Below the pieces are notes generated by a model. It did not search any database. It was not told the DNA's origin and saw nothing but the letters and a program-made list of their open reading frames with translations. Positions 1 through 64,000 of a stretch of DNA of 64,000 bases are shown one piece after another. Position numbers and translations under genes: made by a program. Numbering within the stretch: the stretch's first letter is position 1; each line of letters begins with the position of its first letter. Source of the stretch: a virus. The stretch lies in the IMG/VR virus record IMGVR_UViG_3300017991_000096, positions 15,246-79,245 of that record. One strand, 5' to 3'.

Positions 1-1
1 C

Positions 2-115
2 TGGCACTGGGGACCAGACGCCATCGAGGGTATGCCCATCTCTGTTCGCAACCGGCTGGTGGACTCGGTCGTGGAGATCGTCTCTGCTGAGAAGCGCAAA
101 CTAACGCAGGACTAA
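2..115 (+). CDS. 3' end of probable tail assembly chaperone (partial)
   Basis: Open frame WHWGPDAIEGMPISVRNRLV...* ends 3 nt before the tape measure gene; the HW-x4-I-x2-MP-x3-R pattern and position fit pre-TMP chaperones. Confidence 0.5.
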   Translation, partial: WHWGPDAIEGMPISVRNRLVDSVVEIVSAEKRKLTQD

Positions 116-118
116 ACC

Positions 119-2368
119 ATGGACGAGACGGCCGAGTTCGGATTCATCTTCAACGTCAAGGGCAACGCCGAAAAGGCGTTCAAGCGGATGTCGGGCTACC
201 TCAAGTCCATCACCGCAGAGTCCAGGGCGTCGGCGCGCTCCTATCGTGCGCCCCGAGACGAGTTCGGCCGTTTCGTCAGCCAGGGAACCAAGGGCGCTGT
301 CGGTTTCGCGGGCAGCATCGGGCAGGTGTCCTCCGCCCTCTCCGACGCCACAGGTCAGATCACGGCGCTCACGAGTGCCGCCTCCAACTTCTTCGGCGGG
401 TTCGTGCGGCAGGGCGTCCAGACAGCCGCAGCCATCGAGGAGAGCAACGCCCGACTCGCGTTCGGTCTATCCAAGATGGGTATGCCGTTTGACGAGATCA
501 ACGACCGGATCGATGAGGTGTCCCTCAAGACCGTGCTTACTCGCGCGGACTTGCAGGACATGGTGTCCGAGCTAGCCATTCAGAGGATCAACGCTTTTGA
601 TACTGCCCTCGACAGCCTCCAGTACACGGCTACCGATGGTAGTAAGAAAACCATCTCTGCCGTGGAGTCCATCGCTGACGCCGTGGCGTTCTCAGGTAAG
701 AACGTCAACCGCGTCATGTTCTCCATCAAGGAGACGGTGTCTGAGGGCAAGATCCGCCCTGGCCGCTTCCTGTCCGACGACTTGAACCTCGCCCGTGACG
801 AGGTGAAGAAGTGGAACAAGGAACTCGACAAGGCCAAGAGCAACCAGGAGCGGTTCAACACCCTCATGGGCCTGATCACCGATCGCGTCGGCGGCACCAC
901 GGGCGCCCTCGGTGACACCCTCAACTTTACCCTCCAGCAGATTGACGACTGGGTGGACAAGATCAGCAGCGAGGCGTTCAAGGGCGTGCTGCCGGTCATC
1001 CGCGACCTTGTCCGCGAGATCGGGGAATGGTTCCTGACCGTTACCAAGGAAGGCTACATGGACAAGGTGCGCGAGGCGTTTACCGACCTTGCGAAGCAAG
1101 CCGCAGCGGTCGCGCGCTTCATGTTCAACGTCGCCACTGCCGTTTTCGAGTTCGTGCGGATGAACCCGTGGGTCATCAAGCTCGTCTCCTACCTCATCGC
1201 GGCAGGCGTCGCGCTGGGGACCATCGTCGGCGCCATCGCCAGTGTTGCCGCTGTGGTCCTCGCGTTCCAGGCCCTCTGGGCTGCGCTGCCCGCCGTCATC
1301 GCTGCCGTCCAGGCTGCCGTGGTCGCGCTGTTCACCACCGTCCTCCCGTACACGCTGCTGCTCGGTCTGGTCGTCGGCGGGCTCGTCGTCGGCTTCATGG
1401 CGCTTGCCAAGGTCATGCTCGGCGGCAAGGACTGGGCCGACACATGGGAGCGCGTCAAGCTGGTCCTCTCCGCGATCTGGGAGGGCATCAAGGGTATGAC
1501 GGGTGACTCCGCCACGCTCTCGAAAGAGACAGCCATGGCGCTACAGAAAGCCGGGTTGCTCGATTTCGTGTGGAACTTCCTGCGCGTCCTCAACCGGGTC
1601 AAGAAGATGGCGATCACCGTCTACCAGACCTTCATGGGGTATTGGCCGGCGATTCAGGAGGCGGGCGTGCGCATCTGGGGGTCCATCTCTCGCGCCGTCG
1701 AGTCCTTCGCCCGCATCTTCGGCATCAACACGAAGGGGATGCAGAAGGGTGCTGACACGACCATGGACTCGTGGGTCGAGACGGGCATCGCCATTGGCGA
1801 GGTCTTCGCCCACATCATCCTGTTCATCGTCATGCTCGTGGAGTGGATCGCCAAGGCTATCGAAGGCATGGCGAACCTGTACGAAAAGGCGACGCAGGTG
1901 GGCGAGGGCATCGCAGACTGGGCGGCCGACTGGACAGGTGTAGGCGTACAGGAGGAGGAGAGAACGTCAGTTCGCGGCGCACCGGGCTTTATGGGCCAAG
2001 GTGCTATGGCTGCGGGAGCCCCTGCCCGTGGGGCTCCAGGCTTCCTCGGACAAGGTGCCGCTGCCAGCATCGTCACGCCGCGCGAAGCTCTCCAGCAGAA
2101 AAACCAGAAAGAGGCCGCCGACGCCCTGGCGAGTATGAGCGAACTCCAGCGCAGGCGCCTGGTCGAGCTACAGGACGAGAAGCGTGCAGCACTCGCAGGT
2201 GGCGACCGCAAGAGCGCGGCCGTCATCGACGACAAGGTAATGAAGGAGTTTGGAAAGACCATCGCCAACGCCGTCGCCAAGGCCCCGCTCAAGGTCAACA
2301 TCGACGGGAAGAACGTGACTGACCTGATCGCAGAGCAGTCCCAGCAGAACAGAGAGGCAGGTGCCTGA
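119..2368 (+). CDS. tail tape measure protein
   Basis: 749 aa, helical and Ala-rich; N-terminal RDEFGRFV motif, central hydrophobic segments, periodic W/F residues, C-terminal VNIDGK motif; precedes baseplate genes. Confidence 0.85.
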   Translation: MDETAEFGFIFNVKGNAEKAFKRMSGYLKSITAESRASARSYRAPRDEFGRFVSQGTKGAVGFAGSIGQVSSALSDATGQITALTSAASNFFGGFVRQGVQTAAAIEESNARLAFGLSKMGMPFDEINDRIDEVSLKTVLTRADLQDMVSELAIQRINAFDTALDSLQYTATDGSKKTISAVESIADAVAFSGKNVNRVMFSIKETVSEGKIRPGRFLSDDLNLARDEVKKWNKELDKAKSNQERFNTLMGLITDRVGGTTGALGDTLNFTLQQIDDWVDKISSEAFKGVLPVIRDLVREIGEWFLTVTKEGYMDKVREAFTDLAKQAAAVARFMFNVATAVFEFVRMNPWVIKLVSYLIAAGVALGTIVGAIASVAAVVLAFQALWAALPAVIAAVQAAVVALFTTVLPYTLLLGLVVGGLVVGFMALAKVMLGGKDWADTWERVKLVLSAIWEGIKGMTGDSATLSKETAMALQKAGLLDFVWNFLRVLNRVKKMAITVYQTFMGYWPAIQEAGVRIWGSISRAVESFARIFGINTKGMQKGADTTMDSWVETGIAIGEVFAHIILFIVMLVEWIAKAIEGMANLYEKATQVGEGIADWAADWTGVGVQEEERTSVRGAPGFMGQGAMAAGAPARGAPGFLGQGAAASIVTPREALQQKNQKEAADALASMSELQRRRLVELQDEKRAALAGGDRKSAAVIDDKVMKEFGKTIANAVAKAPLKVNIDGKNVTDLIAEQSQQNREAGA

Positions 2369-2958
2369 TGGGATACAACCCCTCACGATTCACGAAGGGC
2401 CGGTTCGTCCAGGTCAGCACGGGCATCATCGTCCCCTTCATGTTCAACCCCACCACCGTCGCGCGCGACCACGGATGGAGTTGGTCTGAGCAGGCTATCC
2501 CTGGCCGATCTCACCCGTTCTACCAGGGTGGCACTGGCATGGCCGAGAGCATCAGTTTCACCCTGTTCCTCGACGGCGACCGCGGGCGCTCCGACCGGCG
2601 GCGCTCGCTGGCTGAGGTCGGCTTTCAGGACGTGCCCATCGACCTGTCCCCGGAGATCAACCAGCTACGCCAGTTGAAGCTGCCCCACGATGTCGAGTTC
2701 GATGGGGCCTATGGCGTGCCCGACCGCTTGCTCCTCAACCTCGGGACTTGGTTCTCTGGGCAGGTGCAACTGGACAGCGTCAACGACCGCGTCACCGAGT
2801 GGACCCCCAAGCTGGAGCCGCTGCGCGCTGAGGTGGACATCGAGGCGCATGTGATCGTTGAATCCAACGAAACCGACTGGTTGTTCTTCTCCTCGGAGCC
2901 GAGCAACGCCCTGACGGAGCGGCCAGAGGTGCTGCCCAGACCGGAGAGTGACTCGTGA
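2368..2958 (+). CDS. tail tube initiator / contractile-system tube-like baseplate protein
   Basis: FMFNPTTV...W.EQAIPG...P.YQ...G..ESISFTLFLD pattern; coupled to the TMP stop codon (TGATG). Confidence 0.65.
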   Translation: MGYNPSRFTKGRFVQVSTGIIVPFMFNPTTVARDHGWSWSEQAIPGRSHPFYQGGTGMAESISFTLFLDGDRGRSDRRRSLAEVGFQDVPIDLSPEINQLRQLKLPHDVEFDGAYGVPDRLLLNLGTWFSGQVQLDSVNDRVTEWTPKLEPLRAEVDIEAHVIVESNETDWLFFSSEPSNALTERPEVLPRPESDS

Positions 2959-3314
2959 GCGTCGGACCAGACAGCCGCTACAACCGATCCGCGATCCTCG
3001 TCGTGCAGGACCAGTTCGGCCGCCCTCAGCGCAAGCCGTACCTCGACATCTTCGAGCCGTACAGTGAGATCAACGACCCGACCAACCGGCGCTACGTGGT
3101 CAATGATATCGACCGCCCGCACACCCTCGGCTATCGCTTCCTCGGCAACAGCCGCCACTGGTGGGCTGTCGCGGACTTCAACGAGGTCATCGACCCTTTC
3201 GAGGAGTTCCAGCCCACCGCGCAGATCCAGCTACCCAGCCGCGGGACGTTCCAGTTTGACGTGCTGGACTTCGACCTCGTGGCCGAGAGAGACATCGAGG
3301 ACGGTGAGGCGTGA
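2955..3314 (+). CDS. LysM/gp53/gpX-like baseplate protein
   Basis: SRY start motif and LGYRFLGNSRHWWAVADFN...I.LP motif; position in the baseplate operon. Confidence 0.7.
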   Translation: MSVGPDSRYNRSAILVVQDQFGRPQRKPYLDIFEPYSEINDPTNRRYVVNDIDRPHTLGYRFLGNSRHWWAVADFNEVIDPFEEFQPTAQIQLPSRGTFQFDVLDFDLVAERDIEDGEA

Positions 3315-4915
3315 CTCAGGCGATCTACACGGCGCGCGTCAAGCCTGTGGTGATGATTCGCGTCAACGGGGAGCCACGCCCCGACCTGGAGGAGCGCCGC
3401 ATCGTCTTTCAGTACAACGACCGTGTGGGCAAGCGGGACACCGCGGAGCTAGTGCTGGCCGATCCTGGGCGCGAGATCTCCAACGGCGACCTTTTACAGC
3501 CTGACGACATCTTCGAGGTGACGTGGGGCTACCCCGACAACATGAGCAAGGTTCGGACCCTTCGCTTGAAGGGCTGGACGCCGAACTATGACGAAGCCTT
3601 CCCCACGGTCAAAGCTAACCTCATGGTTACCAGCGCACGTCAGAAGCTCCAGGGCAAGCGTAGGGTCACGGAGCCCCACACGACGCAGAAACCGAAGAAC
3701 TGGGGTAAGCGCGAGAGCAGCGACATCGCCAAGCGCATCGCTCGACGGCATGGGCTCAAGTTCAAGGGCGATGCCAGTGACGACATCGACGTTCCGTTCT
3801 ACCAACCGGGCAACGTCAGCGACTACGAGTTCCTTCAACAGCTAGCCGACGACATCGACTTCGAGTGCTTCATCGAGGGTGACACGCTCTACTACCGAGC
3901 GAAGCCCTACGATGAGCGGCCGAGGCGGGTGTTCTACTACTACCCACAAGGCGGCGGGCTCACCGATACCCTGCTGCTCAGCTTCACCCCCGAGGTGAAG
4001 GTCATCAAGGTAAGCGTCAAGCCTCGCGGCTCCAACACATCGACGGGCGACGCCAACGTCAAGTTGGAGGCCACGCTTTCCGGCATCAACGCCGAGTTCT
4101 CCGAGCTAGCCGGCACGAACGCCGCCAACGCCCAGACCGCCAGTAACAACGCGCAGCAGAGCGCCGCCGCTGACCTCACCGCGTCGCTGGAGGCGAGTGC
4201 CAACTTCAAGCTGAACCCCAACGCATCGACCGCCCAGCAGGCAGCGCAGAGTCGGGCTGCGGTGGAGGATGGGCTCGCCGCGCTCAAGAACGCCCGCGCC
4301 GATCTGCGCTCCTCGAAAACGCAGACGGGTAAGGCCGCCTACGCCGAGCAGACGACGCAGATCAACAGTCAAGCTCAGGGCGACAAGGGGTCCTGTGCGG
4401 GCTCGTCACCATCGAAGGCAGGCGACACGCCCACGGGCGAGCCCTCGACCCAGGAGGCGGTTGTGCTGGGTCTGGGAGACTCTCGGGACCTGACCTACCT
4501 GCCAGCCTCCAACGCCCAGTCCCTCGCCACCCCGTCCGTCTCCGAGCGCAAGCGGCAGCGCGAGGCGTGCGCCAGTTTCGCAAAGATGAAGGACCGGGCT
4601 GTGACCGCGTCCGCGGAGTTCGTTGGCGATCCGGCGCTCAGGAGCAAGGTGAACTACGAAGTTCGTGGCGTTGGCCGCCGCTTCGAGGGCTCGTGGTATA
4701 GTAAAGACACGACACATACGGTAGGAGACAACTACCGAGTGCAGATGAAGCTCAAGAAAGGCACCATCCGCAAGATCAAGAAAGGCAAGGGGACCAGTGC
4801 GAACGCCATGGACCCCAACGCAGCCAACCAGCAGACGAGCGAGGTGCTCGTGCTCGGACTCGCCAACGAACGTGTCTCCCGCATCGAAACCCGGTCGGGA
4901 GTCCCCAACACATAG
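3311..4915 (+). CDS. baseplate hub protein (late control D / gp27 / VgrG N-terminal-like)
   Basis: WGY, SDIAKRIARRHGL, Q..VSDYEFLQQLA, GDPALR and GVGRRFEGSWY...H motifs; carries an Ala/Gln-rich insertion. Confidence 0.8.
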   Translation: MTQAIYTARVKPVVMIRVNGEPRPDLEERRIVFQYNDRVGKRDTAELVLADPGREISNGDLLQPDDIFEVTWGYPDNMSKVRTLRLKGWTPNYDEAFPTVKANLMVTSARQKLQGKRRVTEPHTTQKPKNWGKRESSDIAKRIARRHGLKFKGDASDDIDVPFYQPGNVSDYEFLQQLADDIDFECFIEGDTLYYRAKPYDERPRRVFYYYPQGGGLTDTLLLSFTPEVKVIKVSVKPRGSNTSTGDANVKLEATLSGINAEFSELAGTNAANAQTASNNAQQSAAADLTASLEASANFKLNPNASTAQQAAQSRAAVEDGLAALKNARADLRSSKTQTGKAAYAEQTTQINSQAQGDKGSCAGSSPSKAGDTPTGEPSTQEAVVLGLGDSRDLTYLPASNAQSLATPSVSERKRQREACASFAKMKDRAVTASAEFVGDPALRSKVNYEVRGVGRRFEGSWYSKDTTHTVGDNYRVQMKLKKGTIRKIKKGKGTSANAMDPNAANQQTSEVLVLGLANERVSRIETRSGVPNT

Positions 4916-4924
4916 GACCCCACT

Positions 4925-5653
4925 ATGCCAGCCAAGCCCCTACCCAAAAACGCGAAGATCCTCCAGGTCAGCAACTTCACCTTCGACGGCACCGATCAGG
5001 AGGCGACGGTCACCTACGACGTGGAGCTATCCAACGGAGCCAACGTCGAGTACACGTCCACGCTCTGCCCCGAGCAGGACCGCGAGTTCGCGCTCGCGCT
5101 CACGCACGTCTGGGACGTGGTCCGCAAGCGGGCATACGAGCCCGTCAAGATCGAGCGGGAGTTGCTCTGCGACACCTGCACGTCGGCGTGCTGCTACAAC
5201 TACCACCACGTTCAGGTCACTGAGCGTGACATCGACCGGCTCTGCGAGGCCACCAAGTCGAAGGACCTTGATGACCTTCGGCGCAAAGGCATCATCGGTG
5301 GCGACGGCTCGATGGGCGGCGTCGGCTGGCTCGGCAAGGTGGCGATCGACGAGGAGACGTGGGAGGAGGTTGGCGATGTCCTCAAGCATCGCCACGTCTG
5401 CATGTTCCTTGCTTGGTCTAAGGAGGGCTTGGGTCGCTGCACCATCTACAAGCACCGACCGGACACCTGCCGCGGGTTTGAGGAGCAGAACTGCGAGGAC
5501 TACACCCCGGCCGACGAGAGCCTGGTGCAGATCCGCCGCCTCAACCGCGACGCAAGGCGCAACCCCATCAATCCCAACTTCCCCAAGGTCGATATGGACC
5601 GACTGGCAGAGACGACTGGGGTCGAGATTCGGCCCATGAAAGGACGACGATGA
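4925..5653 (+). CDS. YkgJ-family (CxxCxxCC) Zn/Fe-S cluster protein
   Basis: CDTCTSACC, CMFL and CTIYKHRPDTCRGF motifs. Confidence 0.75.
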   Translation: MPAKPLPKNAKILQVSNFTFDGTDQEATVTYDVELSNGANVEYTSTLCPEQDREFALALTHVWDVVRKRAYEPVKIERELLCDTCTSACCYNYHHVQVTERDIDRLCEATKSKDLDDLRRKGIIGGDGSMGGVGWLGKVAIDEETWEEVGDVLKHRHVCMFLAWSKEGLGRCTIYKHRPDTCRGFEEQNCEDYTPADESLVQIRRLNRDARRNPINPNFPKVDMDRLAETTGVEIRPMKGRR

Positions 5654-6099
5654 GACGAGCACTACTCGCCATGGTCGCGTGCCTCGCCCTCTCGGGCTGC
5701 GGTAGCGCGTACATCAACACCTACCGCGGAGCGGTCATCACGAAGGAACTCGTGACGGAGGCTCACGAGAGCCAGTGGAGCGAGCCCCTGCGCGAGCGGG
5801 CCGCCGAGTGCGACACGGAGGCCAACGACACCGTCGCCAAGCTGGACGAGTGCATGGCACCGTTCACGAAGGACAACAACGACAAGGTGGTCAAGGCCCT
5901 CGCCGCCTACAAGACCGCCGCGTCGGCGCTGAGTGCCATCCTCATCGCCGCCGAGAAGAACCCCGACGGGCTCGACAAAGACGCCCTCAAGCAAGCCATG
6001 AGTGACACCCTCGCCGCTGCCCGAGAGTTGATCTCCCTGTTCCCCGAGGCGGCCGAGTGGATGGAGCGCGTCGAGATGCTCTTGAAAGGACTGGTGTAG
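5650..6099 (+). CDS. lipoprotein
   Basis: MRR followed by a hydrophobic stretch and lipobox LSGC; helical body. Confidence 0.65.
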   Translation: MRRALLAMVACLALSGCGSAYINTYRGAVITKELVTEAHESQWSEPLRERAAECDTEANDTVAKLDECMAPFTKDNNDKVVKALAAYKTAASALSAILIAAEKNPDGLDKDALKQAMSDTLAAARELISLFPEAAEWMERVEMLLKGLV

Positions 6100-6101
6100 C
6101 C

Positions 6102-6290
6102 ATGAACATCCTTGGATCCCTACTGGAGAGCGCCGCCAAGGTTCTCAAGCTCAGCCGCGAGGCGTTCGCCGCCAAGCTGGAGGAGGCCGCTGCTGAGGTC
6201 AGGGCGGGCAAGCTGATCCCCGACGCCGCTTTCGAGCGGTCCATCGAGGACAAGGAACTGCTGGACGAGATCTACGGTCGCCGTAGCTAG
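6102..6290 (+). CDS. small hypothetical protein
   Basis: ATG at 6102 with AAGGA upstream; fills the gap between genes; 62 aa, amphipathic. Confidence 0.55.
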   Translation: MNILGSLLESAAKVLKLSREAFAAKLEEAAAEVRAGKLIPDAAFERSIEDKELLDEIYGRRS

Positions 6291-6295
6291 ACACC

Positions 6296-7597
6296 ATGCG
6301 ACGCCCAGAAGAACAGGTCGGCCCCAAAGACGACCGCAAATACTGGGGCTCCTACGTCGGGTTCGTCCGAGACACGAACGACCCCGAGCGGAGAGGACGT
6401 GTCCGCTTCCATGTACCCGAGGTCGCGGGTGACGAGGACAACACGGATACGTGGCTCGACTGGGCGTTGCCGAAGATGCCCCTCGCGGGTTTCGACACTG
6501 GGGCTCTCCTTGTCCCGCCGTCACCGGAAGAACAGTCCCGAGAGGACCAGGACGGTGACCGGGAGAGCCCCATCCGTCGCGTGGCGTACTGGATCGAGTT
6601 CCGGCACGGCGATCCACGCTTCCCCATCTACACCGGAGGCTTCTGGTACGGCGAGGGTGACATCCCCAACTACACGCCGCCCATTTCCGAGATCTCCAAC
6701 AACGGCGATGAGTCGTTCCTGCCGCCCAACGGCAGCGCGGCGACCCGGCTCCTCGACTTCAACTCTGACGGTGACCTGGCCGAGAGCGAGCCCGCAAGCG
6801 AGCCGCGCCCGAGTAACGAGGCGCTGTACCCTCGCAACAGGTTCTACAAGAGCCCTAGCGGGCACATCATCGAAGCCGACGACACCCCGAACCGCGAGCG
6901 CGTCAAGGTGTACCACCGGGGCGGCACCTACTGGGAGATGACCCCAGATGGTAGCCTCATCACCAAGGTTGTCGGCAAGCGCTACACCTACGTGAGCGAT
7001 GACGATCTGCGGCACGTCGTGGGCACCTGCAAGGAGGTTCTCGACCGCGACTACCACATCCAGGTTCGCGGCAACACGACCGAGGTCTACCTCCAGGCGC
7101 GGCGCATCCTAGAGGAGAGCGAGGTCACCCAGATCTCCAAGGCCAACGTCAGTCGGCAGATCAACGGCACCTACACCCTGAACGTCGCCTCGCTGCTGCT
7201 GGAGTCTCTGGCCGATGCGAACATCGCCGCCGCTGGCACGATGTCGATCGCTGGCCTGTCTACGACCGTGCTTGGTGCCACGAAGGCGGAGATCATCTCT
7301 CCGACAGGGGTGACCCTCGTGGGCTCGTCGTCTCCCGTCGCTGCCATCGAGCCCATCATGGGTGGGCTCACCTTCAACGCTGGCCTGGCTACCTTCAACG
7401 GTACGTGGGGCGGGCTCGCTGCCACGCTCGCTACTGCGACGGCGGCCTACGCCGCCACGCGACCGCCCCCACCGGCCCCCGAAGGTGTGTGGCTCGCCGC
7501 CATCGCCACCTATCTCAGTGGCCTCGCCGTAGCTATCCCGATCTGGACGGCAGCCGCGGCAGCTTCCAACACCATCCACCGAGTGACCCCCCTCTAA
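6296..7597 (+). CDS. baseplate spike (gp5/gpV/VgrG OB-fold plus beta-helix)
   Basis: DTNDPERRGRVRFHVP, WALP, IEFRHGDPRFPIYTG, YPRNR..KSPSGHIIEADDTPNRERV.VYHRGGT. Confidence 0.85.
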   Translation: MRRPEEQVGPKDDRKYWGSYVGFVRDTNDPERRGRVRFHVPEVAGDEDNTDTWLDWALPKMPLAGFDTGALLVPPSPEEQSREDQDGDRESPIRRVAYWIEFRHGDPRFPIYTGGFWYGEGDIPNYTPPISEISNNGDESFLPPNGSAATRLLDFNSDGDLAESEPASEPRPSNEALYPRNRFYKSPSGHIIEADDTPNRERVKVYHRGGTYWEMTPDGSLITKVVGKRYTYVSDDDLRHVVGTCKEVLDRDYHIQVRGNTTEVYLQARRILEESEVTQISKANVSRQINGTYTLNVASLLLESLADANIAAAGTMSIAGLSTTVLGATKAEIISPTGVTLVGSSSPVAAIEPIMGGLTFNAGLATFNGTWGGLAATLATATAAYAATRPPPPAPEGVWLAAIATYLSGLAVAIPIWTAAAAASNTIHRVTPL

Positions 7598-8793
7598 TGG
7601 CTACCTGGCTTACCATCGACGGTGACGACCTTCCGCTGATCCCTCTGCTGGAGCAGATCTTCGGTACGCTCGACCCGTTGCTGAACGCTGCGGCTGCGGC
7701 TGCTCAGACTGCCGCCACGGCACTGGAGGTCATCGAGACGCTCATCGGTGTCGTGGGCGACCCGAACGAACTGGTGCGCCAAGCTATCAATGCCCTCATC
7801 CAAGACCTGATCACGAATCAGGTCAACGTGCTGCTCATCAAGCCCACGTTCCTGACGGACCAGGGTAACCGGGGGCTCGCAGGGTTCGGGCGTATCATCC
7901 AAGACGCGCTCACTGACCAGGGTGACATCAACCGCCCCAACTTCGGAGCCAACGACACCAGCGGGGGCGTGGTCATCGCTGTTTTTGCCCCCAGCTTTCA
8001 GGACTTGGTGCCACTGGCACAGGCGTTCCAGTCCCTCTTTGGCGACGGCTGGCGCGAGTTCATCGACTACGTCAACAGCCTCCCCGGAGAGCGCCCGCCC
8101 TTCAACCTGGTCGGGGCTACTGGCACCGTCACGTCGCTGGTGGAGGGGGCCGATCCCTCCTCGACCTTCATCGACGCCGACCTGGCCGACTTGCAGAACA
8201 ACACCGGCAGCCAGTGGAACGGATACCGCATCGACGGCTTCAACGGCCGCAACGCAGGGCAGTCCGCTATCGTCAACTTTTTCAACCCCTTCGACGGTCG
8301 CTTCTTCCTCGATCCCGGCTTCTCCAACGACCTGGAGGTGGGCGATGCCTACGTCCTCAACTACATCCCGCAGAGCAAGCCTCCCGACTGGTACACGAAG
8401 CGGGTCATCGACGTGTTCCCTCCGCTCGCGCTCGCCGTCGATGCGCTCGCACGAGTCCGCGACCAGATCCCCAACGCTGGCGGTCCTCTCCAAGACGCGC
8501 TCAACGTCTTGTCTCGGCTGATCAACCTGCTCCAAGCCAAGGTCGCCCTCATCCAGAACATCATTGGTCAGATCCAAACCATCGTGGCTCTGCTCCAGCA
8601 GCTTGGTAACGTCACGAACTTGAACGTGCTTCCCATCCCACCGCAGAACTTCGGTGACGTGGGCTTCATCACCGAGTTCTTCCGCGCCCAGAACCCGCCG
8701 CCCGTGGCAGCGGACTCGGTCGCACTGGGCCTCGTGCTCTACGGCGGCAGTGGCATCTACGGCACCCTTCAACAGATCCTACCCATCCCATGA
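7597..8793 (+). CDS. virion/baseplate-associated protein of unknown function
   Basis: ATG overlaps the spike stop (TAATG); long amphipathic helices flank a beta-rich insert; lies between spike and gp25-like genes. Confidence 0.6.
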   Translation: MATWLTIDGDDLPLIPLLEQIFGTLDPLLNAAAAAAQTAATALEVIETLIGVVGDPNELVRQAINALIQDLITNQVNVLLIKPTFLTDQGNRGLAGFGRIIQDALTDQGDINRPNFGANDTSGGVVIAVFAPSFQDLVPLAQAFQSLFGDGWREFIDYVNSLPGERPPFNLVGATGTVTSLVEGADPSSTFIDADLADLQNNTGSQWNGYRIDGFNGRNAGQSAIVNFFNPFDGRFFLDPGFSNDLEVGDAYVLNYIPQSKPPDWYTKRVIDVFPPLALAVDALARVRDQIPNAGGPLQDALNVLSRLINLLQAKVALIQNIIGQIQTIVALLQQLGNVTNLNVLPIPPQNFGDVGFITEFFRAQNPPPVAADSVALGLVLYGGSGIYGTLQQILPIP

Positions 8794-9248
8794 CTGACGA
8801 GTTCCAGCCCCTCATCCCCGACTTCGACCCTGGCGAGCCTGGTGCTGCGCTCGGCAAGGGCATGGCGTGGCCGCCCCGCGAGGACCCGACGACGGGTGAC
8901 TTCAAGCGCGCTGAGGGCGAGGAGTCCATCTCGTCCTGTATCCTCAACCTCATCACGACGGTCTACGAGGAGATCCCGCTGCTGGAACTCATGGGCACCC
9001 GCATCGAGAGGTTGCTGTTCTCGAACGACCTCGACGGCTTGCTTGAGCTTTTCCGTCTGGAGGTGGGCGAGGCGCTCAAGCGGCACGAGAAGCGGGTGTT
9101 CTACCTGGGCACGACCTTCGAGGTGAGCGGCACAGACCGCAACACGCTGTCGGTCAAGGCCCGTATCCGCTACCGCGTTCGGGCGACTGGACAGCCCGAC
9201 ACGTTGGTGTTCCCCTTTTCTCTGAACGGAACCCCGGAGGGCGTCTGA
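8790..9248 (+). CDS. gpW/gp25-like baseplate wedge protein
   Basis: GKGMAWP...I...I.NLITT..EE.P....GT.I..LLF...EKRV...LVFPF. Confidence 0.85.
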   Translation: MTDEFQPLIPDFDPGEPGAALGKGMAWPPREDPTTGDFKRAEGEESISSCILNLITTVYEEIPLLELMGTRIERLLFSNDLDGLLELFRLEVGEALKRHEKRVFYLGTTFEVSGTDRNTLSVKARIRYRVRATGQPDTLVFPFSLNGTPEGV

Positions 9249-9249
9249 C

Positions 9250-11298
9250 ATGGCTATCGGAGCAGGTATTGATCTCATCAAGGACAACTCGGTTGTCATC
9301 GACTACACGAGCCTTGACGCCCCTGCGGTGGAAGCTGATCTGCGGACCTACGCGCAGACGCAGTTCCATGACCGCTGGACGAACTTCAACGACAGCGAGT
9401 TCGCCGTCGTGTTCCTCAAGATCCTGGCCTACCTCACCGATCTGATCACGTACCAGTTCAACGTGACCATCGGTGAGACGCAGCCTGCGACGGCGCGGCG
9501 TCGAAAGAACTTCATCAACATCGCCAAGGGGTACGACTACGAGTTGCCGGGGCCTGTGGCGTCGAGCGTCGATATGGAGGTCATCTCCAACGTCGCCCAG
9601 ATCCCCTACCCCCTCGACGCGGAGAGCTTCAAGGTGGGCGCCGCGAACGGGTCCGTGTTCATGCCCTCCGCTGACGTGCTCATCACCGCGAGCCCCCAGA
9701 CGGTGCCCTTCACGAACGGCGACCTACAGGACCAGGAGTTGCTCGGCACGTCGGACGGCAGCCCCGCCCAGGAGTACGAGCTTGCCCAGGCCCCTGTGAT
9801 CTGGAGTGCTGGGGCTCCTGTGCTCACCGTGACCGTAGCTGGGGTGCCTTGGAGCCGAGAGCGGGCCCGCGTCAACGCGCAGAGCACCAGCGAGGTCTAC
9901 TTTGTCGAGACGGACGAGGCCGACACCACGCGCATCGTCTTTGGTGACGGCATCAACGGCAAGATCCCATCGTTCGGCGCGGAGATCCGAGCCACCTACA
10001 AGGTCGGCGGCGGTACAGCGTCGAACATCAACCCTCGCACCATCTCCACCATCCTGACGCCTGTGCCTGGTGTGCTCTCGGTCCAGAACCCGGCGCGGGC
10101 TACGGGCGGCAAGCCGCGGCAGAGCCTCCGCGAAGCCAAGAGTGCCCTGCCCGCCTCGATCAAGACCAACGACCGGGCGGTGACTGCGGATGACTACGCC
10201 GACATCCTGTTCGCTCCCGATGCGCCTTCGGGTACGGCGAAGGCGGGGGCGGCTGCCGGATTCACGAACGTGGTGTTCGTGTGGGCTGTGCCTGCCGGGG
10301 GTCCGCCCTTGTCGAACACGCTGCGAAACGAGATCGCGGCCTACCTCGACATCAAGAAGGTTGTAGGTAAGCAACCTATCGTCCTCGACGGCGTACCGAT
10401 CAACATCCGCATGACCCTTGGTGTGTACGTCAAGCCCAACTTCCGCGAGGACGACGTTGTGGCGAAGGTCCGCTCCCTGTTCGTGACGGAGGACCCGGCG
10501 CAGACCGTGCAGCAGGGTGTGTACGACTTCAACAACGTGGGCATGGGTGCGCGCGACGACGAGAACGAACCTCAGATCACGCAGAACCGCATCCACACGC
10601 TCGCGCGGTCGCTGCTGGAGTTCGGCCTCCAGCGCATCGTCATCGAGGAGCTACGCACGACCCCGGTGACCAAACAGCCTCGCCAGCGCGTCAACGCTGG
10701 CAACGGCGGCATCTCCAACGTGGTGTACCTGACGCCCCTGCTCGTCCCCAGACGCGAGTTCAGGATCCTCTGGACCTCCGCCACTGACTTCGAGGTCTAC
10801 CGCCGCATCGTGGGCGCCTCGACGCTCATCACTGACGACTCGCTGGTGGACAACCGGCTCAACCTGGACAACGCGCCAGACTTCACCCTACCGCTCCCCG
10901 CTGGCTCTCAGTTGAACCCCAACCGGGACCAGACGCTCGCGTTCGACATCGACACGGCAGCGACAGTGGGTAACACCATCGTCAAGGATGTCTTGGTGGC
11001 CGGCTCCCTGTTCGGCAACGCAGCACCCGGAGACAACTACTACTTGGAGGTTTTCGACGGCGTGGGATCTGTCGGCGCCCCGACCAACGCGACGGTCACC
11101 TACCAGGCTGCGGCAGGCGACCTGGAGTTCAACGTGTCCTCTGGCACCACGGCGTTCACCTCTGGTGACGAGATCCTGTTCGACGTGTTCCCTCTCGTCG
11201 GTGACATCATCTTGCGCGAGGACGAGTATCCGAACTTCCAACGCGACGCCAACGGCATCGCCATCGACCTCCTGACGCCGGTTCGGGACGCGGAGTAG
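9250..11298 (+). CDS. baseplate J / gp6-like wedge protein
   Basis: IDYTSLD, WTNFNDSE, LGTSDGSPAQ, FGDGINGKIP, Y.VGGG..SN, RAVTADDY. Confidence 0.9.
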   Translation: MAIGAGIDLIKDNSVVIDYTSLDAPAVEADLRTYAQTQFHDRWTNFNDSEFAVVFLKILAYLTDLITYQFNVTIGETQPATARRRKNFINIAKGYDYELPGPVASSVDMEVISNVAQIPYPLDAESFKVGAANGSVFMPSADVLITASPQTVPFTNGDLQDQELLGTSDGSPAQEYELAQAPVIWSAGAPVLTVTVAGVPWSRERARVNAQSTSEVYFVETDEADTTRIVFGDGINGKIPSFGAEIRATYKVGGGTASNINPRTISTILTPVPGVLSVQNPARATGGKPRQSLREAKSALPASIKTNDRAVTADDYADILFAPDAPSGTAKAGAAAGFTNVVFVWAVPAGGPPLSNTLRNEIAAYLDIKKVVGKQPIVLDGVPINIRMTLGVYVKPNFREDDVVAKVRSLFVTEDPAQTVQQGVYDFNNVGMGARDDENEPQITQNRIHTLARSLLEFGLQRIVIEELRTTPVTKQPRQRVNAGNGGISNVVYLTPLLVPRREFRILWTSATDFEVYRRIVGASTLITDDSLVDNRLNLDNAPDFTLPLPAGSQLNPNRDQTLAFDIDTAATVGNTIVKDVLVAGSLFGNAAPGDNYYLEVFDGVGSVGAPTNATVTYQAAAGDLEFNVSSGTTAFTSGDEILFDVFPLVGDIILREDEYPNFQRDANGIAIDLLTPVRDAE

Positions 11299-11301
11299 TC
11301 C

Positions 11302-14300
11302 ATGCCCTTCGACAACACCCTGATCCCCACCGTAAACACCGGGCGCGTGCGTGCCTGGGGTTCCTTGTGGCGCGGCAGCGACGACCAGCAGGACCCAGGC
11401 GTCGGGGTGAACTCGCTCATCTCTGCCGTACAGCTAGGGTTCATGCCTCGCGCCTCCCCTGACTACCAGCGCTCAGGTGACGCGACCTACCTGCACGCCT
11501 CGACCCCGCTGGGGCCCGTGCTTGTGCTCGCCCGAGAGAGTCTGCTCGACAGCGCCGTGCTCGACCCGGCCATGCCTACCGCGCTCCCTCACGCTGAGTC
11601 TGCGCTCTACAGCTTCGGGTTCAGCACTCTGCCCTTCGATGAGTTGGCTCGCGCATCCGCCATCTTCGGCGGCATTGATGGAGGCACGTTTAGTATCTAC
11701 GTCCGACCCGTCAACCTCCTCGCGGCGTCGGACTACGGGGTCTACTGGAACAACGAACTCGGAGTTACCAACGATGATCTTCGCATGGTGTTCACGCCGG
11801 TCGGGCCGTTCCTCGTCATCCGGGGGCCCTCGACCTTCCGGCCAGGCACGGAGGCTATCTATCTCAAGTATCTTTGGGACGGTAGTCCTGCTGCACCAGC
11901 TTCGGAGATTCGTATTGACTGGCAACCCTCCGAGCCGTTGCTGGTGGACTTCACACGACTCCACGTCGTAGCCCTGAACGACGGGCGTCTCAACTTCTAC
12001 TACCGGGTGTTCAACTCCAACCTCGACTTCGAGGGTACAGCCGTCGTCGGCTACAACGCGGTAGCTGGCTACGGGCTCACTGGATCGCCTCCCTCACCGT
12101 TCGCGTTCGCAGGTGCGAACCTCATCACGTCCCCGCGTCTGGTGCTCCAAGGCGTTGTGCCCACCGTGAGCTACAACGGAGGCCGGCGGCACCCGGTGAC
12201 CAACCAGATCCTCCTCGCCATGGAGCCCGCAGGCTCTACGCCAGGCAAGCAGGTTCACTGGTATTTCGGGGCCGGCGCTGGGCTCCGTCTCGATTCGTCC
12301 CCTCTCGTCTGGGACGCCGACACGCACCCCAACCTGTTCGGTGGTCGGCTCGCTCAGGCTCAACCGGACAGCACCGTCAACGTGGTGAACGTGGGCTGGG
12401 CCGGCAACAGGGCAGGCACCCCGTTCAAGGTCATGGCGGGCAACGTGCTCGGTGAGACTGTCACGAGCTTCAAGGAGTTCGTGAACACCTACGACACCGC
12501 CATCGACAACGGGGCCACGGCGGTTCGACCCTGCATCGGGGAGATCGGAGTCGAGGACATTCGTGGCGAGCCCAACCTCGGCGGGCGGCACAAGCTGGTG
12601 GACATCCTGTCGGCGCCCATCTCCAACGACCCTACCGACATCGGAGGGTACAACCCTACCTTCGACTTCTTGAACGCTCGCCTAGTGTCCAGGCTCGATG
12701 AGGTGGAGGGCTCCGACGTGTTCTCGGAGCTAGGCCCCAACGGCACGCTGAACGACGTGGTGCCTGGCCTCGGCGTCGTGCAGAGCGGTCAGACATTCGC
12801 CCAAGACACCAGCGTCATCACCTACGGTCCCGACCCTGTGCTGGACGTGACCGAGTTCGTGTTCTCGGCTTGGATGTCGTTCAACGCGAACCAGCCGGCT
12901 GTGACCCGGTCCATCGCTACCAAGGATGGCGGGGCGGGCCCCAGCTTCCAGCTACAGTGGGACAACGCTGCCGCCGTGCTGCGTCTGACCTTCACCACCG
13001 TTCTGGATGGTGTGCTTTCGTTCGCCTCCAGCGTCACCCTGGAGCGTGGTGTCCCCTACTACGTCACCGCGACCTACGACGGCACGCAAGCCGCCATCTA
13101 CGTCAACGGGTGGCTGGTGGGGGCTCTCGTCGCCCCTGTCGGGGGTGCCCTCGACGTGCAGCCGACGCCCCTCCTCCTCGGAGACTCGACCGGCACCACG
13201 AACCCGCTGCTGTCCTGGTACGGCTTCATTGACGATGTCGTGTGGGGCTCTGGGGTCGGCGTCGATCACTACACCGTCTTGAAGAACTACCAGTTGGGCC
13301 TCTACATCCGAACGGACTCGGGCAAGCCTGGCGGTCCTGTGCGGACCAGCCGCGGCGCTGGAGCGAGCGACTCGGATGGCGTGGTGGCGACGGCTACGGC
13401 TACCCGACTTGGCGATCCAGCGGTGCGTGTCTACACGGCAGCCCTGCGCTACCAGAACGTCTCGGTGGACCCAAACTATGAGCAGGGCGGCGTGCTCGAC
13501 ATCTGGCAAGCACGCGAGGATGGTGTGGCTGACCCTCGCGGGCCGATTCCTCTCCCCGCCCCCGTGTTCGACTACACCCCAGGTCCGCCAGCACCCGGAG
13601 CGACAGGGGTCGAACTCAAGGATCGTCGGGTTAGCTTCGATATGACCATGCTCGACGCGGGCAACTCGACGGACCTAGTCCTCGTGATCGGCTTCCGCGT
13701 ACCGGGCGATGTCTTTCAAGTCTGGGCCTTGCGCTTCGACCCCGACAGTGTGGACGCCGTCACTCAGGCGGACTGGCGCATCGTGACGGTCATGGACTTG
13801 GCAGCGTCCGACGAGTACCCCACCGCTCTGGGGGCCACGCTCTACGCGAACGATGCCTACCCGATGGTCATGCTGTACGTGGACGAGCCAGTCGCGGCGG
13901 CGGATCGTCGGCTGTACTTCATACGAGAGGCAGACTACAGCAGCGGCGATCCTGGGTCCTCCACGGCGCCCTACGTGCCCATCGCGGATCTCATCATCAA
14001 CGCTGCGGTGACCGGCTCCTTCGGCTTTGAGAACTTCGCACCACCAGGGCGCGACCCGGTCATCACCGGCATCGTGGCGCGCGAGATCATCGTCGGGCAA
14101 GGCTGGCACCCTCAGTGGGCCAACAGTTACCTCATCATCTTCTCGTTCGGGAGCCTGCCGCTGGCGCCTGCATCGTTCGACGCCGTCGAGAACACGGTCG
14201 CCACCGTAGCCTACGAGGTGAGCCGTTCGAGCCTCGACGCTGGTGACCAGCCCATCGTCCCGCTCACCGGAGCGATTCGATCCGTCAACTCGAAGCAGAT

Positions 14301-14955
14301 CGACCAGTTCATCCTCGGAGCGCTGGAGCCGTTTCTTCCGGTGAGTATCTACTCCCTGGGTGGCGCCACGGCGGACTTCTTGGTGCTGGGGCGGCGGGGG
14401 CCTCGGCCTTGGTACGGGGAGCAGGACACCGGCAAAGAGGCCGCGCTACAGGGATCGAACGGCTACGAGGTCTACCGCTTCAAACGCGAGGGCTCGTGGT
14501 CATGCAAGCCTGTGCTCTCCGTCCCCATGACCTACCAGGGGCGGGAGGCGACGCGCACAGGGGTCAGCTTCACGTCGCCTCGGACTGCCCCCAACCTCGA
14601 CCGCGCCGAGGTCGTCATCGCCCGACCGTTCCCCTCTGGACAGGATCAGGTGTCGCCCATCTACCTGTCGTCTGAGGAGGTATCGTTGGGGTCTTGGAAC
14701 CTACCAACCCCGACGACGATCAACCCCTTGCTACGCCGCAACGATGACATGACCTCTGTGGTCTGGACTCGCCACGAGCTATCCACGAAAGCCCTGCCTG
14801 GTGAATCCACCAGCGTTCCCCCAAACAAGGGCGCACGAGAGCAGGCCACGGTCATCCTTCGCTACGACATCGACAACTTCGACGGACCCGGTGGACCCGG
14901 CGGACCCGAGGAGCCTGGTGGTCCTGGCGAGGGGCCTGGAGACGAACTGCCATGA
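11302..14955 (+). CDS. large tail fibre / receptor-binding-like protein with LamG (ConA-like) domain
   Basis: 1217 aa, beta-rich; LamG signature FVFSAW...YYVTATYDGTQAAIYVNG...GFIDDV. Confidence 0.6.
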   Translation: MPFDNTLIPTVNTGRVRAWGSLWRGSDDQQDPGVGVNSLISAVQLGFMPRASPDYQRSGDATYLHASTPLGPVLVLARESLLDSAVLDPAMPTALPHAESALYSFGFSTLPFDELARASAIFGGIDGGTFSIYVRPVNLLAASDYGVYWNNELGVTNDDLRMVFTPVGPFLVIRGPSTFRPGTEAIYLKYLWDGSPAAPASEIRIDWQPSEPLLVDFTRLHVVALNDGRLNFYYRVFNSNLDFEGTAVVGYNAVAGYGLTGSPPSPFAFAGANLITSPRLVLQGVVPTVSYNGGRRHPVTNQILLAMEPAGSTPGKQVHWYFGAGAGLRLDSSPLVWDADTHPNLFGGRLAQAQPDSTVNVVNVGWAGNRAGTPFKVMAGNVLGETVTSFKEFVNTYDTAIDNGATAVRPCIGEIGVEDIRGEPNLGGRHKLVDILSAPISNDPTDIGGYNPTFDFLNARLVSRLDEVEGSDVFSELGPNGTLNDVVPGLGVVQSGQTFAQDTSVITYGPDPVLDVTEFVFSAWMSFNANQPAVTRSIATKDGGAGPSFQLQWDNAAAVLRLTFTTVLDGVLSFASSVTLERGVPYYVTATYDGTQAAIYVNGWLVGALVAPVGGALDVQPTPLLLGDSTGTTNPLLSWYGFIDDVVWGSGVGVDHYTVLKNYQLGLYIRTDSGKPGGPVRTSRGAGASDSDGVVATATATRLGDPAVRVYTAALRYQNVSVDPNYEQGGVLDIWQAREDGVADPRGPIPLPAPVFDYTPGPPAPGATGVELKDRRVSFDMTMLDAGNSTDLVLVIGFRVPGDVFQVWALRFDPDSVDAVTQADWRIVTVMDLAASDEYPTALGATLYANDAYPMVMLYVDEPVAAADRRLYFIREADYSSGDPGSSTAPYVPIADLIINAAVTGSFGFENFAPPGRDPVITGIVAREIIVGQGWHPQWANSYLIIFSFGSLPLAPASFDAVENTVATVAYEVSRSSLDAGDQPIVPLTGAIRSVNSKQIDQFILGALEPFLPVSIYSLGGATADFLVLGRRGPRPWYGEQDTGKEAALQGSNGYEVYRFKREGSWSCKPVLSVPMTYQGREATRTGVSFTSPRTAPNLDRAEVVIARPFPSGQDQVSPIYLSSEEVSLGSWNLPTPTTINPLLRRNDDMTSVVWTRHELSTKALPGESTSVPPNKGAREQATVILRYDIDNFDGPGGPGGPEEPGGPGEGPGDELP

Positions 14956-15014
14956 AAATCACACCCGAAGATGCAACCCCCGAGGAGTCGGGCAACACCA
15001 CGGAGCACTAGCAG

Positions 15015-16754
15015 ATGTCCACCTTCCCCCTACTTCAAGGCGGTGTTTTCGACCGCACGCTCCAGCTAGGCGCCATCTGGTCGTCTGCCGAGTTTTTCGG
15101 ATCGCAGTTCTTGACGATGCGTTTCGTGAGCAAGAACGGGCGTGAGGTGGGGCAGGCTACCGGGCCCGATGCGCTGTTCGGCCCCATCCAGATCGGGTTC
15201 CTCTACGACATCAGCGAGTCGGTCCTATTCCCCCCAGCACCCGATGCTTACGTCCCCATCGGCATCATCTCGGATGAGTCCATTGGCGTCCTTAGAGGCA
15301 TCTATGGTATCTACCGAGACACACAGAGCAACGGGGAGCGGGAGCTTGTCGAGATCCGCGAGGTGGCCCTGTTCCAGCAGACGCCCTTCGCCATCCCCGA
15401 CCTGCTGGTGTGGGACATCCCCATCCCGTTGCCTCGGGGCGTAGAGCACTCGATGCGGGTGGTCACGCTCGCTCAGCTTAGTCAAGACCTCCTCGACAAT
15501 CTATTCACGGGCATCAACGACCCGCTGCCCGTGCTGGGGTTCATCTACTACGTGCTGTCGAGCGGTGACTCGTCGCGGCTCTACGTCGTGCCGATCAGCC
15601 CGCCGTCAGGGTTCATCTTTCCTGACAACTACCAGCGGGATCAGCCGCCACAGCTTGTGGCCGAGTTCGACTTCAAGATCGAAGATCGCATCTACGTGGT
15701 GCGCTCTACCGAGAACTGGGACCGGGTCATCATCTACCTCGGGGATGGCGACTCCTCGCCGCTGCGGCGCACCACGGTCCTCGTCCACGAGCCCCTGACC
15801 AACACCGTGGTCAGGCCGCCGAAGGTGCTCATCGACGGCGCTTCACCGTTCCCTCGCAGCTACGCCGCAGCGGCCGGCAGATCCGAGTGGAACCTGCCCA
15901 TGACCTCTGTGCTGCTGGAGACGGAGAACAGCCGCGACGGCGGAGGTGCTGTGGACCTGGCAAGCCGCCTCGACTCTCCGCACCGCATCAGCTACAAGTG
16001 GTTCCCTTCGGGCTCGGAGTGGCTGCTCTGCTCGTTCGTGACGGACGGGTACAACCTGCTCGACCAGCAGACCGTCGATCACACCAAGGTCGGCCCCTAC
16101 CTTGGGGGAGGACACGCCGTCAACTCTGGATCGTGGAACCGGGTGCGGGCATGGCCCACGTTCCTCGGCCGCCTCGACCTCCCGCTCGACCGCAGGTTCT
16201 TCACGAGCTTCGAGCCTGGCGACACGATCCCTGACCAGTTCTTTCGTCCAGACGTGAGCAGTGACTACATGCTCCACTGCTCCTACGGGCTCGACACGCC
16301 TGGTGATGAAGCGTCCAGCCAGTTCGTGTTCCGCAAAGCCCCTTTTCTCAGCGCTCCCAGACCTATCTTTGGTGCCAACTATAGTGAGACGCAGCTAACG
16401 GCTAACTCGACCGGGCTTCCCATGTACGTTGCGGGGTCGATCCAGCTTGCCCACGTTGGCGGGGTGAACACGGACGAGACGTACTACAACCCCATCGGGT
16501 TGGCATCGAACCGCCGCGACTCGTGGCGCCTGGACGACGACACGAACCCCTACGGGTGGCCTGGGCCTGTGCTCTCCCCCTTCGGGTCACCGCTCGATCA
16601 AAGCCTCTTCATCTACGAGGGCAACCGTAGGGACGCGGAGCACGACTGGGTGAACGGCTGCAAGGCGGCTGTTTTCGAGCCCGACCGCGTTTTCATGGTG
16701 GCTTGGTATACTCACCCGATCTCCTTTGGCGGCGGACCCGGAGGTGGCGCATGA
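15015..16754 (+). CDS. putative virion structural protein
   Basis: 579 aa, beta-rich; GGAG RBS; within the tail operon. Confidence 0.55.
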   Translation: MSTFPLLQGGVFDRTLQLGAIWSSAEFFGSQFLTMRFVSKNGREVGQATGPDALFGPIQIGFLYDISESVLFPPAPDAYVPIGIISDESIGVLRGIYGIYRDTQSNGERELVEIREVALFQQTPFAIPDLLVWDIPIPLPRGVEHSMRVVTLAQLSQDLLDNLFTGINDPLPVLGFIYYVLSSGDSSRLYVVPISPPSGFIFPDNYQRDQPPQLVAEFDFKIEDRIYVVRSTENWDRVIIYLGDGDSSPLRRTTVLVHEPLTNTVVRPPKVLIDGASPFPRSYAAAAGRSEWNLPMTSVLLETENSRDGGGAVDLASRLDSPHRISYKWFPSGSEWLLCSFVTDGYNLLDQQTVDHTKVGPYLGGGHAVNSGSWNRVRAWPTFLGRLDLPLDRRFFTSFEPGDTIPDQFFRPDVSSDYMLHCSYGLDTPGDEASSQFVFRKAPFLSAPRPIFGANYSETQLTANSTGLPMYVAGSIQLAHVGGVNTDETYYNPIGLASNRRDSWRLDDDTNPYGWPGPVLSPFGSPLDQSLFIYEGNRRDAEHDWVNGCKAAVFEPDRVFMVAWYTHPISFGGGPGGGA

Positions 16755-17950
16755 CCCAGGAACAAAAACCAGTCAACACATCGCGCTACTGGCCGGGGAC
16801 GGGGATCTGGGTGTCTCAGCTTGACGGCTACGGGCAGACGCCGACCATGCTTGGTCGATACACCATCCGAGATCCCGATACCCTCGACGGGGCCGATCTC
16901 GGATTGCCCTTGTACCAGTTCAACCTCGTCCAAGCCCCGGTCGCCAACCTGGAGGACTACTGGGCCATCATCCACGGCGTTGACGTGCTCAAGTTCGTGG
17001 CGAAGCCGCTCCAGTATGGCGTATCCCCGAACCTCACCCCGCCCCCTTTCACCATGGTCGATCAGATCGGCGCTGTCGGGCTCGGGACGGCGGCGGCGGC
17101 TGTGCTCCACACGCCCACCGATCAGGTGTGCCTCATCTGGAATGAGCCCGACCTGTTCGGGTCTGGAGATGCGCTCACGCTCCAGTTCTTCCTCTACACC
17201 GGAGTCCCCTACGTCTCGGGCGCTCCCATCGTCACCGGGCTCGACCTCGGGTTCACGCCGCAGCAGATCCAGACGAACCAATGGCTGACGTGGGTGGCCA
17301 CGCTCCTTGAGGACGGCAACATCGCAGTCCTCGGCGCGACCTGGGACTACCAGCCGCAGCAGATCGGAGAGGAGCTACAAGGTCCGCTCACCTTCCAGCC
17401 CCGCTTCCGCATGTGGCGGTTCGTGATCGACCCAACCGTGGGCGCTGGCGGAGCGGCGTCCGTCGTGGAGCAGGCTGTCGAGGTGGAGGCACCCGTGCCG
17501 TTCATGCCTCACCAGATCGCCTTTGGTAAGGATCAGCCCTTGAATGGTCAGCCTCGTCGGAACCTTGCGTTCTGCTCGGGCGTGGTGGACACCGCTTACT
17601 TCTACTACCAGACCATCTTGGTGGGCGGCTCCATCGGGGAGTACAGCGTCACCGCTCGGCAGACGCTCGCGCCGGCTATCTGGGTCAGCGACGACCCCGT
17701 CAACCTGACCAACTGGAAGCTGGTGTGGCAGAGCAGCGCCGGCCGCCCCGACAACCCAGCCTACTCCTCACCCGGAGTCTTCGGCGGGTTCCTTGGCGAT
17801 CTCCCCATCTCTCCGACTGGTGACTTCGGCCTTACCTTCGATGAGGCATGGCAAAGGCTCACCATGCACGGTGTGGACGATGACCCCTCGCAGGACCCCA
17901 TGCAGGACCGCTACGGCGGCGCTGGTGGTGGGGGGCCGGAACTGGGCTAA
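16751..17950 (+). CDS. putative virion structural protein
   Basis: ATGA overlap with the upstream stop and GGAGG RBS; beta-rich. Confidence 0.55.
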   Translation: MTQEQKPVNTSRYWPGTGIWVSQLDGYGQTPTMLGRYTIRDPDTLDGADLGLPLYQFNLVQAPVANLEDYWAIIHGVDVLKFVAKPLQYGVSPNLTPPPFTMVDQIGAVGLGTAAAAVLHTPTDQVCLIWNEPDLFGSGDALTLQFFLYTGVPYVSGAPIVTGLDLGFTPQQIQTNQWLTWVATLLEDGNIAVLGATWDYQPQQIGEELQGPLTFQPRFRMWRFVIDPTVGAGGAASVVEQAVEVEAPVPFMPHQIAFGKDQPLNGQPRRNLAFCSGVVDTAYFYYQTILVGGSIGEYSVTARQTLAPAIWVSDDPVNLTNWKLVWQSSAGRPDNPAYSSPGVFGGFLGDLPISPTGDFGLTFDEAWQRLTMHGVDDDPSQDPMQDRYGGAGGGGPELG

Positions 17951-17953
17951 GGC

Positions 17954-19924
17954 ATGGGAAGCAGTCACAACCCCACTGGAGCTAACGTCCACTCGCAGCA
18001 GTTGGCGGCCAACGTCGTCGCTGCGCAGGTTCAGACGAACTACCCCAACCAGGGCGACCCCGGCAACGGCCGGTGCCCCATCGACCTGCGCGCCGTGACC
18101 TGGCCCGAAGGCAAGAGGGTGGACCTGTTCTGGACGAACCCTCCCGGCGTGACCCGCATCGTGATCAAGCGGTCGCGGACCTTTCACTCCGCGTTCCTGA
18201 TCGACGAGGCTGAGGTCATCTACAACGGCCCTGCGGTGGAGCACTTCATCGACGGCGTGCCTGTGCCCGAGACTGTCGGGCGCCCCGGCGACCTGTTCCA
18301 GAGCCCGCCCGACCTTGAGGTTGGCGTGCCCAACACGGGTGTCGATCTGCTGGAGGACACGTTCTACTACTACACGGTCTACGTGACCGTGGCGCCGGAT
18401 CCCATCGGTATCCTCGACTTCGGCCTTGAGGCCAAGGGGCGGTGCCAGGTGACCGGGCTGTCGATCACGGACTACCTACGGACGGACCCAGACCGGCGGG
18501 GTCGAGGCGAGTACCTGTACCACCTGTTCTCGCAGGCCACGCGGGACCGTGACGCCGCGAACGCAGCCGCGGAGGGTCGGACCACCGGATACCTTCAAGA
18601 CTACGCTCGGTTCGTCCAGGGCGGCATCTCGCTCATGCGGGGCTACACGAAGGCACTGGAGCAGGTTGGCGACGCGAGCAGGGCCCCTGCTGGGCTCGTG
18701 GGGTCGGCGTTCGACCAGGCCACGATCCTCGCCAACTGGGCTCGACGGTTCGGCATCATCCCCGAGCGCCGCATCCTCGACGTGTCGATCCTCCGACGCA
18801 TCGCGGAGTCCATGATCTTCATCTACAAGGAGAAGGGTACGTGCCCTTCCATCGTGGACTTCACCAAGTTGCTGACGCTCTGGGACTCGACGTGCGCTGA
18901 GTTTGAGGGCCTGCTCTGCAACCCGTTCTACCTCGCCACCTGGGACGGGATGAGCGAGAAGGACACCTACAGTTGGCCCTCATCCCTGGTGACCATCCAG
19001 CCTGGGAGCATCGCGCTCCCCGGCGCCGTGCTCGTGCAGGATAAGTACGCGAACAGCCTGTTCAAGAGCGCGATGGGTGACGTGTTCCAGATCGCCGGCA
19101 ACACGACCAGCGTGGTCACCTTTGCGGACCCTGCTGCTGTCCCCAACGTCGAGGACTTGCTTACCATTGGCGCAGTCGTGCCTGTCGCTGGCACGATCTA
19201 CGACCTCACGGTGACCCGAACCCAGGGCGGACCCGTTGACCTGAACGACCAGGAGTACGATGGCTACCAACTCGTTGACTCGGCAAACTCCATCGGTGAT
19301 GTCGTGGCTACTACGGGCGGGCCGCCGTCTGTCGTTCGCGTTGACTCGCCAGTTCTTCCTGTCGTTGGAGCCGCGGCCGTTGCCCCGAGCTACCTTCTCG
19401 GTGCCGCCTTTGTTGACCGGAATCCGCAGTTCACGTTCGACCTCCGCACCAAGTGCCCGACGTTCCTGTACGAACCCCTCAAAGACCTCGACCTCAAGGG
19501 TGCAGACTTCGATCCGTTCGATGTGCTGTTTGGTGGCGGCTCACTCCTTGGTACTCCATTCCTTCCCGGCGATATCATCCTCACCATCGCGGCTGGTGTG
19601 GCTGACGCTGTCGGCACTTCTACCTCTATCGTTGGTAATACCCTTACTGACACGACCGCGAACTTCGGGCCGATCAACAGCCTCTCGCAGTTCGGCCTGA
19701 ACCCGAACCGGAACCAGACCGCTCTGTTCAGGGTCGTCGCCAACACGGCAACCACCCTCACGGTCAGCAGCCCTGCCCCTGGCGTCACACTGGAGAGCGT
19801 CGCCAAGGCCGGTTCCCGCTACTTTCTCCTCAACCTTCCCAACAGCCGGAAGTACGAGATCTTGGTGCGCCTCATCAAGCTCATGCTCCCGAGCAACACC
19901 CGGATCTTCATCTTCTTCCTGTAG
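17954..19924 (+). CDS. baseplate wedge protein (tail protein I / gp7-like) with FN3-like N-terminus
   Basis: VDLFWTNP...YYYTVY (FN3-like); LRRI......IYKEKGT..SI motif; C-terminal LIKLMLPSNT; shares the LNPNR.QT motif with the gpJ-like protein. Confidence 0.65.
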   Translation: MGSSHNPTGANVHSQQLAANVVAAQVQTNYPNQGDPGNGRCPIDLRAVTWPEGKRVDLFWTNPPGVTRIVIKRSRTFHSAFLIDEAEVIYNGPAVEHFIDGVPVPETVGRPGDLFQSPPDLEVGVPNTGVDLLEDTFYYYTVYVTVAPDPIGILDFGLEAKGRCQVTGLSITDYLRTDPDRRGRGEYLYHLFSQATRDRDAANAAAEGRTTGYLQDYARFVQGGISLMRGYTKALEQVGDASRAPAGLVGSAFDQATILANWARRFGIIPERRILDVSILRRIAESMIFIYKEKGTCPSIVDFTKLLTLWDSTCAEFEGLLCNPFYLATWDGMSEKDTYSWPSSLVTIQPGSIALPGAVLVQDKYANSLFKSAMGDVFQIAGNTTSVVTFADPAAVPNVEDLLTIGAVVPVAGTIYDLTVTRTQGGPVDLNDQEYDGYQLVDSANSIGDVVATTGGPPSVVRVDSPVLPVVGAAAVAPSYLLGAAFVDRNPQFTFDLRTKCPTFLYEPLKDLDLKGADFDPFDVLFGGGSLLGTPFLPGDIILTIAAGVADAVGTSTSIVGNTLTDTTANFGPINSLSQFGLNPNRNQTALFRVVANTATTLTVSSPAPGVTLESVAKAGSRYFLLNLPNSRKYEILVRLIKLMLPSNTRIFIFFL

Positions 19925-19932
19925 GAGTCGTC

Positions 19933-22149
19933 ATGGCCGAACTCAGTGTGGACTTCACCAACGACCTGTCTCGCTACGAGCAGGTTCTCTTTCAACGCGA
20001 CAAGGACGTGCTCGACGGCGAGTTGAACGAGATCGGTCGGCTCATCCGCGTCCGTCGCAAGCGCAGCAACGTCATTCAGGACAGCGACAGTGCTGCTCTC
20101 GCGGGGCGCGAGGGCTACCCTCGGTGCTCTGGCCTCCAGCTTGTCCCGAACGGCGCAGCCAACGACGAGGTGCTCCTCCAGCCCGTACCAGGACGGCGGG
20201 CGTTCGTCGAGTTCCGTGGCTACACCTTCGAGATCGCCGGTCCCATCACCTTTACGTGCGACACGACGGGTGTTGACCGCTTCCAGCAGATCTACATGAC
20301 GGTGACCGAGACGGAGATCTCGGCGGCGGGCGACCCCTCGATCGCGGTGTCCCAGCTTGGCGAGACGGCGCGGAGGATCCGGCTCACCGTCAACTTCGGC
20401 ATCGGTGCCATCAACACCAACACCGCTGGCGCCCTCAACACGGTGCAGGAGCCGTGGGAGGCCGGTGGCGTCAAGGCTGGGGTGTTCGGGCTCGTGAAGC
20501 GTGTGGCTGCGGTCACGACTGCGGTCGTCAACGACTTCGAGATCTTCACGACCTTCCGAGCCCAGCGCGAGTACGCCGACTTCATGGCGCTCTCGCAGAA
20601 GAAAACGATCCTGCGCACCGGCAACTTCGGCGCCGAGGTGGGCAGCGTTTTGGTGAAGCAGGCGGCGCCCAACGACCTCGTTTTCGATAACGTCGGTGTC
20701 ATCCTCCCGCCTGGGTTCTACGACAACGCCTCGGGCGCCATCATGCACTACGTGCTCAACGGGGTGTTCACGCTCGCCAACCCAGGCGACGTGCTCATCA
20801 TCCGCGGTATGGCGTCCTCGCGTCCTGGCCCCGGCTCATCGTTTGGTACGGACATCCAGGCTGTCGTAGGACCGGGCCCCAACGAGGTTGAGGCCGATGT
20901 CGTCTCCTGGGAGCAGTACGTCCACGGCGTCGCACAGGGCAGCGTTGACGGCTTCGAGCAGGTGTTGCCCATCGCCGTGCGCTTGAACGCCGGCCCCAAC
21001 TGGTTGCTCGCTGACGGCCGCACCATCGGTCATCTCCAGGGCTCGGTGGGCACGAACGTGGACACTGACGGCGTCCTATACTTCGATGCTGGTAACCAAC
21101 TCATCGACCACCACGACGGTCTGTTCACGCTGGGATTCGACCGCTACAAAACGCCGCGCGTCCGAGATCGCCGTCTGCCGGCCACCGGGTTCATGCAGTT
21201 GCTCACGGAGGAGATCGTGCTGCCTGCGAACTACCTCGGCGCAGGCAACCAGCCGGTCTTTCGGCGTGTCTACTCGGCCAACGCCCTAGACCGTATCGCC
21301 GATAGTGACGGGAGCCTCCGCCGCTTCACTGGGCGCGTCGAGACGGTCAACGCTCGCTACGTCGGCAACATCGGCAACGAGTGGGAGGCCGACGCGAACG
21401 GCAACGGGTTCACTGCACACGCCATCTACCACGGCATCGAGCAGAACTTCGGCATCGGTCCCATCTTCCTCCCCGTCCGCGTCGAGCGGATGCACTTCCC
21501 GTTCTCCTATGGTGACCCGTGGGGCGAGAGCGACTGGCAGATCGACGGCTCGGGTCACGGCGAGATCGAGCACTTCAACACCAACGGCACTCGCATCAAC
21601 ACGCTCCGCGGTTCCGTCAACGGCTTCGAGCAGTACAGCTACTTCGGCTTCTCTGGCTTCGGCGACCCTGGCATCGGTCCTTCCCAGACCCCCAACCAGA
21701 TGACAGCGAAGCACATGGCGAAGGCATGGTGCTTCGCCACCATCGACGCCGCCGTCTCACCTGTCGTGGTGACCCCTCACTTTGGCGTCGGCTTCTCAGG
21801 CGTGGCGTCCTATACGAGCGCTGCTGGTAACTCTCTGCTCAGTTTCTCGCTGGCGCCTGGCCTCGCATGGGCGACATCGGGCGAGTACACCGTCCACACC
21901 AGCTTCGGATCGGTGATCCCCTTCGGCGGCAACGGCAACCCGACCCGCGTGGGCACCTTCCCAGGTTCCATCGGCAACGGCTGTTTCATCAGCCGCGATG
22001 GGCTCCAGGTGACAGGGAACATCCGTCTGCGTGTGATCGACACGGTCAACTCGGACAACAACCCGATCTTCCCTGCGAGCCTCGGTGGCGGCGGCCTGTC
22101 CTTCGGCCTCTTTATCCACTGCTACGGTGCGATGACCTCGCCGCCGTGA
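19933..22149 (+). CDS. tail fibre / baseplate-attached protein
   Basis: N-terminal RYEQVLFQRDKDVLDGELNE resembles DUF4815/DUF6519-type attachment domains; AKAWC motif near the C-terminus. Confidence 0.6.
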   Translation: MAELSVDFTNDLSRYEQVLFQRDKDVLDGELNEIGRLIRVRRKRSNVIQDSDSAALAGREGYPRCSGLQLVPNGAANDEVLLQPVPGRRAFVEFRGYTFEIAGPITFTCDTTGVDRFQQIYMTVTETEISAAGDPSIAVSQLGETARRIRLTVNFGIGAINTNTAGALNTVQEPWEAGGVKAGVFGLVKRVAAVTTAVVNDFEIFTTFRAQREYADFMALSQKKTILRTGNFGAEVGSVLVKQAAPNDLVFDNVGVILPPGFYDNASGAIMHYVLNGVFTLANPGDVLIIRGMASSRPGPGSSFGTDIQAVVGPGPNEVEADVVSWEQYVHGVAQGSVDGFEQVLPIAVRLNAGPNWLLADGRTIGHLQGSVGTNVDTDGVLYFDAGNQLIDHHDGLFTLGFDRYKTPRVRDRRLPATGFMQLLTEEIVLPANYLGAGNQPVFRRVYSANALDRIADSDGSLRRFTGRVETVNARYVGNIGNEWEADANGNGFTAHAIYHGIEQNFGIGPIFLPVRVERMHFPFSYGDPWGESDWQIDGSGHGEIEHFNTNGTRINTLRGSVNGFEQYSYFGFSGFGDPGIGPSQTPNQMTAKHMAKAWCFATIDAAVSPVVVTPHFGVGFSGVASYTSAAGNSLLSFSLAPGLAWATSGEYTVHTSFGSVIPFGGNGNPTRVGTFPGSIGNGCFISRDGLQVTGNIRLRVIDTVNSDNNPIFPASLGGGGLSFGLFIHCYGAMTSPP

Positions 22150-22163
22150 GCTAAGCTAGTCCC

Positions 22164-22256
22164 ATGCCTGCACCGCGACCTGTCCAGAACTTCGACCGTG
22201 AGGGGCCTAGCAAGGTCCCCGCGCCTGTCCAGAACCCCGAAAGAACGGAGACGTAG
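22164..22256 (+). CDS. 30-aa mini-ORF with duplicated PVQN motif
   Basis: MPAPRPVQNFDREGPSKVPAPVQNPERTET*; fills the intergenic gap and ends 2 nt before the next ATG. Confidence 0.4.
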   Translation: MPAPRPVQNFDREGPSKVPAPVQNPERTET

Positions 22257-22258
22257 TC

Positions 22259-22948
22259 ATGCCTGCACGCTACACATGGGACTGCACACCGGCCAGCGAC
22301 GCGGTGATCGACTTCGACATCCAGAAGTCCACCGACAACGGCAACACCTTTGCCACGGTTGCCACCATCCTTGCCGACACGACGGACCCGCTCGTCTACG
22401 ATGCGGACGCCGACAAGTTCTTCTGGGTGGACGCCACGCCTGTCGCCAAGGAGATCGTGCGCATCGCTGCCCGCAACGCGGTGGGGCTCTCGACCTACCG
22501 CTACCTCTACCCGCCGCCCGTGCAGCCCTCGCTGGTCAACGTCTTTGGCGCCGTGCTCAACCCGCACAACGGGCGCCCCATGAAGGAGGTCGAGGTCATC
22601 ATCTACGCCATGCAGGGCCAGGCCAGCGCGTACCAAGAGAACGACGGGGTGGCCTCCCTGAACGCCGAGAGCGTCACCGTGGCGGCTCGACGCTACAGGG
22701 TGTTCACGGACGCAGAGGGGCGCTGGTCTGTGGACCTCATGCGTGACGTGCCCATGGACATCGAGATCCCTTTCGTCGGGGTCACCCGCACCTTCCGGCT
22801 GCCGAAGGACGAGACGATCCAGGCGGTGAACTTCCGCGACCTTGTCAAGTACCGCATCGCTGGGCCCATCTTTCAGGGCCCCGGCACGAAGGGTCAGCGC
22901 GCTGGCGTGGCCGATGGTCCGCTCGGCGTGGGCGCTCATTTGCCGTAG
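22259..22948 (+). CDS. FN3-like plus carboxypeptidase-regulatory-like (Ig-type) virion protein
   Basis: YTWD...IQKSTDNGNTF...VRIAARNAVGLS; V.G.VLNP.NGRP...TDAEGRWSVDL. Confidence 0.55.
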   Translation: MPARYTWDCTPASDAVIDFDIQKSTDNGNTFATVATILADTTDPLVYDADADKFFWVDATPVAKEIVRIAARNAVGLSTYRYLYPPPVQPSLVNVFGAVLNPHNGRPMKEVEVIIYAMQGQASAYQENDGVASLNAESVTVAARRYRVFTDAEGRWSVDLMRDVPMDIEIPFVGVTRTFRLPKDETIQAVNFRDLVKYRIAGPIFQGPGTKGQRAGVADGPLGVGAHLP

Positions 22949-22962
22949 CCTGGCATACCTGA

Positions 22963-22992
22963 TTGACGGAGTGAGCCCTTCGGGGCTAGGCT
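22963..22992 (+). promoter_or_regulatory. sigma70-like promoter for the replication module
   Basis: TTGACG-N18-TAGGCT; the spacer contains hairpin AGCCC-TTCG-GGGCT. Confidence 0.45.
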
Positions 22993-23001
22993 GGATTCAC
23001 C

Positions 23002-24450
23002 ATGACTCCAGCCATCCACATCGACAACGTGGTGCGCGTGCCTCTGGAGCTACTGCCGGATCCGGTGGGGCTCGTCCACGCGCTCACGCTCGAAAGCCCT
23101 ACAGGCTCGGGGTCCGATCGCTTCCACCCGCTCGCGCGCATTGACGAGAGATGGGGGGAGGTGATCGTCCCTCGCGCGTTCAACCTCCTGCCCTGGCTCA
23201 AGCCGAAGAAGCAGTATGTCATACACGACAACGTGGCGTTCTGGCCTTGGCGCCGGGTGACCCTCGGGGACCGGACCCCAGAGCTCGGCCCCAACAAGTT
23301 CATCGCCTACGACCAAGGTCCAGCCTGGGAGGCGATCAGCCGCACGCCTCACCGCCCCTACGGTCAGATCCTCGCGCTCGGCTGCGGCAAGGGCAAGACG
23401 GTCCTCGCCCTCTCGCTCGCCCGCAAGCGTGGCGTGCCGACCCTCGTGGTCTGCCACACGATCAACATGATGAATACGTGGGCGCAGACGGCAGTGGACC
23501 TGTTCGGCGTGGACCCCTCCCGCATCGGGTTCATCGGAGGCGGCAAGAAAACCTGGCCTGGCAAAGACTTGGTGTTCACCACCATGCCTGGCGTCCTTTC
23601 CGGCTCGCTGCCCCCACAGTTCTTCTCGACGTGGGGGCTCGTGATCTTCGATGAGGGTGACCTTCTCGGAGCAAAGCACCTGTCGAAGATCCTCCCCCTG
23701 TTCATGGGTGAGCGCCTGCTCGTGACCGCTACCGTTACCCGTAGCGATGGTATGGAGGCCCTGTACTTCCACCACGTCGGCAAGGTGGTGTATGAGGACA
23801 CGCGCCCTGATCTGGAGCCTCGATGCTACGTCCTCGACTCTCCGGTGCCGCCGTTCGTCTGGGTGGAGGAAGGCACGCGCAAGAAGAAGCGCAAGAAGCA
23901 AACCACGGAGCGCTACGCATGGAACAGGTTTGTGAACCGTCCAGCGCCCCACGTCCCCCGCACCGTTTCGTTCCTGGTGGATCACGTCCCCGAGCGCTTC
24001 GCCTGGGAGATGGAGGTGGTGGGCGAGCTACTGGGCGAGGGCCGCAAGGTGCTGTTCCTGGGCGAGCGTGTCGAGGATCTCAAGCGCCACCACGACGCTG
24101 CGGTCAAGCTGGACTGGGAGAGCGGGCTCGCGCTGGGCTCCTCGCACATGACCGACGATGAGGTGAAGGCTGTACTCCGCGACTGTCGAGTGATCTGGGG
24201 CATCCAGCAGATCGCCAAGCGGGGTCTGAACCAGCCCGACATCGACACCATCGTCATCCAGTTCGCCAGCTTCAAGGACGAGAACAGGCTACAGCAGACG
24301 GTTGGCCGCGCCCTCCGCTTCACGGACGGAGGCAAGGACCCGTTGGTGGTCGTGCTCAACGACTCCAATGTCGGGTGTCTCAACAACAACGCCGTCGAGA
24401 TCGTGGCGTGGCTCCAACGCCAGGGCTACGCCGTGGAGTGGTACGAATGA
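23002..24450 (+). CDS. superfamily 2 (DEAD/DEAH-like) helicase
   Basis: GCGKGKT, IFDEGD, TAT..RSDG, RGLNQPDIDT, QTVGRALR. Confidence 0.85.
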   Translation: MTPAIHIDNVVRVPLELLPDPVGLVHALTLESPTGSGSDRFHPLARIDERWGEVIVPRAFNLLPWLKPKKQYVIHDNVAFWPWRRVTLGDRTPELGPNKFIAYDQGPAWEAISRTPHRPYGQILALGCGKGKTVLALSLARKRGVPTLVVCHTINMMNTWAQTAVDLFGVDPSRIGFIGGGKKTWPGKDLVFTTMPGVLSGSLPPQFFSTWGLVIFDEGDLLGAKHLSKILPLFMGERLLVTATVTRSDGMEALYFHHVGKVVYEDTRPDLEPRCYVLDSPVPPFVWVEEGTRKKKRKKQTTERYAWNRFVNRPAPHVPRTVSFLVDHVPERFAWEMEVVGELLGEGRKVLFLGERVEDLKRHHDAAVKLDWESGLALGSSHMTDDEVKAVLRDCRVIWGIQQIAKRGLNQPDIDTIVIQFASFKDENRLQQTVGRALRFTDGGKDPLVVVLNDSNVGCLNNNAVEIVAWLQRQGYAVEWYE

Positions 24451-24857
24451 AGGAGAAGCAACTAACTAAGAAAGTGACCTTCGATGTCTACATCAAGGAG
24501 TTGGACGTGTGGGCCCCCCAGACCTTCACGGCTCGCATCTTTGAACTCGAACCCGGCCGGTTCATCCGGCTATTCCCCATCGGCACCCTCGCAAGGGTGC
24601 TGTGCCGCACCCCTCAGATGGTGACGTTCTGGGAGCGAGACGGGAAGTTCCCCGCCCCGCTGTTCGCCATCGACGGGGACAAGCGAAAGACAAGGCGCTG
24701 GTACAGCGAGGCCCAGATTCTCATGGTGTCCAAGCACCAGCGCAACATCCTCGGCGACAAGCCAACCTCAACCAACAACCAACACTCAGACCATGACCAG
24801 TTCTTTGCCGCTGTGCGGCGCGACTGGACAATCGAACTACGCGAGGAGACAGTATGA
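24447..24857 (+). CDS. MerR-like HTH DNA-binding protein
   Basis: IGTLARVLCRTPQMVTFWERDGKFP...RWYSEAQI; ATGA coupling. Confidence 0.65.
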   Translation: MKEKQLTKKVTFDVYIKELDVWAPQTFTARIFELEPGRFIRLFPIGTLARVLCRTPQMVTFWERDGKFPAPLFAIDGDKRKTRRWYSEAQILMVSKHQRNILGDKPTSTNNQHSDHDQFFAAVRRDWTIELREETV

Positions 24858-25507
24858 ATCACGACGACCTTACCAAGAAGTTGAAGGCCCAAGAGGCCGC
24901 CCGCATCGAGCACGAGCAACGCCGCAAGGCCGAAGCCGAGTCCATCTGGAGAAACATCGGGGGCCCATCTTCGCTGTCCTCAGCCCCGAAGGCTGTGAAG
25001 CTGATGCGGTCGCTCCTCGACTACATCGTCTCTGGCTGGTACGGCATCGACGCTCGCGTCAGCGGCCTCAAGCAGATCGGTGAGCGCGCTGCGGCGCTCG
25101 CCAACATGACCTGGAACACCATGAACAGCCAGTTGCGGCTCGACCAGGAGCGGTCGGCCGCCATCTACCTCAAGCTGGACGCTCTGCGGGGGCGCGTCGA
25201 GGTGCTGCTGAACGGGGAGGACGGTCGGGGCGGCGTGCTCGACCCCGAGAGCGACGCCTACAAGCTGGCCGAAGTCCTGGCCGATCTGTGCGACCCCGAC
25301 CTGTTCGGGTTCATCGACAAGGACGACTACGAGAGGATGCTCCTCCACTGGGGTGAGGTCATGTTCCACGAGGCCAAGAGCGAGGGGACTATCAGGTCCA
25401 ACCCGGCCGAAGCCCTCTCCAAGCACGTCAACAAGTTGATCCACGAGCACAAGGACGAGATCCAAGCCAACCTCGCGGACGCCTTGGTGAAGAAGGGGGA
25501 CAACTGA
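24854..25507 (+). CDS. hypothetical protein
   Basis: GAGGAG RBS, ATGA coupling, typical codon bias. Confidence 0.6.
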   Translation: MNHDDLTKKLKAQEAARIEHEQRRKAEAESIWRNIGGPSSLSSAPKAVKLMRSLLDYIVSGWYGIDARVSGLKQIGERAAALANMTWNTMNSQLRLDQERSAAIYLKLDALRGRVEVLLNGEDGRGGVLDPESDAYKLAEVLADLCDPDLFGFIDKDDYERMLLHWGEVMFHEAKSEGTIRSNPAEALSKHVNKLIHEHKDEIQANLADALVKKGDN

Positions 25508-25508
25508 C

Positions 25509-25850
25509 ATGCCTACGATCAAGGTCAAGGGAAAGACCAAGCAAGCTAAGGCTCGCATCAAGGTCAAGGCTGCGCACACCGGCAACCGCAAAGACGAGCC
25601 GGCCGTCGAGAAGGAGCGGGAGGTGGTGCTCGCTCACGAGGGAATGGAGCCGTGCTCGATGGTGGGCGTGTCTCTGGGCTACCGCATCAGTGAGAACTAC
25701 CAGAGCGTCCACATGGACGTTCACGTTTCAGTGCCCGTTGCACCTGGGCAGGAAAGGCAAGGGCTGGAGTATGCACGACGAGAAGCCGACCGATTCCTCG
25801 CAGAGTCAGGAGACGACATCCGCGAAGCTCTCGAAGGACTCGCAGAGTAG
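25509..25850 (+). CDS. hypothetical protein with basic N-terminus
   Basis: MPTIKVKGKTKQAKARIKVK; VSLGYRISENYQSVHMDV segment. Confidence 0.6.
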   Translation: MPTIKVKGKTKQAKARIKVKAAHTGNRKDEPAVEKEREVVLAHEGMEPCSMVGVSLGYRISENYQSVHMDVHVSVPVAPGQERQGLEYARREADRFLAESGDDIREALEGLAE

Positions 25851-26001
25851 CGGCGCCGTTACCATAGTTGAGATCAAGCAAGCTATAGCGCTATTGCAAG
25901 ATCCGCACTTCCATGAGACAATGCGGGCTCTCGCCGTGTTGGCCGGATGGAAGGTTGACTCCATCCGCTGTCCGCACTGCGGAAAACCGATAGGAGGGTA
26001 A
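25771..26001 (+). CDS. small CPHCG-containing protein
   Basis: Ends CPHCGKPIGG 2 nt before the next gene; overlaps the upstream gene, start uncertain. Confidence 0.35.
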   Translation: MHDEKPTDSSQSQETTSAKLSKDSQSSGAVTIVEIKQAIALLQDPHFHETMRALAVLAGWKVDSIRCPHCGKPIGG

Positions 26002-26003
26002 CG

Positions 26004-26456
26004 ATGCAGACGTTCCTACCGCTGCCGGATTTCCGGCAGTCGTTGGAGTGCCTCGACATGGCAAGGCTTGGGAAGCAGCGTGTCGAGGCTTGGCAGTGTC
26101 TCAACGGGCTCGCGCTCGGGGAGGCATACGGATGGTGGCACCATCCATGCACGCAGATGTGGGTCGGATACGACGACGCCCTGGCCCACTACTACAACCT
26201 CTCGCTCCAGGTGTTTGAGGAGCACGGAGGGCGCAACGACAAGCTCTGGTACATGCCTACCGGAGACATCATCCTCCCCGACTGGTTCGGGGACGAGCGG
26301 CTGCACTCGCGGCACCGCTCGCAACTACTGGGCAAGGCGCGCGACCACTACAGTCAGTTCGGCTGGGACGAAGATCCGGGGCTCGACTACTGGTGGCCGG
26401 GACGCGGCTACTACGACAGGGAGACACAGAGTTACTATGGCAACGATCAAACTTAG
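26004..26456 (+). CDS. pyrimidine-dimer DNA glycosylase-like protein (MSMEG_6728 / endonuclease V family)
   Basis: MQTFLP...LD..RLGKQRVEA.Q...W.HHP...MW.GY...H..HRS.LL.K...Y.WP. Confidence 0.8.
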   Translation: MQTFLPLPDFRQSLECLDMARLGKQRVEAWQCLNGLALGEAYGWWHHPCTQMWVGYDDALAHYYNLSLQVFEEHGGRNDKLWYMPTGDIILPDWFGDERLHSRHRSQLLGKARDHYSQFGWDEDPGLDYWWPGRGYYDRETQSYYGNDQT

Positions 26457-26940
26457 GCGCGGTGGCACGGACGCCGCTACGCCCTCACGGCATACCTACT
26501 CGACGGATGCAGAGTCTCCCACTACACTGCCCCCTAAAGGGGGCTTGTGTAGGGGAGGGATGGAGAGAAACACTCCCCAACCACAACCACAACCGCCAAC
26601 CAGCCACGCCACGAGCCCCTGCCCCGAGGACGAGGTGATCGAATCCTGGCGGCACCACTACGAGAAGCAGATGGGTCACCCTTGCCCGGCAGTAGGGCGA
26701 TCTGTTGCTGAGCGGGTGGTGGAGATCTACGGCGCTGACGCTGCCCGAGCAGTCAAGGCGTTCTGGACTTCCGAGAAGCTGGCGTGGGTGAACTACCTGC
26801 GCCTGGAGTGGCTGGCGAACGACGAGAACCAGCCCTACGTGTTGGCGGTCATCAAGCCCCGCCAGCAGGGCGGACGTGCCGAGTACACGAAACCCCGATC
26901 GTCAACCCCAACCGTCACACGAAAGCGAAAAGGTCTATGA
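26437..26940 (+). CDS. putative replication initiator-like protein
   Basis: Low-complexity N-half with PPKGG, helical C-half; directly upstream of the DnaC-like ATPase. Confidence 0.45.
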   Translation: MATIKLRRGGTDAATPSRHTYSTDAESPTTLPPKGGLCRGGMERNTPQPQPQPPTSHATSPCPEDEVIESWRHHYEKQMGHPCPAVGRSVAERVVEIYGADAARAVKAFWTSEKLAWVNYLRLEWLANDENQPYVLAVIKPRQQGGRAEYTKPRSSTPTVTRKRKGL

Positions 26941-27461
26941 GGCTAACTCCTCCCGAACGATACCAGGGATACATGCTCGACACTTTGGATGGTACGTTGC
27001 ATGATGTCGTCAGCGAGATCGTCAGCGACCCCCGCAAGGCGATGGCAGGCTCCAAGGTCGTGCTGTACGGGCCGGAAGGTGCCGGCAAGACGACCGCGAT
27101 GGCGACCCTGCACAACGAACTCGTGGCCCGCAGGTGGATGGCATGGTGGGTGGACTGCTTCACCTTCCCCAACGACTTCACTGTTGCGGACGAGTGGCAC
27201 CGCATTCTGGTCCCCTCGCCCGTCCTGCTGCTGGACGATCTCGGCAAGGAGCCCGACCGCATGGCCGAGAAGATGGGTCGCTTGCTCGCAGCGCGGATGC
27301 AGGTCCGCGGGCTCACCTTCATCACAACCAACCTCGCGGTGGACGAGGAGGACCCCGACGCTTGCGCCCTGTCGCAACGGTACGGGCGAAGCCTCCGAAG
27401 CCGCATCCTGGGCAACGGCGAGGTCGTCCTCGTAGACGGGCCCGACTTCCGAACCTCTTAG
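26937..27461 (+). CDS. DnaC/IstB-like AAA+ helicase loader
   Basis: GPEGAGKT, LLLDDLGKE, TFITTNL, RYG..L.SRI. Confidence 0.8.
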   Translation: MRLTPPERYQGYMLDTLDGTLHDVVSEIVSDPRKAMAGSKVVLYGPEGAGKTTAMATLHNELVARRWMAWWVDCFTFPNDFTVADEWHRILVPSPVLLLDDLGKEPDRMAEKMGRLLAARMQVRGLTFITTNLAVDEEDPDACALSQRYGRSLRSRILGNGEVVLVDGPDFRTS

Positions 27462-27569
27462 CTTAGTCACTACGCCCTTCACTCGACACGCAGATAGCCC
27501 ACGGTCGCCCGATGCCGGAATAGTCCTTCATCGGGGGCAGGGCGCTAGCAACACAAGGAAACAGCAACC

Positions 27570-28748
27570 ATGGTAATGATTCACCACAGCAACCAGGACT
27601 ACAACGTCGCTGCCAGTGAGGCGGCCAAGCACGCCCGTACCAAGTTCGAGGCGATGATCGCCAAGGGCACCGCGTCCGCGAGCAGCACGGTCAACCACAT
27701 CCTCGACACGGTGCCGGCAGACACCGTCGTCAAGGCGGCTGGCCTGGAGTTCCGGCCCTACCACCGCATCGGGGAATGGGAGCCCGAGGAGGGCCCGGGG
27801 CGCGTGTACGTTGCACGGGCACCAGACGAGGGTGGCATCCGCGCCTTCCGCCCGCTGCACCCCAACGGGCTCGCTCAAGCCGCGACGCGGTTGGGCATGA
27901 GCACGAACTACGTCAACTCGCTACTCAAGGTGGATGACCCCATGGACATCCCGTGGAAGCACGAACTGCTCACCCACAACCTCAACGAGTTGGCGCAGCA
28001 CGACGACCGGCGGTTCCTCATCCGCTCCGTGAAGCCCCGGAACCACACGCTCCACGAGGTGCGTGCCGTCCTCTCGGACAAGTACCGTCGCCTCGACTCG
28101 CGCCCGATCCTCGATGCGTTCCTGGGATCGGTCAACAACTACGGCGGCCTTCCCTGTGAGGGCACCGTGACGGACACCAAGGTGTTCCTCAAGATCGTGC
28201 TGCCGCACATCTTCGAGCCGGTGCCGAACGAACCTACGTGCTTCGGCATCCAGTTCTCCAACTCGGACTACGGCAACGGCAAGCTGTCCATCCGAGGGTT
28301 CATGCTGCGGCTCGCCTGTACCAACAAGGCGATCACCGAGGAGTCGCTGTCCCAGGTTCACCTTGGGCGGCGGCTGGATGAGAACATCCAGTTCTCCCAG
28401 CAGACCTACGAACTGGACACGGCTGCGATGGCGTCCGCGGTGGGCGACATCGTGACGCAGGTGCTTGCGCCTGGCGCCGTCAACAACCGCATGGAGCAGT
28501 TGCGTCTGGCAAACGAGAAGGGCATCGCCAGCTTCAACACGCTGGGCTCGCTCAAGAAGTCGCTGACCAAGGGCGAATGGGAAGCGGTGAAGGGCGCCTT
28601 CGAGGGCCCCGACGAGCACAACTTGCCCCCCGGCAAGACGCAGTACCGGCTCTCCAACGCGATCTCGTGGATCGCTCACACCGTCGAGGACGGTGACCGG
28701 CGACACGAGTTGGAACAGCTTGCTGGCAGCTACCTCGTGGCTGCCTGA
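27570..28748 (+). CDS. DUF932-like protein
   Basis: VRAVLSDKYRRLD, FSNSDYGNG, RLACTN, HLGR; own RBS and downstream terminator. Confidence 0.7.
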   Translation: MVMIHHSNQDYNVAASEAAKHARTKFEAMIAKGTASASSTVNHILDTVPADTVVKAAGLEFRPYHRIGEWEPEEGPGRVYVARAPDEGGIRAFRPLHPNGLAQAATRLGMSTNYVNSLLKVDDPMDIPWKHELLTHNLNELAQHDDRRFLIRSVKPRNHTLHEVRAVLSDKYRRLDSRPILDAFLGSVNNYGGLPCEGTVTDTKVFLKIVLPHIFEPVPNEPTCFGIQFSNSDYGNGKLSIRGFMLRLACTNKAITEESLSQVHLGRRLDENIQFSQQTYELDTAAMASAVGDIVTQVLAPGAVNNRMEQLRLANEKGIASFNTLGSLKKSLTKGEWEAVKGAFEGPDEHNLPPGKTQYRLSNAISWIAHTVEDGDRRHELEQLAGSYLVAA

Positions 28749-28759
28749 CCACACCCCGC

Positions 28760-28793
28760 GGGTGGGGGCGCTTCGGCGCCCCTGCCCTTTTTT
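28760..28793 (+). terminator. intrinsic terminator
   Basis: GGGTGGGGGCGC-TTCG-GCGCCCCTGCCC followed by T6. Confidence 0.8.
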
Positions 28794-28807
28794 CGTTTGG
28801 AGGCCAC

Positions 28808-30100
28808 ATGCCCGAGAATCCCGAGCGTGGTTTGATTACCACCATCATCGACAACGAAGCGGCCGACGAGGTCACTGCCTACGTCAAGACTCAATGGTTT
28901 TTCGATCCCGAGTGCCGGCAGGCGTGGAACATCATCGCCGCCCACTACCAGGATCACCGCGAGACGATCAGCCGCGCGCTCCTACGCGAGCAGTTGCCTG
29001 GCTTCACCTTCGAGCACTGGAGTGACAGCCACGAGGCGATGCTCAAGACCGTGCAGGAGAGGTACATCCGCAACCGAGCCATCGACATCGCGGAGGAGGC
29101 TGCGATCGAGCTAGAGGGTGACCCTCGCGCTGCGCTGAGCGAACTCGTGGCCGACCTGACTCGGTTGCAGGCAAGCATCGTCCGAGACGCAGGGGCGGAC
29201 ATCGCCGCGACGGTCCACGACGCCAAGGACCGCTACCACTACCGCAAGGACAACAAGGGTTCTCTCGGCCTCCCCTGGCCCTGGCCCCCGCTCCAGCGGA
29301 CCACGAACGGCGCCCACAACGGTAGCTACAACCTCATCTACGCCCGCGCTAAGCAGATGAAATCGTGGGTCGCCATGGTCATCCTCAAGCACTGGATCTA
29401 CCACCACCATCGACGGGTCATCGCCGTCAGCCGGGAGATGGGCAAGGATCAGATCCAAGATCGGTGGCTCTGCCTTTGGGCGGGCGTGGACTACAACCGC
29501 TTTCGCAGCGGTGACCTGGAGCCCACGGAGGAGGAGATGATGTCCGACGCCGCGGACGCCATCGAGGAGGTGGGATCGTTCTACGTCGAGAGCATCGAGG
29601 GCTACGGTGCTGCGGCGGCGGCCGAACTCGACGCGCTCTGCGAGCAGTATGAGCTAGAGGAGGGCGACGTTGTCTGGGTGGACGGCGCCTACTTCTTCGC
29701 TGAGGACTCCAACTGGCAGTCCTTCCGTTCGTTCTCGCAGGGCTTCAAGCAGGTGCTCCTGCGCCGCAACCTTGTCGGGCTCATCACGAGCCAAGGCAAC
29801 CGACAGGTGAGTAGCAAGCTAGACAGCGACGCAGGCGCCGAGATGGGGCTAGGTGACGCCCCGATCCAAGACTGCGACCTTGCCATGAAGCTCAAGTTGT
29901 TCCCCGAGGAGAAGCACCTACTGGTGCTCGTCAATACGCTCCGAGAGGGCGTCCCCTGCCAGTTCACCATCCACGCCCGACCGTGCGTAGACTTTGGCTT
30001 GAAGTTCAGCGAGGCCCCTGACCTTGACGATCAACCAAAACGGAAAGGACGGGTTGTCGGGGCACCCGTCGTCGGAAAGAAGCGCAACGAAGATGAGTGA
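28808..30100 (+). CDS. DnaB-like replicative helicase
   Basis: GLPWPW..L...TNG, variant Walker A YARAKQMKS, SREM, VWVDGAY, TSQ.NR, D..IQDCD. Confidence 0.75.
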   Translation: MPENPERGLITTIIDNEAADEVTAYVKTQWFFDPECRQAWNIIAAHYQDHRETISRALLREQLPGFTFEHWSDSHEAMLKTVQERYIRNRAIDIAEEAAIELEGDPRAALSELVADLTRLQASIVRDAGADIAATVHDAKDRYHYRKDNKGSLGLPWPWPPLQRTTNGAHNGSYNLIYARAKQMKSWVAMVILKHWIYHHHRRVIAVSREMGKDQIQDRWLCLWAGVDYNRFRSGDLEPTEEEMMSDAADAIEEVGSFYVESIEGYGAAAAAELDALCEQYELEEGDVVWVDGAYFFAEDSNWQSFRSFSQGFKQVLLRRNLVGLITSQGNRQVSSKLDSDAGAEMGLGDAPIQDCDLAMKLKLFPEEKHLLVLVNTLREGVPCQFTIHARPCVDFGLKFSEAPDLDDQPKRKGRVVGAPVVGKKRNEDE

Positions 30101-31133
30101 CATCGTACTCGCAACCTCCAAGGACATCGCTCTGCTCAACCAGTCGCAGGCGGTGACATCGTCCACGTCGAACCATCTCGCCATGCTGGCGATGGATTTC
30201 CACGACGCTGGTGTCCAGCAGCACATCAACTACCTCGCCTCACTTCTCTTTGAGGAGTCGTGCCATCTGCGATCCATCGCGGAGGGCAAGTTGCTGACCC
30301 TCAAGGAGCAGCAGGACAAGGAGAGCGGCGAGTCGGAGGACGCCTCGCATGACTTCCTGTTCGCCCACTACGACCAGCGCGAGGTGCAGGACCGCGGCGC
30401 CGACAACATCAAGTGGTACAACCCCCACACTGAGATCGGAGACACGACCGGATCGACCAGGCTTACCAAGAAGCGTGGTATCTGCTTCCACCACACCGCC
30501 GTCAAGGGTGGCTTCGGCACGCACTCCAGCCGCCGAGACTACTGGGCGAATCAAGGGCTGTCCTGGTCACCGGCTGTGCCCCAGCCCAACGGCAAGACGG
30601 CTCCAGGCATCTGGCGGTCGCAGCCCTCTGGGAACATGAACGGGGTCCGCTGGCAGGACTTGAACGAACAGCAGCAGACCGACGCATGGGTGCGGGCGAT
30701 GGCGCTGGCCGACCGCTACCGCGGGTACGTTCCGCAGGACTACAACAACGGCGTCCCGTATCAAGTCATCAGCGGCCCGAACTCGGTGCTGTACTACAAC
30801 CTGCCCTTCGACTGGGTCACCTACCATGGCAACGGGGCGAACACGCACTACCTCGGGTACGCCTGGGACGCCAAGAGCACGGTGGACACGTTCAACCCCG
30901 ACGATCTCCTCCGCGACATCAAGCAAACCATCCATGATGGTAAGGAGGAGGGGCACTTTCAAGACGGGCTGGAGTTCACCATGCACTGCGTCTACACGAA
31001 CAAACCGGACGACGTGGGCAAGGTCTTTGCCGAGTTCCTCGTGGACATCGCTGAGGAGTGCGACGCCACGATCCGCATGGACTACAAGGCCCACCCCTCC
31101 TACAAGTCCTTCAACGAGGTGCTGGCGGCGTGA
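30093..31133 (+). CDS. N-acetylmuramoyl-L-alanine amidase-like protein (possible endolysin)
   Basis: ICFHHTA, VPYQVI, TYHGNGAN, late H...K..D motif of Amidase_2-type enzymes. Confidence 0.6.
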   Translation: MSDIVLATSKDIALLNQSQAVTSSTSNHLAMLAMDFHDAGVQQHINYLASLLFEESCHLRSIAEGKLLTLKEQQDKESGESEDASHDFLFAHYDQREVQDRGADNIKWYNPHTEIGDTTGSTRLTKKRGICFHHTAVKGGFGTHSSRRDYWANQGLSWSPAVPQPNGKTAPGIWRSQPSGNMNGVRWQDLNEQQQTDAWVRAMALADRYRGYVPQDYNNGVPYQVISGPNSVLYYNLPFDWVTYHGNGANTHYLGYAWDAKSTVDTFNPDDLLRDIKQTIHDGKEEGHFQDGLEFTMHCVYTNKPDDVGKVFAEFLVDIAEECDATIRMDYKAHPSYKSFNEVLAA

Positions 31134-31468
31134 GGACTTCACCTGGAGAGCTACTCCGCCAAGACAAGGCCGAGTACATGGAGCTACTGGATCGCCTCGC
31201 CAGCCTGGACGAGCGCGAGGTGGCTCGCTACACCATCTTGGAGTATCTGCGCCTCGTGGCGCAGAGCATCGAGCAGGGTGCCAAGGCCACGGGCGGCCAC
31301 ACTGACCGCTCCAGGGCGACCATCTCAGTCATCCTCGCGCTCTGTTCCCAACTGAACCAGCCCAGCGACGCCGAGAGGAGCATGGTCATCACCGCCATCC
31401 TCCGTGGTAAGCAAGGGGCTTACCATGACGCCCTCAACGCACTAGGAGTGCCAACGGACGACACATGA
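31130..31468 (+). CDS. hypothetical protein
   Basis: Coupled on both sides (GTGA / ATGA); helical. Confidence 0.5.
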   Translation: MRTSPGELLRQDKAEYMELLDRLASLDEREVARYTILEYLRLVAQSIEQGAKATGGHTDRSRATISVILALCSQLNQPSDAERSMVITAILRGKQGAYHDALNALGVPTDDT

Positions 31469-32358
31469 ACCCCATCGAATCGACCCTCACTCGCCTGGGT
31501 GCGAAGGACCTTCGCCCCACACCCGAGGGATTCGAGTCGCGCTGCCCCGTTTGCAAGAGCAAGCGGCGCAGCTTCCGAGTAGCCCACGTCGGCAAGAACG
31601 GTCGCGTGGGCGCTTTCTTCTGTCACCGCTGTGGAGTGACAGGCGATCTCGTGTCCCTGCTCATGCAAGCCTACAGGATGAGTCGGAGCGAAGCGGAGAG
31701 CACCGCTACCGACACCGCCGGATGGGTCAAGCACCATCGACCTGACATCCCTGACGACCCCATGGGCCCGTGGGAGATCGAGCCGTACCGTGAGGTGCTG
31801 TCCGACTACCTCGTGGGCCGCGGCTTCGACCCCGAGTGGATCTGGCACTACCGGATCGGGATGGACCTGTTCACGAACGAGGTGGTCATCCCCAACTACG
31901 ATGCGGAGGGCAAGCTGGTGGGCATCACCCGCCGCGTTGCCGAGGACGGGGCGCTCTACGTCCACTCGAAGTTCTCCAAGAGTGACCACGTCTGGGGCCT
32001 CGACCTTGTGCCCAAGGATGCGAAGATGGTTGCTATCGTAGAGGGCCAGCTTGACTGCCTCGGTCTGGCCCCTCACATGGACATCCCCGTGTGCTCAACC
32101 AACGGTTCGTGGATGAGCAAGGCGCAGGCCAAGCTACTCTCCAACTACCTCGTGGTGCTCGCCTACGACAACGACCGCGAGGGCATCAAAGGTACGCAGC
32201 GAGCGATCCGCTTACTTCGGGATGCTGGCTCGACCGAAACCAGGGTCCTATCTTATCCTACAGACGATCCGGGCGATCTCGCCCAGAACCCCAACCCCAA
32301 CCTAAGCCTAGTCACTTCGATACGGTGGCTAGCTACCCGGAACAGGAACACGGAATGA
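31465..32358 (+). CDS. DnaG-like primase (Zn-binding plus TOPRIM)
   Basis: CPVC...FFCHRCG..GD, YL..RG, VEGQLD, YDNDREG, DPGDL. Confidence 0.85.
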   Translation: MNPIESTLTRLGAKDLRPTPEGFESRCPVCKSKRRSFRVAHVGKNGRVGAFFCHRCGVTGDLVSLLMQAYRMSRSEAESTATDTAGWVKHHRPDIPDDPMGPWEIEPYREVLSDYLVGRGFDPEWIWHYRIGMDLFTNEVVIPNYDAEGKLVGITRRVAEDGALYVHSKFSKSDHVWGLDLVPKDAKMVAIVEGQLDCLGLAPHMDIPVCSTNGSWMSKAQAKLLSNYLVVLAYDNDREGIKGTQRAIRLLRDAGSTETRVLSYPTDDPGDLAQNPNPNLSLVTSIRWLATRNRNTE

Positions 32359-33641
32359 CACTCAGAGGAGTAAAGACTGCCAAGGCCGCCAAGGCTGCGG
32401 CGAAGGACCGCGGCTCTCGCGGTGGACGCTTCAACCGCCGAATCCAGGCCAAGACCGACGAGCCGTTCATCGGTCGCTTTCGCGGGCTGACCGAGCCCCC
32501 GACGCGCGTCTGGGAGGAGGGCGAGTTGAACAAGCTCGACACTGACGACTTGGTGGAGATCTGTAGCGAGATCCAGGCGGTGTTCAAGGAGGACATGGAG
32601 AAGTCCGAACTCGTTGACGCCATCCTCGACCGCTACAAGAGTCTGGAGCCGGCGTTGAACGCACGCCACTACGTCGATCGCAACAAGGGTCGCAAGGGCG
32701 CCTTCACCTACATGAACTGCGGAGACTCCGAGGCGGCTGTGCTTGGTGACATCCGTACCAAGACGGACTGCGAGATCTGCAAGGCCAGGCTCAGCGGTGA
32801 CAAGGGCGTCGGCTGGCCGCAGACGACCAACTGGTTCTCGTTCTATGACTACCGCAAGGTCCACCGCATCCCGAGCGGCGACGAGGAGAAGGACGAGTAC
32901 GTGCCCTGCACGATGGAGGAGAAGGGCCACTGCAAGCAGTGCTCTCGCAACAAGAAGATCCTCGACCGCGAAGGCATGGACGAGGGCGACTTGAAGTTCG
33001 AGGACAACGACGCCTTCAACGAGTGGTGTGCCAAGACCGGCTATGCGCGGACCTACGCCAACGGTATGCGCATGTTCAACCTTGCCAACAAGTTCGCTGA
33101 TCTCGTGCTGGACCTCTCGGCTCGCATCAGCCGACACTGCCGATCCTGCGGCACCGGCAAGGTGAAGCCCACGGGCGCGTGCTGCCCCCACTGCGGGGAG
33201 GAGTACGACTGGGACGAACTCATCGAGGCAGGGTGGAATCCCGAGGAGATGCAGAACGTCGAATGTCCAGAGTGCGGCGAGGAGGGCGTGCCCGAGCCCA
33301 TGTACGAGTGCTCCAACTGCGACGACGCCAAGCCGGCGCGGCTGTGCGACGTGGACGTGCGGTGCGTGATGACGGGCGAGGGCACGAGCAAGAACTGGAC
33401 GTTCACGGAGCAGTTGCCTGTGCGACCCCTCGACTACACGGACGAGGAGGACGCGGTGATCCTGAGCACGCCCCTCCCCGACTACGACCGCGAACTGGCG
33501 CCCCCGAGTGTGGAGGAGCAACTCAAGTTCATTGGCAAGGCACCCGCTCGCGGCCCGACCCCTTCCGCCCCCGTCGTCGGCGGCAAGAAAAAGAAGAAGG
33601 GTGGCAAGGGCGGGAAGGGCATGTTCTCGAAACGAGGCTGA
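32355..33641 (+). CDS. multi-Zn-ribbon protein, possibly ssDNA-binding (gp32-like position)
   Basis: At least six CxxC pairs, an HeH-like insert and a Lys-rich tail; lies between primase and polymerase. Confidence 0.5.
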   Translation: MTLRGVKTAKAAKAAAKDRGSRGGRFNRRIQAKTDEPFIGRFRGLTEPPTRVWEEGELNKLDTDDLVEICSEIQAVFKEDMEKSELVDAILDRYKSLEPALNARHYVDRNKGRKGAFTYMNCGDSEAAVLGDIRTKTDCEICKARLSGDKGVGWPQTTNWFSFYDYRKVHRIPSGDEEKDEYVPCTMEEKGHCKQCSRNKKILDREGMDEGDLKFEDNDAFNEWCAKTGYARTYANGMRMFNLANKFADLVLDLSARISRHCRSCGTGKVKPTGACCPHCGEEYDWDELIEAGWNPEEMQNVECPECGEEGVPEPMYECSNCDDAKPARLCDVDVRCVMTGEGTSKNWTFTEQLPVRPLDYTDEEDAVILSTPLPDYDRELAPPSVEEQLKFIGKAPARGPTPSAPVVGGKKKKKGGKGGKGMFSKRG

Positions 33642-33644
33642 GTC

Positions 33645-35855
33645 ATGCTCCCTGCGCTCTACAGAGAGGGGCAGTACCCCTACGACGTAGACGCCGAGGT
33701 CGCAGCCATCTGGACCGTGGAGACGCCCTCCGAGCTAGCCGAAGTGCTGGACTACTTGGAGGGCGTCTCGTCCGTGGTGGCCGTTGATACCGAGGCGGAC
33801 GACATCGACCCGAGCAGCGAGAGCGCGGCCGGGAAGGGTCGGCTCGTGACCACGCAGCTAGCGTGGATCGAGGACATCGAGCAGTACGCCGACGTGGACG
33901 CCATCGTCGCCGCCATCCGCCGCGACGAGGTCACCATCGAGCGTGTGTGGATCGACTGCCGCGACCCCGAGATGGTGCGCCTCCTCAAGCCCTGGCTTGA
34001 AGATGACCACCCCAAGGTTCTGCACAACGTCGATTTCGATAAGCACATCTTCCGCAACCACGGTATCTGCCTCGATGGTATCGTTGGGGATACGCTATAC
34101 ATGAGCCGTCTGGAGTACCCAGAGCGGATCAGCCACGCGCTCGACGGTGGCATGGGGCTCGTGTCCAAGCTGCTGGGTGAGAAGCGGCTCACAACCAAGC
34201 AAGCGCTCGCCGTCAACAAGTTCAAGAAGGACGGCTCGCTGGGCAAGGCTGTCGAGTGGTACGGGATGCTCAACTGCGTCGAGGACGAGGAGATGCGCCC
34301 GTTCCAGCAGGTGTACTCGACCTTCGACGTGCTCGACACCGTGCGGCTCTACTACGTGCTGGTGAGCAAGCTGGGCGACTGGGAGTGGGCTGGGGACTCT
34401 CGTGGCCTCCTCGGATACTGGGAGGACACGGGGTGCTCCTACGCCGTCAACACTCTGCACGACATGGAGCGCCAAGGGGTCTGCGTTGACCCTGGCATCG
34501 TGGAGATGCTCATCGAGGAGTACGAGGCGTACCGCGACTCTCTCGACGCAAGGCTGTGGCGCTGGGCTGGGTGCCAGATCAACTGGAACAGCCCGAAGCA
34601 GAAGTCCTACCTGCTGTTCGGGCCAGAGGGCGAGGCACGAGAGTTCAAGGACACAAAGCGACGCACTGACATCGTCATCGTCGGCAAGGAGTTGCCGTTC
34701 AACGAGGACCCGCCCGAGGACGGCGATGTCGAGTTCTTCCCGAGCACGGACCAGAGCGCCCTACAGTACATCCTTCGATGCTATGTCGAGGAGGACGGCT
34801 GGGTGTCGGAGGAGGACGCGACGGCGATCAAGCTGCTACAGGAACGGCAGAAGGTCGAGAAGCTGATCAGCGGCACCCTCTACCCGCTCCAGCGGAACAT
34901 GCGGTCACGCCACGCTTCGGGCCTCCGCGACCAGGGTCCGTACACCTACGTCCACTCCAACTTCTCGGTGGGCACGAGGACAGGTCGCCTCGCATCGAAC
35001 AGCCCCAACCTCCAGAACATCCCCGCACGGTCCCGCATGGGCCGGCGTATCCGCCACGCATTCATCTGCGAGAAGGGTGAGGTCATGCTCGTCTGCGACT
35101 ACTCGCAGCTAGAGCTACGCATCCTCGCCTACTACGCGATGGTGCTGTTCAACGACCCGTCGTTCTGGAACGTGCTCAAGTCTGGCGACGTTCACCAGGC
35201 GACGGCGGACAGCCTTGGTATCAAGCGCTCCGCAGCCAAGGCGATCAACTTCGGTCTGGCTTACGGCATGTCGGCCTTCAAGCTAGCCAACGACCTGGGT
35301 ATCACCGAAGCCGAAGCCAACGACATCCTCGACAGGTTCTTCCGCCTCTACCCTGGCGTGAAGCGGTACATGGACTGGGCCAAGGCATACGCCCACGAGA
35401 ACGGGGCAGCGCGCACCATCCTGGGTCGCTACCGCCAACTGCCCGACATCAACAGCCGCAACCGCAAGTACCGGAGCGCCGCAGAGCGCCGCGCCATGAA
35501 CACCCCGATCCAGGGTAGCGCCCAGGACATCGTCGGCACGGCGATGGTGGCGTTGGAGAACGACCTAGAGCTTGCCAGGTACGGCTTCATCATGCGGCTC
35601 CAGGTTCACGACGAGATCGTGGCGACCTGCAAGCTGGAGCACCGCGAGGCCGCGCTGGCCCGCATGATTGAGGTGATGGAGAACGCCATGCCCGCAGAAA
35701 CCATGGCAGGGGTTCACTTCCGCGTTGACGGCCACTGGGGCCACTCATGGGCGGAAGCCAAAGAAGGTGGCATGTTTACGTGCCCCAAGTGTCGCGGCAA
35801 GGGCTGCGACTTCTGCGAAGATGGAGAACTGCACGACTGGAAGGTAGCAGCATGA
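33645..35855 (+). CDS. polA: family A DNA polymerase with 3'-5' exonuclease
   Basis: Exo motifs DTE, HNVDFD, YSTFD; TGRLASNSPNLQNIP, DYSQLELR, R..AKAINFGLAYG, NTPIQGSA, QVHDE. Confidence 0.95.
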   Translation: MLPALYREGQYPYDVDAEVAAIWTVETPSELAEVLDYLEGVSSVVAVDTEADDIDPSSESAAGKGRLVTTQLAWIEDIEQYADVDAIVAAIRRDEVTIERVWIDCRDPEMVRLLKPWLEDDHPKVLHNVDFDKHIFRNHGICLDGIVGDTLYMSRLEYPERISHALDGGMGLVSKLLGEKRLTTKQALAVNKFKKDGSLGKAVEWYGMLNCVEDEEMRPFQQVYSTFDVLDTVRLYYVLVSKLGDWEWAGDSRGLLGYWEDTGCSYAVNTLHDMERQGVCVDPGIVEMLIEEYEAYRDSLDARLWRWAGCQINWNSPKQKSYLLFGPEGEAREFKDTKRRTDIVIVGKELPFNEDPPEDGDVEFFPSTDQSALQYILRCYVEEDGWVSEEDATAIKLLQERQKVEKLISGTLYPLQRNMRSRHASGLRDQGPYTYVHSNFSVGTRTGRLASNSPNLQNIPARSRMGRRIRHAFICEKGEVMLVCDYSQLELRILAYYAMVLFNDPSFWNVLKSGDVHQATADSLGIKRSAAKAINFGLAYGMSAFKLANDLGITEAEANDILDRFFRLYPGVKRYMDWAKAYAHENGAARTILGRYRQLPDINSRNRKYRSAAERRAMNTPIQGSAQDIVGTAMVALENDLELARYGFIMRLQVHDEIVATCKLEHREAALARMIEVMENAMPAETMAGVHFRVDGHWGHSWAEAKEGGMFTCPKCRGKGCDFCEDGELHDWKVAA

Positions 35856-36067
35856 CTGACGACAAGGAACAGAGACTCAAGAGTCTGCGCCGACGGGCGC
35901 ACAACATCGAGACGAGCCGGCTCGACGGGGTGATCGACAGCGTCGTGAAGTCCAAAGGCCACGAACTGTGGAGCAGCGAGCAGGAGTGGCAGGAGTGGCT
36001 CGACGTGCTCAAGGCCGAGAAGCAGCGCCGAGAGGAGGGGACCAATGGGGTGGAAGCGGACAGCTAA
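35852..36067 (+). CDS. hypothetical protein
   Basis: ATGA coupling to the polymerase gene; 71 aa. Confidence 0.5.
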   Translation: MTDDKEQRLKSLRRRAHNIETSRLDGVIDSVVKSKGHELWSSEQEWQEWLDVLKAEKQRREEGTNGVEADS

Positions 36068-36278
36068 GCGCATCATCATCGCCCTGTACTGGGAGTTCTG
36101 CCAGGACGAGGATGACTTCATGCAGTCTGTCGCCGTGGCGCACTTCGACGGCAACACCGCTGACGACGTTGTGGTCGCCCTCCTCGACCAGACCTTCGAG
36201 GGCACCGGCAAGAAGGCAGTCCGCATCCAGCGGACCCGGATCGGAAGGGGGCGGCCCCATGCCACGCAAGTCCGATAA
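36045..36278 (+). CDS. hypothetical protein
   Basis: GGAGG RBS; overlaps both neighbours; 77 aa. Confidence 0.5.
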   Translation: MGWKRTAKRIIIALYWEFCQDEDDFMQSVAVAHFDGNTADDVVVALLDQTFEGTGKKAVRIQRTRIGRGRPHATQVR

Positions 36279-37548
36279 GCCGAAGCTGAAAGGCGGCAAG
36301 CAGAAAGGTAAGGCTAAGGCCAAGCCTGACGCGAAGCTGGCGAAGGTCCGCGACATCGCCAACACCATCAACAAGAAGCTGGGTGGGAAGGGCACCGTGC
36401 TCGTGGGCGCGGACATCGAGGAGCTAGAGTTCCAGAAGGTCCGTACCAACAACCCAGCCATCGACTACGTGACGAACGGCGGCATCATCCGTGGTCGCAT
36501 CACGCAGTTCTGGGGCCCAGAGGGCTGCGCCAAGACGACGAGCCTAGCCGCGGTGATTCGACACTTCCAGAGCCTTGGACTCGTCTGCGGCTTCGCTCCC
36601 GTCGAGGGCTTCGACAAGGGGTGGTGGCGCAACGTCGGCGTGTTCATCCCCTACGGCTCCAAGGAGTTGGAGCGCATGGACAAGGCCAAGCGGAGGCAGG
36701 CAGAGCGGTACAACCTGTTCTACCAGGACGCAGGGTACTCGCCCCTCGTGCTCGTCCAGCACCGGGCAGGCGACGAGGTGCTCCAGATGATCTACGACCT
36801 GACGAAGTCCAACGCCTTCGACTTCCTGGGGCTCGACTCGCTCGGTGCCATCACGTCGTCCCGCATCCTAGACGACAAGGACGTGAGCGACCCGTCCGAG
36901 TATGGCGGTGAGGCCAAGCTGTTCAACACCTTCCAGCGCTTCATGCAGTCGGCGTTCAACACCTACTACGACGACGATGGCAACGCCGACGCCAGTGGCC
37001 GCAACCTGAATCAAACCATGGTTGTCGCCATCAATCAGGCTCGTGTGGCGATCGGTGTACGAGCCATGCGCCGCGAAAAGCAGTTCTACCCGACCGGCGG
37101 GCAGGGGCTCAAACACTTCTGGTCCCAGAGCGTGTTCTTCGACCACATCGCGTCCGACGAGCAGAGCGACACGGTGTCCTACGACGGGCACCAGCGGCGG
37201 GACGTGTACGCCAAGACTTTCAGGGTCTTCGGCCACAAGATGCGCGGCGGGCCTCCCGACCGCGACGCCAGGTTCACCCTTCATGTCAAGAACCACACGC
37301 ACGACGGACAGTCGTGGCGTGCAGGGCAGATCGACACCGTCAGCACGGTGCGAGCGCTGGGCGTCATGCTCGGCGTCATCGACAGATCGGGCGCTCACTA
37401 CAGCTACGGTGGCACCCGCATTCACGGCAAGGCGAACTTTGACGCAGCCCTTTGGAACGACCCCAGCCTCTACCAAGAGGTCTACGACGCAGTCATCGAC
37501 AAGGCGATCGAACAGAGCGGTGCGCACAGCGTACCGGGCACGGAGTAA
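36259..37548 (+). CDS. recA: RecA-like recombinase with Lys-rich N-terminus
   Basis: GGIIRGRITQFWGPEGCAKTT, LDSLGA, INQAR, PTGGQGLKHF, I.RSGA.YSY. Confidence 0.9.
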   Translation: MPRKSDKPKLKGGKQKGKAKAKPDAKLAKVRDIANTINKKLGGKGTVLVGADIEELEFQKVRTNNPAIDYVTNGGIIRGRITQFWGPEGCAKTTSLAAVIRHFQSLGLVCGFAPVEGFDKGWWRNVGVFIPYGSKELERMDKAKRRQAERYNLFYQDAGYSPLVLVQHRAGDEVLQMIYDLTKSNAFDFLGLDSLGAITSSRILDDKDVSDPSEYGGEAKLFNTFQRFMQSAFNTYYDDDGNADASGRNLNQTMVVAINQARVAIGVRAMRREKQFYPTGGQGLKHFWSQSVFFDHIASDEQSDTVSYDGHQRRDVYAKTFRVFGHKMRGGPPDRDARFTLHVKNHTHDGQSWRAGQIDTVSTVRALGVMLGVIDRSGAHYSYGGTRIHGKANFDAALWNDPSLYQEVYDAVIDKAIEQSGAHSVPGTE

Positions 37549-37552
37549 GGAA

Positions 37553-38059
37553 ATGACCAAGCAAGAGATCAAAGAAGCCATCGAGGATATCAAAGAGTCA
37601 ATCTCGGCCGCAGCCTCAGACGCAGCATCCGCCGTGTCTGAGGCACAGGACGCCGAGAACAACGCTGACAGGGCGTACAGGTATCTGGAGTCGCTGGAGA
37701 AGGAGTTGCAGGAGATGACGGAGGACATGCCGCTGCACGACAGCGTGGTGCTCCTTCTCCACGCGCTGCTGCCCTTGAACGACGACCTGGCCGAGATGAC
37801 GCAGGAAGATCTGGAGTGCGAGGGCTCCGAGTTCGTCCCCAGGATCGGCGTAGCGCAGCGCAGGGCCCGTGAGGTGCTCAAGGAGATTCACGAGCAACCA
37901 GGCTCGCCCTCTATCGTGTCTGCCGGCTCTGAGCAGGCGCGGATCATGGTGAAGGTCGTGAAGGAGGAGTGCGAGGATGCGCTTCCTGATCACGTCGTGG
38001 CGCTACTCAAGAGTCTGTTTCACGCCACCTACATCGCGGGGACGAGTCACCGTGGATAG
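37553..38059 (+). CDS. hypothetical coiled-coil protein
   Basis: GGAG/AAGG RBS; acidic, helical. Confidence 0.55.
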   Translation: MTKQEIKEAIEDIKESISAAASDAASAVSEAQDAENNADRAYRYLESLEKELQEMTEDMPLHDSVVLLLHALLPLNDDLAEMTQEDLECEGSEFVPRIGVAQRRAREVLKEIHEQPGSPSIVSAGSEQARIMVKVVKEECEDALPDHVVALLKSLFHATYIAGTSHRG

Positions 38060-38249
38060 CACCGAACCCATCGAGGTTTTCTTCGAGAAGGAGATCAGCA
38101 CCTCGGACAAGTCCGTGCTGTTCCGCTTCACATGCGGCACGGAGGCATGGATCCCGCGCTCGCAGATCAAGCGGCAGGTGATGTACGACGACGGCAGCGG
38201 GGCGATCTCCATCCCTGAGTGGCTCGCCCTGGACAGGGGCGTTAGTTGA
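38052..38249 (+). CDS. small phage protein (WIPxSQI motif)
   Basis: TSDKSVLF....EAWIPRSQI...I.IPEWLA. Confidence 0.6.
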   Translation: MDSTEPIEVFFEKEISTSDKSVLFRFTCGTEAWIPRSQIKRQVMYDDGSGAISIPEWLALDRGVS

Positions 38250-38563
38250 AGCGTCGCAAGCGCTGGAAAGTGCAGGAGGCTCGCTTGGGCCGGGAGGGCG
38301 CACGTCGTGTTCCCGGTTCAGGCGCAGGCTTTCTCAAGGGCGACAACAAGGGTGAGACTTTCCTCATCCAAGCCAAGACCACGGGCAAGAAGCAGTACAC
38401 GCTGACCATCAAGGATCTTCGCAAGATGGTGGACGATGCCAACGTGGAGGATCGCATCCCTGTTATGCAAATAGAGTTCCATACCAACGATGGGGAGCAG
38501 TATGCTGTGCTTCGCTGGGCGGACTTCACTGCTATACTGGAGGACTCGGATCTGGACCTATGA
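38246..38563 (+). CDS. PD-(D/E)xK nuclease / Holliday junction resolvase-like
   Basis: QE..L....RVPGSGA...KGD......IQAKTT. Confidence 0.7.
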   Translation: MKRRKRWKVQEARLGREGARRVPGSGAGFLKGDNKGETFLIQAKTTGKKQYTLTIKDLRKMVDDANVEDRIPVMQIEFHTNDGEQYAVLRWADFTAILEDSDLDL

Positions 38564-39048
38564 AAGCAGTAACTACACTCCTGGTCATCCTTTCCCTAGC
38601 TCTACCCATCCAGGTGCCCCCTCGGATGGCGGCTCACATCGTGACCGCGGCTGTTGGTCGTCCTGACCTTGCCGACGATCTCATCGCCATCTGCCGCCGC
38701 GAGTCTCGATGCCAAGCCATCGGAGCGCACAGCGGTGACGCCCACATCTCTCCCCGTGAATACTGGGGGCAGGTGAGGCTCGGGCACTTGAACCGAACCT
38801 GTCAGCCCTACGTGCCGAACGGGTGGGCTACTCGCGGCGCGTTCGGGCTCTCCGCTGGCGCGCACTGGAAGTACATGCCCCTCTGCTACCGCCCCGAGTG
38901 GTTCGACTATCCACTCGTCTCCGCAGCCATCTCGCTCAAGAAGTACCTCGGCTGCGAGGCCCGCCGCCACCACCGTGGATGGTGCAGAACCCCCACTGCG
39001 GTGCGTAAAAACAACATCAGACGCCGAACTAGACGCCAGGCAAGCTAG
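38560..39048 (+). CDS. secreted lytic transglycosylase-like protein
   Basis: N-terminal signal or anchor; AICRRESR (catalytic Glu context) and GAFGL. Confidence 0.45.
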   Translation: MKAVTTLLVILSLALPIQVPPRMAAHIVTAAVGRPDLADDLIAICRRESRCQAIGAHSGDAHISPREYWGQVRLGHLNRTCQPYVPNGWATRGAFGLSAGAHWKYMPLCYRPEWFDYPLVSAAISLKKYLGCEARRHHRGWCRTPTAVRKNNIRRRTRRQAS

Positions 39049-39104
39049 CCGGTAACCTTGACCCACTCACCATTCGCCCGGTGCTCCGCACCACACCCGA
39101 CCCC

Positions 39105-39944
39105 ATGAAGCTGACCAAGATCAAAGTCAAGAAGCCGTCGCACCGTCGCGTCCCGTTCGACTACGCCAAGGCTCGCAACTACGAGGTCATCGACCCGCCC
39201 GACGAGCCTCCGCCTTTCATCGCGCTGGAGTCCGAGATCGGCCCCGCCCTTGCCAAGTGCATGTACGAAGGGTGGAAGCCGTTTCGGACCCAGCCGCGAC
39301 CGCAAGAGCCCCGAGCAAAGTTCGTCATCCACCCCTCGTCAGCCGGGGGCTGCCCACGTCGTGCGGTGTTCTCGACCGTCGAGGCTCCCGACGATGGTGG
39401 GGCTCCAGACTCGAAGCTACAGCGCATCTTCGACGTGGGCCATTTCGGCCACGAGCGCATCCAGGGTTACCTGTTTGAGTGCTGGAGGCAGGGCCGCTTC
39501 CATCAGGTCTGGGAGGACGTGCGGCTCACCATCCCAGGGCTCCACGTCAGCGGTGAGCTAGACGCCATCGTCGCCACGAACCCGCACCACCGCTATCTGG
39601 TGGAGATCAAGACCGCCAGCCGCAAGAGCTTCGATGGTTTGGCAGGCCCCAAGGATGAGTGGCTCGTTCAGAGCTACCTCTACATGGCCGCGACCAACCT
39701 ACGCGCTGCGATCATCCTCGTGGAGTGCAAGGACTCTCAGCGCTTCAAGGAGTTCTACCTGCCCTGGGATCCGCTCATCTGGGCGGACATCGAGCAGCGG
39801 TTGCAGAACATCATCTACGCGATCGAGTGGGAGGAGCTACCCCAGGGTGACACCGACCACTGCTACTTCTGTCCCTACCACAACGTCTGCGAAGATGAGT
39901 CGTTGCTGGACTGGGATACTATCCATGATGCCATGGGTTTCTAA
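39105..39944 (+). CDS. Cas4-like (RecB-family) exonuclease
   Basis: HPSS.G.CPR, G...H, SGELD, VEIKT, Q.YLY, terminal C.FCPY...C. Confidence 0.85.
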   Translation: MKLTKIKVKKPSHRRVPFDYAKARNYEVIDPPDEPPPFIALESEIGPALAKCMYEGWKPFRTQPRPQEPRAKFVIHPSSAGGCPRRAVFSTVEAPDDGGAPDSKLQRIFDVGHFGHERIQGYLFECWRQGRFHQVWEDVRLTIPGLHVSGELDAIVATNPHHRYLVEIKTASRKSFDGLAGPKDEWLVQSYLYMAATNLRAAIILVECKDSQRFKEFYLPWDPLIWADIEQRLQNIIYAIEWEELPQGDTDHCYFCPYHNVCEDESLLDWDTIHDAMGF

Positions 39945-39970
39945 CGACCCCACTACGCCCCCACACGACC

Positions 39971-40498
39971 ATGCCGAGAATCAAAGTCAAGACCAAGGCC
40001 AAGAGTGAGAAACCCTCCCCTCACTCCCTCGCCCAACGGGTGCTGGAACACCAGCGCAAGAAGTTACGGCTATCCGACCCCAAACGTCCTCTCGACTCAG
40101 ACGGCCAAGAGTTCATCCCTGCCCTGCCTCCCGACATCACCGAGCTAGACGACTCCTACCTGGGTCGCCTGCACGGACAGTTCGTCGCGTTCGCCAACTA
40201 CGTGGAGCACTGCCTCGCGGTGGCCGACGTGGACGAACTGGAAGCCGAGGAGGACGAGAAGGTCACCGCAGCAGAGGAGATTCTGCGGGTGTCCGACGAG
40301 GGACCGAACGCAGCATGGAGGAACGCGAGTGCGTTCCTTGAACCACGGGCCAAAGCCACGCGCAAAACCAAGCGGGAGCGCAAGGCGATGGTGAAGCTGT
40401 TGCAGGCACGACTGCACGGGTGTGAGCGCGCCATCAAGGTGCTCTCGCGCGAGCAGACGCGGAGGGAGACTGAGCGAGAGTGGAGAGATGCCGACTGA
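39971..40498 (+). CDS. hypothetical helical protein (possible recombination mediator)
   Basis: LP.DITEL...L..L...F..Y and LSREQTRR; lies next to the exonuclease. Confidence 0.55.
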   Translation: MPRIKVKTKAKSEKPSPHSLAQRVLEHQRKKLRLSDPKRPLDSDGQEFIPALPPDITELDDSYLGRLHGQFVAFANYVEHCLAVADVDELEAEEDEKVTAAEEILRVSDEGPNAAWRNASAFLEPRAKATRKTKRERKAMVKLLQARLHGCERAIKVLSREQTRRETEREWRDAD

Positions 40499-40802
40499 CA
40501 CAATGGAAATACCCGTTTCGGGGAGCACAAACGCGAAACAACTAGCGGGTGCCATCAGGGCTCGCTACAAGGAGAACCGCGACCTGTCCATCCATCTGGT
40601 AGCGATGGGGATCTCGGCCGTGAGCGCCTGCGTCAAGGGCGTGGTCGAGCTCAACAAGCTGATGTCCAGCATGGGGTACTACGTCACGACGTTGCCAGCC
40701 ATGGAGGACCGCATGGTGTCCGACCGCCGCAACCCTGACGGGGCCAGGGTGGAGCGCACCGTCACGATCCTCTACCTCACCTTGAACCGGCTCGGAGGTT
40801 GA
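40488..40802 (+). CDS. SpoVS-like (Alba-fold) protein
   Basis: Aligns by eye with SpoVS: VS.STN...LAGAI...A.G..AV...VK......G......PA..D.....ERT. Confidence 0.7.
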   Translation: MPTDTMEIPVSGSTNAKQLAGAIRARYKENRDLSIHLVAMGISAVSACVKGVVELNKLMSSMGYYVTTLPAMEDRMVSDRRNPDGARVERTVTILYLTLNRLGG

Positions 40803-40803
40803 C

Positions 40804-41217
40804 GTGAGCGCGAGCGCACGAGGCCGCAACTCTCAACGCAAGGGCAAGCAGTTGCAGCACATCGTTGCGCGGATGCTTGGCTACGTCACAGGTCTGCCTG
40901 ACGACTTCCTATCCAACCACGGCGGCAAGCAAGGTGAGGAGGACATCCGCCAGAGCACTGAGGCTCGGAAGCGGTGGCCGTTCCGCACCGAAACCAAGAA
41001 CGCCAAGACACTAGGGTTACCAGCATGGATACGCAAACTCGACCAAGACGCAAAGGAAGCTGGGTCCTCCGAACCTGGCGTCATCATCTACAAGCTGTTT
41101 GGAACGAGTCGGCTCCGCGTGGACTTGGACTTCGAGGTCTTTCTCGACCTCATGTACGGTCCACTCTCATCAAAACAGAAAGACAGGTTGAAGGACCTTG
41201 CGAGAGGAAAGAAGTGA
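40804..41217 (+). CDS. second Holliday junction resolvase-like nuclease
   Basis: RNSQRKGKQLQ..VA...DI.....ETKN...W. Confidence 0.65.
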   Translation: MSASARGRNSQRKGKQLQHIVARMLGYVTGLPDDFLSNHGGKQGEEDIRQSTEARKRWPFRTETKNAKTLGLPAWIRKLDQDAKEAGSSEPGVIIYKLFGTSRLRVDLDFEVFLDLMYGPLSSKQKDRLKDLARGKK

Positions 41218-41885
41218 TGACCAAAGACACACGTAGCGAAATCATGGAGAAGGTGGGATCCCAGGGTGACCTGACCAACCTGTCCGACCCCGAGGTGCGC
41301 AAGCTGTTCGACCCGGACGAGAAGCTGTCCGATGAGGAGGTGCGCGAGCGGGCCGACAGGTTCCAGCAGGAGCGCAACAAGCAATCCATGGACACCCCGT
41401 TGACGGTGAGCGCACGCATGGGCATGGACGGTGGGGACATGCGCACCATCGGCCCCGGCGAGGGCCTGGACGACAAGGGTCAGATCATCCTGCTCGACCC
41501 CGCCAAGGCCGAGGCAGCAGCCGAGCGGTTCACCAACGCCGACCCACGCACTGCCAAGCAGTCCATGCGTCGCAGCGCCGCGCTACAGGACTTGGTGAAC
41601 CATCTGTTCATCCGCGAGGAGCCTGGCCCCTCCGTCGTCCATCTGCCGCTGGAGAAGTGCCGCCAGCTTCACGAGGAGTACCAGCAAGCCAAGGCGGAAG
41701 GTTACCAAGACAACCAACTCGACTTCATCCCGCTGTCGGTCTACGCCGCCAAGCTCCAGCCCGAAGGCAAGAAGCCGATCCGCCACCTGATGCGCCACGA
41801 GTTCGGGGTCTTTCAGATGGCGTCGAACCCTGGCAGCCCCCTCGCCGGTCGCATCGTCTGCGTCTCGGATAAGGATCTCGGCTGA
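41217..41885 (+). CDS. hypothetical protein
   Basis: TGATG coupling; typical codon bias. Confidence 0.6.
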   Translation: MTKDTRSEIMEKVGSQGDLTNLSDPEVRKLFDPDEKLSDEEVRERADRFQQERNKQSMDTPLTVSARMGMDGGDMRTIGPGEGLDDKGQIILLDPAKAEAAAERFTNADPRTAKQSMRRSAALQDLVNHLFIREEPGPSVVHLPLEKCRQLHEEYQQAKAEGYQDNQLDFIPLSVYAAKLQPEGKKPIRHLMRHEFGVFQMASNPGSPLAGRIVCVSDKDLG

Positions 41886-42280
41886 TGGCTCGACCGAAGC
41901 GCAGGAGTCGCCACGACTACGAACGCCAGCACTTCACGCACCGTCGAGGTCCGTTGGTGCTGGATGACAACTTCATCCGCCTCGAAACCATGATGGACGC
42001 CTTGCAGCAGTTCCTCGTGGAAGCTGGCGATGAGAAGTCTGTTTTCAACCTCGCCACCCCCATCGACAACATCGAGGTACACTTCGCGCCCGACCCTCGG
42101 CAGGTGACCCTTGTGGTCAAATGTGAGCGTGGGCGCGGACAGCGGTTCGTTCACAATGCCCCAGAGATCGAAGATGACGCCGACGAAGTGGATCTTGGAG
42201 AAGATGAACGGGAGTTCCCTGACGCTGGAGCCGAGTCAGGACAAGCTGTTCAGCCTGACCCTGACGGCGACGACCGCTGA
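41885..42280 (+). CDS. hypothetical protein with acidic tail
   Basis: TGATG coupling; 131 aa. Confidence 0.55.
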   Translation: MARPKRRSRHDYERQHFTHRRGPLVLDDNFIRLETMMDALQQFLVEAGDEKSVFNLATPIDNIEVHFAPDPRQVTLVVKCERGRGQRFVHNAPEIEDDADEVDLGEDEREFPDAGAESGQAVQPDPDGDDR

Positions 42281-42355
42281 TGGGGTAAGCGTTACCATCG
42301 AGTTGAGCGAGGCGCAGAGGGAGCTACTGCGCCTCGCCTTGAAGGAGGTTCAGCC

Positions 42356-42904
42356 ATGACGGATGCGAACTACACCCTGATCTTCACCCGCCGGTTTGAG
42401 GCGGCGCATCGGTTTCTCATGGCCGACGCCCCGCGCTGCCGCAGCATCCACGGGCACACATGGTCGATCACTGCCAGGATCCACCACCGTCTCGAAGTGC
42501 AGCCGCCCCTGTACCCGTCCTCCATGGTGGCCGAGTTCTCCAAGACGAAGAAGGCATGGCACCGTTGGGTGGATCAACACCTCGACCACACGCTCATGCT
42601 CAACGAATCGGACCCGCTCATCTGGTGGTTCCAATCCAACGCGCCCTACCAGCGCCTCGTGACCTGCCCAGGTGACCCGACGACTGAGCTACTGGCTGCG
42701 CTGCTGCTCTGCAAGGTCAACGCCTTCCTGAGAGCCAGCGACGAGGACGGTCTGATGTGCCACGAGCTCCAGATCCAAGAGACGCCCACGAACGCGGTGA
42801 GCATCATCTGCCCCTGGGTTCCTGCGGGCCTCGACAAGACCGACGCCGTCTGGTGGAACCGCGCCGACGACAGCACGCACGATCTCGCCAAGTCTGATGA
42901 CTGA
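42356..42904 (+). CDS. queD: 6-carboxytetrahydropterin synthase
   Basis: FEAAHR...C..IHGHTW, LDH, PTTE, ETP. Confidence 0.9.
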
Positions 42905-43646
42905 CCTACGCATCGTCAAAGACGGTCTGTTTGAGACTGTCCAGGGAGAGGGGTTCCTCGCTGGCACCCCCTCCCTGTTCCTTCGCACTGCCGGCTGCAA
43001 CCTTCGATGCGCGTGGTGTGACACGCCCGAGAGCCTGCCCGACTACGATCTGCGGCTCCGGGTCTTTCAGCCCAAGCCCACGTTCAACGCCATCGAGGTG
43101 GATACTGAGATGCTGAGCCTCGCCATCGAGGCATCCATCGGCAGGGGTTTCCACCACGTCGTCGTGACCGGCGGAGAGCCGACACTACAGCAGGGTGCTC
43201 TGCTGCGTCTGTTCGGGCCCCTGCGGAAGCACGGGCACATGCACGTCACCATGGAGACGAACTGCGAGGTGCCTCCGAGCCCCGAGCTACGTCAGGTCGT
43301 GGACCTTGCCAGCCTCAGCCCGAAGCTGCATCGGTGGAAAACCACACAAGGAGCCGAGCGCATCGTCAGCGCCTACGAGGAGTGGGCTGCCATCCAGCAC
43401 GTACAACTCAAGGTCGTCGCCGGCAGCATCGAGGAGGTTCGCAACGCCGTCGAACTGATCCGCGCACTCCGTAAGGTTGGGCGTATCAAGCCCATCTGGG
43501 CCGCTGTCCAGCTAGAGGACTCATGGGTCGAGAAGGGCGCGTTCTTCGACGCGGACGAAGAGGTCGTGCGCAGCATATCCAGCTACCTCGGACGGCACAA
43601 CATCCGTCTGGTCGTCCAACAGCACAAGGTGATGAGGATTCTCTGA
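42897..43646 (+). CDS. queE: 7-carboxy-7-deazaguanine synthase (radical SAM)
   Basis: [37 protein letters not shown]. Confidence 0.92.
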
Positions 43647-44290
43647 TGGCACGTACAGGTAGACCACCCATCCCGCCCGAGGAGAAGGCGCAGCGCAAGA
43701 TCGAGGAGTACATGGGCAAGGTCATCGACCTGCTCATGGAACTGGGCAACGTGAGCGAGGAGGAGCGCGAGTTCCTCGACCTGACCGAGACGCCTCGCCG
43801 CGTGGCGAAGATGTGGGTCCGAGAGACGCTCAGCTACCCGGATCAGCCAGAGGTCCACCTGACCGAGATGGACAAGGAAGGCGACGTGGTGTGCCTTGGC
43901 CCCATCGGCTTCGCCTCGACGTGCGCGCACCATCTCATGCCCTTCACGGGTCACGTCTGGATCGCCTACCTGGCCGACACGAAGTTGCTCGGGCTATCGA
44001 AGTTCACTCGCATCGTCAAGGCCCATAGCAAGCGGCTGCACCTGCAAGAGAAGTTGACCAGAGACGTTCTGGACACGCTGGTGGAGCATCTGGAGCCTCG
44101 CGCCATGCTCGTGGTCATGCGGGCTGGGCACGGCTGCGTGGCTTGTCGGGGCGTAGAGGATGCGACCCAGCGCACGGTGACGGCTGCCGTCCACCTGCCC
44201 GACAGTGATATAGTGAACAACGGCCGCCTGACCGAAGAACTGTACCGAGTCGTGGGCATGGCGGGCGGCCCGTCTGTCGCTTCTTACTAA
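43646..44290 (+). CDS. folE: GTP cyclohydrolase I
   Basis: TPRRVAKMW, STCAHHLMPF.G, GLSK..RIV, LQEKLT, H.C...RGV. Confidence 0.92.
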   Translation: MARTGRPPIPPEEKAQRKIEEYMGKVIDLLMELGNVSEEEREFLDLTETPRRVAKMWVRETLSYPDQPEVHLTEMDKEGDVVCLGPIGFASTCAHHLMPFTGHVWIAYLADTKLLGLSKFTRIVKAHSKRLHLQEKLTRDVLDTLVEHLEPRAMLVVMRAGHGCVACRGVEDATQRTVTAAVHLPDSDIVNNGRLTEELYRVVGMAGGPSVASY

Positions 44291-44301
44291 CCCATACTGG
44301 C

Positions 44302-44330
44302 TTGATGGTCCTACGGGACCGTGAGAGAAT
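44302..44330 (+). promoter_or_regulatory. possible sigma70-like promoter
   Basis: TTGATG-N17-GAGAAT with extended TGn; overlaps hairpin GGTCC-TACG-GGACC. Confidence 0.35.
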
Positions 44331-44374
44331 GGCTATCCACGAGGAGCGCCGCGCTCTCGCCCCACCTTCAACCA

Positions 44375-44409
44375 GGGGTCCTCAGCGAAAGTGCTGAGGG
44401 CCTCTTTTT
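44375..44409 (+). terminator. intrinsic terminator or attenuator
   Basis: GGGGTCCTCAGC-GAAAGT-GCTGAGGGCCTC followed by T5. Confidence 0.7.
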
Positions 44410-44427
44410 CGTCCCCAGGAGAACACA

Positions 44428-44961
44428 GTGGCAAAGAACGACCAAATCAACATCACCCTGTCCAAGTCCGCCCTTCTCGCCCGAGCCAAGGAGTTGCGCC
44501 AGCAAGCCAACGACGCCATCGGGCTCGCCGTCAGGCTGGAGGAGTGGGCCCAGAAGGGCAAGGCAGCCGAGCCCGAGGCTAAGGCCAAGGGTAAGAAAAC
44601 CAAGGGCTCGAAGGGCAAGCCGGCCAAGGCACCCGAGCCGGAAGTGACCACCCCCGAAGGTGGCTACAGCCCCGACGATCTCAAGGGCATGGCCCGCAAG
44701 GAGTTGGCCGCCGTCTACAAGGCTCTCGGTGGCGACCCGAAGGGCCTGCTCATGCCCGACCTTCGCACCCGCATCATGGAGGCCCAGGAGAGCGGTGGCT
44801 ACGAGCGCTCCGACGCCGAGGAGTGCGACATCACTGGCGAGGAAGGCCCTACGTGGTCTGTCGAGCACGACGGTGAGACGTGGAGCGTGGGCGCCGACAT
44901 CATCGAAGCACTCAAGGATGGTCACGCCATGGCGGACCTGATCGAGAACGGCGGCGTCTAG
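44428..44961 (+). CDS. Lys-rich protein with Rho-N/HeH-like motif
   Basis: AGGAG RBS with GTG start; DDLKGMARKELAAVYKALGG..KGL..PDLRTRIMEAQ. Confidence 0.65.
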   Translation: MAKNDQINITLSKSALLARAKELRQQANDAIGLAVRLEEWAQKGKAAEPEAKAKGKKTKGSKGKPAKAPEPEVTTPEGGYSPDDLKGMARKELAAVYKALGGDPKGLLMPDLRTRIMEAQESGGYERSDAEECDITGEEGPTWSVEHDGETWSVGADIIEALKDGHAMADLIENGGV

Positions 44962-45023
44962 CTGCGCAGAGCCCAGAACGCCAGATCGGCCCTACGCCGT
45001 CAATATCGGCCATTTACGGGCAC

Positions 45024-45053
45024 TTGACAGGGCCGGCATACTATGATAGTATG
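45024..45053 (+). promoter_or_regulatory. sigma70-like promoter with palindromic operator
   Basis: TTGACA-N17-TAGTAT (extended TGn); perfect palindrome CATACTAT-G-ATAGTATG at 45037-45053. Confidence 0.7.
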
Positions 45054-45108
45054 TTGCCCCTCTCGAAAAACGCCCCAAACGGGGCTAGGAAGGCAAAAGA
45101 GTAGAACA

Positions 45109-45957
45109 ATGAGTCAAGCAGCACAGCTACGCGACGCCATCAGGGAAGGCAATCAGCCCTTGGTGTCCGCCATTCACGATCTGATCGCCCACATGAAGAA
45201 CGGGGTCAACGGCAAGGCGCACAGCACTGTCGAGCGCCCCGCCTGGAAGCCCAACGAGTGCGACGCCGAGTGCGAACTCACCGGCTGGCCTGTCCCCTCC
45301 GCGTCCCTGGAGGACGTGGACGGGTGGCAGCTTCACCCCGGAGCGGCGCGCTACCTCCGAGAGCACGGGCACAAGCCCGAGGAGGAGCCCGAGGTCCCCG
45401 AGAAGTACAACAGCATCCCGCGGATCCTCGTCCCCGCGGCCAAGGCCAAGAAGGGTGCCAAGCTGCGCTGGGAGTTGGAGGATCTCCCGCACATGACCCG
45501 GCCCGAGCTATACATGGCGGCGGCCGACGTGTCCCTCAACAAGCAGGCCAAGGCGGTCGGCATCGACTACCGCATGGAGAAGTCGGAATGGCTCGTCGCT
45601 GCCATCGCCAGCGTCCACCAGGGCAACGGGGTGCCTGCGCCCGCGGATGAGCGGAACATCGGCCGGTACAAGCCCGACGACGCGCTGCCTGCCGAGCCGA
45701 AGGCCGAGGAGGTCGCCAAGCCGAAGAAGGGCAAGCCGAAGAAGGCGGCCAAGAAGTCGAAGCCGGCTCTGTCGCCCAAGGCAGAGAAGGCCAAGGCCAA
45801 CATCGAGGGTCTGCCTGACGGGCAGTTCAGGGCCCTGCAAGCCATCAACGCTGGCGAGAGTGCCCGCAAGCGCGATGTCGAGCGGCTCATGGAGAAGGGT
45901 CTGCTCACCAGCACTGGCAAGGTGCCGAAGCACGTTGCGGAGGCGTTGGGGGCGTAG
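45109..45957 (+). CDS. Lys-rich protein with HeH-like motif and possible C-terminal winged helix
   Basis: EDLPHMTRPELY..A; KPKKGKPKKAAKKSK; GQFRALQAI...VERLMEKGLL. Confidence 0.6.
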   Translation: MSQAAQLRDAIREGNQPLVSAIHDLIAHMKNGVNGKAHSTVERPAWKPNECDAECELTGWPVPSASLEDVDGWQLHPGAARYLREHGHKPEEEPEVPEKYNSIPRILVPAAKAKKGAKLRWELEDLPHMTRPELYMAAADVSLNKQAKAVGIDYRMEKSEWLVAAIASVHQGNGVPAPADERNIGRYKPDDALPAEPKAEEVAKPKKGKPKKAAKKSKPALSPKAEKAKANIEGLPDGQFRALQAINAGESARKRDVERLMEKGLLTSTGKVPKHVAEALGA

Positions 45958-45960
45958 ATA

Positions 45961-46290
45961 GTGGCGCTCAAAGGGAAGCCGAAGCCAGGCAAGCGTCCTG
46001 GTATGAAGGGTAAGCCCAAGCCGAAGCGCAAGGGCAACCCCAAAGGCAAGTCCAAGCCACCTACACCGAAGCGGGCCGAGCCCGTGGATAAGCCTTGGCA
46101 CGACAACGCGGACGAGTACATCAAGTCCCTTCTCGCCAAGGCGACACTAGAGGAGCTATCCGCCCTGGAGTACGTGATTCAGGACCGGAGCGCTCTGGAC
46201 CCTCGCAGGGGTCGCAACCGCATCACATGGCACATCGTCACAACGCAGATCGCAAGGGAGCAAGTCAAGCGTGACCCCTTCCAAACGTGA
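45961..46290 (+). CDS. small basic protein (K/G/P-rich N-terminus)
   Basis: MALKGKPKPGKRPGMKGKPKPKRKGNPKGKSK. Confidence 0.55.
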   Translation: MALKGKPKPGKRPGMKGKPKPKRKGNPKGKSKPPTPKRAEPVDKPWHDNADEYIKSLLAKATLEELSALEYVIQDRSALDPRRGRNRITWHIVTTQIAREQVKRDPFQT

Positions 46291-46591
46291 GCGTCTGCAC
46301 CTGGCCGAAGTCAACGACAACGGGGGCCCATGGTTCCTCTGCGTCAGCGCCCGCTACCAAGTGCATCATCTGAACGCCATGTTTTCCCGTGGAGAAATGC
46401 CGCGGGCGCTCGTGGACACCGTAGGAGGCATCCTTGGTGACACCACGATCTACCGAGGAGCGAGGCGCCTGTATATGCAGGTCCACCTCGCCCTGTCACA
46501 CCACAAACTCTGGCAGGTCGAAGCGGCTCTGTCAGATCTTCACATCACAACGATCGAGTGTCTCTACACTCGCCCAACCCGGAACATCTGA
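46271..46591 (+). CDS. hypothetical protein
   Basis: Fills the gap in the operon; GGGAG upstream. Confidence 0.45.
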   Translation: MTPSKRERLHLAEVNDNGGPWFLCVSARYQVHHLNAMFSRGEMPRALVDTVGGILGDTTIYRGARRLYMQVHLALSHHKLWQVEAALSDLHITTIECLYTRPTRNI

Positions 46592-46603
46592 ACGGAAAAG
46601 TAC

Positions 46604-47062
46604 ATGGCAAAGACCAAGGGAAGCCCCAAGCAGGGCAAGTTGAAGAAGGCGCTCGCGCGCTACGAGGCAGCCTCCGCTGCGCTCACGGAGTTCAAGGCCA
46701 AGCACAAGAAGGTGCTCGCTGCGCTCCGCGAACTGGAGGCCGAACAGGGCGACGCTCTCGATGAGGTCAAGACGGAGGCCCAGGCAGCTAGCTCTCTCAA
46801 GAAGTTGGGCGAGCAGTCGCTCATCACGGGGGAGCGCTTCCTCGTGACCAACATCATCACCCGCCCGCGGGAGGTGGATTTCAAGGCCCTCACCGAAGCC
46901 TGCCCCGAGGTCATCACCTGGCCCGACATCGCCAGGGTGAACCTCAAGCACTTCGATGCTGCTGTCTCTGCCGGCATCGTCGATCCCGACACGGCAGGCC
47001 AGGTCGTCACGCCTGGCAAGCCCCGTCACAAGGTCGTCCTCAAGCCCCTCGCAGACGCATGA
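46604..47062 (+). CDS. hypothetical coiled-coil protein
   Basis: Strong codon bias; 152 aa. Confidence 0.6.
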   Translation: MAKTKGSPKQGKLKKALARYEAASAALTEFKAKHKKVLAALRELEAEQGDALDEVKTEAQAASSLKKLGEQSLITGERFLVTNIITRPREVDFKALTEACPEVITWPDIARVNLKHFDAAVSAGIVDPDTAGQVVTPGKPRHKVVLKPLADA

Positions 47063-47574
47063 AAACGGCACTCACGGTTTTCGGCGTCGCCCGTGACATC
47101 TACGGGCGCGAGTGGGAGGAGCATCGCCTGTTCTTCTATGACGACCAGGCGCTTGGTCCCAACCCCATCACCCGCTATTCCCCCATCCGGGGGATGATGC
47201 GGATCGCCAAGCGAGGTACTGACCTTGCTATGCCCTACGTCCGCCTCGTGGCAGCACTGGGTCCGAAGGGCAAGGACATTCCCGTTCGCAAGTTGTATAG
47301 CTTTGTGAACGCCTACGGCGACAGCGTCGATGTCTACAAGGTGGACGGCTACGAGGTCCACGACGTTGGCAACGGCCACAACCGCCAAATGTTCATTCAC
47401 GACCGCGATGGTGGCGTCGCGGGCTACTACTACTCCGCCGATCACCAGGCGGTCTACGAAGCACTCGACCGGGCTTGCAGCGCCCTGGTTCGCGTAGAAG
47501 ATGATCTGATCGCTGCGTTCCTGGCCCATGCGGCCGAAGTCATCAACCTCAACACCAACAGCAACAACGAGTAG
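47059..47574 (+). CDS. hypothetical protein
   Basis: ATGA coupling; 171 aa. Confidence 0.55.
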   Translation: MKTALTVFGVARDIYGREWEEHRLFFYDDQALGPNPITRYSPIRGMMRIAKRGTDLAMPYVRLVAALGPKGKDIPVRKLYSFVNAYGDSVDVYKVDGYEVHDVGNGHNRQMFIHDRDGGVAGYYYSADHQAVYEALDRACSALVRVEDDLIAAFLAHAAEVINLNTNSNNE

Positions 47575-47584
47575 GAAACACATC

Positions 47585-48562
47585 ATGGCAAATCTGAGTG
47601 AGAAGAAGATCAAGGGGATGTCCGCTGCCGAAGTGCGCCAGGCGTGCAAGAAGGCCGGTATCGAAACCAAGGGCAAGAAGCTGCCGCAGTTGCGCGAGGC
47701 GCTGATCGCTGCACAGGGCGAGGGCGAGAAGTCGAGCAAGAAGCCCGGCAAGAAGAAGGCCCCGCCGAAGGCCGAGGCAGCCGCCAAGGGTGGGGGCAAG
47801 GGCAAGAAGTCGAAGGGCAAGAGCAAGGCCGAGCCCGAGCCCGAGCCCGAGCCCGAGGAGCAGACCGAGTCCGTCGATCTGGAGGCTCTGGAGAAGTCCG
47901 TGTTCGACAAGATCATCGCCGTGCTGACCCCGAAGATGCGCGACATCGAGAAGCGGGTGAAGGCGCTGGAGGAGTCCTCGACCGATGCGCCCGACGACGA
48001 CGCCGACGACGGGGGCGATGATGCACCCGCCGAGATCCCCGAGAGCCTGAGCGAGTTCGTGGACGAGGACGGCGATCTCAACCTCGACCCCGACGACGTG
48101 GACGGCATGAAGGGTAAGACCCTCAACGACCTGGCCGCCGTGCTGGGCGTCGAGTTCCCCGACGACGCCAAGAACGTCCGCGCCAAGCGGTCGTTCCTCA
48201 AGGAGACGCTGGAGGAGCGCAACGGGGGCGATGACGAGGACGAAGGTGGGGAGGATGAGGATGAGGATGAGGATGAGGATGAGGAGGACATCGAACTGAT
48301 CGAAGGTCCTGACGGGGAGACGGCGCAGAAGTGCAACGACTACTCCGACGTGTCCGTCGAGGACGAGGTCTACATCGCCACTGACGGCGAGTGGTTCCGC
48401 GGCACCGTCGTGAGCAGGGACAAGGACGACGACGGCGACGAGTACATCCACGTCAAGTGCGACGACGGCGACGACGCCCACGTCTACGCTCCCGAGGTCA
48501 ACGACGACCCCGTGATCGTGGGCTGGACCTACGACGAGGAGGACGAGGACGAGGACGAGTAG
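47585..48562 (+). CDS. bipartite basic/acidic protein with two HeH-like motifs and a Tudor/SH3-like C-terminal barrel
   Basis: IKGMSAAEVRQACKKAGI..KGKK..QLREALI; Lys-rich linker; (EP)n; (DE)n; VYIATDGEWFRGTVV...YIHVKCDDGD. Confidence 0.65.
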   Translation: MANLSEKKIKGMSAAEVRQACKKAGIETKGKKLPQLREALIAAQGEGEKSSKKPGKKKAPPKAEAAAKGGGKGKKSKGKSKAEPEPEPEPEEQTESVDLEALEKSVFDKIIAVLTPKMRDIEKRVKALEESSTDAPDDDADDGGDDAPAEIPESLSEFVDEDGDLNLDPDDVDGMKGKTLNDLAAVLGVEFPDDAKNVRAKRSFLKETLEERNGGDDEDEGGEDEDEDEDEDEEDIELIEGPDGETAQKCNDYSDVSVEDEVYIATDGEWFRGTVVSRDKDDDGDEYIHVKCDDGDDAHVYAPEVNDDPVIVGWTYDEEDEDEDE

Positions 48563-48592
48563 TAGCTCCCTCGACCATCTAGCCACTGGAAA

Positions 48593-48626
48593 GGGCGGCT
48601 CCGTTGACGCGGGGTCGCCCTTTCTT
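48593..48626 (+). terminator. intrinsic terminator
   Basis: GGGCGGCTCCGT-TGAC-GCGGGGTCGCCC followed by TTTCTT. Confidence 0.7.
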
Positions 48627-48650
48627 CATGCTGTACCTACAGGAGATCCA

Positions 48651-49082
48651 GTGAACGACAACAAGCCCAACCTATTCGACACGGACAAGCAAGCCGCGAA
48701 GTCCCCACTCGTCCCCACGCGCCACCTGTCCCGCTACGCCGGCAAGAGGTTCCGCCTCGACTACATCGAAGGCCGGAAGCATGGCACGGTCATCGGACGC
48801 ATCGCTGACCTACAGCCTGCGATGGACAACGACAAGGTCGTCGGGGTCACCATCCGCTACTGGCCTGGCTCCTTCAAGCCGAGCGGCAAGGGCAGCTTCG
48901 AGTGGGCCCAGGAGCAGAACCCCGTCACGCACACCGTGGGTCCGTTCACGAGCATCACCCTGCTCAAGTACGAGCTACGCCTGGACAAGAGCCAGAAGGA
49001 CGCCGACATCGTCGAGTGGGGTCACGACAGCTTCGAGCTTACCGGCCCTACCCGTCGTGGAGAGTTCAAGCTGCTGGACTAG
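48651..49082 (+). CDS. hypothetical protein
   Basis: AGGAG RBS with GTG start; beta-rich, 143 aa. Confidence 0.6.
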   Translation: MNDNKPNLFDTDKQAAKSPLVPTRHLSRYAGKRFRLDYIEGRKHGTVIGRIADLQPAMDNDKVVGVTIRYWPGSFKPSGKGSFEWAQEQNPVTHTVGPFTSITLLKYELRLDKSQKDADIVEWGHDSFELTGPTRRGEFKLLD

Positions 49083-49135
49083 ACCATGACGTACATCGTT
49101 GAAGGTATGCTTCTCATCCTGTTGGGAGTCGCGCT

Positions 49136-49402
49136 ATGGACGGAACTACGAAAGTAACCGAACTGAATCTCAACCGACCTGACCCCGAGGTCATCGCTTC
49201 GCTCAAGCAAGCCTTGGCCGATGCGGAGAGCGGGAGACTGCAAGGGTTCGTTCTTGTCGGGTCACTCCTTGGGGGCAGATCGCTCTCTCTCCGCGAGGGC
49301 TCGATCAACAGGCCCGAGGTCGTGGCCTTCGCTGCCCGCATCCAGCACGAGGCTATGATGGAGTGGACTGAGGACGCCGTTGACGAGGAGGAGGACGACT
49401 AG
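49136..49402 (+). CDS. hypothetical protein
   Basis: GGGAG RBS; VIASLKQALADAESGRLQGFVLVG pattern seen in small phage proteins. Confidence 0.55.
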   Translation: MDGTTKVTELNLNRPDPEVIASLKQALADAESGRLQGFVLVGSLLGGRSLSLREGSINRPEVVAFAARIQHEAMMEWTEDAVDEEEDD

Positions 49403-50115
49403 TGCCCGTCACTCTGGAGTTCGCGCCCTTCATGGGGCCCGAGCCCAACGACCTGTCAGACGTGGAGCGGCTCGGTCCCTCGATCTTCCGCTTCCCTGTC
49501 TGGACCCCGGTGGCCTGCGAGGGCTTCATCGACGTGCTGGAGTCTCCGATGCACCGTGGCTGCTGGGCTACGCCCGAGACGGCGGAGAAGGTGGCGGCGC
49601 TGCCCGAGGTCAAGGCAGCGTTCCCCAGCGACTTCGACATCGTGGAGCTAATCCAACGCAGGAAGGTGCGGGAGTTTCCGCTCTACACCATCGAAGGCTT
49701 CAAGGAGGCGTGGGAGTCCTACTCCCTCGACCACATCATCCCCATCCTCGACAGGCTATGGGGTCGTAACCATACCAAGGTCATCGCGCCGTTCGTGTTC
49801 TGCTACCAGCGGCGGAAGGGCCTCAAGTCGCATCTTAGTGACCACTACGATGCGTTCAACACGTTCGTCCTGCCGCTGTCGAGTCCCATGGACTACGAAG
49901 GTGGCGGCACCTACATCCCAGACCTCGACCTGACCATCGAGGACGAACAGGGTCACGCGCATGTGTTCCCTGGCCTCACTCACTACGTCGCTCCCGGTCG
50001 TGACGCCCTCGAAGATGAGGACGACCAGGAGGTCACTCTCCACCCTGAACTGTGGCACCGTACCCATGCACTCAAGCGTGGTAAGCGGTACTGCCTGATC
50101 GGATTCTACGCATGA
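49402..50115 (+). CDS. 2OG-Fe(II) oxygenase, PLOD/P4Hc-like
   Basis: IFRFPVWTP..C, FVFCY, HYD, DYEGGGT, FPG.TH, H......GKRY.LIGF (HxD...H triad and 2OG-binding Arg). Confidence 0.75.
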   Translation: MPVTLEFAPFMGPEPNDLSDVERLGPSIFRFPVWTPVACEGFIDVLESPMHRGCWATPETAEKVAALPEVKAAFPSDFDIVELIQRRKVREFPLYTIEGFKEAWESYSLDHIIPILDRLWGRNHTKVIAPFVFCYQRRKGLKSHLSDHYDAFNTFVLPLSSPMDYEGGGTYIPDLDLTIEDEQGHAHVFPGLTHYVAPGRDALEDEDDQEVTLHPELWHRTHALKRGKRYCLIGFYA

Positions 50116-50774
50116 TTCTCAACAAACGAAGCTCATGGTCCTACTTCGCACCTGGCGTCTTCCAGCGGAAGGTGATGACGCCCAAGCAGTGCGACAACCT
50201 CCTCGACTACTGCATCAGCAACGCGAACGGCTGGATCGGTCCTGAGAACGCGGAGGACATCCACGGATGCCCGAGGGTCTTGTCGGGCTATCCTGACTAC
50301 TTCTCGCCCGAGGACGTGGAGTGGGCCATTCGCAACTACAAGAGGTTCCGCGAGTTCCCCACGGAGAACATGGCGCCCCAGCTACAGCTAGCCATGCTGA
50401 GGTTCGCTGAGGAACTCATGCCCAGTGTTGCTGCCATCCATGGTATCGACCTGCGCCGGCCCCTCGATCCGTTCGTCGCCTGCTATGAGGCGCGAGAGGG
50501 TCACAACGCTTTCCTGTCGCCCCACGTAGACAAGCAACGGGCGGCTGTGGTCGTGCAACTGAACAGCCCCAGGGACTACCAGGGCGGCGGCACCCGGTAC
50601 ACGAATCTCGGCGTGACCGCGCCAGAGAAGGTCGGCATGGGCGTGACGCACACGGGGGCCAAGGCATACGAGGCCGACCCGGAGGAGGCCGAGGAGTTGT
50701 ACCCCCACCTTGTCCACGAGGCGCTGGAGGTCACCGAGGGCGCTCGGTACACCCTCTGCCTGTTCTACCTGTAG
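50112..50774 (+). CDS. 2OG-Fe(II) oxygenase, PLOD/P4Hc-like (paralogue of the upstream gene)
   Basis: FVACY, LSPHVD, DYQGGGTRY, HEALEVTEGARY.L..F. Confidence 0.8.
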   Translation: MILNKRSSWSYFAPGVFQRKVMTPKQCDNLLDYCISNANGWIGPENAEDIHGCPRVLSGYPDYFSPEDVEWAIRNYKRFREFPTENMAPQLQLAMLRFAEELMPSVAAIHGIDLRRPLDPFVACYEAREGHNAFLSPHVDKQRAAVVVQLNSPRDYQGGGTRYTNLGVTAPEKVGMGVTHTGAKAYEADPEEAEELYPHLVHEALEVTEGARYTLCLFYL

Positions 50775-50784
50775 GGGGCCGACG

Positions 50785-52971
50785 ATGATTCTGTACCTCG
50801 CAGGTGGCGAGACGTGGTGGCGATACTTCGACCGCTACGGCATCCGAAACGTGCTGCTGTCGTATCACTACCTGCGAGGTCAGACGGACTTCGCCGAGAT
50901 GGTGGCGTGGATGGAGCGGAGCAAGGCGGAGAAGCAGCCCCGAAGGTTCTTCCTCGACTCCGGTGCGTTCACCTACATGCACGGCGGCCACGACACGCTC
51001 GAAGATCTGAACGAGTACGCCGACGAGTACATCCGCTTCCTGAACACGGACCCAGCCGTCAAGCTGTTCGACGTGGTGGCTGAACTCGACGTGTACCAGC
51101 AGATCGGGGACGAGTCTGAGGACGACGTGTATCGAAGGGTCCAACGTCACCAGGAGAAGATCTACGAGGCGGTAGGTGACAAGATCCTGCCTACCTACCA
51201 GACGGACTGGCTGACGCTCAAGGACTGGGAGAAGGTCTGCGCTGATCCTCGTTTCAAGCAGGTGGGCATCGGCTCGTCGGGCGAGAGCGGCAGCGCTCAG
51301 TTCATCTCGCTGCACAAGAAGCTGATCGCCATCGCCCACAGGCATGGAAAGGTCATCCATGGTTTCGGCCAGACGCGGCTGCAAACCGACATGAAGTACC
51401 TCCGCAACTACGACTCCGTGGACTCGACCACCTGGCTGCGCGCGGATAAGTACGGAGGTACGTTCATCTACCAGAACGGGCACCTGCGCATCCTCAACCA
51501 CGAGCAGAAAGAGCGGCGCGCATGGTTCAAGGGTTACTTCAAGCGCATCGGCCTCGACCCTGAGCGCATCCTAGGAACCCACAAGGACCACGCCCCGCAC
51601 TGCGACGGTCCCAACAGCCAAACCAAGGACTGCGAAGCCTGCAAGGATCAGTTGGAGGAGCTTCGAGCGTCGAGCCTCATCGCTTGGCGGGAGCTTGCCA
51701 AGAAGTTCGAGCGCACTGGTCAACGCCTCGTACAGCATCGGTCCACGCGCACGCTTGACGTTCAACAAACCCAAGGAGTCACCATGACACCAGGACCCAA
51801 GCTGGGTCGAAAGAAGGGCTGGAAGGGCCCACCCGGCACCAAACCCACCTACGATGACTTTGGGGGCAAGAAGTGCCCTCACTACCGGCGGCGCCCAAGA
51901 GAGGTGGCTCGAAACCTCAACTGCTCAGCCTGCCACAACCTCCCGATCTGCCAGGAAGTAGAACGCCATGAGTACCAAGCCCTCCTCGATGACCACACCG
52001 CAACTACTCACCCGGAGATGGGTGCTCCTGATCCACGGCAAGATGGCGACGGAGGAGTTCCGTTCGCTGACGCTGGAACTACTCAAGCGGCAGGCACCGG
52101 AACCTGGAGCGCGGGAACAAGTGATGGCGGAGAGACGAGCACGCCAGATAGCAGCACTGGCGGAGGCCAAGGCGAGAGCAACCGAAGCGCGCGAGAAGGG
52201 TCGGCTGTAGCTCCCGATACCACTACGGGAAGCACTACCCCAGAGGGGGAGGGGGGCGGGAGGTCCTTGGATTCTCGTGAATCCCCCCTAGAAGACTCCA
52301 ACTCCCCACTACAGTCTCAGGATTCTCGTGAATCCTCCCCAAATCCCCCCAATCCTCCACCAGTTTCTCCGAACGGTGCCCCACCTCCGCATAGTCCTCA
52401 GTCATCCCTTGTCCCCACGTCAGCCCTACGGCGTAGAGACAACAGGGAGCTACTGACAACAGGGGGTCTGAACCTGGGTGCCTGGAGACGGGATATCCCA
52501 CGCAACCACTGCGACGTGTGCAACCTGGCGGATGAGTGCCCCAAGTACCAACCCGCATCCGTCTGCGCCTACAACGAGGTCTTCGACCAGTTCGACACGC
52601 GCAACAGCGACGACGTGATGGCGCTACAGCAGGCCCTCGTGGAAGTGGATAAGGACCGGACCATGGCGGCGATTCTCCAAGAGAGGTTGACCACGGGCGG
52701 GCAGATCGATCCCCGCGTGACGCAGCAGATGAACAGCTTTCAGAACCGCATACAGGTGCTTGACGAGATGATGCAGGCACGGAACGCACCACGACCAAGC
52801 GGATTCAACGTCCAGGTCCAGGTCCCTAGTCCTAGCGCACCAGATGGGCGCCCAGGAGTCCTCTCGATGCTCTTTGGCTCAGCCCCGGCTCAGTCCCATG
52901 GGGAACCCACGGAGAAAGAGGAGGAGGGTCAAGGTGCGGTCATCGACACCACTGCAACAGGGCCAGAGTGA
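50785..52971 (+). CDS. TGT/DpdA-like guanine transglycosylase with long C-terminal extension
   Basis: N-terminal ~310 aa: LLSYHY, FFLDSGAFT, ELD, IHGFG, DSVDSTTW; then a low-complexity linker, a C-x2-C-x5-C-x8-C cluster and a helical domain. Confidence 0.75.
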   Translation: MILYLAGGETWWRYFDRYGIRNVLLSYHYLRGQTDFAEMVAWMERSKAEKQPRRFFLDSGAFTYMHGGHDTLEDLNEYADEYIRFLNTDPAVKLFDVVAELDVYQQIGDESEDDVYRRVQRHQEKIYEAVGDKILPTYQTDWLTLKDWEKVCADPRFKQVGIGSSGESGSAQFISLHKKLIAIAHRHGKVIHGFGQTRLQTDMKYLRNYDSVDSTTWLRADKYGGTFIYQNGHLRILNHEQKERRAWFKGYFKRIGLDPERILGTHKDHAPHCDGPNSQTKDCEACKDQLEELRASSLIAWRELAKKFERTGQRLVQHRSTRTLDVQQTQGVTMTPGPKLGRKKGWKGPPGTKPTYDDFGGKKCPHYRRRPREVARNLNCSACHNLPICQEVERHEYQALLDDHTATTHPEMGAPDPRQDGDGGVPFADAGTTQAAGTGTWSAGTSDGGETSTPDSSTGGGQGESNRSAREGSAVAPDTTTGSTTPEGEGGGRSLDSRESPLEDSNSPLQSQDSRESSPNPPNPPPVSPNGAPPPHSPQSSLVPTSALRRRDNRELLTTGGLNLGAWRRDIPRNHCDVCNLADECPKYQPASVCAYNEVFDQFDTRNSDDVMALQQALVEVDKDRTMAAILQERLTTGGQIDPRVTQQMNSFQNRIQVLDEMMQARNAPRPSGFNVQVQVPSPSAPDGRPGVLSMLFGSAPAQSHGEPTEKEEEGQGAVIDTTATGPE
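51968..52210 (+). CDS. nested out-of-frame ORF inside the DpdA-like gene
   Basis: 80 aa, protein-like and helical, exactly where the host frame is low-complexity G/S/T. Confidence 0.35.
   Translation: MSTKPSSMTTPQLLTRRWVLLIHGKMATEEFRSLTLELLKRQAPEPGAREQVMAERRARQIAALAEAKARATEAREKGRL
52269..52335. repeat. two copies of quasi-palindrome GGATTC-TCGT-GAATCC, 51 bp apart
   Basis: Copies at 52269-52284 and 52320-52335. Confidence 0.85.
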
Positions 52972-53039
52972 CCCCCACCCCTTTAGTGCGATGCCTTCGA
53001 GCGAGGGGACGGCTACCAAACTTCCCAGAGTGACCCCCA
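52963..53039. repeat. 15-bp direct repeat CCAGAGTGACCCCCA
   Basis: Copies at 52963-52977 and 53025-53039. Confidence 0.8.
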
Positions 53040-53120
53040 GAGTATAGGGGGGAAATCCCCTGTACCTACAACGTACATACACAACACAAGCAGTTTGAGA
53101 GGGAAAGAAGGAGAGACATC

Positions 53121-53897
53121 ATGCCCATCATCGTCAGTGTGAAGAACATCGTGGTAGACGAGGGACCGCCGGCTGTTGTGCGCTACCAGCTAGAGGTGGC
53201 GGACACCGTGAGCGACGCGGAGTACCAGACGGACATCGACATCACGCCGGCCGTGCCTTTGGCGTTCCCGAACTACGGGGTGGCGATCTTCGAGGTGGAG
53301 GAGGGCGTGGACTGGGATCCGTTCGACGCGGCGTTGTTGGCTGCGGGTTGGGAGAACCTGAACACGGGGGAGCCGATTGGGGGGTTCATCGAGCGTGTTT
53401 ACGCGGGCCCGTACACGACGGGTTTCTTCAACACGACCGTGACCATCGAGGAGGCGGAAACTGGGGCTACGCTGGTGCTGACTGGCTCTGTCGCTGCGAC
53501 GACGCCCCAAGCTGCGTTGCTCGTGACGCGGGAGAGGTTGTGTTCGGGGCTGTTCACGGCTTCCGCGTCTCCACCCGAGCCGGTGCTTCCCGTGACGATC
53601 ACCGAGTTCGTACCTCCGGTCATCACCGACCCCATCGACGGGCCGCCTGCGACCGTGTCCGTGCAGGGGTCGGGCTTCACTTCGATCTCGGGCGTCGCGG
53701 AGATTCGGTTTGAAGCGGAGGACCCTGATGGCGGGCTCATCACTGCTACCTGGCCGCTCACGGTGCTGGACGACAGCAACGCTGAGTTCGACTGGGCCGA
53801 TCCGTGGCCTGACGCCATCTGGAACGTGACGGTGCTGGAGGACTCTGTCCCCGTGTCGTCTGTGCTGGTCGGCGGCTTCCAAACCCAGCTATCCTAG
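53121..53897 (+). CDS. acidic Ig/IPT-like protein (possible virion decoration)
   Basis: AAGGAG RBS; PPVIT....PPATVSVQGSGF IPT/TIG-like motif. Confidence 0.55.
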   Translation: MPIIVSVKNIVVDEGPPAVVRYQLEVADTVSDAEYQTDIDITPAVPLAFPNYGVAIFEVEEGVDWDPFDAALLAAGWENLNTGEPIGGFIERVYAGPYTTGFFNTTVTIEEAETGATLVLTGSVAATTPQAALLVTRERLCSGLFTASASPPEPVLPVTITEFVPPVITDPIDGPPATVSVQGSGFTSISGVAEIRFEAEDPDGGLITATWPLTVLDDSNAEFDWADPWPDAIWNVTVLEDSVPVSSVLVGGFQTQLS

Positions 53898-53957
53898 CCA
53901 TACCTACGGCATACATACGAGACAGATTCGGTGGGGGCCTGATAGGCTTTGCCTACC

Positions 53958-54593
53958 ATGCGCAACCATGCCGAGTTCTGTGTCTACGACAACTTTTTCA
54001 CCGCCGCGGAGTGCAACCGTCTCGTCAGATGGGCACTCCGCGACGGGTTCCGTGAACCGGAGGACATCACGGGCTATCGAAGCCCTGGGTATCCCATGCC
54101 AGAGCTACGCGAGCGCGTGGCTGATGCTTTCGGTTTGTACCCCGACCCGAATACGTGGCTCGACGATCCCGAGGAGATGCACAACAACGGGAACGGGGTC
54201 GTCTACTTCGGGCTCTCGGAGGGGCCGAAGGCTGAGGTGTGTGGCGTTCACTGGGACGAGCCCGTGGAGCGCTACACCATGCTGGTGTACCTCGTGGACG
54301 GGCCTGCTGACGCGGGCACGGGGTGGTATCGGCACAAGCCAACCGGGCTCGTGCGCGCGCCGATCTCCGCGGACGCGCGGCGGCTCAAGACGACGGTGGA
54401 GAGCCTTCGGGAACAGGTCTACCGCGACTCCCAGAAGCCGGGACAGTGGGACGTGCTCGCCACCGCTGGGCTCGTGAAGGGCCGCGCCGTCCTGTACCCG
54501 AGTGACATCCTGCATCGCGCCTGCCAGCACTTCGGTGACCGCCCGGAAAACGGCAGGCTCTACTACACCCTGCGGTTCTACAAGGAGGACTGA
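53958..54593 (+). CDS. 2OG-Fe(II) oxygenase-like protein (DUF6445-like)
   Basis: VYDNFF, VHWD, LVYL, GT.WYRHK.TG, RAVLYPS..LH.....FG.....GRL. Confidence 0.7.
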   Translation: MRNHAEFCVYDNFFTAAECNRLVRWALRDGFREPEDITGYRSPGYPMPELRERVADAFGLYPDPNTWLDDPEEMHNNGNGVVYFGLSEGPKAEVCGVHWDEPVERYTMLVYLVDGPADAGTGWYRHKPTGLVRAPISADARRLKTTVESLREQVYRDSQKPGQWDVLATAGLVKGRAVLYPSDILHRACQHFGDRPENGRLYYTLRFYKED

Positions 54594-54596
54594 GAC

Positions 54597-54734
54597 GTGA
54601 CGGTTGACGAAATCAAGAGGGCGATCTCCAAGCTGGAGCGCGCTAACCGTAAGTTTGGCTACGACCAAGCAAGGGCTATGAAGTTGAAGAAGCTCAAGCG
54701 CGCGCTAGAGGCCCGCGAGAAGGAAGGTGCATGA
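54597..54734 (+). CDS. 45-aa hypothetical protein
   Basis: AGGAGG RBS with GTG start; ATGA-coupled to the next gene. Confidence 0.45.
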   Translation: MTVDEIKRAISKLERANRKFGYDQARAMKLKKLKRALEAREKEGA

Positions 54735-55132
54735 TGACCAAGGACCAGTTGAACGATCTGCTGGGCGATCTCGACGTGGAGATGATCGCAGAATGGGTGA
54801 ACGAACAAGACTGTGGGTACATGCTCATGGACTGGACCCGCAAAGACGAGGAGATGAGCGCGATGCAAGAGGGTGACAGGCTCAGCCTCATCAAGTTCGG
54901 CTGTGCGCTCCACATCATGCAGGGGCTACTCGCTCTGCGCCTCGCAGAAGTGACCGGGAGGGAGGATATGTCCGTGTGGGAGTCTGGGGAGTGGCTGATC
55001 CTCCTGGCCGGCTATGTCGGGGCTCGCGCGTCGCAGGACCCCGAGTTTGAACGCGAGGCGCTCAACGTGGCCCAAGACGTGCTCATGCTCTCGGCCAGTG
55101 GCATCCAGACCACGAGAGAGCCGCAGGCGTAG
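54731..55132 (+). CDS. hypothetical protein
   Basis: Coupled start; 133 aa. Confidence 0.55.
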   Translation: MMTKDQLNDLLGDLDVEMIAEWVNEQDCGYMLMDWTRKDEEMSAMQEGDRLSLIKFGCALHIMQGLLALRLAEVTGREDMSVWESGEWLILLAGYVGARASQDPEFEREALNVAQDVLMLSASGIQTTREPQA

Positions 55133-55134
55133 GG

Positions 55135-55773
55135 ATGGGTAGCGCTCCAGCGACGCAAGCCAACCTGACACCCCTTCCAGTGGTCAGACAGGGGCTCGTC
55201 TGGTGGCAGAAACAACGGATGTACCCGGACCCGCGGCGCATCCTCGACCCTGCCGCGGGCTCTGGTGCGTTCGGCGTCGTGCTGCGCGAGCTATTCCCGC
55301 GCGCGCACATCACCGCGATGGAAGCGAGGGTGGAGGAGCACGGGCATCTCCGCTCGATCTACGATGAGGTGCTGGGCTCGTTTCCCGAAAACCTGCCCGA
55401 CGACGCGCCGCCCTTCCGCCCCTACGATCTCGTGGTGACGAACCCGCCGTTCGTGCTGTGGGAGGACTACGTGGAGTTCAGCCTCGACTACGTCACGCAG
55501 GGAGGTGACGTGCTCATGCTCGGACTGAACGACTGGGGCCAGCGGAACATGAGCACGGGGTACGATTTCTTCCGCACGTACACCCCGGTGTACCAGGCTC
55601 GGATCTCTGGATCGCTCGGTTTCCGTGGACCTGGCGAGAGCGCGGACACGAGGTGCTACTCGTGGTGGCTGTGGAGGGAGGGGAGCAGCATCAGCCCGAC
55701 GCAGTGGCTCACGACGACCCTGCCACCGCTCGACAGCGACGGCAGGAGGTGGACGACCCCACCGGGGCGGTGA
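55135..55773 (+). CDS. amino-methyltransferase, probable N6-adenine DNA MTase
   Basis: Motif I ILDPAAGSGAF precedes motif IV DLVVTNPPF. Confidence 0.8.
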   Translation: MGSAPATQANLTPLPVVRQGLVWWQKQRMYPDPRRILDPAAGSGAFGVVLRELFPRAHITAMEARVEEHGHLRSIYDEVLGSFPENLPDDAPPFRPYDLVVTNPPFVLWEDYVEFSLDYVTQGGDVLMLGLNDWGQRNMSTGYDFFRTYTPVYQARISGSLGFRGPGESADTRCYSWWLWREGSSISPTQWLTTTLPPLDSDGRRWTTPPGR

Positions 55774-55786
55774 CATCCGCCATTCG

Positions 55787-55813
55787 ACCGGCCCATGCGG
55801 CCGGTTTTCTTTT
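55787..55813 (+). terminator. intrinsic terminator
   Basis: ACCGGCC-CATGC-GGCCGGT followed by TTTCTTTT. Confidence 0.75.
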
Positions 55814-55966
55814 GCCCTGGGCCTGCGCGGAACGCGCACATATGCTTAGGGTAAGCATGGCAAGGCGCCCCATCGGCGCCACCGAAAACGCGCGGAACGC
55901 GCAAACCCCCCTCTATTCCCTGCCCTAGCTGTAGCTACAGCGTAAATAAAATATGTAGGTGACCCC

Positions 55967-55995
55967 TTGACCTCCCATGGTATCCATACTACATT
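55967..55995 (+). promoter_or_regulatory. sigma70-like (probable early) promoter
   Basis: TTGACC-N17-TACATT with upstream AT tract TAAATAAAATAT in a GC-rich genome. Confidence 0.7.
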
Positions 55996-56075
55996 GTATA
56001 TCCCTTCGGGGCGCCTCGCAGGGCGGGGTCGGAAACTCAACCAACCAACAGAGAAAGTACCAAGGAGTAATCATC

Positions 56076-56678
56076 ATGGCCAAGAACACCAAGAAGTCCA
56101 CCGCCAAGTCCACCACCAAGAACGCCGGCAGCAAGAAGTCCACCAAGAAGTCCGCTCCCAAGAAGGTCACCGCGGCCAAGGGCGGTAAGAGCAAGGGCGG
56201 CAAGAGCGGCAAGAAGAAGGCGCCGCCCAAGGCGGGTGAGGCTGCCAAGCAGTTGAGCGGCGAGGCGTTCCGAAAGTGGAACCACGTCGCTGCCATGCAG
56301 GAGGTCTGGCCGAACGCCCAGCGCGGTCACGTCATCAACGTCCCCAGCGCCACGGTCGAGGGCCGCACCGACATCGCGGTTGTCCTCTACCCAAGCAACG
56401 CGGAGTCGGACGGGTCCGCACTCATCATCCGCAACAGCGGAAAGTACAGCGCCCAGAAGTCGGCCAAGCTGGCCGAGCAGTTCTCCAAGCTGGTCGGGAT
56501 GCTGGCCGACCCTGGCGACGACTGCGACGCGCACCAGAGTGAAGCCGGCGACTGGCTCCACTTCATCGACATGGTCGTCCCTCCCGCCGTCCAGCGGGTC
56601 CTCGACAACCAGACGGCGGCACCCGCCAAGAAGTCCAAGGCGAAGGCCAAGGGCAAGCGCGGCAAGAAGGCCGCCTAG
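56076..56678 (+). CDS. protein with histone H1-like K/S/T/A-rich tails at both ends
   Basis: AAGGAG RBS; MAKNTKKSTAKSTTK...KKSAPKKVTAAKGGKSKGGKSGKKK and C-terminal PAKKSKAKAKGKRGKKAA. Confidence 0.7.
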   Translation: MAKNTKKSTAKSTTKNAGSKKSTKKSAPKKVTAAKGGKSKGGKSGKKKAPPKAGEAAKQLSGEAFRKWNHVAAMQEVWPNAQRGHVINVPSATVEGRTDIAVVLYPSNAESDGSALIIRNSGKYSAQKSAKLAEQFSKLVGMLADPGDDCDAHQSEAGDWLHFIDMVVPPAVQRVLDNQTAAPAKKSKAKAKGKRGKKAA

Positions 56679-56745
56679 TCGAAACGCCCCCGCTTCGGCG
56701 GGGGTGTCTACCGGACCCGGCCCCCCGGTACTGATGAGACAGGCC
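56673..56745 (+). ncRNA. type II hammerhead ribozyme (HHR1)
   Basis: Stem II GTC/GAC; GAAA 56681-84; stem III CGCCCCCGC-TTCG-GCGGGGGTG; GUC cleavage triplet 56706-08; stem I TACCGG/CCGGTA; CTGATGA 56731-37. Confidence 0.92.
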
Positions 56746-56762
56746 AGAAAGAGTCACCCACC

Positions 56763-56951
56763 ATGCAAACCAACATCGAAGTCGTCCCCTCCCAAGGCTC
56801 CAACGGTATCCGCTTCATCGCTCTCATCCTCTGCCCCGGTCAGCCCCTCAAGCTGTACCTCGGTCGCAACGGCAAGCCCACCGCGGCCCGTCACCTTGCC
56901 CGAGAGTGGAAAACCGAGCGCGGTGCCAAGACCGCTGTCGCCAGCATCTAA
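56763..56951 (+). CDS. small hypothetical protein
   Basis: 62 aa directly after HHR1; WKTERGAK motif. Confidence 0.55.
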   Translation: MQTNIEVVPSQGSNGIRFIALILCPGQPLKLYLGRNGKPTAARHLAREWKTERGAKTAVASI

Positions 56952-56991
56952 CCCGCAACCTCAACAACCCAAGCACCAAGGAGTGAGAGTC

Positions 56992-57768
56992 ATGTTCAAG
57001 AAAAACGATACGGTCAACTTCAAGCGCAACGCCATCAAGGGCTCCCCGGTCGTGTGCATCGTCCGCCACGTATCCGCCGATGGTAAGACCATCCGCCTTC
57101 GCCCCTACATCGGGTCGGAGTCGGATGCTTTCGTTGTCAATCTCACCCGCAAGGGGTGGGCCATCGGCAGCACCGGCAGCCGGTGCTTCATCACCCCGAC
57201 CGACAGCAGTCCCAAAGACAAATGCGAGAACTGCGGTGGCACCGGCTGCATCACCGCTAGGGTGCGGCGCGTCGAGACGGGCAAGTTCTCCCGCGCCTTC
57301 GAGGCGGTCTGCCCCGTCTGCTGCGGCACTGGGTTCGCCCCCGAGGAGCCCGAGGAGGAGCCCGAGGTCGAGGACATGGGCCCGCTCGATCAGATGGTCC
57401 GCGCTGCCGCAAAGTACCGCCACGGGCACGACTACATGGAGAGCGTGGTCGAGCCTGCCCTGGAGTACATCGCCAGCCAGACCCCGACGCACGACAGGTG
57501 GCGTCACTACTACGCCGAGGTGACGGACGTGCTCGACCGTAACGTCAACTGCCATGGCAAGGGTGCCGCCATCTCCGAACTCACGGAGTGGATCGAGGGC
57601 GAGTGCCGCAAGCGTCGCGCCGCGTACAAGGCCGGTCTAAGCATCAAATGGGACACGCTCAGGAAGCGGGTCCAGACCGTCGTGGAGAACACGGGTCGCA
57701 AGCCCTACAAGCGCAGCCGCCGGTCGCTCGCTGCGTTCTACGCTTCCAACCTTCCCCTTACCCAGTAG
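56992..57768 (+). CDS. hypothetical protein with DnaJ-type zinc finger
   Basis: AAGGAG RBS; CENCGGTG and CPVCCGTG repeats. Confidence 0.65.
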   Translation: MFKKNDTVNFKRNAIKGSPVVCIVRHVSADGKTIRLRPYIGSESDAFVVNLTRKGWAIGSTGSRCFITPTDSSPKDKCENCGGTGCITARVRRVETGKFSRAFEAVCPVCCGTGFAPEEPEEEPEVEDMGPLDQMVRAAAKYRHGHDYMESVVEPALEYIASQTPTHDRWRHYYAEVTDVLDRNVNCHGKGAAISELTEWIEGECRKRRAAYKAGLSIKWDTLRKRVQTVVENTGRKPYKRSRRSLAAFYASNLPLTQ

Positions 57769-57808
57769 CCCCAACCATCAACCCATCGAAAGTAAAGGAC
57801 AAAGAGTC

Positions 57809-59287
57809 ATGCGCATCAACACGAACATCATCGCCCTCACCGCCAACCGCTTCCACGGGTCGGGTATCGACGCCGACTGGACAGTCACGGAAACCGATAG
57901 CCTCACCTGGGAGGTCAGCAACGATTTTCACTGCATGGACGAGAACGGGTACTACTGCGGGTGGCTGCCCTTCACCATCATCCTCGACTCCGAGGGTCGC
58001 GTGGACGAGGTCGAGATCGCTGAGGAGGATGAGGAAACCTTCGGTGACGACATCGACGTGGAGGGGCTCAAGGAGTACCTGGCCGATGGGTGGAACGCCA
58101 TGCTCGACTCCACGGTCGAGGGCCTCTCGGACGACCCCGACAGTTGCGACATCTGGGAGGACGACGACATCACGGTCGAGACTGACCCCGATTTCGACAC
58201 CTGCTACGTCAAGGCGGTCGATCGTCTGCCCACGCCCGAGCCCGACTTCGAGTCCACGGAGGAGTGCTTGCAAGCCATGCTCACAGAGAACACCGGGCGG
58301 CACATGCTCGACAGCGGCGGCGCCTACGGTCGCCACTGGGAGCGCAACCAGGGGGTTGACTTCTCCAAGACCCCCACGGGGCACATCGAGTTCCACCGTC
58401 CCGACGACTGGTACGTGATCGTGTCCATCTATCACTTCCTGGTCAACAACCTCGACTACTGCGGGGAGCTTGACGCCGAGTTCCAGCGCTTCGCCACGAG
58501 CACCGAGTACGCAGACGAGCCGTGGGGCTCATGCGTCCACGACTGGGTCTGGCGCCGCTTCGGTCACAAGGAGGACGCCGCCACTGGGCCCTACGGTGAG
58601 AACCCCATGACCAAGGACGATCCGACGTGGGGCGGGTACACGTACAACGAGGAGAACTCCTTGAGTCAGGATTTCATCTGGGCTCAATGGACCGTGGACG
58701 GTGAGACTTTCATCGCCATCCAGATCCACGGTGGCTGCGACGCTCGCGGTGGCTTCACCCGCCCCCGCATCTTCTCGGACAGCGGCAACAGCGAACTGGG
58801 GTGGCTCGACTGGAACCGGGTCGGCATGGGCTGCGACAAGTGCCGCTGCCACGCCTACGGCGACGGGGGCGGCTGGGAGTGGTACGACGAGGACGGGCAC
58901 AGCCTCGACGTGACGGTGGCCGGCGACGGTGAGGACGATGACCGGGATGAGGAGGACAACGCCCCCGACCCCGCCGACGCGCCGCGTCTCAAGGGCAAGA
59001 AGTGCGCCGTGATCTTCGACGCGGTCACCGAACGCTGCACGGAGGAGGTCTACACGATCGAGCGCGTGTACCCTGCCCGTGGCGGCCTGTGGGTTGACCT
59101 GGACCGCCTCGTGGAGACTGGGGTCCACACGGCGTCGATGACCGTGACGCTGGATCAGGTCCGACTCCTCGAAGGTGAACTCAGCCAGGACGAGGACGGG
59201 CACGGCATCGCCCGGTGGGACGATGAGGCCAAGACCCTCCGGTGCCCGTGCTGCGAGAGCGGGCACATGAGCGCTGGCCCCTTCTAG
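57809..59287 (+). CDS. acidic hypothetical phage protein
   Basis: 492 aa; HMLDSGGAYGRHWERNQ, TYNEENSLSQ, IQIHGGCDARGGFTRP; terminal CPCC. Confidence 0.7.
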   Translation: MRINTNIIALTANRFHGSGIDADWTVTETDSLTWEVSNDFHCMDENGYYCGWLPFTIILDSEGRVDEVEIAEEDEETFGDDIDVEGLKEYLADGWNAMLDSTVEGLSDDPDSCDIWEDDDITVETDPDFDTCYVKAVDRLPTPEPDFESTEECLQAMLTENTGRHMLDSGGAYGRHWERNQGVDFSKTPTGHIEFHRPDDWYVIVSIYHFLVNNLDYCGELDAEFQRFATSTEYADEPWGSCVHDWVWRRFGHKEDAATGPYGENPMTKDDPTWGGYTYNEENSLSQDFIWAQWTVDGETFIAIQIHGGCDARGGFTRPRIFSDSGNSELGWLDWNRVGMGCDKCRCHAYGDGGGWEWYDEDGHSLDVTVAGDGEDDDRDEEDNAPDPADAPRLKGKKCAVIFDAVTERCTEEVYTIERVYPARGGLWVDLDRLVETGVHTASMTVTLDQVRLLEGELSQDEDGHGIARWDDEAKTLRCPCCESGHMSAGPF

Positions 59288-59356
59288 TCGAAACGTCCCC
59301 GCCGAGGCGGGGGCGTCCGTGGGAGGTAGCCTACCCACGCTGAATGAGACAGGCTA
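59287..59356 (+). ncRNA. type II hammerhead ribozyme (HHR2), core variant CUGAAUGA
   Basis: GTC/GAC stem II; GAAA 59290-93; stem III CGTCCCCGC-CGAG-GCGGGGGCG; GUC 59315-17; stem I CGTGGG/CCCACG; loop TAGCCT complementary to 3' tail AGGCTA. Confidence 0.85.
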
Positions 59357-59394
59357 ACCAAACAACCAAGCTAAGGTCCAAGGAGACAAGACAG

Positions 59395-59805
59395 ATGGCA
59401 AACTCAAAAGGTAAGAACCCCCGTGACAAGCAAGGCATCAGCGCTACCAAGTGGTCGGCAGACATGCGGGCCCGCTTCCCGGTCCCCGAAGGCTGCAAGG
59501 TGCTTGTCAGCTTCCCACACGGGCCCGATGGCGGGACGTGGGATCAGAGCACGGTGAACCTCGCCACCTTCTACGCCGAGGAGCGGATCGGCACCTACCA
59601 CTCATGGTCGGAGGCGCTCGCTGCCCTCGAAGCCGTGGACCGGGGTGAGGACCCGCCCAAACCTCGCCCCGCTCGCCGCGGTGCCCAGCATGAGCCCTTG
59701 AAGGCAGTGCTGCTCGCCAAGGCCGACGCGCTCGACGCTGAGGCGAAGCGGTTGATCGACAAGGCCGCCACCATCCGCGACCTTGTGCGAGAGGGGGTGA
59801 TCTGA
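59395..59805 (+). CDS. hypothetical protein
   Basis: AAGGAG RBS after HHR2. Confidence 0.6.
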   Translation: MANSKGKNPRDKQGISATKWSADMRARFPVPEGCKVLVSFPHGPDGGTWDQSTVNLATFYAEERIGTYHSWSEALAALEAVDRGEDPPKPRPARRGAQHEPLKAVLLAKADALDAEAKRLIDKAATIRDLVREGVI

Positions 59806-60002
59806 TGGACACCTACAAGGTCATTCGCTTCTACCAGAACGTCAACAAGTCGCGCCGGACCATCGCACGAGGTCTGACTCTTGAGGAGGCGCAGGAGCAC
59901 TGCTCCGATCCCGAGACGAGTTCTCGGACCTGCACTACCGCGGCAGGCAAGCGACGCACCGCGCAACACGGACCCTGGTTCGACGGATACGAGAAGGAGT
60001 AG
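59805..60002 (+). CDS. small phage protein
   Basis: YKVIRFY...RTI.RGLTLEEAQ.HC.DPETSS...PWFDGY; TGATG coupling. Confidence 0.65.
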   Translation: MDTYKVIRFYQNVNKSRRTIARGLTLEEAQEHCSDPETSSRTCTTAAGKRRTAQHGPWFDGYEKE

Positions 60003-60006
60003 AACG

Positions 60007-60261
60007 ATGCTGCAAGAGTACCAACGCCTCAACTTCACCACCATGCTGCGCGCCGCCGAGGACGGGAACCTCTGCATCATGGAGTGCCTCGACAAGACCA
60101 CCAACGAGGTCGTCGCCGTCGTCTGTGCCGCCGGCTATGACCCCGTCAACGGCGAGGTCGCTATCACCCCCTTCGCCGTGATGGCCGATGATGGGTACGA
60201 GCGCTTCTCACCCCCCAACCCCGATGGCGGGTTCTGCCAGGAGGAGGACGACAATGGGTAA
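60007..60261 (+). CDS. DUF6117-like small protein
   Basis: NF.T.LRAA.DGNL..MEC.D..T.E...V.CA.....G....TPF......YE...PP. Confidence 0.6.
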   Translation: MLQEYQRLNFTTMLRAAEDGNLCIMECLDKTTNEVVAVVCAAGYDPVNGEVAITPFAVMADDGYERFSPPNPDGGFCQEEDDNG

Positions 60262-60802
60262 GAGCTTTCGATGGCTCTCCGGTGATACCAACTGGAGCGA
60301 GCAAGGCGGCCGATGGTTCCGCCGCGTCAGCGAGTACCGCTATCACGTCATGGAACTCATGCCCAAGAGGTTCGTAGGCTTCGCTGGCGGCGACCCCTAC
60401 ACCGTCAACCTCATCATGGTGGACCTGGACGAGCTAGCGACTGTCGGCGCCGCGGCGCACAGCCGAGGATGGTATCTCCAAGGCAGCGGATGGGACGGCA
60501 CGAAGTGTCGCTTCCAGATCTACGATGTGAAGGCACGCACCCTCATCGCCACTGGTGACGCTGCTGTCCGAGCGACCTTGGTTGACGCTATCGCTGATAT
60601 GCCTGCCCCCTACTCGCACCCGATCGCGTCGTGGCGAGGTGAGAACCACACCGCCCTTCGCAGGATGGCACGCGAGCGCAGCGTGGCCGAAGGTGACCGG
60701 GATCCTCCCGCCACTTGGAGGGACAAGGCAGAGCACGACGGCACCCGGTGCCCTGACTGCTCGCAGACGAGGTGCCCACCCGACTGCCCCAGCAACGCAT
60801 AG
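60254..60802 (+). CDS. hypothetical protein
   Basis: GGAGG RBS; Cys-rich C-terminus. Confidence 0.55.
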   Translation: MGKSFRWLSGDTNWSEQGGRWFRRVSEYRYHVMELMPKRFVGFAGGDPYTVNLIMVDLDELATVGAAAHSRGWYLQGSGWDGTKCRFQIYDVKARTLIATGDAAVRATLVDAIADMPAPYSHPIASWRGENHTALRRMARERSVAEGDRDPPATWRDKAEHDGTRCPDCSQTRCPPDCPSNA

Positions 60803-60821
60803 AAGGTCGATACCAACCACG

Positions 60822-60854
60822 AGCCCGCTGGTGACCCCAGCGGGCTTTCTTTTT
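60822..60854 (+). terminator. intrinsic terminator closing the 56-61 kb cassette
   Basis: AGCCCGCTGG-TGACC-CCAGCGGGCT followed by TTCTTTTT. Confidence 0.8.
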
Positions 60855-60983
60855 GGTCCCCTCCACACCTACATCGTCTCACATGAACGGATGTTCAGGG
60901 CCCCAGCGGGGGGCCTGGCAACGGGCCGCGCGGGCCCTACTTCGGGACCGCGTCAAACCGGCCTAGCGCCCACGCTACGGGCC

Positions 60984-61062
60984 AGCGGGGCACGGGCCGC
61001 GGGCACCCTAGCGGGGCACGGGCCGCGGCCTTGTAGGGACGCCGTAGGGACGCCGTAGGGAC
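60984..61062. repeat. 19-bp direct repeat plus 11-bp tandem repeat in non-coding DNA
   Basis: AGCGGGGCACGGGCCGCGG at 60984 and 61010; GTAGGGACGCC x2.7 at 61033-61062. Confidence 0.85.
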
Positions 61063-61139
61063 TGTGCGCTAGCTCACAAACTGCCCTGCGCACCTAGCGC
61101 ACGCGCAAATGGCGCAGTCTGAGCCGTATGGGCGCACGC

Positions 61140-61167
61140 TTGACGGCGTGGTGACGGCGTGTATATG
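61140..61167 (+). promoter_or_regulatory. promoter with tandem operator-like repeats
   Basis: TTGACG -35 box; TGACGGCGTG repeated at 61141 and 61152; TATATG just upstream of the RHH gene. Confidence 0.5.
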
Positions 61168-61174
61168 AGTAAGC

Positions 61175-61495
61175 ATGGCACGCATGGTCAACTTCCGCCT
61201 CGCACAGCACACCGAGGACCAACTGGTAGATGCTGTCGAGACTCTGGGGCTGGCCGACAGAACGCAAGCGGTGAAGATCGCTATCGCCATGCTCCACGAG
61301 GCCGCGAGCGCCGACGCTAGCGCAGTGGACGTGAACAAGTACATGCGCCAGATCCGACGGGCAGAGCGCGAGGAGAAACGCAACGATGGAGCTAAGCAAA
61401 GTAGTGTTCGTGGAACTGGGAGTCCCAAACCCGCTTCAAAGGGAGTTCGCGTGCGGACAAGAAAGTCAGCCAGGCGCTCTACCCGTCAGGGGTGA
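61175..61495 (+). CDS. ribbon-helix-helix (CopG/Arc-like) regulator with basic tail
   Basis: MVNFRL......L......LG...RTQAVKIAI. Confidence 0.6.
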   Translation: MARMVNFRLAQHTEDQLVDAVETLGLADRTQAVKIAIAMLHEAASADASAVDVNKYMRQIRRAEREEKRNDGAKQSSVRGTGSPKPASKGVRVRTRKSARRSTRQG

Positions 61496-61813
61496 TGTCT
61501 GGTCCTTCAACGAGAAGGGCGACGACCTCACACGCTTCCACGTCGAGAGCCGAGAGTTTGAGGAGACGGCGGGCGGGACCTTCGAGTGCGTCCTGGGCGT
61601 CCGTAGGCTCAAGGCACCGCCTCGTGGGTGACAGACGCTACGTGTTCGTGACGGCGAAGCCGCCGCGCGTCTACGGGCCCCGAGGTGAGCCGCGTCAGCT
61701 ACGTTGGTTGCCCATCACCCCCGACGTGAGAGATGAGCAGATCTGGCAGGCTCATCCTGGCGAGTACGCCATCCACCCCGACCTCGATAGGGTCTACATA
61801 CTGGCGCAGAAGG

Positions 61814-62014
61814 ATGTTCAAGGTCGTTGACGCTGTGCAGGTGAACGACCTGCTGATCGCTGAACTGCTGGAGCTAGACACCGGCAAGCGGCGGCTCAGG
61901 CTGCGCCCCGTCAACCCTTCGGTTTACTTCCGAACCCACACCAAGGTCGATTTGACCTTACGCGAGCTTGACCTGATCGTTACTATGGTGCATAGGAACC
62001 CCAAGGAGAACTGA
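61814..62014 (+). CDS. hypothetical protein
   Basis: ATG at 61814; 66 aa; abuts the next gene. Confidence 0.45.
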   Translation: MFKVVDAVQVNDLLIAELLELDTGKRRLRLRPVNPSVYFRTHTKVDLTLRELDLIVTMVHRNPKEN

Positions 62015-62017
62015 ACC

Positions 62018-62389
62018 ATGCCCAGTGAGAACCCGTCCGTATCTTTCGTTGGTGAGCTTCGCTACGCAGACTGCTACGGCGAGGCACCACGCAGCGTGGC
62101 GGCTGGGCTCCAAGAGGTTTCGTCCTTCGACCCCCACACTGCGAAACTCGACCCCAACGCCAGCGCCGTGATCACGCCGGCTGAGTCCCCGGCGAATCTG
62201 GTGCAGATCCAGACACCGAAAGCGATCCGCGTCCGCCTCAACGGCGGCGTCGAGGACATCACGGTGAACCGCGCTCTCATCCTGTTCGGGGAGGGCATCA
62301 CCCAAGTCGAGATCTTCAACGACCAACTCGCCACACCGAAGCAACAGACGGTGTCGGTGACGTTCGCAACTGGGGGGCCCTACACATGA
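62018..62389 (+). CDS. hypothetical beta-rich protein
   Basis: AAGGAG RBS; 123 aa. Confidence 0.6.
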   Translation: MPSENPSVSFVGELRYADCYGEAPRSVAAGLQEVSSFDPHTAKLDPNASAVITPAESPANLVQIQTPKAIRVRLNGGVEDITVNRALILFGEGITQVEIFNDQLATPKQQTVSVTFATGGPYT

Positions 62390-62703
62390 ATGACCTGATC
62401 CGACCTGTCACCGTCCGCGTCTCGGACGAGATCCGAGTCCATGGGCGCAACGGACGACCCCGAACCCGCGGCATCAACCCGTGGTCCCACTACGCGGGGA
62501 GCGAGGACGGCAAGAGCCGCCCGCGTTGCAAGGCCCCAGGCTGCGACAAGTTCCTGCGCGTGACCCAGGTGGCTACGTGCTCGGATGAGTGCCGGCGAAA
62601 GCTGCGTCTGCACGCTACGATCCTGCTGGAGAGTTGTGAGCACGATGAAAAAACCGCTGACGCCGAGACACTGGAACGAACTGGTCGAATCGACCCGCTT
62701 TGA
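62386..62703 (+). CDS. Zn-ribbon protein
   Basis: CKAPGC...TCSDECR. Confidence 0.55.
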   Translation: MNDLIRPVTVRVSDEIRVHGRNGRPRTRGINPWSHYAGSEDGKSRPRCKAPGCDKFLRVTQVATCSDECRRKLRLHATILLESCEHDEKTADAETLERTGRIDPL

Positions 62704-63055
62704 GCGAGCCGAGACGCGCCAGCAGGACGCGGCAGTCACCCGTGGCATCGAGCGGGTGGCTGCCATCTTCCCTCACGACACCGTGAGCATCGGTCCCCTC
62801 GCGGACCTTGCCAACGCCTACGCGACCATCGAGCGCAACCGGACGGCGGACACTGACCCCGACACGGGGATGGTGGCGCCGCAACCCATGACCCAGAGCG
62901 TCCTCCAGGGTGGAGCCGTTGACGGAAGCGTCGCGGACCTCCCGAGGCGCCCTGGGTCTTTTCGTCTCGACTTCGCCCACCGATGCAACGGTGACGAGCC
63001 CCTCTACGAGTGGAACGACAAGGACCAGAGATGGTATCCAAGGGAGCAAAGCTAG
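62645..63055 (+). CDS. hypothetical protein
   Basis: 136 aa; overlaps both neighbours. Confidence 0.5.
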   Translation: MKKPLTPRHWNELVESTRFERAETRQQDAAVTRGIERVAAIFPHDTVSIGPLADLANAYATIERNRTADTDPDTGMVAPQPMTQSVLQGGAVDGSVADLPRRPGSFRLDFAHRCNGDEPLYEWNDKDQRWYPREQS

Positions 63056-63708
63056 TATGCAGAGATGCCCTCGTCCTGCTGAGCGCAGGGCTCGACTCCA
63101 CGGTGACCCTTGCACTCGCGGATGCGATGGGCTTTCGCTGTGAGACGGTGACCTTCGACTACGGGCAAGCCAACCGCGTCGAGCTTGAGGTCGCTCGGCA
63201 CAACGCCGAGCGCTACGGCAGCCGGAAGCACCACGAGGTGACGCTGCCGACTGAGGCTTTCGCAGGGAAGGGCGCGGCAGGTGACGACGCTCGCAAGGGA
63301 TCGGGCTACGTCCCACTACGCAACGTGGTGTTCATGTCGTATGCCGCCGCGCTCGCAGAGGCTCACACCCTCCGGTATCTGTTCGTCGGCATCGTCTCGC
63401 TCGACGGGAGACGGCTTGGGCCTAAAGGTTTCAACGGCTTTGGCGATACGAGCTTAGAGTTCCTCACCGCGTTCTCTGACGTGCTCGAAGCAACCTGCAC
63501 GCACCCCACATCGGTGATGGCTCCGCTCGCGGATACGACCAAAGCCGGTGTCATCAAGCTGGCGCGGAAGCTGGGCGTGGACCCGGAGTTGACGATGTCG
63601 TGCTACCAGCCGGACGGCTACACCCCTTGCGGGGTCTGCCTCCCGTGCCAACAGCGAAAGTGGGCGTTTCGAGATCTCAAACGCGAGGAGCTAGAAGGTC
63701 TTGGATAG
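63031..63708 (+). CDS. queC: QueC-like 7-cyano-7-deazaguanine synthase (divergent)
   Basis: VLLSAGLDS (PP-loop), TFDYGQ...EL, YVPLRN.VF, APL...KA.VI, T.SCY, CG.C.PC..R. Confidence 0.85.
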   Translation: MVSKGAKLVCRDALVLLSAGLDSTVTLALADAMGFRCETVTFDYGQANRVELEVARHNAERYGSRKHHEVTLPTEAFAGKGAAGDDARKGSGYVPLRNVVFMSYAAALAEAHTLRYLFVGIVSLDGRRLGPKGFNGFGDTSLEFLTAFSDVLEATCTHPTSVMAPLADTTKAGVIKLARKLGVDPELTMSCYQPDGYTPCGVCLPCQQRKWAFRDLKREELEGLG

Positions 63709-63730
63709 CCAAAGGCATACTTTCGGTGTG

Positions 63731-63759
63731 TTGCAAGGGCGCGTTTTGCTCGCTACCAT
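63731..63759 (+). promoter_or_regulatory. sigma70-like promoter
   Basis: TTGCAA-N17-TACCAT upstream of an AAGGAG RBS. Confidence 0.55.
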
Positions 63760-63809
63760 GGAAGTGCGCTCTGCTACTGTGAAGCGAGAGCACGAAGGAG
63801 ATTCAGACC

Positions 63810-64000: not shown

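Follow-up and report, generated by a model that had tools for sequence, protein, structure and literature searches.

Organization of the operon and its flanking signals

The sequence derives from an uncultured 79-kb phage of sediment and seawater metagenomes, represented by a virus contig of 79,245 bases; the window is the whole 64,000-nucleotide stretch of this record that was analyzed. Eight genes, all on the plus strand, form an operon of about 4.9 kb between a promoter-like site at 55967 and a terminator at 60821. Upstream of it, an intrinsic-terminator-like hairpin followed by a T run (55786..55815, plus strand; 8-bp stem, 6 GC, TTCTTTTG tail) appears to end the preceding transcription unit. 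The promoter candidate itself is sigma-70-like (55967..55995, plus strand; TTGACC, 17 nt, TACATT), with an A/T-rich stretch upstream; it matches sigma-70 at 9 of 12 positions, and one such site was found in the region compared to 1.3 in shuffled sequences. The site is likely, on this weak evidence, to be the operon start, a role that fits its position between the terminator and the first gene. At the other end, a second hairpin with a T run (60821..60856, in a narrower delimitation 60821-60847, plus strand; 11-bp stem, 8 GC, TCTTTTT tail) looks like a good intrinsic terminator for the operon. A preliminary description of this DNA had placed two ribozymes between one strong promoter and one terminator in a probable early operon. 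The terminator stands; the word "strong" does not agree with a 9/12 match whose count is not above that in shuffles, and "early" finds no support in eight flanking genes without known function.

Gene 1 (56076..56678) encodes a protein of 200 aa with a Lys-rich N-terminus, has AAGGAG 5′ of its ATG and a GC3 of 0.92, and has no assigned family. Gene 2 (56763..56951; 62 aa, GC3 0.78), likewise without a family, opens the middle segment of the operon. This segment continues with gene 3 (56992..57768; 258 aa, GC3 0.87), which gave a weak, sub-threshold match to a DnaJ-type CXXCXGXG zinc finger, and gene 4 (57809..59287; 492 aa, GC3 0.89), a member of phrog_11344, a family whose function is not known. 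Genes 5 to 8 (59395-59805, 59805-60002, 60007-60261, and 60254-60802) make up the last segment, and the third of them carries DUF6117. These three assignments (DUF6117, phrog_11344, and the sub-threshold zinc finger) were the only ones returned for the flanking genes by Pfam, PHROGs, NCBIfam, and a protein atlas. A megablast search of the operon (55900-60900) against cultured phages gave no match, and neither did a search for relatives of the DUF6117 protein. IMG/VR contains no relatives of the gene 4 protein, and JGI metagenomes yielded nothing but an identical fragment; among cultured phages, tblastn detected homologues of its central domain only, in phages of Erythrobacter, Mycobacterium, and Gordonia, and the homologous region of the Erythrobacter phage contains no Rfam match.

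The two largest intergenic gaps of the operon lie between genes 1 and 2 and between genes 4 and 5. Both are truly intergenic, with neighboring genes of GC3 0.78-0.92, and each holds one hammerhead motif on the coding strand, designated HH1 and HH2, respectively.

Two type II hammerheads in the intergenic gaps

Searching the whole window with Rfam cmscan revealed two matches to Hammerhead_II (RF02276), both spanning the full model (1-66 of 66): 56677-56748, with 45.8 bits and an E value of 3.4e-6, and 59286-59358, with 38.6 bits and an E value of 2.6e-4. Both exceed the gathering score of 37 bits, HH2 by just 1.6 bits. This covariance-model search confirmed the two complete type II hammerheads of the preliminary description, and by sequence and structure both are confirmed as genuine members of the class. 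No other Rfam family exceeded its gathering score in the window, a permissive search at E<=1 added none, and the remainder of the 79,245-base record gave no further family match. The same Rfam search found no hammerhead in 14 control genomes. The element coordinates were mapped by hand and confirmed with our own motif finder. In both copies, the permutation is type II, whereby loops cap stems I and III, and stem II is open to the flanks. Compared to the RF02276 family, the two elements share the full-model match, the conserved A before a short stem II, and a tail that forms a pseudoknot; they differ in their stem II (GUC/GAC), which is not consensus, and in HH2 the CUGAUGA box is longer by one base.

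HH1 (56677..56748, plus strand), supported by RF02276, the motif finder, the two-copy alignment, and folding, has a canonical core. Its stem II consists of 3 bp (G56678-C56680 with G56738-C56740), stem III of 10 bp closed by a UUCG loop (56684-93 with 56698-707), and stem I of 6 bp (56709-14 with 56725-30), and a 4-bp pseudoknot, GGCC/GGCC, joins 56719-22 to 56742-45. The core was assessed for C3 U4 G5 A6 N7 G8 A9, G12 A13 A14, the A15.1-U16.1 pair, and an NUH triplet; HH1 has them all, namely CUGAUGA at 56731-37, GAA at 56681-83, the pair A56684-U56707 (A15.1-U16.1), and GUC at 56706-08. The Rfam alignment and the motif finder predict self-cleavage after C17 of this GUC (56708..56709, plus strand). 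In a 141-nt context, with the pseudoknot not counted, the enforced hammerhead fold is no more than 0.3 kcal/mol above the minimum-free-energy fold.

HH2 (59286..59358, plus strand), identified by RF02276, the motif finder, alignment, and folding, is built in the same way, with a 3-bp stem II (59287-89 with 59348-50), a 10-bp stem III (59293-302 with 59307-316), a 6-bp stem I (59318-23 with 59334-39), and a 5-bp pseudoknot, UAGCC/GGCUA (59327-31 with 59352-56). All core bases are there (GAA at 59290-92, A59293-U59316, and GUC at 59315-17), and cleavage is predicted by the same two approaches after C17 of the GUC (59317..59318, plus strand). The predicted sites thus coincide with the cuts after 56708 and 59317 that had been proposed for the two elements. 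The box, CUGAAUGA at 59340-47, contains one extra A after A6, here called A6a. The complete type II order previously ascribed to both elements is borne out by the full-length Rfam matches; this core insertion had been passed over.

Covariation between the two copies

Stem II (GUC/GAC) and the core are common to both copies, and stems III and I reappear when the copies are folded for minimum free energy. In an alignment of the two, 47 of the 48 cells pair, and stems I, II, and III are 100% paired; when the partners were slid by 1-3 columns as a control, pairing dropped to 37-46%. In five pairs, four in stem I and one in the pseudoknot, both partners differ from one copy to the other. The pseudoknot joins loop I to the 3′ tail by 4-5 bp and occupies the same place in a 10-nt loop in both copies. 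The preliminary description missed the pseudoknot. Among the DNA contigs of four runs, there are 12 variable sites, none of them inside the ribozymes; this absence is uninformative because just about 0.5 were expected there.

A rival reading takes both motifs for accidental look-alikes, or for remnants without a function, in a transcript that stays uncut. Cleavage of both elements is predicted only, and HH2 is near the cut-off, which would suit such a reading. Against it, two full-length matches with E values of this order lie on the same strand in the two largest gaps of one operon, the changes between the copies are compensatory, and the control genomes gave no match at all, so that we regard this reading as scarcely credible.

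The A6a insertion and the activity of HH2

An insertion after A6 has been described as a slow variant with low activity (PMC3088659), and HH2 probably cuts more slowly than HH1 owing to A6a. If HH2 were slow or decaying for this reason, only HH1 would be efficient and the operon would in practice be cut once, separating gene 1 from genes 2-8. The modest bit score of HH2 and its altered box point in this direction, as does the folding analysis: in a 161-nt context, the pseudoknot again not counted, the hammerhead fold of HH2 lies 5 kcal/mol above the minimum-free-energy fold, and its 5′ UAGUC is able to pair with the GGCUA tail, replacing stem II and the pseudoknot. However, the stems of HH2 are all intact and its pseudoknot is the 5-bp one, and A6a is unchanged in contigs from two other studies. 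The same insertion occurs in about 10 distinct, unrelated viral hammerheads with intact stems, two of which (L231 and L253) have the UAGCC/GGCUA pseudoknot of HH2. We consider it unlikely that HH1 alone is efficient. The search of IMG/VR for the A6a pattern returned 36 matches, 28 of which were look-alikes in coding sequence and were set aside because they lack the stems.

Overlap of the ribozymes with upstream stop codons

Gene 1 ends with TAG at 56676-78 and gene 4 with TAG at 59285-87. Mapping and the motif finder both agree with the earlier observation that in each copy the G of the upstream TAG (56678 and 59287) is the first base of stem II. We rejected the choice of TAG as a signal of selection; TAG accounts for 29 of the 67 stops in this phage (43%), and two TAG stops are therefore unremarkable.

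The position of the stop was surveyed in 252 non-redundant viral type II hammerheads, 235 of which follow an ORF that is 60 or more codons long. The offset is that of the last stop base, with the first paired base in stem II set to 0, over a search range of about 260 nt. Offset 0 was the most frequent (48 elements), followed by -1 (38), -3 (23), -2 (20), -4 (13), and +1 (4); that is, the upstream stop lies no more than 4 nt from stem II, within a 6-nt span, in 146 of the 235. In approximately one third of them, the stop includes the conserved A before stem II or the first base of stem II, as is likewise the case for HH1 and HH2. Overlap with the stop codon is a trait that viral type II hammerheads show in general. 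The downstream side is similarly confined: the next start follows stem II at a median of 24 nt, a space that accommodates no more than the pseudoknot tail plus a ribosome-binding site. The A preceding stem II is present in 132 of 154 elements with an adjacent stop and in 65 of 81 without one. A control based on intergenic gap lengths at the surveyed loci was discarded as too crude because small genes were missed.

One explanation for this arrangement is that translation gates cleavage. A terminating ribosome shields approximately 12-15 nt 3′ of the stop, and a ribosome finishing the upstream gene would cover and unwind stem II together with the 5′ strand of stem III; the site would be cut only when free of ribosomes, which would tie cleavage to the level of upstream translation. 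The shared TAG/stem II base in HH1 and HH2 and the clustering of stops in the survey agree with this idea. Yet plain genome compaction, from which the same layout would be expected, explains the overlap equally well, since packing against the next ribosome-binding site is just as tight. With or without an adjacent stop, the A in front of stem II is conserved, TAG is common in this phage, an alternative "lock" hairpin involving the stop codon is not shared by the two copies, and we found no experiment in the literature that ties translation to cleavage in any hammerhead. Gating is thus quite unlikely on present evidence. The more specific proposal, in which the upstream stop is a built-in part of the ribozyme and the ribozyme a protein-free sensor of upstream translation, appears decidedly improbable. 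If it were true, terminating ribosomes would melt stems II and III, only ribosome-free RNA would be cut, and the time for which each cistron stays linked to its neighbors would be set thereby; a slow, A6a-bearing HH2 would then tune a second, later cut.

A model for processing of the transcript

Given that both elements lie on the coding strand within one likely transcription unit, protein-free processing into three RNAs is the natural reading of the locus. We put the probability that the two type II hammerheads split the eight-gene message in this way, with no protein involved, at roughly three in four. Each element, once transcribed, would fold into a three-helix hammerhead whose active shape is held by the pseudoknot that loop I forms with the 3′ tail, and would then cut itself after C17 at 56708 and 59317, leaving a 2′,3′-cyclic phosphate on the upstream piece and a 5′-OH on the downstream piece. 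The expected products are gene 1 (about 0.7 kb), genes 2-4 (2,609 nt), and genes 5-8 (about 1.5 kb). Since stems III and I are closed hairpins, the upstream products would keep their stop codon and end in a 10-bp GC-rich hairpin; the downstream products would start with a 5′-OH hairpin and pseudoknot immediately before the next ribosome-binding site. We infer that cleavage takes place in vivo and alters the fate of the mRNA, the likely outcome being a stability and translation rate of its own for each of the three segments.

The 2,609-nt RNA between the cuts could instead be joined into a circle, either by the hammerhead reaction running backwards on a chimeric core, its 5′ half from HH2 and its 3′ half from HH1, or by an RtcB-type ligase of the host. 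The predicted ends, 5′-OH and 2′,3′-cyclic phosphate, are an RtcB substrate, and a chimeric hammerhead is geometrically possible because the copies share stem II and the core. But the halves would be held across 2.6 kb by the 3-bp stem II alone, a domain search of the phage found no RtcB or RNA ligase domain, and a search for spliced and circular products in the case of clustered prophage hammerheads found neither (Perreault et al., 2011; PMC3088659). Circularization is accordingly very improbable.

Relation to known systems

In bacteriophages, polycistronic mRNAs are processed by RNase E or RNase III, as in the T7 early region, which is processed by RNase III. As in those cases, a long transcript would here be cut at intergenic hairpins into separately stable mRNAs with hairpin-protected ends. 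The difference is that the RNA would cut itself, independently of host nucleases, and leave 5′-OH and 2′,3′-cyclic phosphate rather than 5′-phosphate and 3′-OH ends.

The closest precedent is the clustered type II hammerheads that flank genes in prophage operons of Agrobacterium tumefaciens, Azorhizobium caulinodans, and Clostridium scindens (Perreault et al., 2011; PMC3088659). In all three systems, they cut polycistronic RNAs of about 2 kb in vitro and in E. coli, and pairing of loop I with the 3′ tail in a pseudoknot is required for fast cleavage (PMC3088659). The present locus resembles them in its sense-oriented hammerheads set between the genes of a single phage-type operon, their type II permutation, a loop I/3′-tail pseudoknot of at least 4 bp, short gene blocks of varied or unknown function, and the proposed role in processing a polycistronic RNA; it differs in that the phage is uncultured, the genes are others, one copy carries A6a, and cleavage is predicted. 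Three type II hammerheads of Desulfovibrio have been reported to cleave in vivo and in vitro, with minimal 5′ and 3′ fragments of 29-32 and 39 nt, and cyPhyRNA-seq demonstrated the in vivo activity in a cultured bacterium, Desulfovibrio vulgaris (PMC8782182). Shared with that case are a phage-like context and two near copies on one strand, and the fragments around the cut would be nearly the same size here, 32 and 40 nt; activity was validated there and is predicted here. Among sequencing runs catalogued as RNA, none was found to contain the present locus.

Every component of this picture has been published before, namely the motif, its pseudoknot, its clustering within operons of phages, and the processing idea. 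Phages have been known to show this arrangement since 2011, and the find, although real, is an ordinary one that by itself leaves existing knowledge unchanged. What hammerheads of bacteria and phages are for is still described in the field as undefined (PMC6765202). In this respect, the locus offers a clean two-copy example in which a canonical and an A6a core are contrasted naturally in one operon, and with both flush with a stop codon, it makes a convenient construct for two questions: does cleavage respond to translation of the upstream gene, and does it in turn change the stability or translation of the separated cistrons? Viral contigs carry this design in abundance, with at least 120 loci in each of two pattern scans and, among the matches listed, up to 7 copies per viral locus.

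Two type II hammerhead ribozymes lie between genes of an eight-gene block

The source DNA, of which the window spans bases 15246–79245 of a 79,245-base IMG/VR record, has a G+C content of about 63%, and near-identical DNA is present in sediment and seawater metagenomes of several studies. Rfam covariance models run over the whole window gave exactly two matches above the gathering score, both full-length Hammerhead_II (RF02276, cut-off 37 bits) on the plus strand: HH1 (copy 1) at 56677–56748 (45.8 bits) and HH2 (copy 2) at 59286–59358 (38.6 bits). A permissive threshold (E ≤ 1) added no Rfam match in the window, and the same models found no further hammerhead in the rest of the record and none in 14 control genomes. 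The two hammerheads noticed in the preliminary description are thus confirmed, and its interpretation is partly supported.

HH1 and HH2 fill the two largest gaps of a block of eight same-strand genes, as the next start codons lie at 56763 and 59395. Gene 1 (56076–56678, plus strand, GC3 0.92) ends in TAG at 56676–56678 and gene 4 (57809–59287, plus strand, GC3 0.89) in TAG at 59285–59287; in both copies the G of this stop codon (56678 and 59287) is the first base of stem II, as had been noted. The block is preceded by a terminator at 55786 (plus strand) and closed by a good one at 60821 (plus strand). The closing terminator stands as first described, but the "strong" promoter is not supported: the promoter-like site after the upstream terminator (55967–55995, plus strand) is a 9/12 match, the scan found one site versus 1.3 in shuffles, and the call is weak. 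No known function was found among the eight operon proteins, so that "early" timing is a guess.

Both copies share one architecture and keep its pairing

The anatomy was mapped by reading the sequence, with our own motif finder as a check. The order of elements is identical in HH1 and HH2: the 5′ strand of stem II (GUC), GAA, a 10-bp stem III (with UUCG and CGAG loops), the GUC cleavage triplet, a 6-bp stem I with a loop of 10 nt, the CUGAUGA box, the 3′ strand of stem II (GAC), and a single A, after which a tail pairs with loop I. This loop I/tail pseudoknot (GGCC/GGCC in copy 1, GGCUA/UAGCC in copy 2), missing from the preliminary description, is the tertiary contact required for fast type II cleavage (Perreault et al., PMC3088659). 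When the two copies are aligned, pairing holds in 47 of 48 cells and falls to 37–46% once partners are shifted by 1–3 columns. Changes on both sides affect four of six stem I pairs and one pseudoknot pair; two stem III pairs have changed on a single side. Minimum-free-energy folds recovered stems III and I, and the predicted cuts fall after 56708 (HH1) and 59317 (HH2), the sites first proposed. That the two are chance or dead motifs is extremely improbable.

In the minimum-free-energy fold of HH2, UAGUC in the stop-codon region (59285–59289) pairs with the GGCUA tail (59352–59356), an alternative that competes with stem II and the pseudoknot and is absent from HH1. Separately, short contigs from three runs of the same metagenomes (X2, X9, and X10) match HH1 over its 3′ 46 nt alone (56701–56746, 5 differences) before entering unrelated flanks, so that further phages in these habitats carry sister hammerheads; in one of the contigs, a TGA stop lies flush against GUCGAAAC.

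Copy 2 carries a one-base core insertion

The box of copy 2 reads CUGAAUGA, with one base inserted after A6 (A6a), a feature previously passed over. Contigs from two other studies span the insertion unchanged, ruling out an assembly error. Low activity was reported for exactly such an insertion (Perreault et al., PMC3088659), and there is a lesser but tangible chance that copy 2 is slow or inactive; A6a recurs, however, in about 10 distinct viral hammerheads whose stems are intact, and two of these share the UAGCC/GGCUA pseudoknot of copy 2. Copy 2 is therefore predicted to be probably active, albeit slower than copy 1. In an unrelated viral contig (L231), a Twister-P5 ribozyme (RF02684, 48 bits; 4934–4993) follows an A6a-type hammerhead (4226–4286) at a distance of ~650 nt.

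Stop-codon overlap is a general habit of viral type II hammerheads

IMG/VR type II hammerheads were collected with two core patterns (each scan at least 120 loci), and the candidates were filtered for stem length (4 bp or more for stems I and III, 2 bp or more for stem II) and freed of near-duplicates; among the matches listed, this left 252 hammerheads in 158 loci, 235 of which have an ORF of 60 codons or longer upstream. Taking the 5′-most paired base of stem II as zero, the stop codon's final base among these listed matches lay at 0 in 48 cases, −1 in 38, −2 in 20, −3 in 23, −4 in 13, and +1 in 4. Because 146/235 stops among the matches listed thus fall inside a 6-nt span, the flush position is a general habit of these ribozymes and no peculiarity of this phage. 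The next start codon lies a median of 24 nt past stem II (again among the matches listed), so that nothing beyond the pseudoknot tail and a ribosome-binding site fits in between.

The preliminary description also proposed that ribosomes terminating at the TAG could gate folding and so link cleavage to translation. Termination at this stop requires the ribosome to physically unwind stems II and III, so some interplay with translation is likely on general grounds; nothing here shows its use for regulation. The module is tightly packed on both its upstream and downstream sides, the A that precedes stem II is conserved with or without an adjacent stop, and TAG makes up 43% of stops in this phage; for these reasons we do not read the overlap as regulation and regard gating as unlikely. 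Folding gave no alternative "lock" hairpin shared by HH1 and HH2. Hammerheads are also clustered elsewhere: one viral contig (L043:8402–11317) has seven of type II within 3 kb, and in another (L251:3011–4685) a stretch of 1.7 kb holds five, of which one is A6a and the other four are canonical.

The operon RNA most likely cuts itself into three

On the most likely reading, the operon RNA would cut itself at two sites into three RNAs carrying gene 1, genes 2–4 (2,609 nt), and genes 5–8. With stems arranged as in type II, the upstream product of each cut would keep its stop codon and have the GC-rich hairpin of stem III at its end, bearing a cyclic phosphate, and each downstream product would begin with a 5′-OH, stem I, and the pseudoknot, directly before the next ribosome-binding site; the cuts should uncouple stability and translation between segments. 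Circularization of the 2.6-kb piece is conceivable in that stem II is common to both copies and a chimeric core could form, but Perreault et al. (PMC3088659) found no circles and the phage is without RtcB or RNA ligase, making it very improbable.

The two-hammerhead, predicted self-cleaving operon is a further case of an already known arrangement. Comparable prophage hammerhead clusters cleave in vitro and in E. coli (PMC3088659), and type II hammerheads of Desulfovibrio, whose fragments are of the same size as those predicted for HH1 and HH2, cleave in vivo (PMC8782182). The biological role of such hammerheads is still described as undefined (PMC6765202); the locus offers a clean construct with which to test that role, a modest result with nothing surprising to a specialist.

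Other features of the operon region

The sole cultured-phage homologue of the 492-aa gene 4 product outside actinobacteriophages (best hit, central domain only) is in Erythrobacter phage vB_EliS-L02 (OL955261.1); around it (L254:1168–2977), gaps between genes are ~145–200 nt and contain no Rfam match. The last codons of gene 1 encode a 5-bp GC hairpin (GCGGC-AAGAAG-GCCGC, 56659–56674) ending one base before the HH1-overlapping TAG; no counterpart was seen ahead of HH2. Four gene leaders (56040–56075, 56952–56991, 57769–57808, and 59359–59394) have in common a C/A-rich CAACAACC-like stretch followed by an AAGGAG-type ribosome-binding site, and three of the four also carry AGAGTCA close to the ATG or directly before it. 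In the ~330-nt non-coding stretch after the operon terminator are two perfect 11-nt tandem repeats, GTAGGGACGCC (×2.7, 61033–61062) and TGACGGCGTGG (×1.9, 61141–61161), the second overlapping a promoter-like TTGACG...TATATG; these could be operator or iteron sites.

Follow-up and report, generated by a model that had tools for sequence, protein, structure and literature searches.

Organization of the locus

The window, that is, the whole 64-kb stretch of DNA that was analysed, belongs to an uncultivated marine virus, a phage of 79 kb that is about 90% complete and has a GC content of ~63%. A megablast search returned no match to this phage among cultured phages, and its DNA polymerase A shares at most 30% identity with any cultured phage. 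Scanning viral contigs with the single proteins P0004 and P0003 found no relative of the phage.

All features considered below lie on the + strand. The operon is preceded by a terminator-like hairpin with a T-run (55786..55815), consisting of an 8-bp stem with six GC pairs and then TTCTTTTG, which would mark the end of the preceding transcription unit. A sigma-70-like promoter (55967..55995; TTGACC, 17 nt, TACATT) sits in the sole AT-rich gap, and the transcript of the operon likely starts, judging from these letters, at ~56002. At the distal end there is an intrinsic-terminator-like hairpin of 11 bp followed by a T-run (60821..60856). Both sites that thus bracket the operon, the promoter-like and the terminator-like one, are consensus matches only.

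The first gene of the operon (56076..56678) encodes a Lys/Ala-rich basic protein of ~200 amino acids, which begins with MAKNTKK after an AAGGAG site and has no Pfam or PHROG match. It is followed by a 62-aa gene of unassigned function (56763..56951), a 258-aa gene with an AAGGAG site 8 nt before its start (56992..57768), and a 492-aa gene of the phrog_11344 family (57809..59287). Each of these three has its own AGGAG-type ribosome-binding site. The 258-aa protein gives a weak match, below the cut-off, to the CXXCXGXG zinc finger (PF00684, E 0.001). Next come four distal genes spanning 59395..60802, namely 59395-59805, 59805-60002, 60007-60261 (DUF6117) and 60254-60802.

For the 492-aa protein, searches gave no Pfam, PADLOC or PDB sequence match and no usable Atlas match. 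Its AlphaFold model has a pLDDT of 73.7 and has no Foldseek match in the PDB at E <= 0.001. Two motifs, TG-x-H-x-LDSGG and HGG-x-D-x-RGG, are invariant in the family. Profile scans yielded 160 distant homologue loci, and hammerheads were found in only two of these (L290 and L294), with another stem II type. Hammerhead_II was found in none of 50 whole phage records that carry a homologue, which fits the report that gene identities around such hammerheads are not constant. The gene family is not tied to ribozymes.

The two hammerhead ribozymes

An Rfam search (cmscan) of the window gives two matches to Hammerhead_II (RF02276), both on the + strand, and none to another family. HHR1 (56677..56748) scores 45.8 bits (E 3.4e-6) and HHR2 (59286..59358) scores 38.6 bits (E 2.6e-4), where the gathering score of the family is 37 bits; both copies exceed it, HHR2 with a margin of only 1.6 bits. 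The same two scores are obtained in a search of the whole genome, and a permissive search of the window has no further match up to E 0.5. Both assignments agree with the predicted fold and with a descriptor match, the Rfam match of HHR2 having an insert after A6. Both ribozymes lie in intergenic gaps on the coding strand, and the first bases of each overlap the TAG stop codon of the upstream gene (TAG followed by TC), which is that of the ~200-aa gene for HHR1 and that of the 492-aa gene for HHR2.

HHR1 belongs to the type II hammerheads, and its core is canonical. Its stem II is formed by GUC (56678-80) with GAC (56738-40), 3 bp in all, and is followed by GAAA (56681-84), a stem III of 10 bp with a UUCG loop (56684-93 with 56698-707), a stem I of 6 bp (56709-14 with 56725-30) and CUGAUGA (56731-37). 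Together with the A15.1-U16.1 pair and C17, the CUGAUGA and GAAA segments make up all of the conserved elements (CUGANGA, and non-G at 17). A base count on the sequence places the predicted cut after C56708. The loop GGCC (56719-22) can form a 4-bp pseudoknot with the tail GGCC (56742-45), as seen by eye from the sequence.

HHR2 is likewise a type II hammerhead, with a 3-bp stem II (GUC 59287-89 with GAC 59348-50), a stem III of 10 bp with a CGAG loop (59293-302 with 59307-16) and a stem I of 6 bp (59318-23 with 59334-39). Its predicted cut is, again by base count, after C59317, and its pseudoknot, also found by eye, is of 6 bp (loop UAGCCU 59327-32 with tail AGGCUA 59351-56). In both copies stems I and III are loop-closed and stem II is open.

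The core of HHR2 is a variant. It reads CUGAAUGA (59340-47), with an extra A after A6 relative to the consensus CUGAUGA; every conserved element is present, and this one inserted A is the sole deviation. Neither the variant core nor the overlap with the stop codons appeared in the preliminary description of the locus. Perreault et al. 2011 (PMC3088659) described an insertion after A6, called 'A6a', as a naturally occurring variant of low activity. Because of the extra A, HHR2 is probably slower to cut than HHR1. At least 5-8 independent phage hammerheads share the variant core, and their stems and pseudoknots are intact and different. A core of the low-activity type might cut poorly, which counts against processing of the transcript at this site.

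The narrow Rfam margin of HHR2 and its non-consensus core, together with the fact that four out of 18 consensus hammerheads were inactive in vitro (Perreault et al., PMC3088659), could suggest that these are relics without activity, or sequences that resemble hammerheads by chance, and that the operon RNA remains uncut. However, the window has two matches to the hammerhead pattern where shuffles give an expectation of 0.01, and both stand on the coding strand in gaps that abut stop codons, like most phage hammerheads. Between the two copies, stems and pseudoknots also show compensatory differences, and variants at position 56705 in other metagenome contigs turn a G-U pair of HHR1 stem III into G-C. 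We consider the relic or look-alike explanation to be exceedingly improbable. Judged by their sequences, both copies are genuine type II hammerhead ribozymes, and self-cleavage is predicted.

The features of the two copies can be compared with those of phage hammerheads in general. Across 172 of them, the pairing between loop I and the tail is strongly specific (z = -18.9 relative to permuted pairs). A long ORF has its stop within 3 nt of the ribozyme in 119 out of 179 cases, as compared to 17 out of 600 random positions, and the next start codon follows the ribozyme at a median distance of 23 nt. Such hammerheads occur on 116 locus-strands; two to nine copies share the strand in 32 of these, and copies on both strands are seen in none. 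The spacing of same-strand copies has a median of 473 nt and a maximum of 4634 nt (63 intervals).

We have also considered a translation-gated switch, as in both ribozymes the pseudoknot tail is able to pair with the region of the stop codon. This pairing is unenriched across the 172 phage hammerheads (z = +1.7) and was taken as chance.

Proposed processing of the operon transcript

With the scissile bonds placed by base count after C56708 and C59317, two cuts would free an RNA of 2609 nt (56709..59317, + strand; coordinates from Rfam and the descriptor), as the preliminary description had proposed. The three genes assigned to it there are also confirmed as ORFs, at 56763-56951, 56992-57768 and 57809-59287. 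At its 5' end, the base that opens the paired stem I is predicted to carry a 5'-OH, and at its 3' end the stem III hairpin of HHR2 would be followed by GUC with a 2',3'-cyclic phosphate. DNA contigs that cover the locus, from four runs, have no joints at either cut site.

From what is observed at the locus, namely the motifs, where they lie and the signals of the operon, we infer cleavage in vivo, and we consider it probable that an operon transcript of ~4.85 kb is cut by two cis-acting hammerheads into three linear, hairpin-capped mRNAs. A single transcript would run from the promoter near 55995 to the terminator near 60850, and the two type II ribozymes would cut it in cis, probably during transcription. 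Each ribozyme exactly fills its intergenic gap, from the upstream stop codon to just short of the next ribosome-binding site. The products would be linear mRNAs of ~0.7 kb (one gene), 2.6 kb (three genes) and 1.5 kb (four genes). The upstream product of each cut would end with the 10-bp GC-rich stem III hairpin and the GUC with its cyclic phosphate, while the downstream product would start with the 5'-OH at the first base pair of the stem I hairpin. From what is generally known about bacterial mRNA decay, such ends should shield the RNAs from exonucleases and from 5'-end-dependent decay, and should make each of the three gene groups independent of the others in stability and translation. As for the primary transcript, a hairpin at its 5' end is predicted to fold no better than shuffles (z = 0.89).

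If HHR2 is indeed slower, the 2.6-kb RNA would appear later or only partially, and an intermediate of 4.1 kb may persist. One can take this a step further and assume that HHR1 is constitutive and HHR2 slow or condition-dependent, such that the main products are of 0.7 and 4.1 kb and the ratio of the 2.6-kb to the 4.1-kb RNA sets the timing or the dosage of the distal genes. In addition to the CUGAAUGA core itself, this option is favoured by the report of low activity for the insertion after A6, with the suggestion that slower phage variants may be regulated (Perreault et al., PMC3088659), and by the recurrence of the variant in several independent phage hammerheads with intact but differing stems and pseudoknots, where it is thus apparently maintained. 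The longer pseudoknot of HHR2 (6 vs 4 bp) may be a compensation. On the other hand, this same pseudoknot may, together with the 10-bp stem III, restore an adequate speed in vivo. We regard tuned cutting as unlikely, and it is a refinement of the processing model rather than a true alternative.

Possible joining of the ends

In the processing model the 2.6-kb RNA would remain linear. The preliminary description had proposed that it could be closed into a circle, and this was considered in some detail. The two ends produced by hammerhead cleavage, a 5'-OH and a 2',3'-cyclic phosphate, are substrates of RtcB. The end chemistry and the substrate status are restated in the literature (PMC8782182), and what had been said about the ends of the excised RNA in this respect is correct by established chemistry. 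It also holds that joining the ends would rebuild a chimeric hammerhead. A complete type II hammerhead is obtained because both copies have GUC (5') and GAC (3') in stem II, and in the rebuilt junction of 72 nt stems III and I fold as those of HHR1, with a canonical core and the HHR1 pseudoknot. When the whole RNA is folded as a circle, stems I and III remain local; long-range predictions are unreliable for a translated RNA of 2.6 kb, and the rest of this fold is uninterpretable. It should be noted that the compatible ends represent no special design, as they are a property of any neighbouring pair of type II hammerheads with GUC/GAC. This stem II is present in 156 of the 179 phage hammerheads, in a sample seeded with that very pattern.

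Starting from these ends, either an RtcB-type ligase of the host or the reverse hammerhead reaction could in principle close the 2609-nt RNA to an exonuclease-resistant circular mRNA with three genes. Bacterial ribosomes are able to initiate at internal sites, so that such a circle would be translatable. RtcB is known to circularize ribozyme-cut retrozyme RNAs efficiently in vitro, with yields of 30-80%, but self-ligation by the hammerhead yields only 1-3% even for known circularizing RNAs (PMC7229834). A search of the rest of the phage genome for rtcB, as suggested in the preliminary description, found none, and the ~90% complete genome contains no Rnl1/Rnl2-type RNA ligase and no RtcA either. 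RtcB is present in only one out of 50 other hammerhead-bearing phage records.

The geometry of the RNA also argues against closure. In RNAs that circularize, the ends are brought side by side by pairing. Here, shuffled sequences pair as well as the two ends do (duplex energy z = 0.01 and 0.71), and only the 3-bp stem II links the ends across 2.6 kb, while the RNAs known to circularize have 170-1000 nt. Furthermore, the rebuilt ribozyme has a local fold and a canonical core and shows no obvious sequestration, so it should re-open the circle by cleavage. The idea of joining itself dates to 2011, when Perreault et al. sought spliced RNAs and circles arising from tandem prophage hammerheads and detected neither (PMC3088659). 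The circular form of the 2.6-kb RNA is thus unsupported, and we consider it very unlikely; nothing points to it being likelier here than at any of the many other phage hammerhead pairs.

A more specific version of closure is that an RtcB of the marine host joins the ends of the 2.6-kb RNA, giving a circular and translatable three-gene mRNA, and that ribosomes terminating on the overlapping UAG keep the rebuilt hammerhead unfolded and delay its re-cleavage. This scenario is highly unlikely. If true, it would mean that a bacterial virus naturally makes a polycistronic mRNA in circular form, which would be a notable discovery.

Another option is a joining of the splicing type, between the 5' product of HHR1, with its end at 56708, and the 3' product of HHR2, which begins at 59318, so that part of the transcripts would lack the middle three genes. 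The end chemistry and the stem II compatibility are the same as for the circle, and the possibility was raised by Perreault et al. (PMC3088659), who nevertheless did not detect the product. Also here the phage has no ligase and only 3 bp hold the pieces together, and the rebuilt ribozyme would in this case have the variant core. We find this option scarcely credible.

Relation to known systems

The linear processing model places the locus among the ribozyme-divided phage operons, a layout known since 2011. Perreault et al. described gene-flanking hammerheads in prophages, with tandem copies that cut polycistronic transcripts of ~2 kb both in the test tube and in E. coli, and suggested a role in mRNA processing (PMC3088659). 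Cleavage of a type II hammerhead in vivo has been reported in Desulfovibrio vulgaris by cyPhyRNA-seq (PMC8782182), and the role of hammerhead ribozymes in phages has yet to be settled (PMC6155905, PMC6765202). With the type II clusters of prophages and phages (PMC3088659, RF02276) the present locus shares the open 3-bp stem II, the pseudoknot between loop I and the 3' tail, the same-strand intergenic copies that enclose a small group of genes without assigned function, and the proposed processing of a polycistronic mRNA. It differs from them in its long interval (2609 nt compared to the median of 473 nt in 63 intervals), in the rare extra core A of one of its two copies, and in its origin from an uncultivated marine virus (~63% GC) for which the searched collections contain no close relative. 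With its well-bounded operon, one canonical and one variant ribozyme, and three predicted products of distinct size, the locus offers a clean test case for the mRNA-processing model.

In viroid and retrozyme circles the ends pair extensively, the ribozyme is hidden in an alternative fold, and a cellular tRNA ligase performs the closure. The Avsunviroidae viroids, the plant and animal retrozymes and the synthetic twister systems (PMC7229834, PMC4918200, PMC7761336) have in common with the excised RNA the self-cleaving ribozymes at both ends, the 5'-OH and 2',3'-cyclic phosphate, and the rebuilding of one hammerhead upon joining. However, the known ribozyme-made circles are non-coding RNAs of 170-1000 nt, while the RNA here is predicted to be a translated mRNA of 2.6 kb. 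Here there is also no end-to-end helix and no phage ligase, and the ends derive from two different ribozyme copies rather than from a repeat.

Finally, the arrangement can be compared to RiboJ-type insulators, which are engineered elements, derived from the hammerhead of a satellite RNA and placed between expression units. The shared features are a 5'-OH end that is defined and bears a hairpin, and the uncoupling of the downstream gene from the upstream sequence. The present arrangement is, in contrast, a natural one, and it would shape the 3' end of the upstream mRNA as well.

Two type II hammerheads in one predicted transcript

HHR1 and HHR2 are two genuine type II hammerheads. In the 64-kb window, which covers bases 15246-79245 of a 79,245-bp uncultivated virus record that is ca 90% complete, the only RNA-family matches in Rfam are these two, both to Hammerhead_II (RF02276) on the + strand: HHR1 at 56677-56748 (45.8 bits) and HHR2 at 59286-59358 (38.6 bits), the threshold being 37 bits. 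A permissive Rfam search of the window gave no further match up to E 0.5, and a simple hammerhead pattern matches twice in the window, compared to 0.01 matches expected from shuffles.

The two ribozymes were found to be alike in having a stem II of 3 bp (GUC/GAC), a GC-rich stem III of 10 bp and a stem I of 6 bp. Their stem III halves are ca 80% alike, while the stem I halves are wholly different. Type II hammerheads are defined by a pseudoknot in which loop I pairs with the tail following stem II (Perreault et al. 2011, PMC3088659). This pseudoknot is GGCC/GGCC in HHR1 and UAGCCU/AGGCUA in HHR2. Among 172 distinct phage hammerheads, the own tail pairs with loop I far better than the tails of other copies do (z = -18.9). 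Another option considered was a translation-gated switch, in which the stop-codon region would pair with the pseudoknot tail. Both ribozymes allow this pairing, but the family as a whole shows no enrichment of it (z = +1.7), and it is therefore taken as chance.

Upstream of the first operon gene are a hairpin resembling a terminator (55786-55815) and a sigma-70-like promoter (55967-55995), and a terminator hairpin of 11 bp with a T-run (60821-60856) lies downstream of the last one. Because these sites bracket the genes, both ribozymes fall inside one predicted transcript of ca 4.85 kb. Each starts within the upstream TAG stop and ends 15-37 nt ahead of the next start codon. From a reading of the bases, the cuts are predicted after C56708 and after C59317, and the excised RNA is thus 56709-59317, 2609 nt long, with three ORFs (56763-56951, 56992-57768 and 57809-59287) that each have their own AGGAG-type site. 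The Rfam matches and the base reading confirm the preliminary description of this three-gene RNA and its coordinates. Most likely, HHR1 and HHR2 would divide the operon mRNA into three linear messages capped by hairpins, of ca 0.7 kb with one gene, ca 2.6 kb with three genes and ca 1.5 kb with four genes.

Fate of the excised RNA

We now turn to the proposal, made in the preliminary description, that an RtcB-type ligase could close the 2609-nt RNA into a circle. The predicted ends are indeed 5'-OH and 2',3'-cyclic phosphate, and folding shows that their ligation would restore a full hammerhead that has stem III of HHR2, stem I and the pseudoknot of HHR1, and a canonical core. That the ends fit at stem II is no special design, since the sampled group commonly has GUC/GAC there. 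Moreover, the rebuilt ribozyme has a canonical core and folds locally, and its stems are predicted in a fold of 72 nt as well as in the circular fold of the whole RNA; we therefore infer that a circle should be re-cut. The phage genome, ca 90% complete, encodes no RtcB, Rnl-type RNA ligase or RtcA, and RtcB is present in only one of 50 other hammerhead-bearing phage records. The RNA ends show no more complementarity than shuffled controls (100 nt, z = 0.01; 200 nt, z = 0.71), and ends 2.6 kb apart would be joined only by a 3-bp helix. Known circularised ribozyme-cut RNAs are 170-1000 nt long, with yields of 1-3% for hammerhead self-ligation versus 30-80% with RtcB (PMC7229834). For tandem hammerheads, spliced or circular products have been considered and neither was detected (Perreault et al. 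2011, PMC3088659). Circularisation is thus without support and very improbable, and processing into linear messages is the preferred reading. The metagenome contigs compared with the excised stretch, which are DNA, have no joints there.

The sole RtcB encoder among the 50 records (187 bits) is that of L074 (G097:C1:14772-15881); this genome is complete, is 59.7 kb long and has terminal repeats.

Variant core of HHR2

The catalytic core of HHR2 (59340-59347), a feature absent from the preliminary description, is CUGAAUGA instead of CUGAUGA, with one extra A after A6. An insertion at this point has been assayed and gives low activity (Perreault et al. 2011, PMC3088659). The same core occurs elsewhere in phage hammerheads, in five by a strict descriptor and in about eight by eye; the carriers include those at L215, L216, L225, L227 and L235, whose stems and pseudoknots differ but are intact. 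The low activity, together with this recurrence, indicates that the extra-A core has probably been maintained as a slower variant. It is HHR2 that would free the 3' end of the 2.6-kb RNA, and this cut is possibly the slower one.

Generality among phage hammerheads

We surveyed viral contigs found by a pattern scan for GUC/GAC type II hammerheads (more than 120 contigs). Two to nine copies, always on one strand, occur in 32 of 116 hammerhead-bearing locus-strands, with a same-strand spacing of 473 nt in the median, 1128 nt at the 90th percentile and 4634 nt at maximum. In loci L003-L122, the stop of a long ORF ends at most 3 nt from stem II in 119 of 179 hammerheads; the same holds for 17 of 600 random positions. 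A one-base overlap, UAG|UC, is the most frequent arrangement and is also seen at 56676-56680 and 59285-59289. The median distance to the next start codon is 23 nt, and the intergenic gap is wholly filled by the ribozyme and a ribosome-binding site.

The layout of HHR1 and HHR2 is an already known type of phage hammerhead arrangement. Like the surveyed loci, it matches the prophage hammerheads that flank genes or short gene blocks of varying identity, for which processing of long phage transcripts was proposed and which cleave polycistronic RNAs of ca 2 kb in vitro and in E. coli (Perreault et al. 2011, PMC3088659). A later study showed that type II hammerheads are cleaved in vivo in Desulfovibrio vulgaris (PMC8782182).

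One array is much denser than the pair in the window. L038 (IMGVR_UViG_3300008255_000242, ca 8400-11320), one of the arrays with two to nine same-strand copies, has seven pattern matches a few hundred bases apart.

Flanked genes and related loci

The operon genes are without known function, except for one DUF6117 protein and one protein of phrog_11344, a very widespread phage family (over 450 relatives among viral contigs). In the latter, of 492 aa (57809-59287), the motifs TG-x-H-x-LDSGG and HGG-x-D-x-RGG are invariant, and there is a CxxC at the C-terminus. The protein has no match in Pfam or PDB, and its predicted model has no PDB fold match; it is therefore probably an uncharacterised enzyme. 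The ribozymes show no fixed link to particular flanking genes: none of 50 phage records that encode a homologue of this protein has a hammerhead.

The first operon gene (56076-56678), which has no family match, encodes a basic product that is very rich in Lys, Ala and Gly and contains KGGKSKGGKSGKKK-type tracts.

L290 (140-1598) and L294 (140-504) have arrays of four and two type II hammerheads, respectively, in which stem II is CUC/GAG. Downstream of these arrays comes a distant homologue of the 492-aa protein, and in L290 a repeated AACAATACT motif lies on both sides of each ribozyme. In two sediment metagenome runs (X9 and X10), other and more abundant contigs have a hammerhead that shares ca 90% identity with HHR1 over its 3' half (56701-56746). 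Its 5' half differs, as does the gene downstream, and the context is unrelated. One of the differences from HHR1, T56705C, replaces a G-U pair of stem III by G-C.
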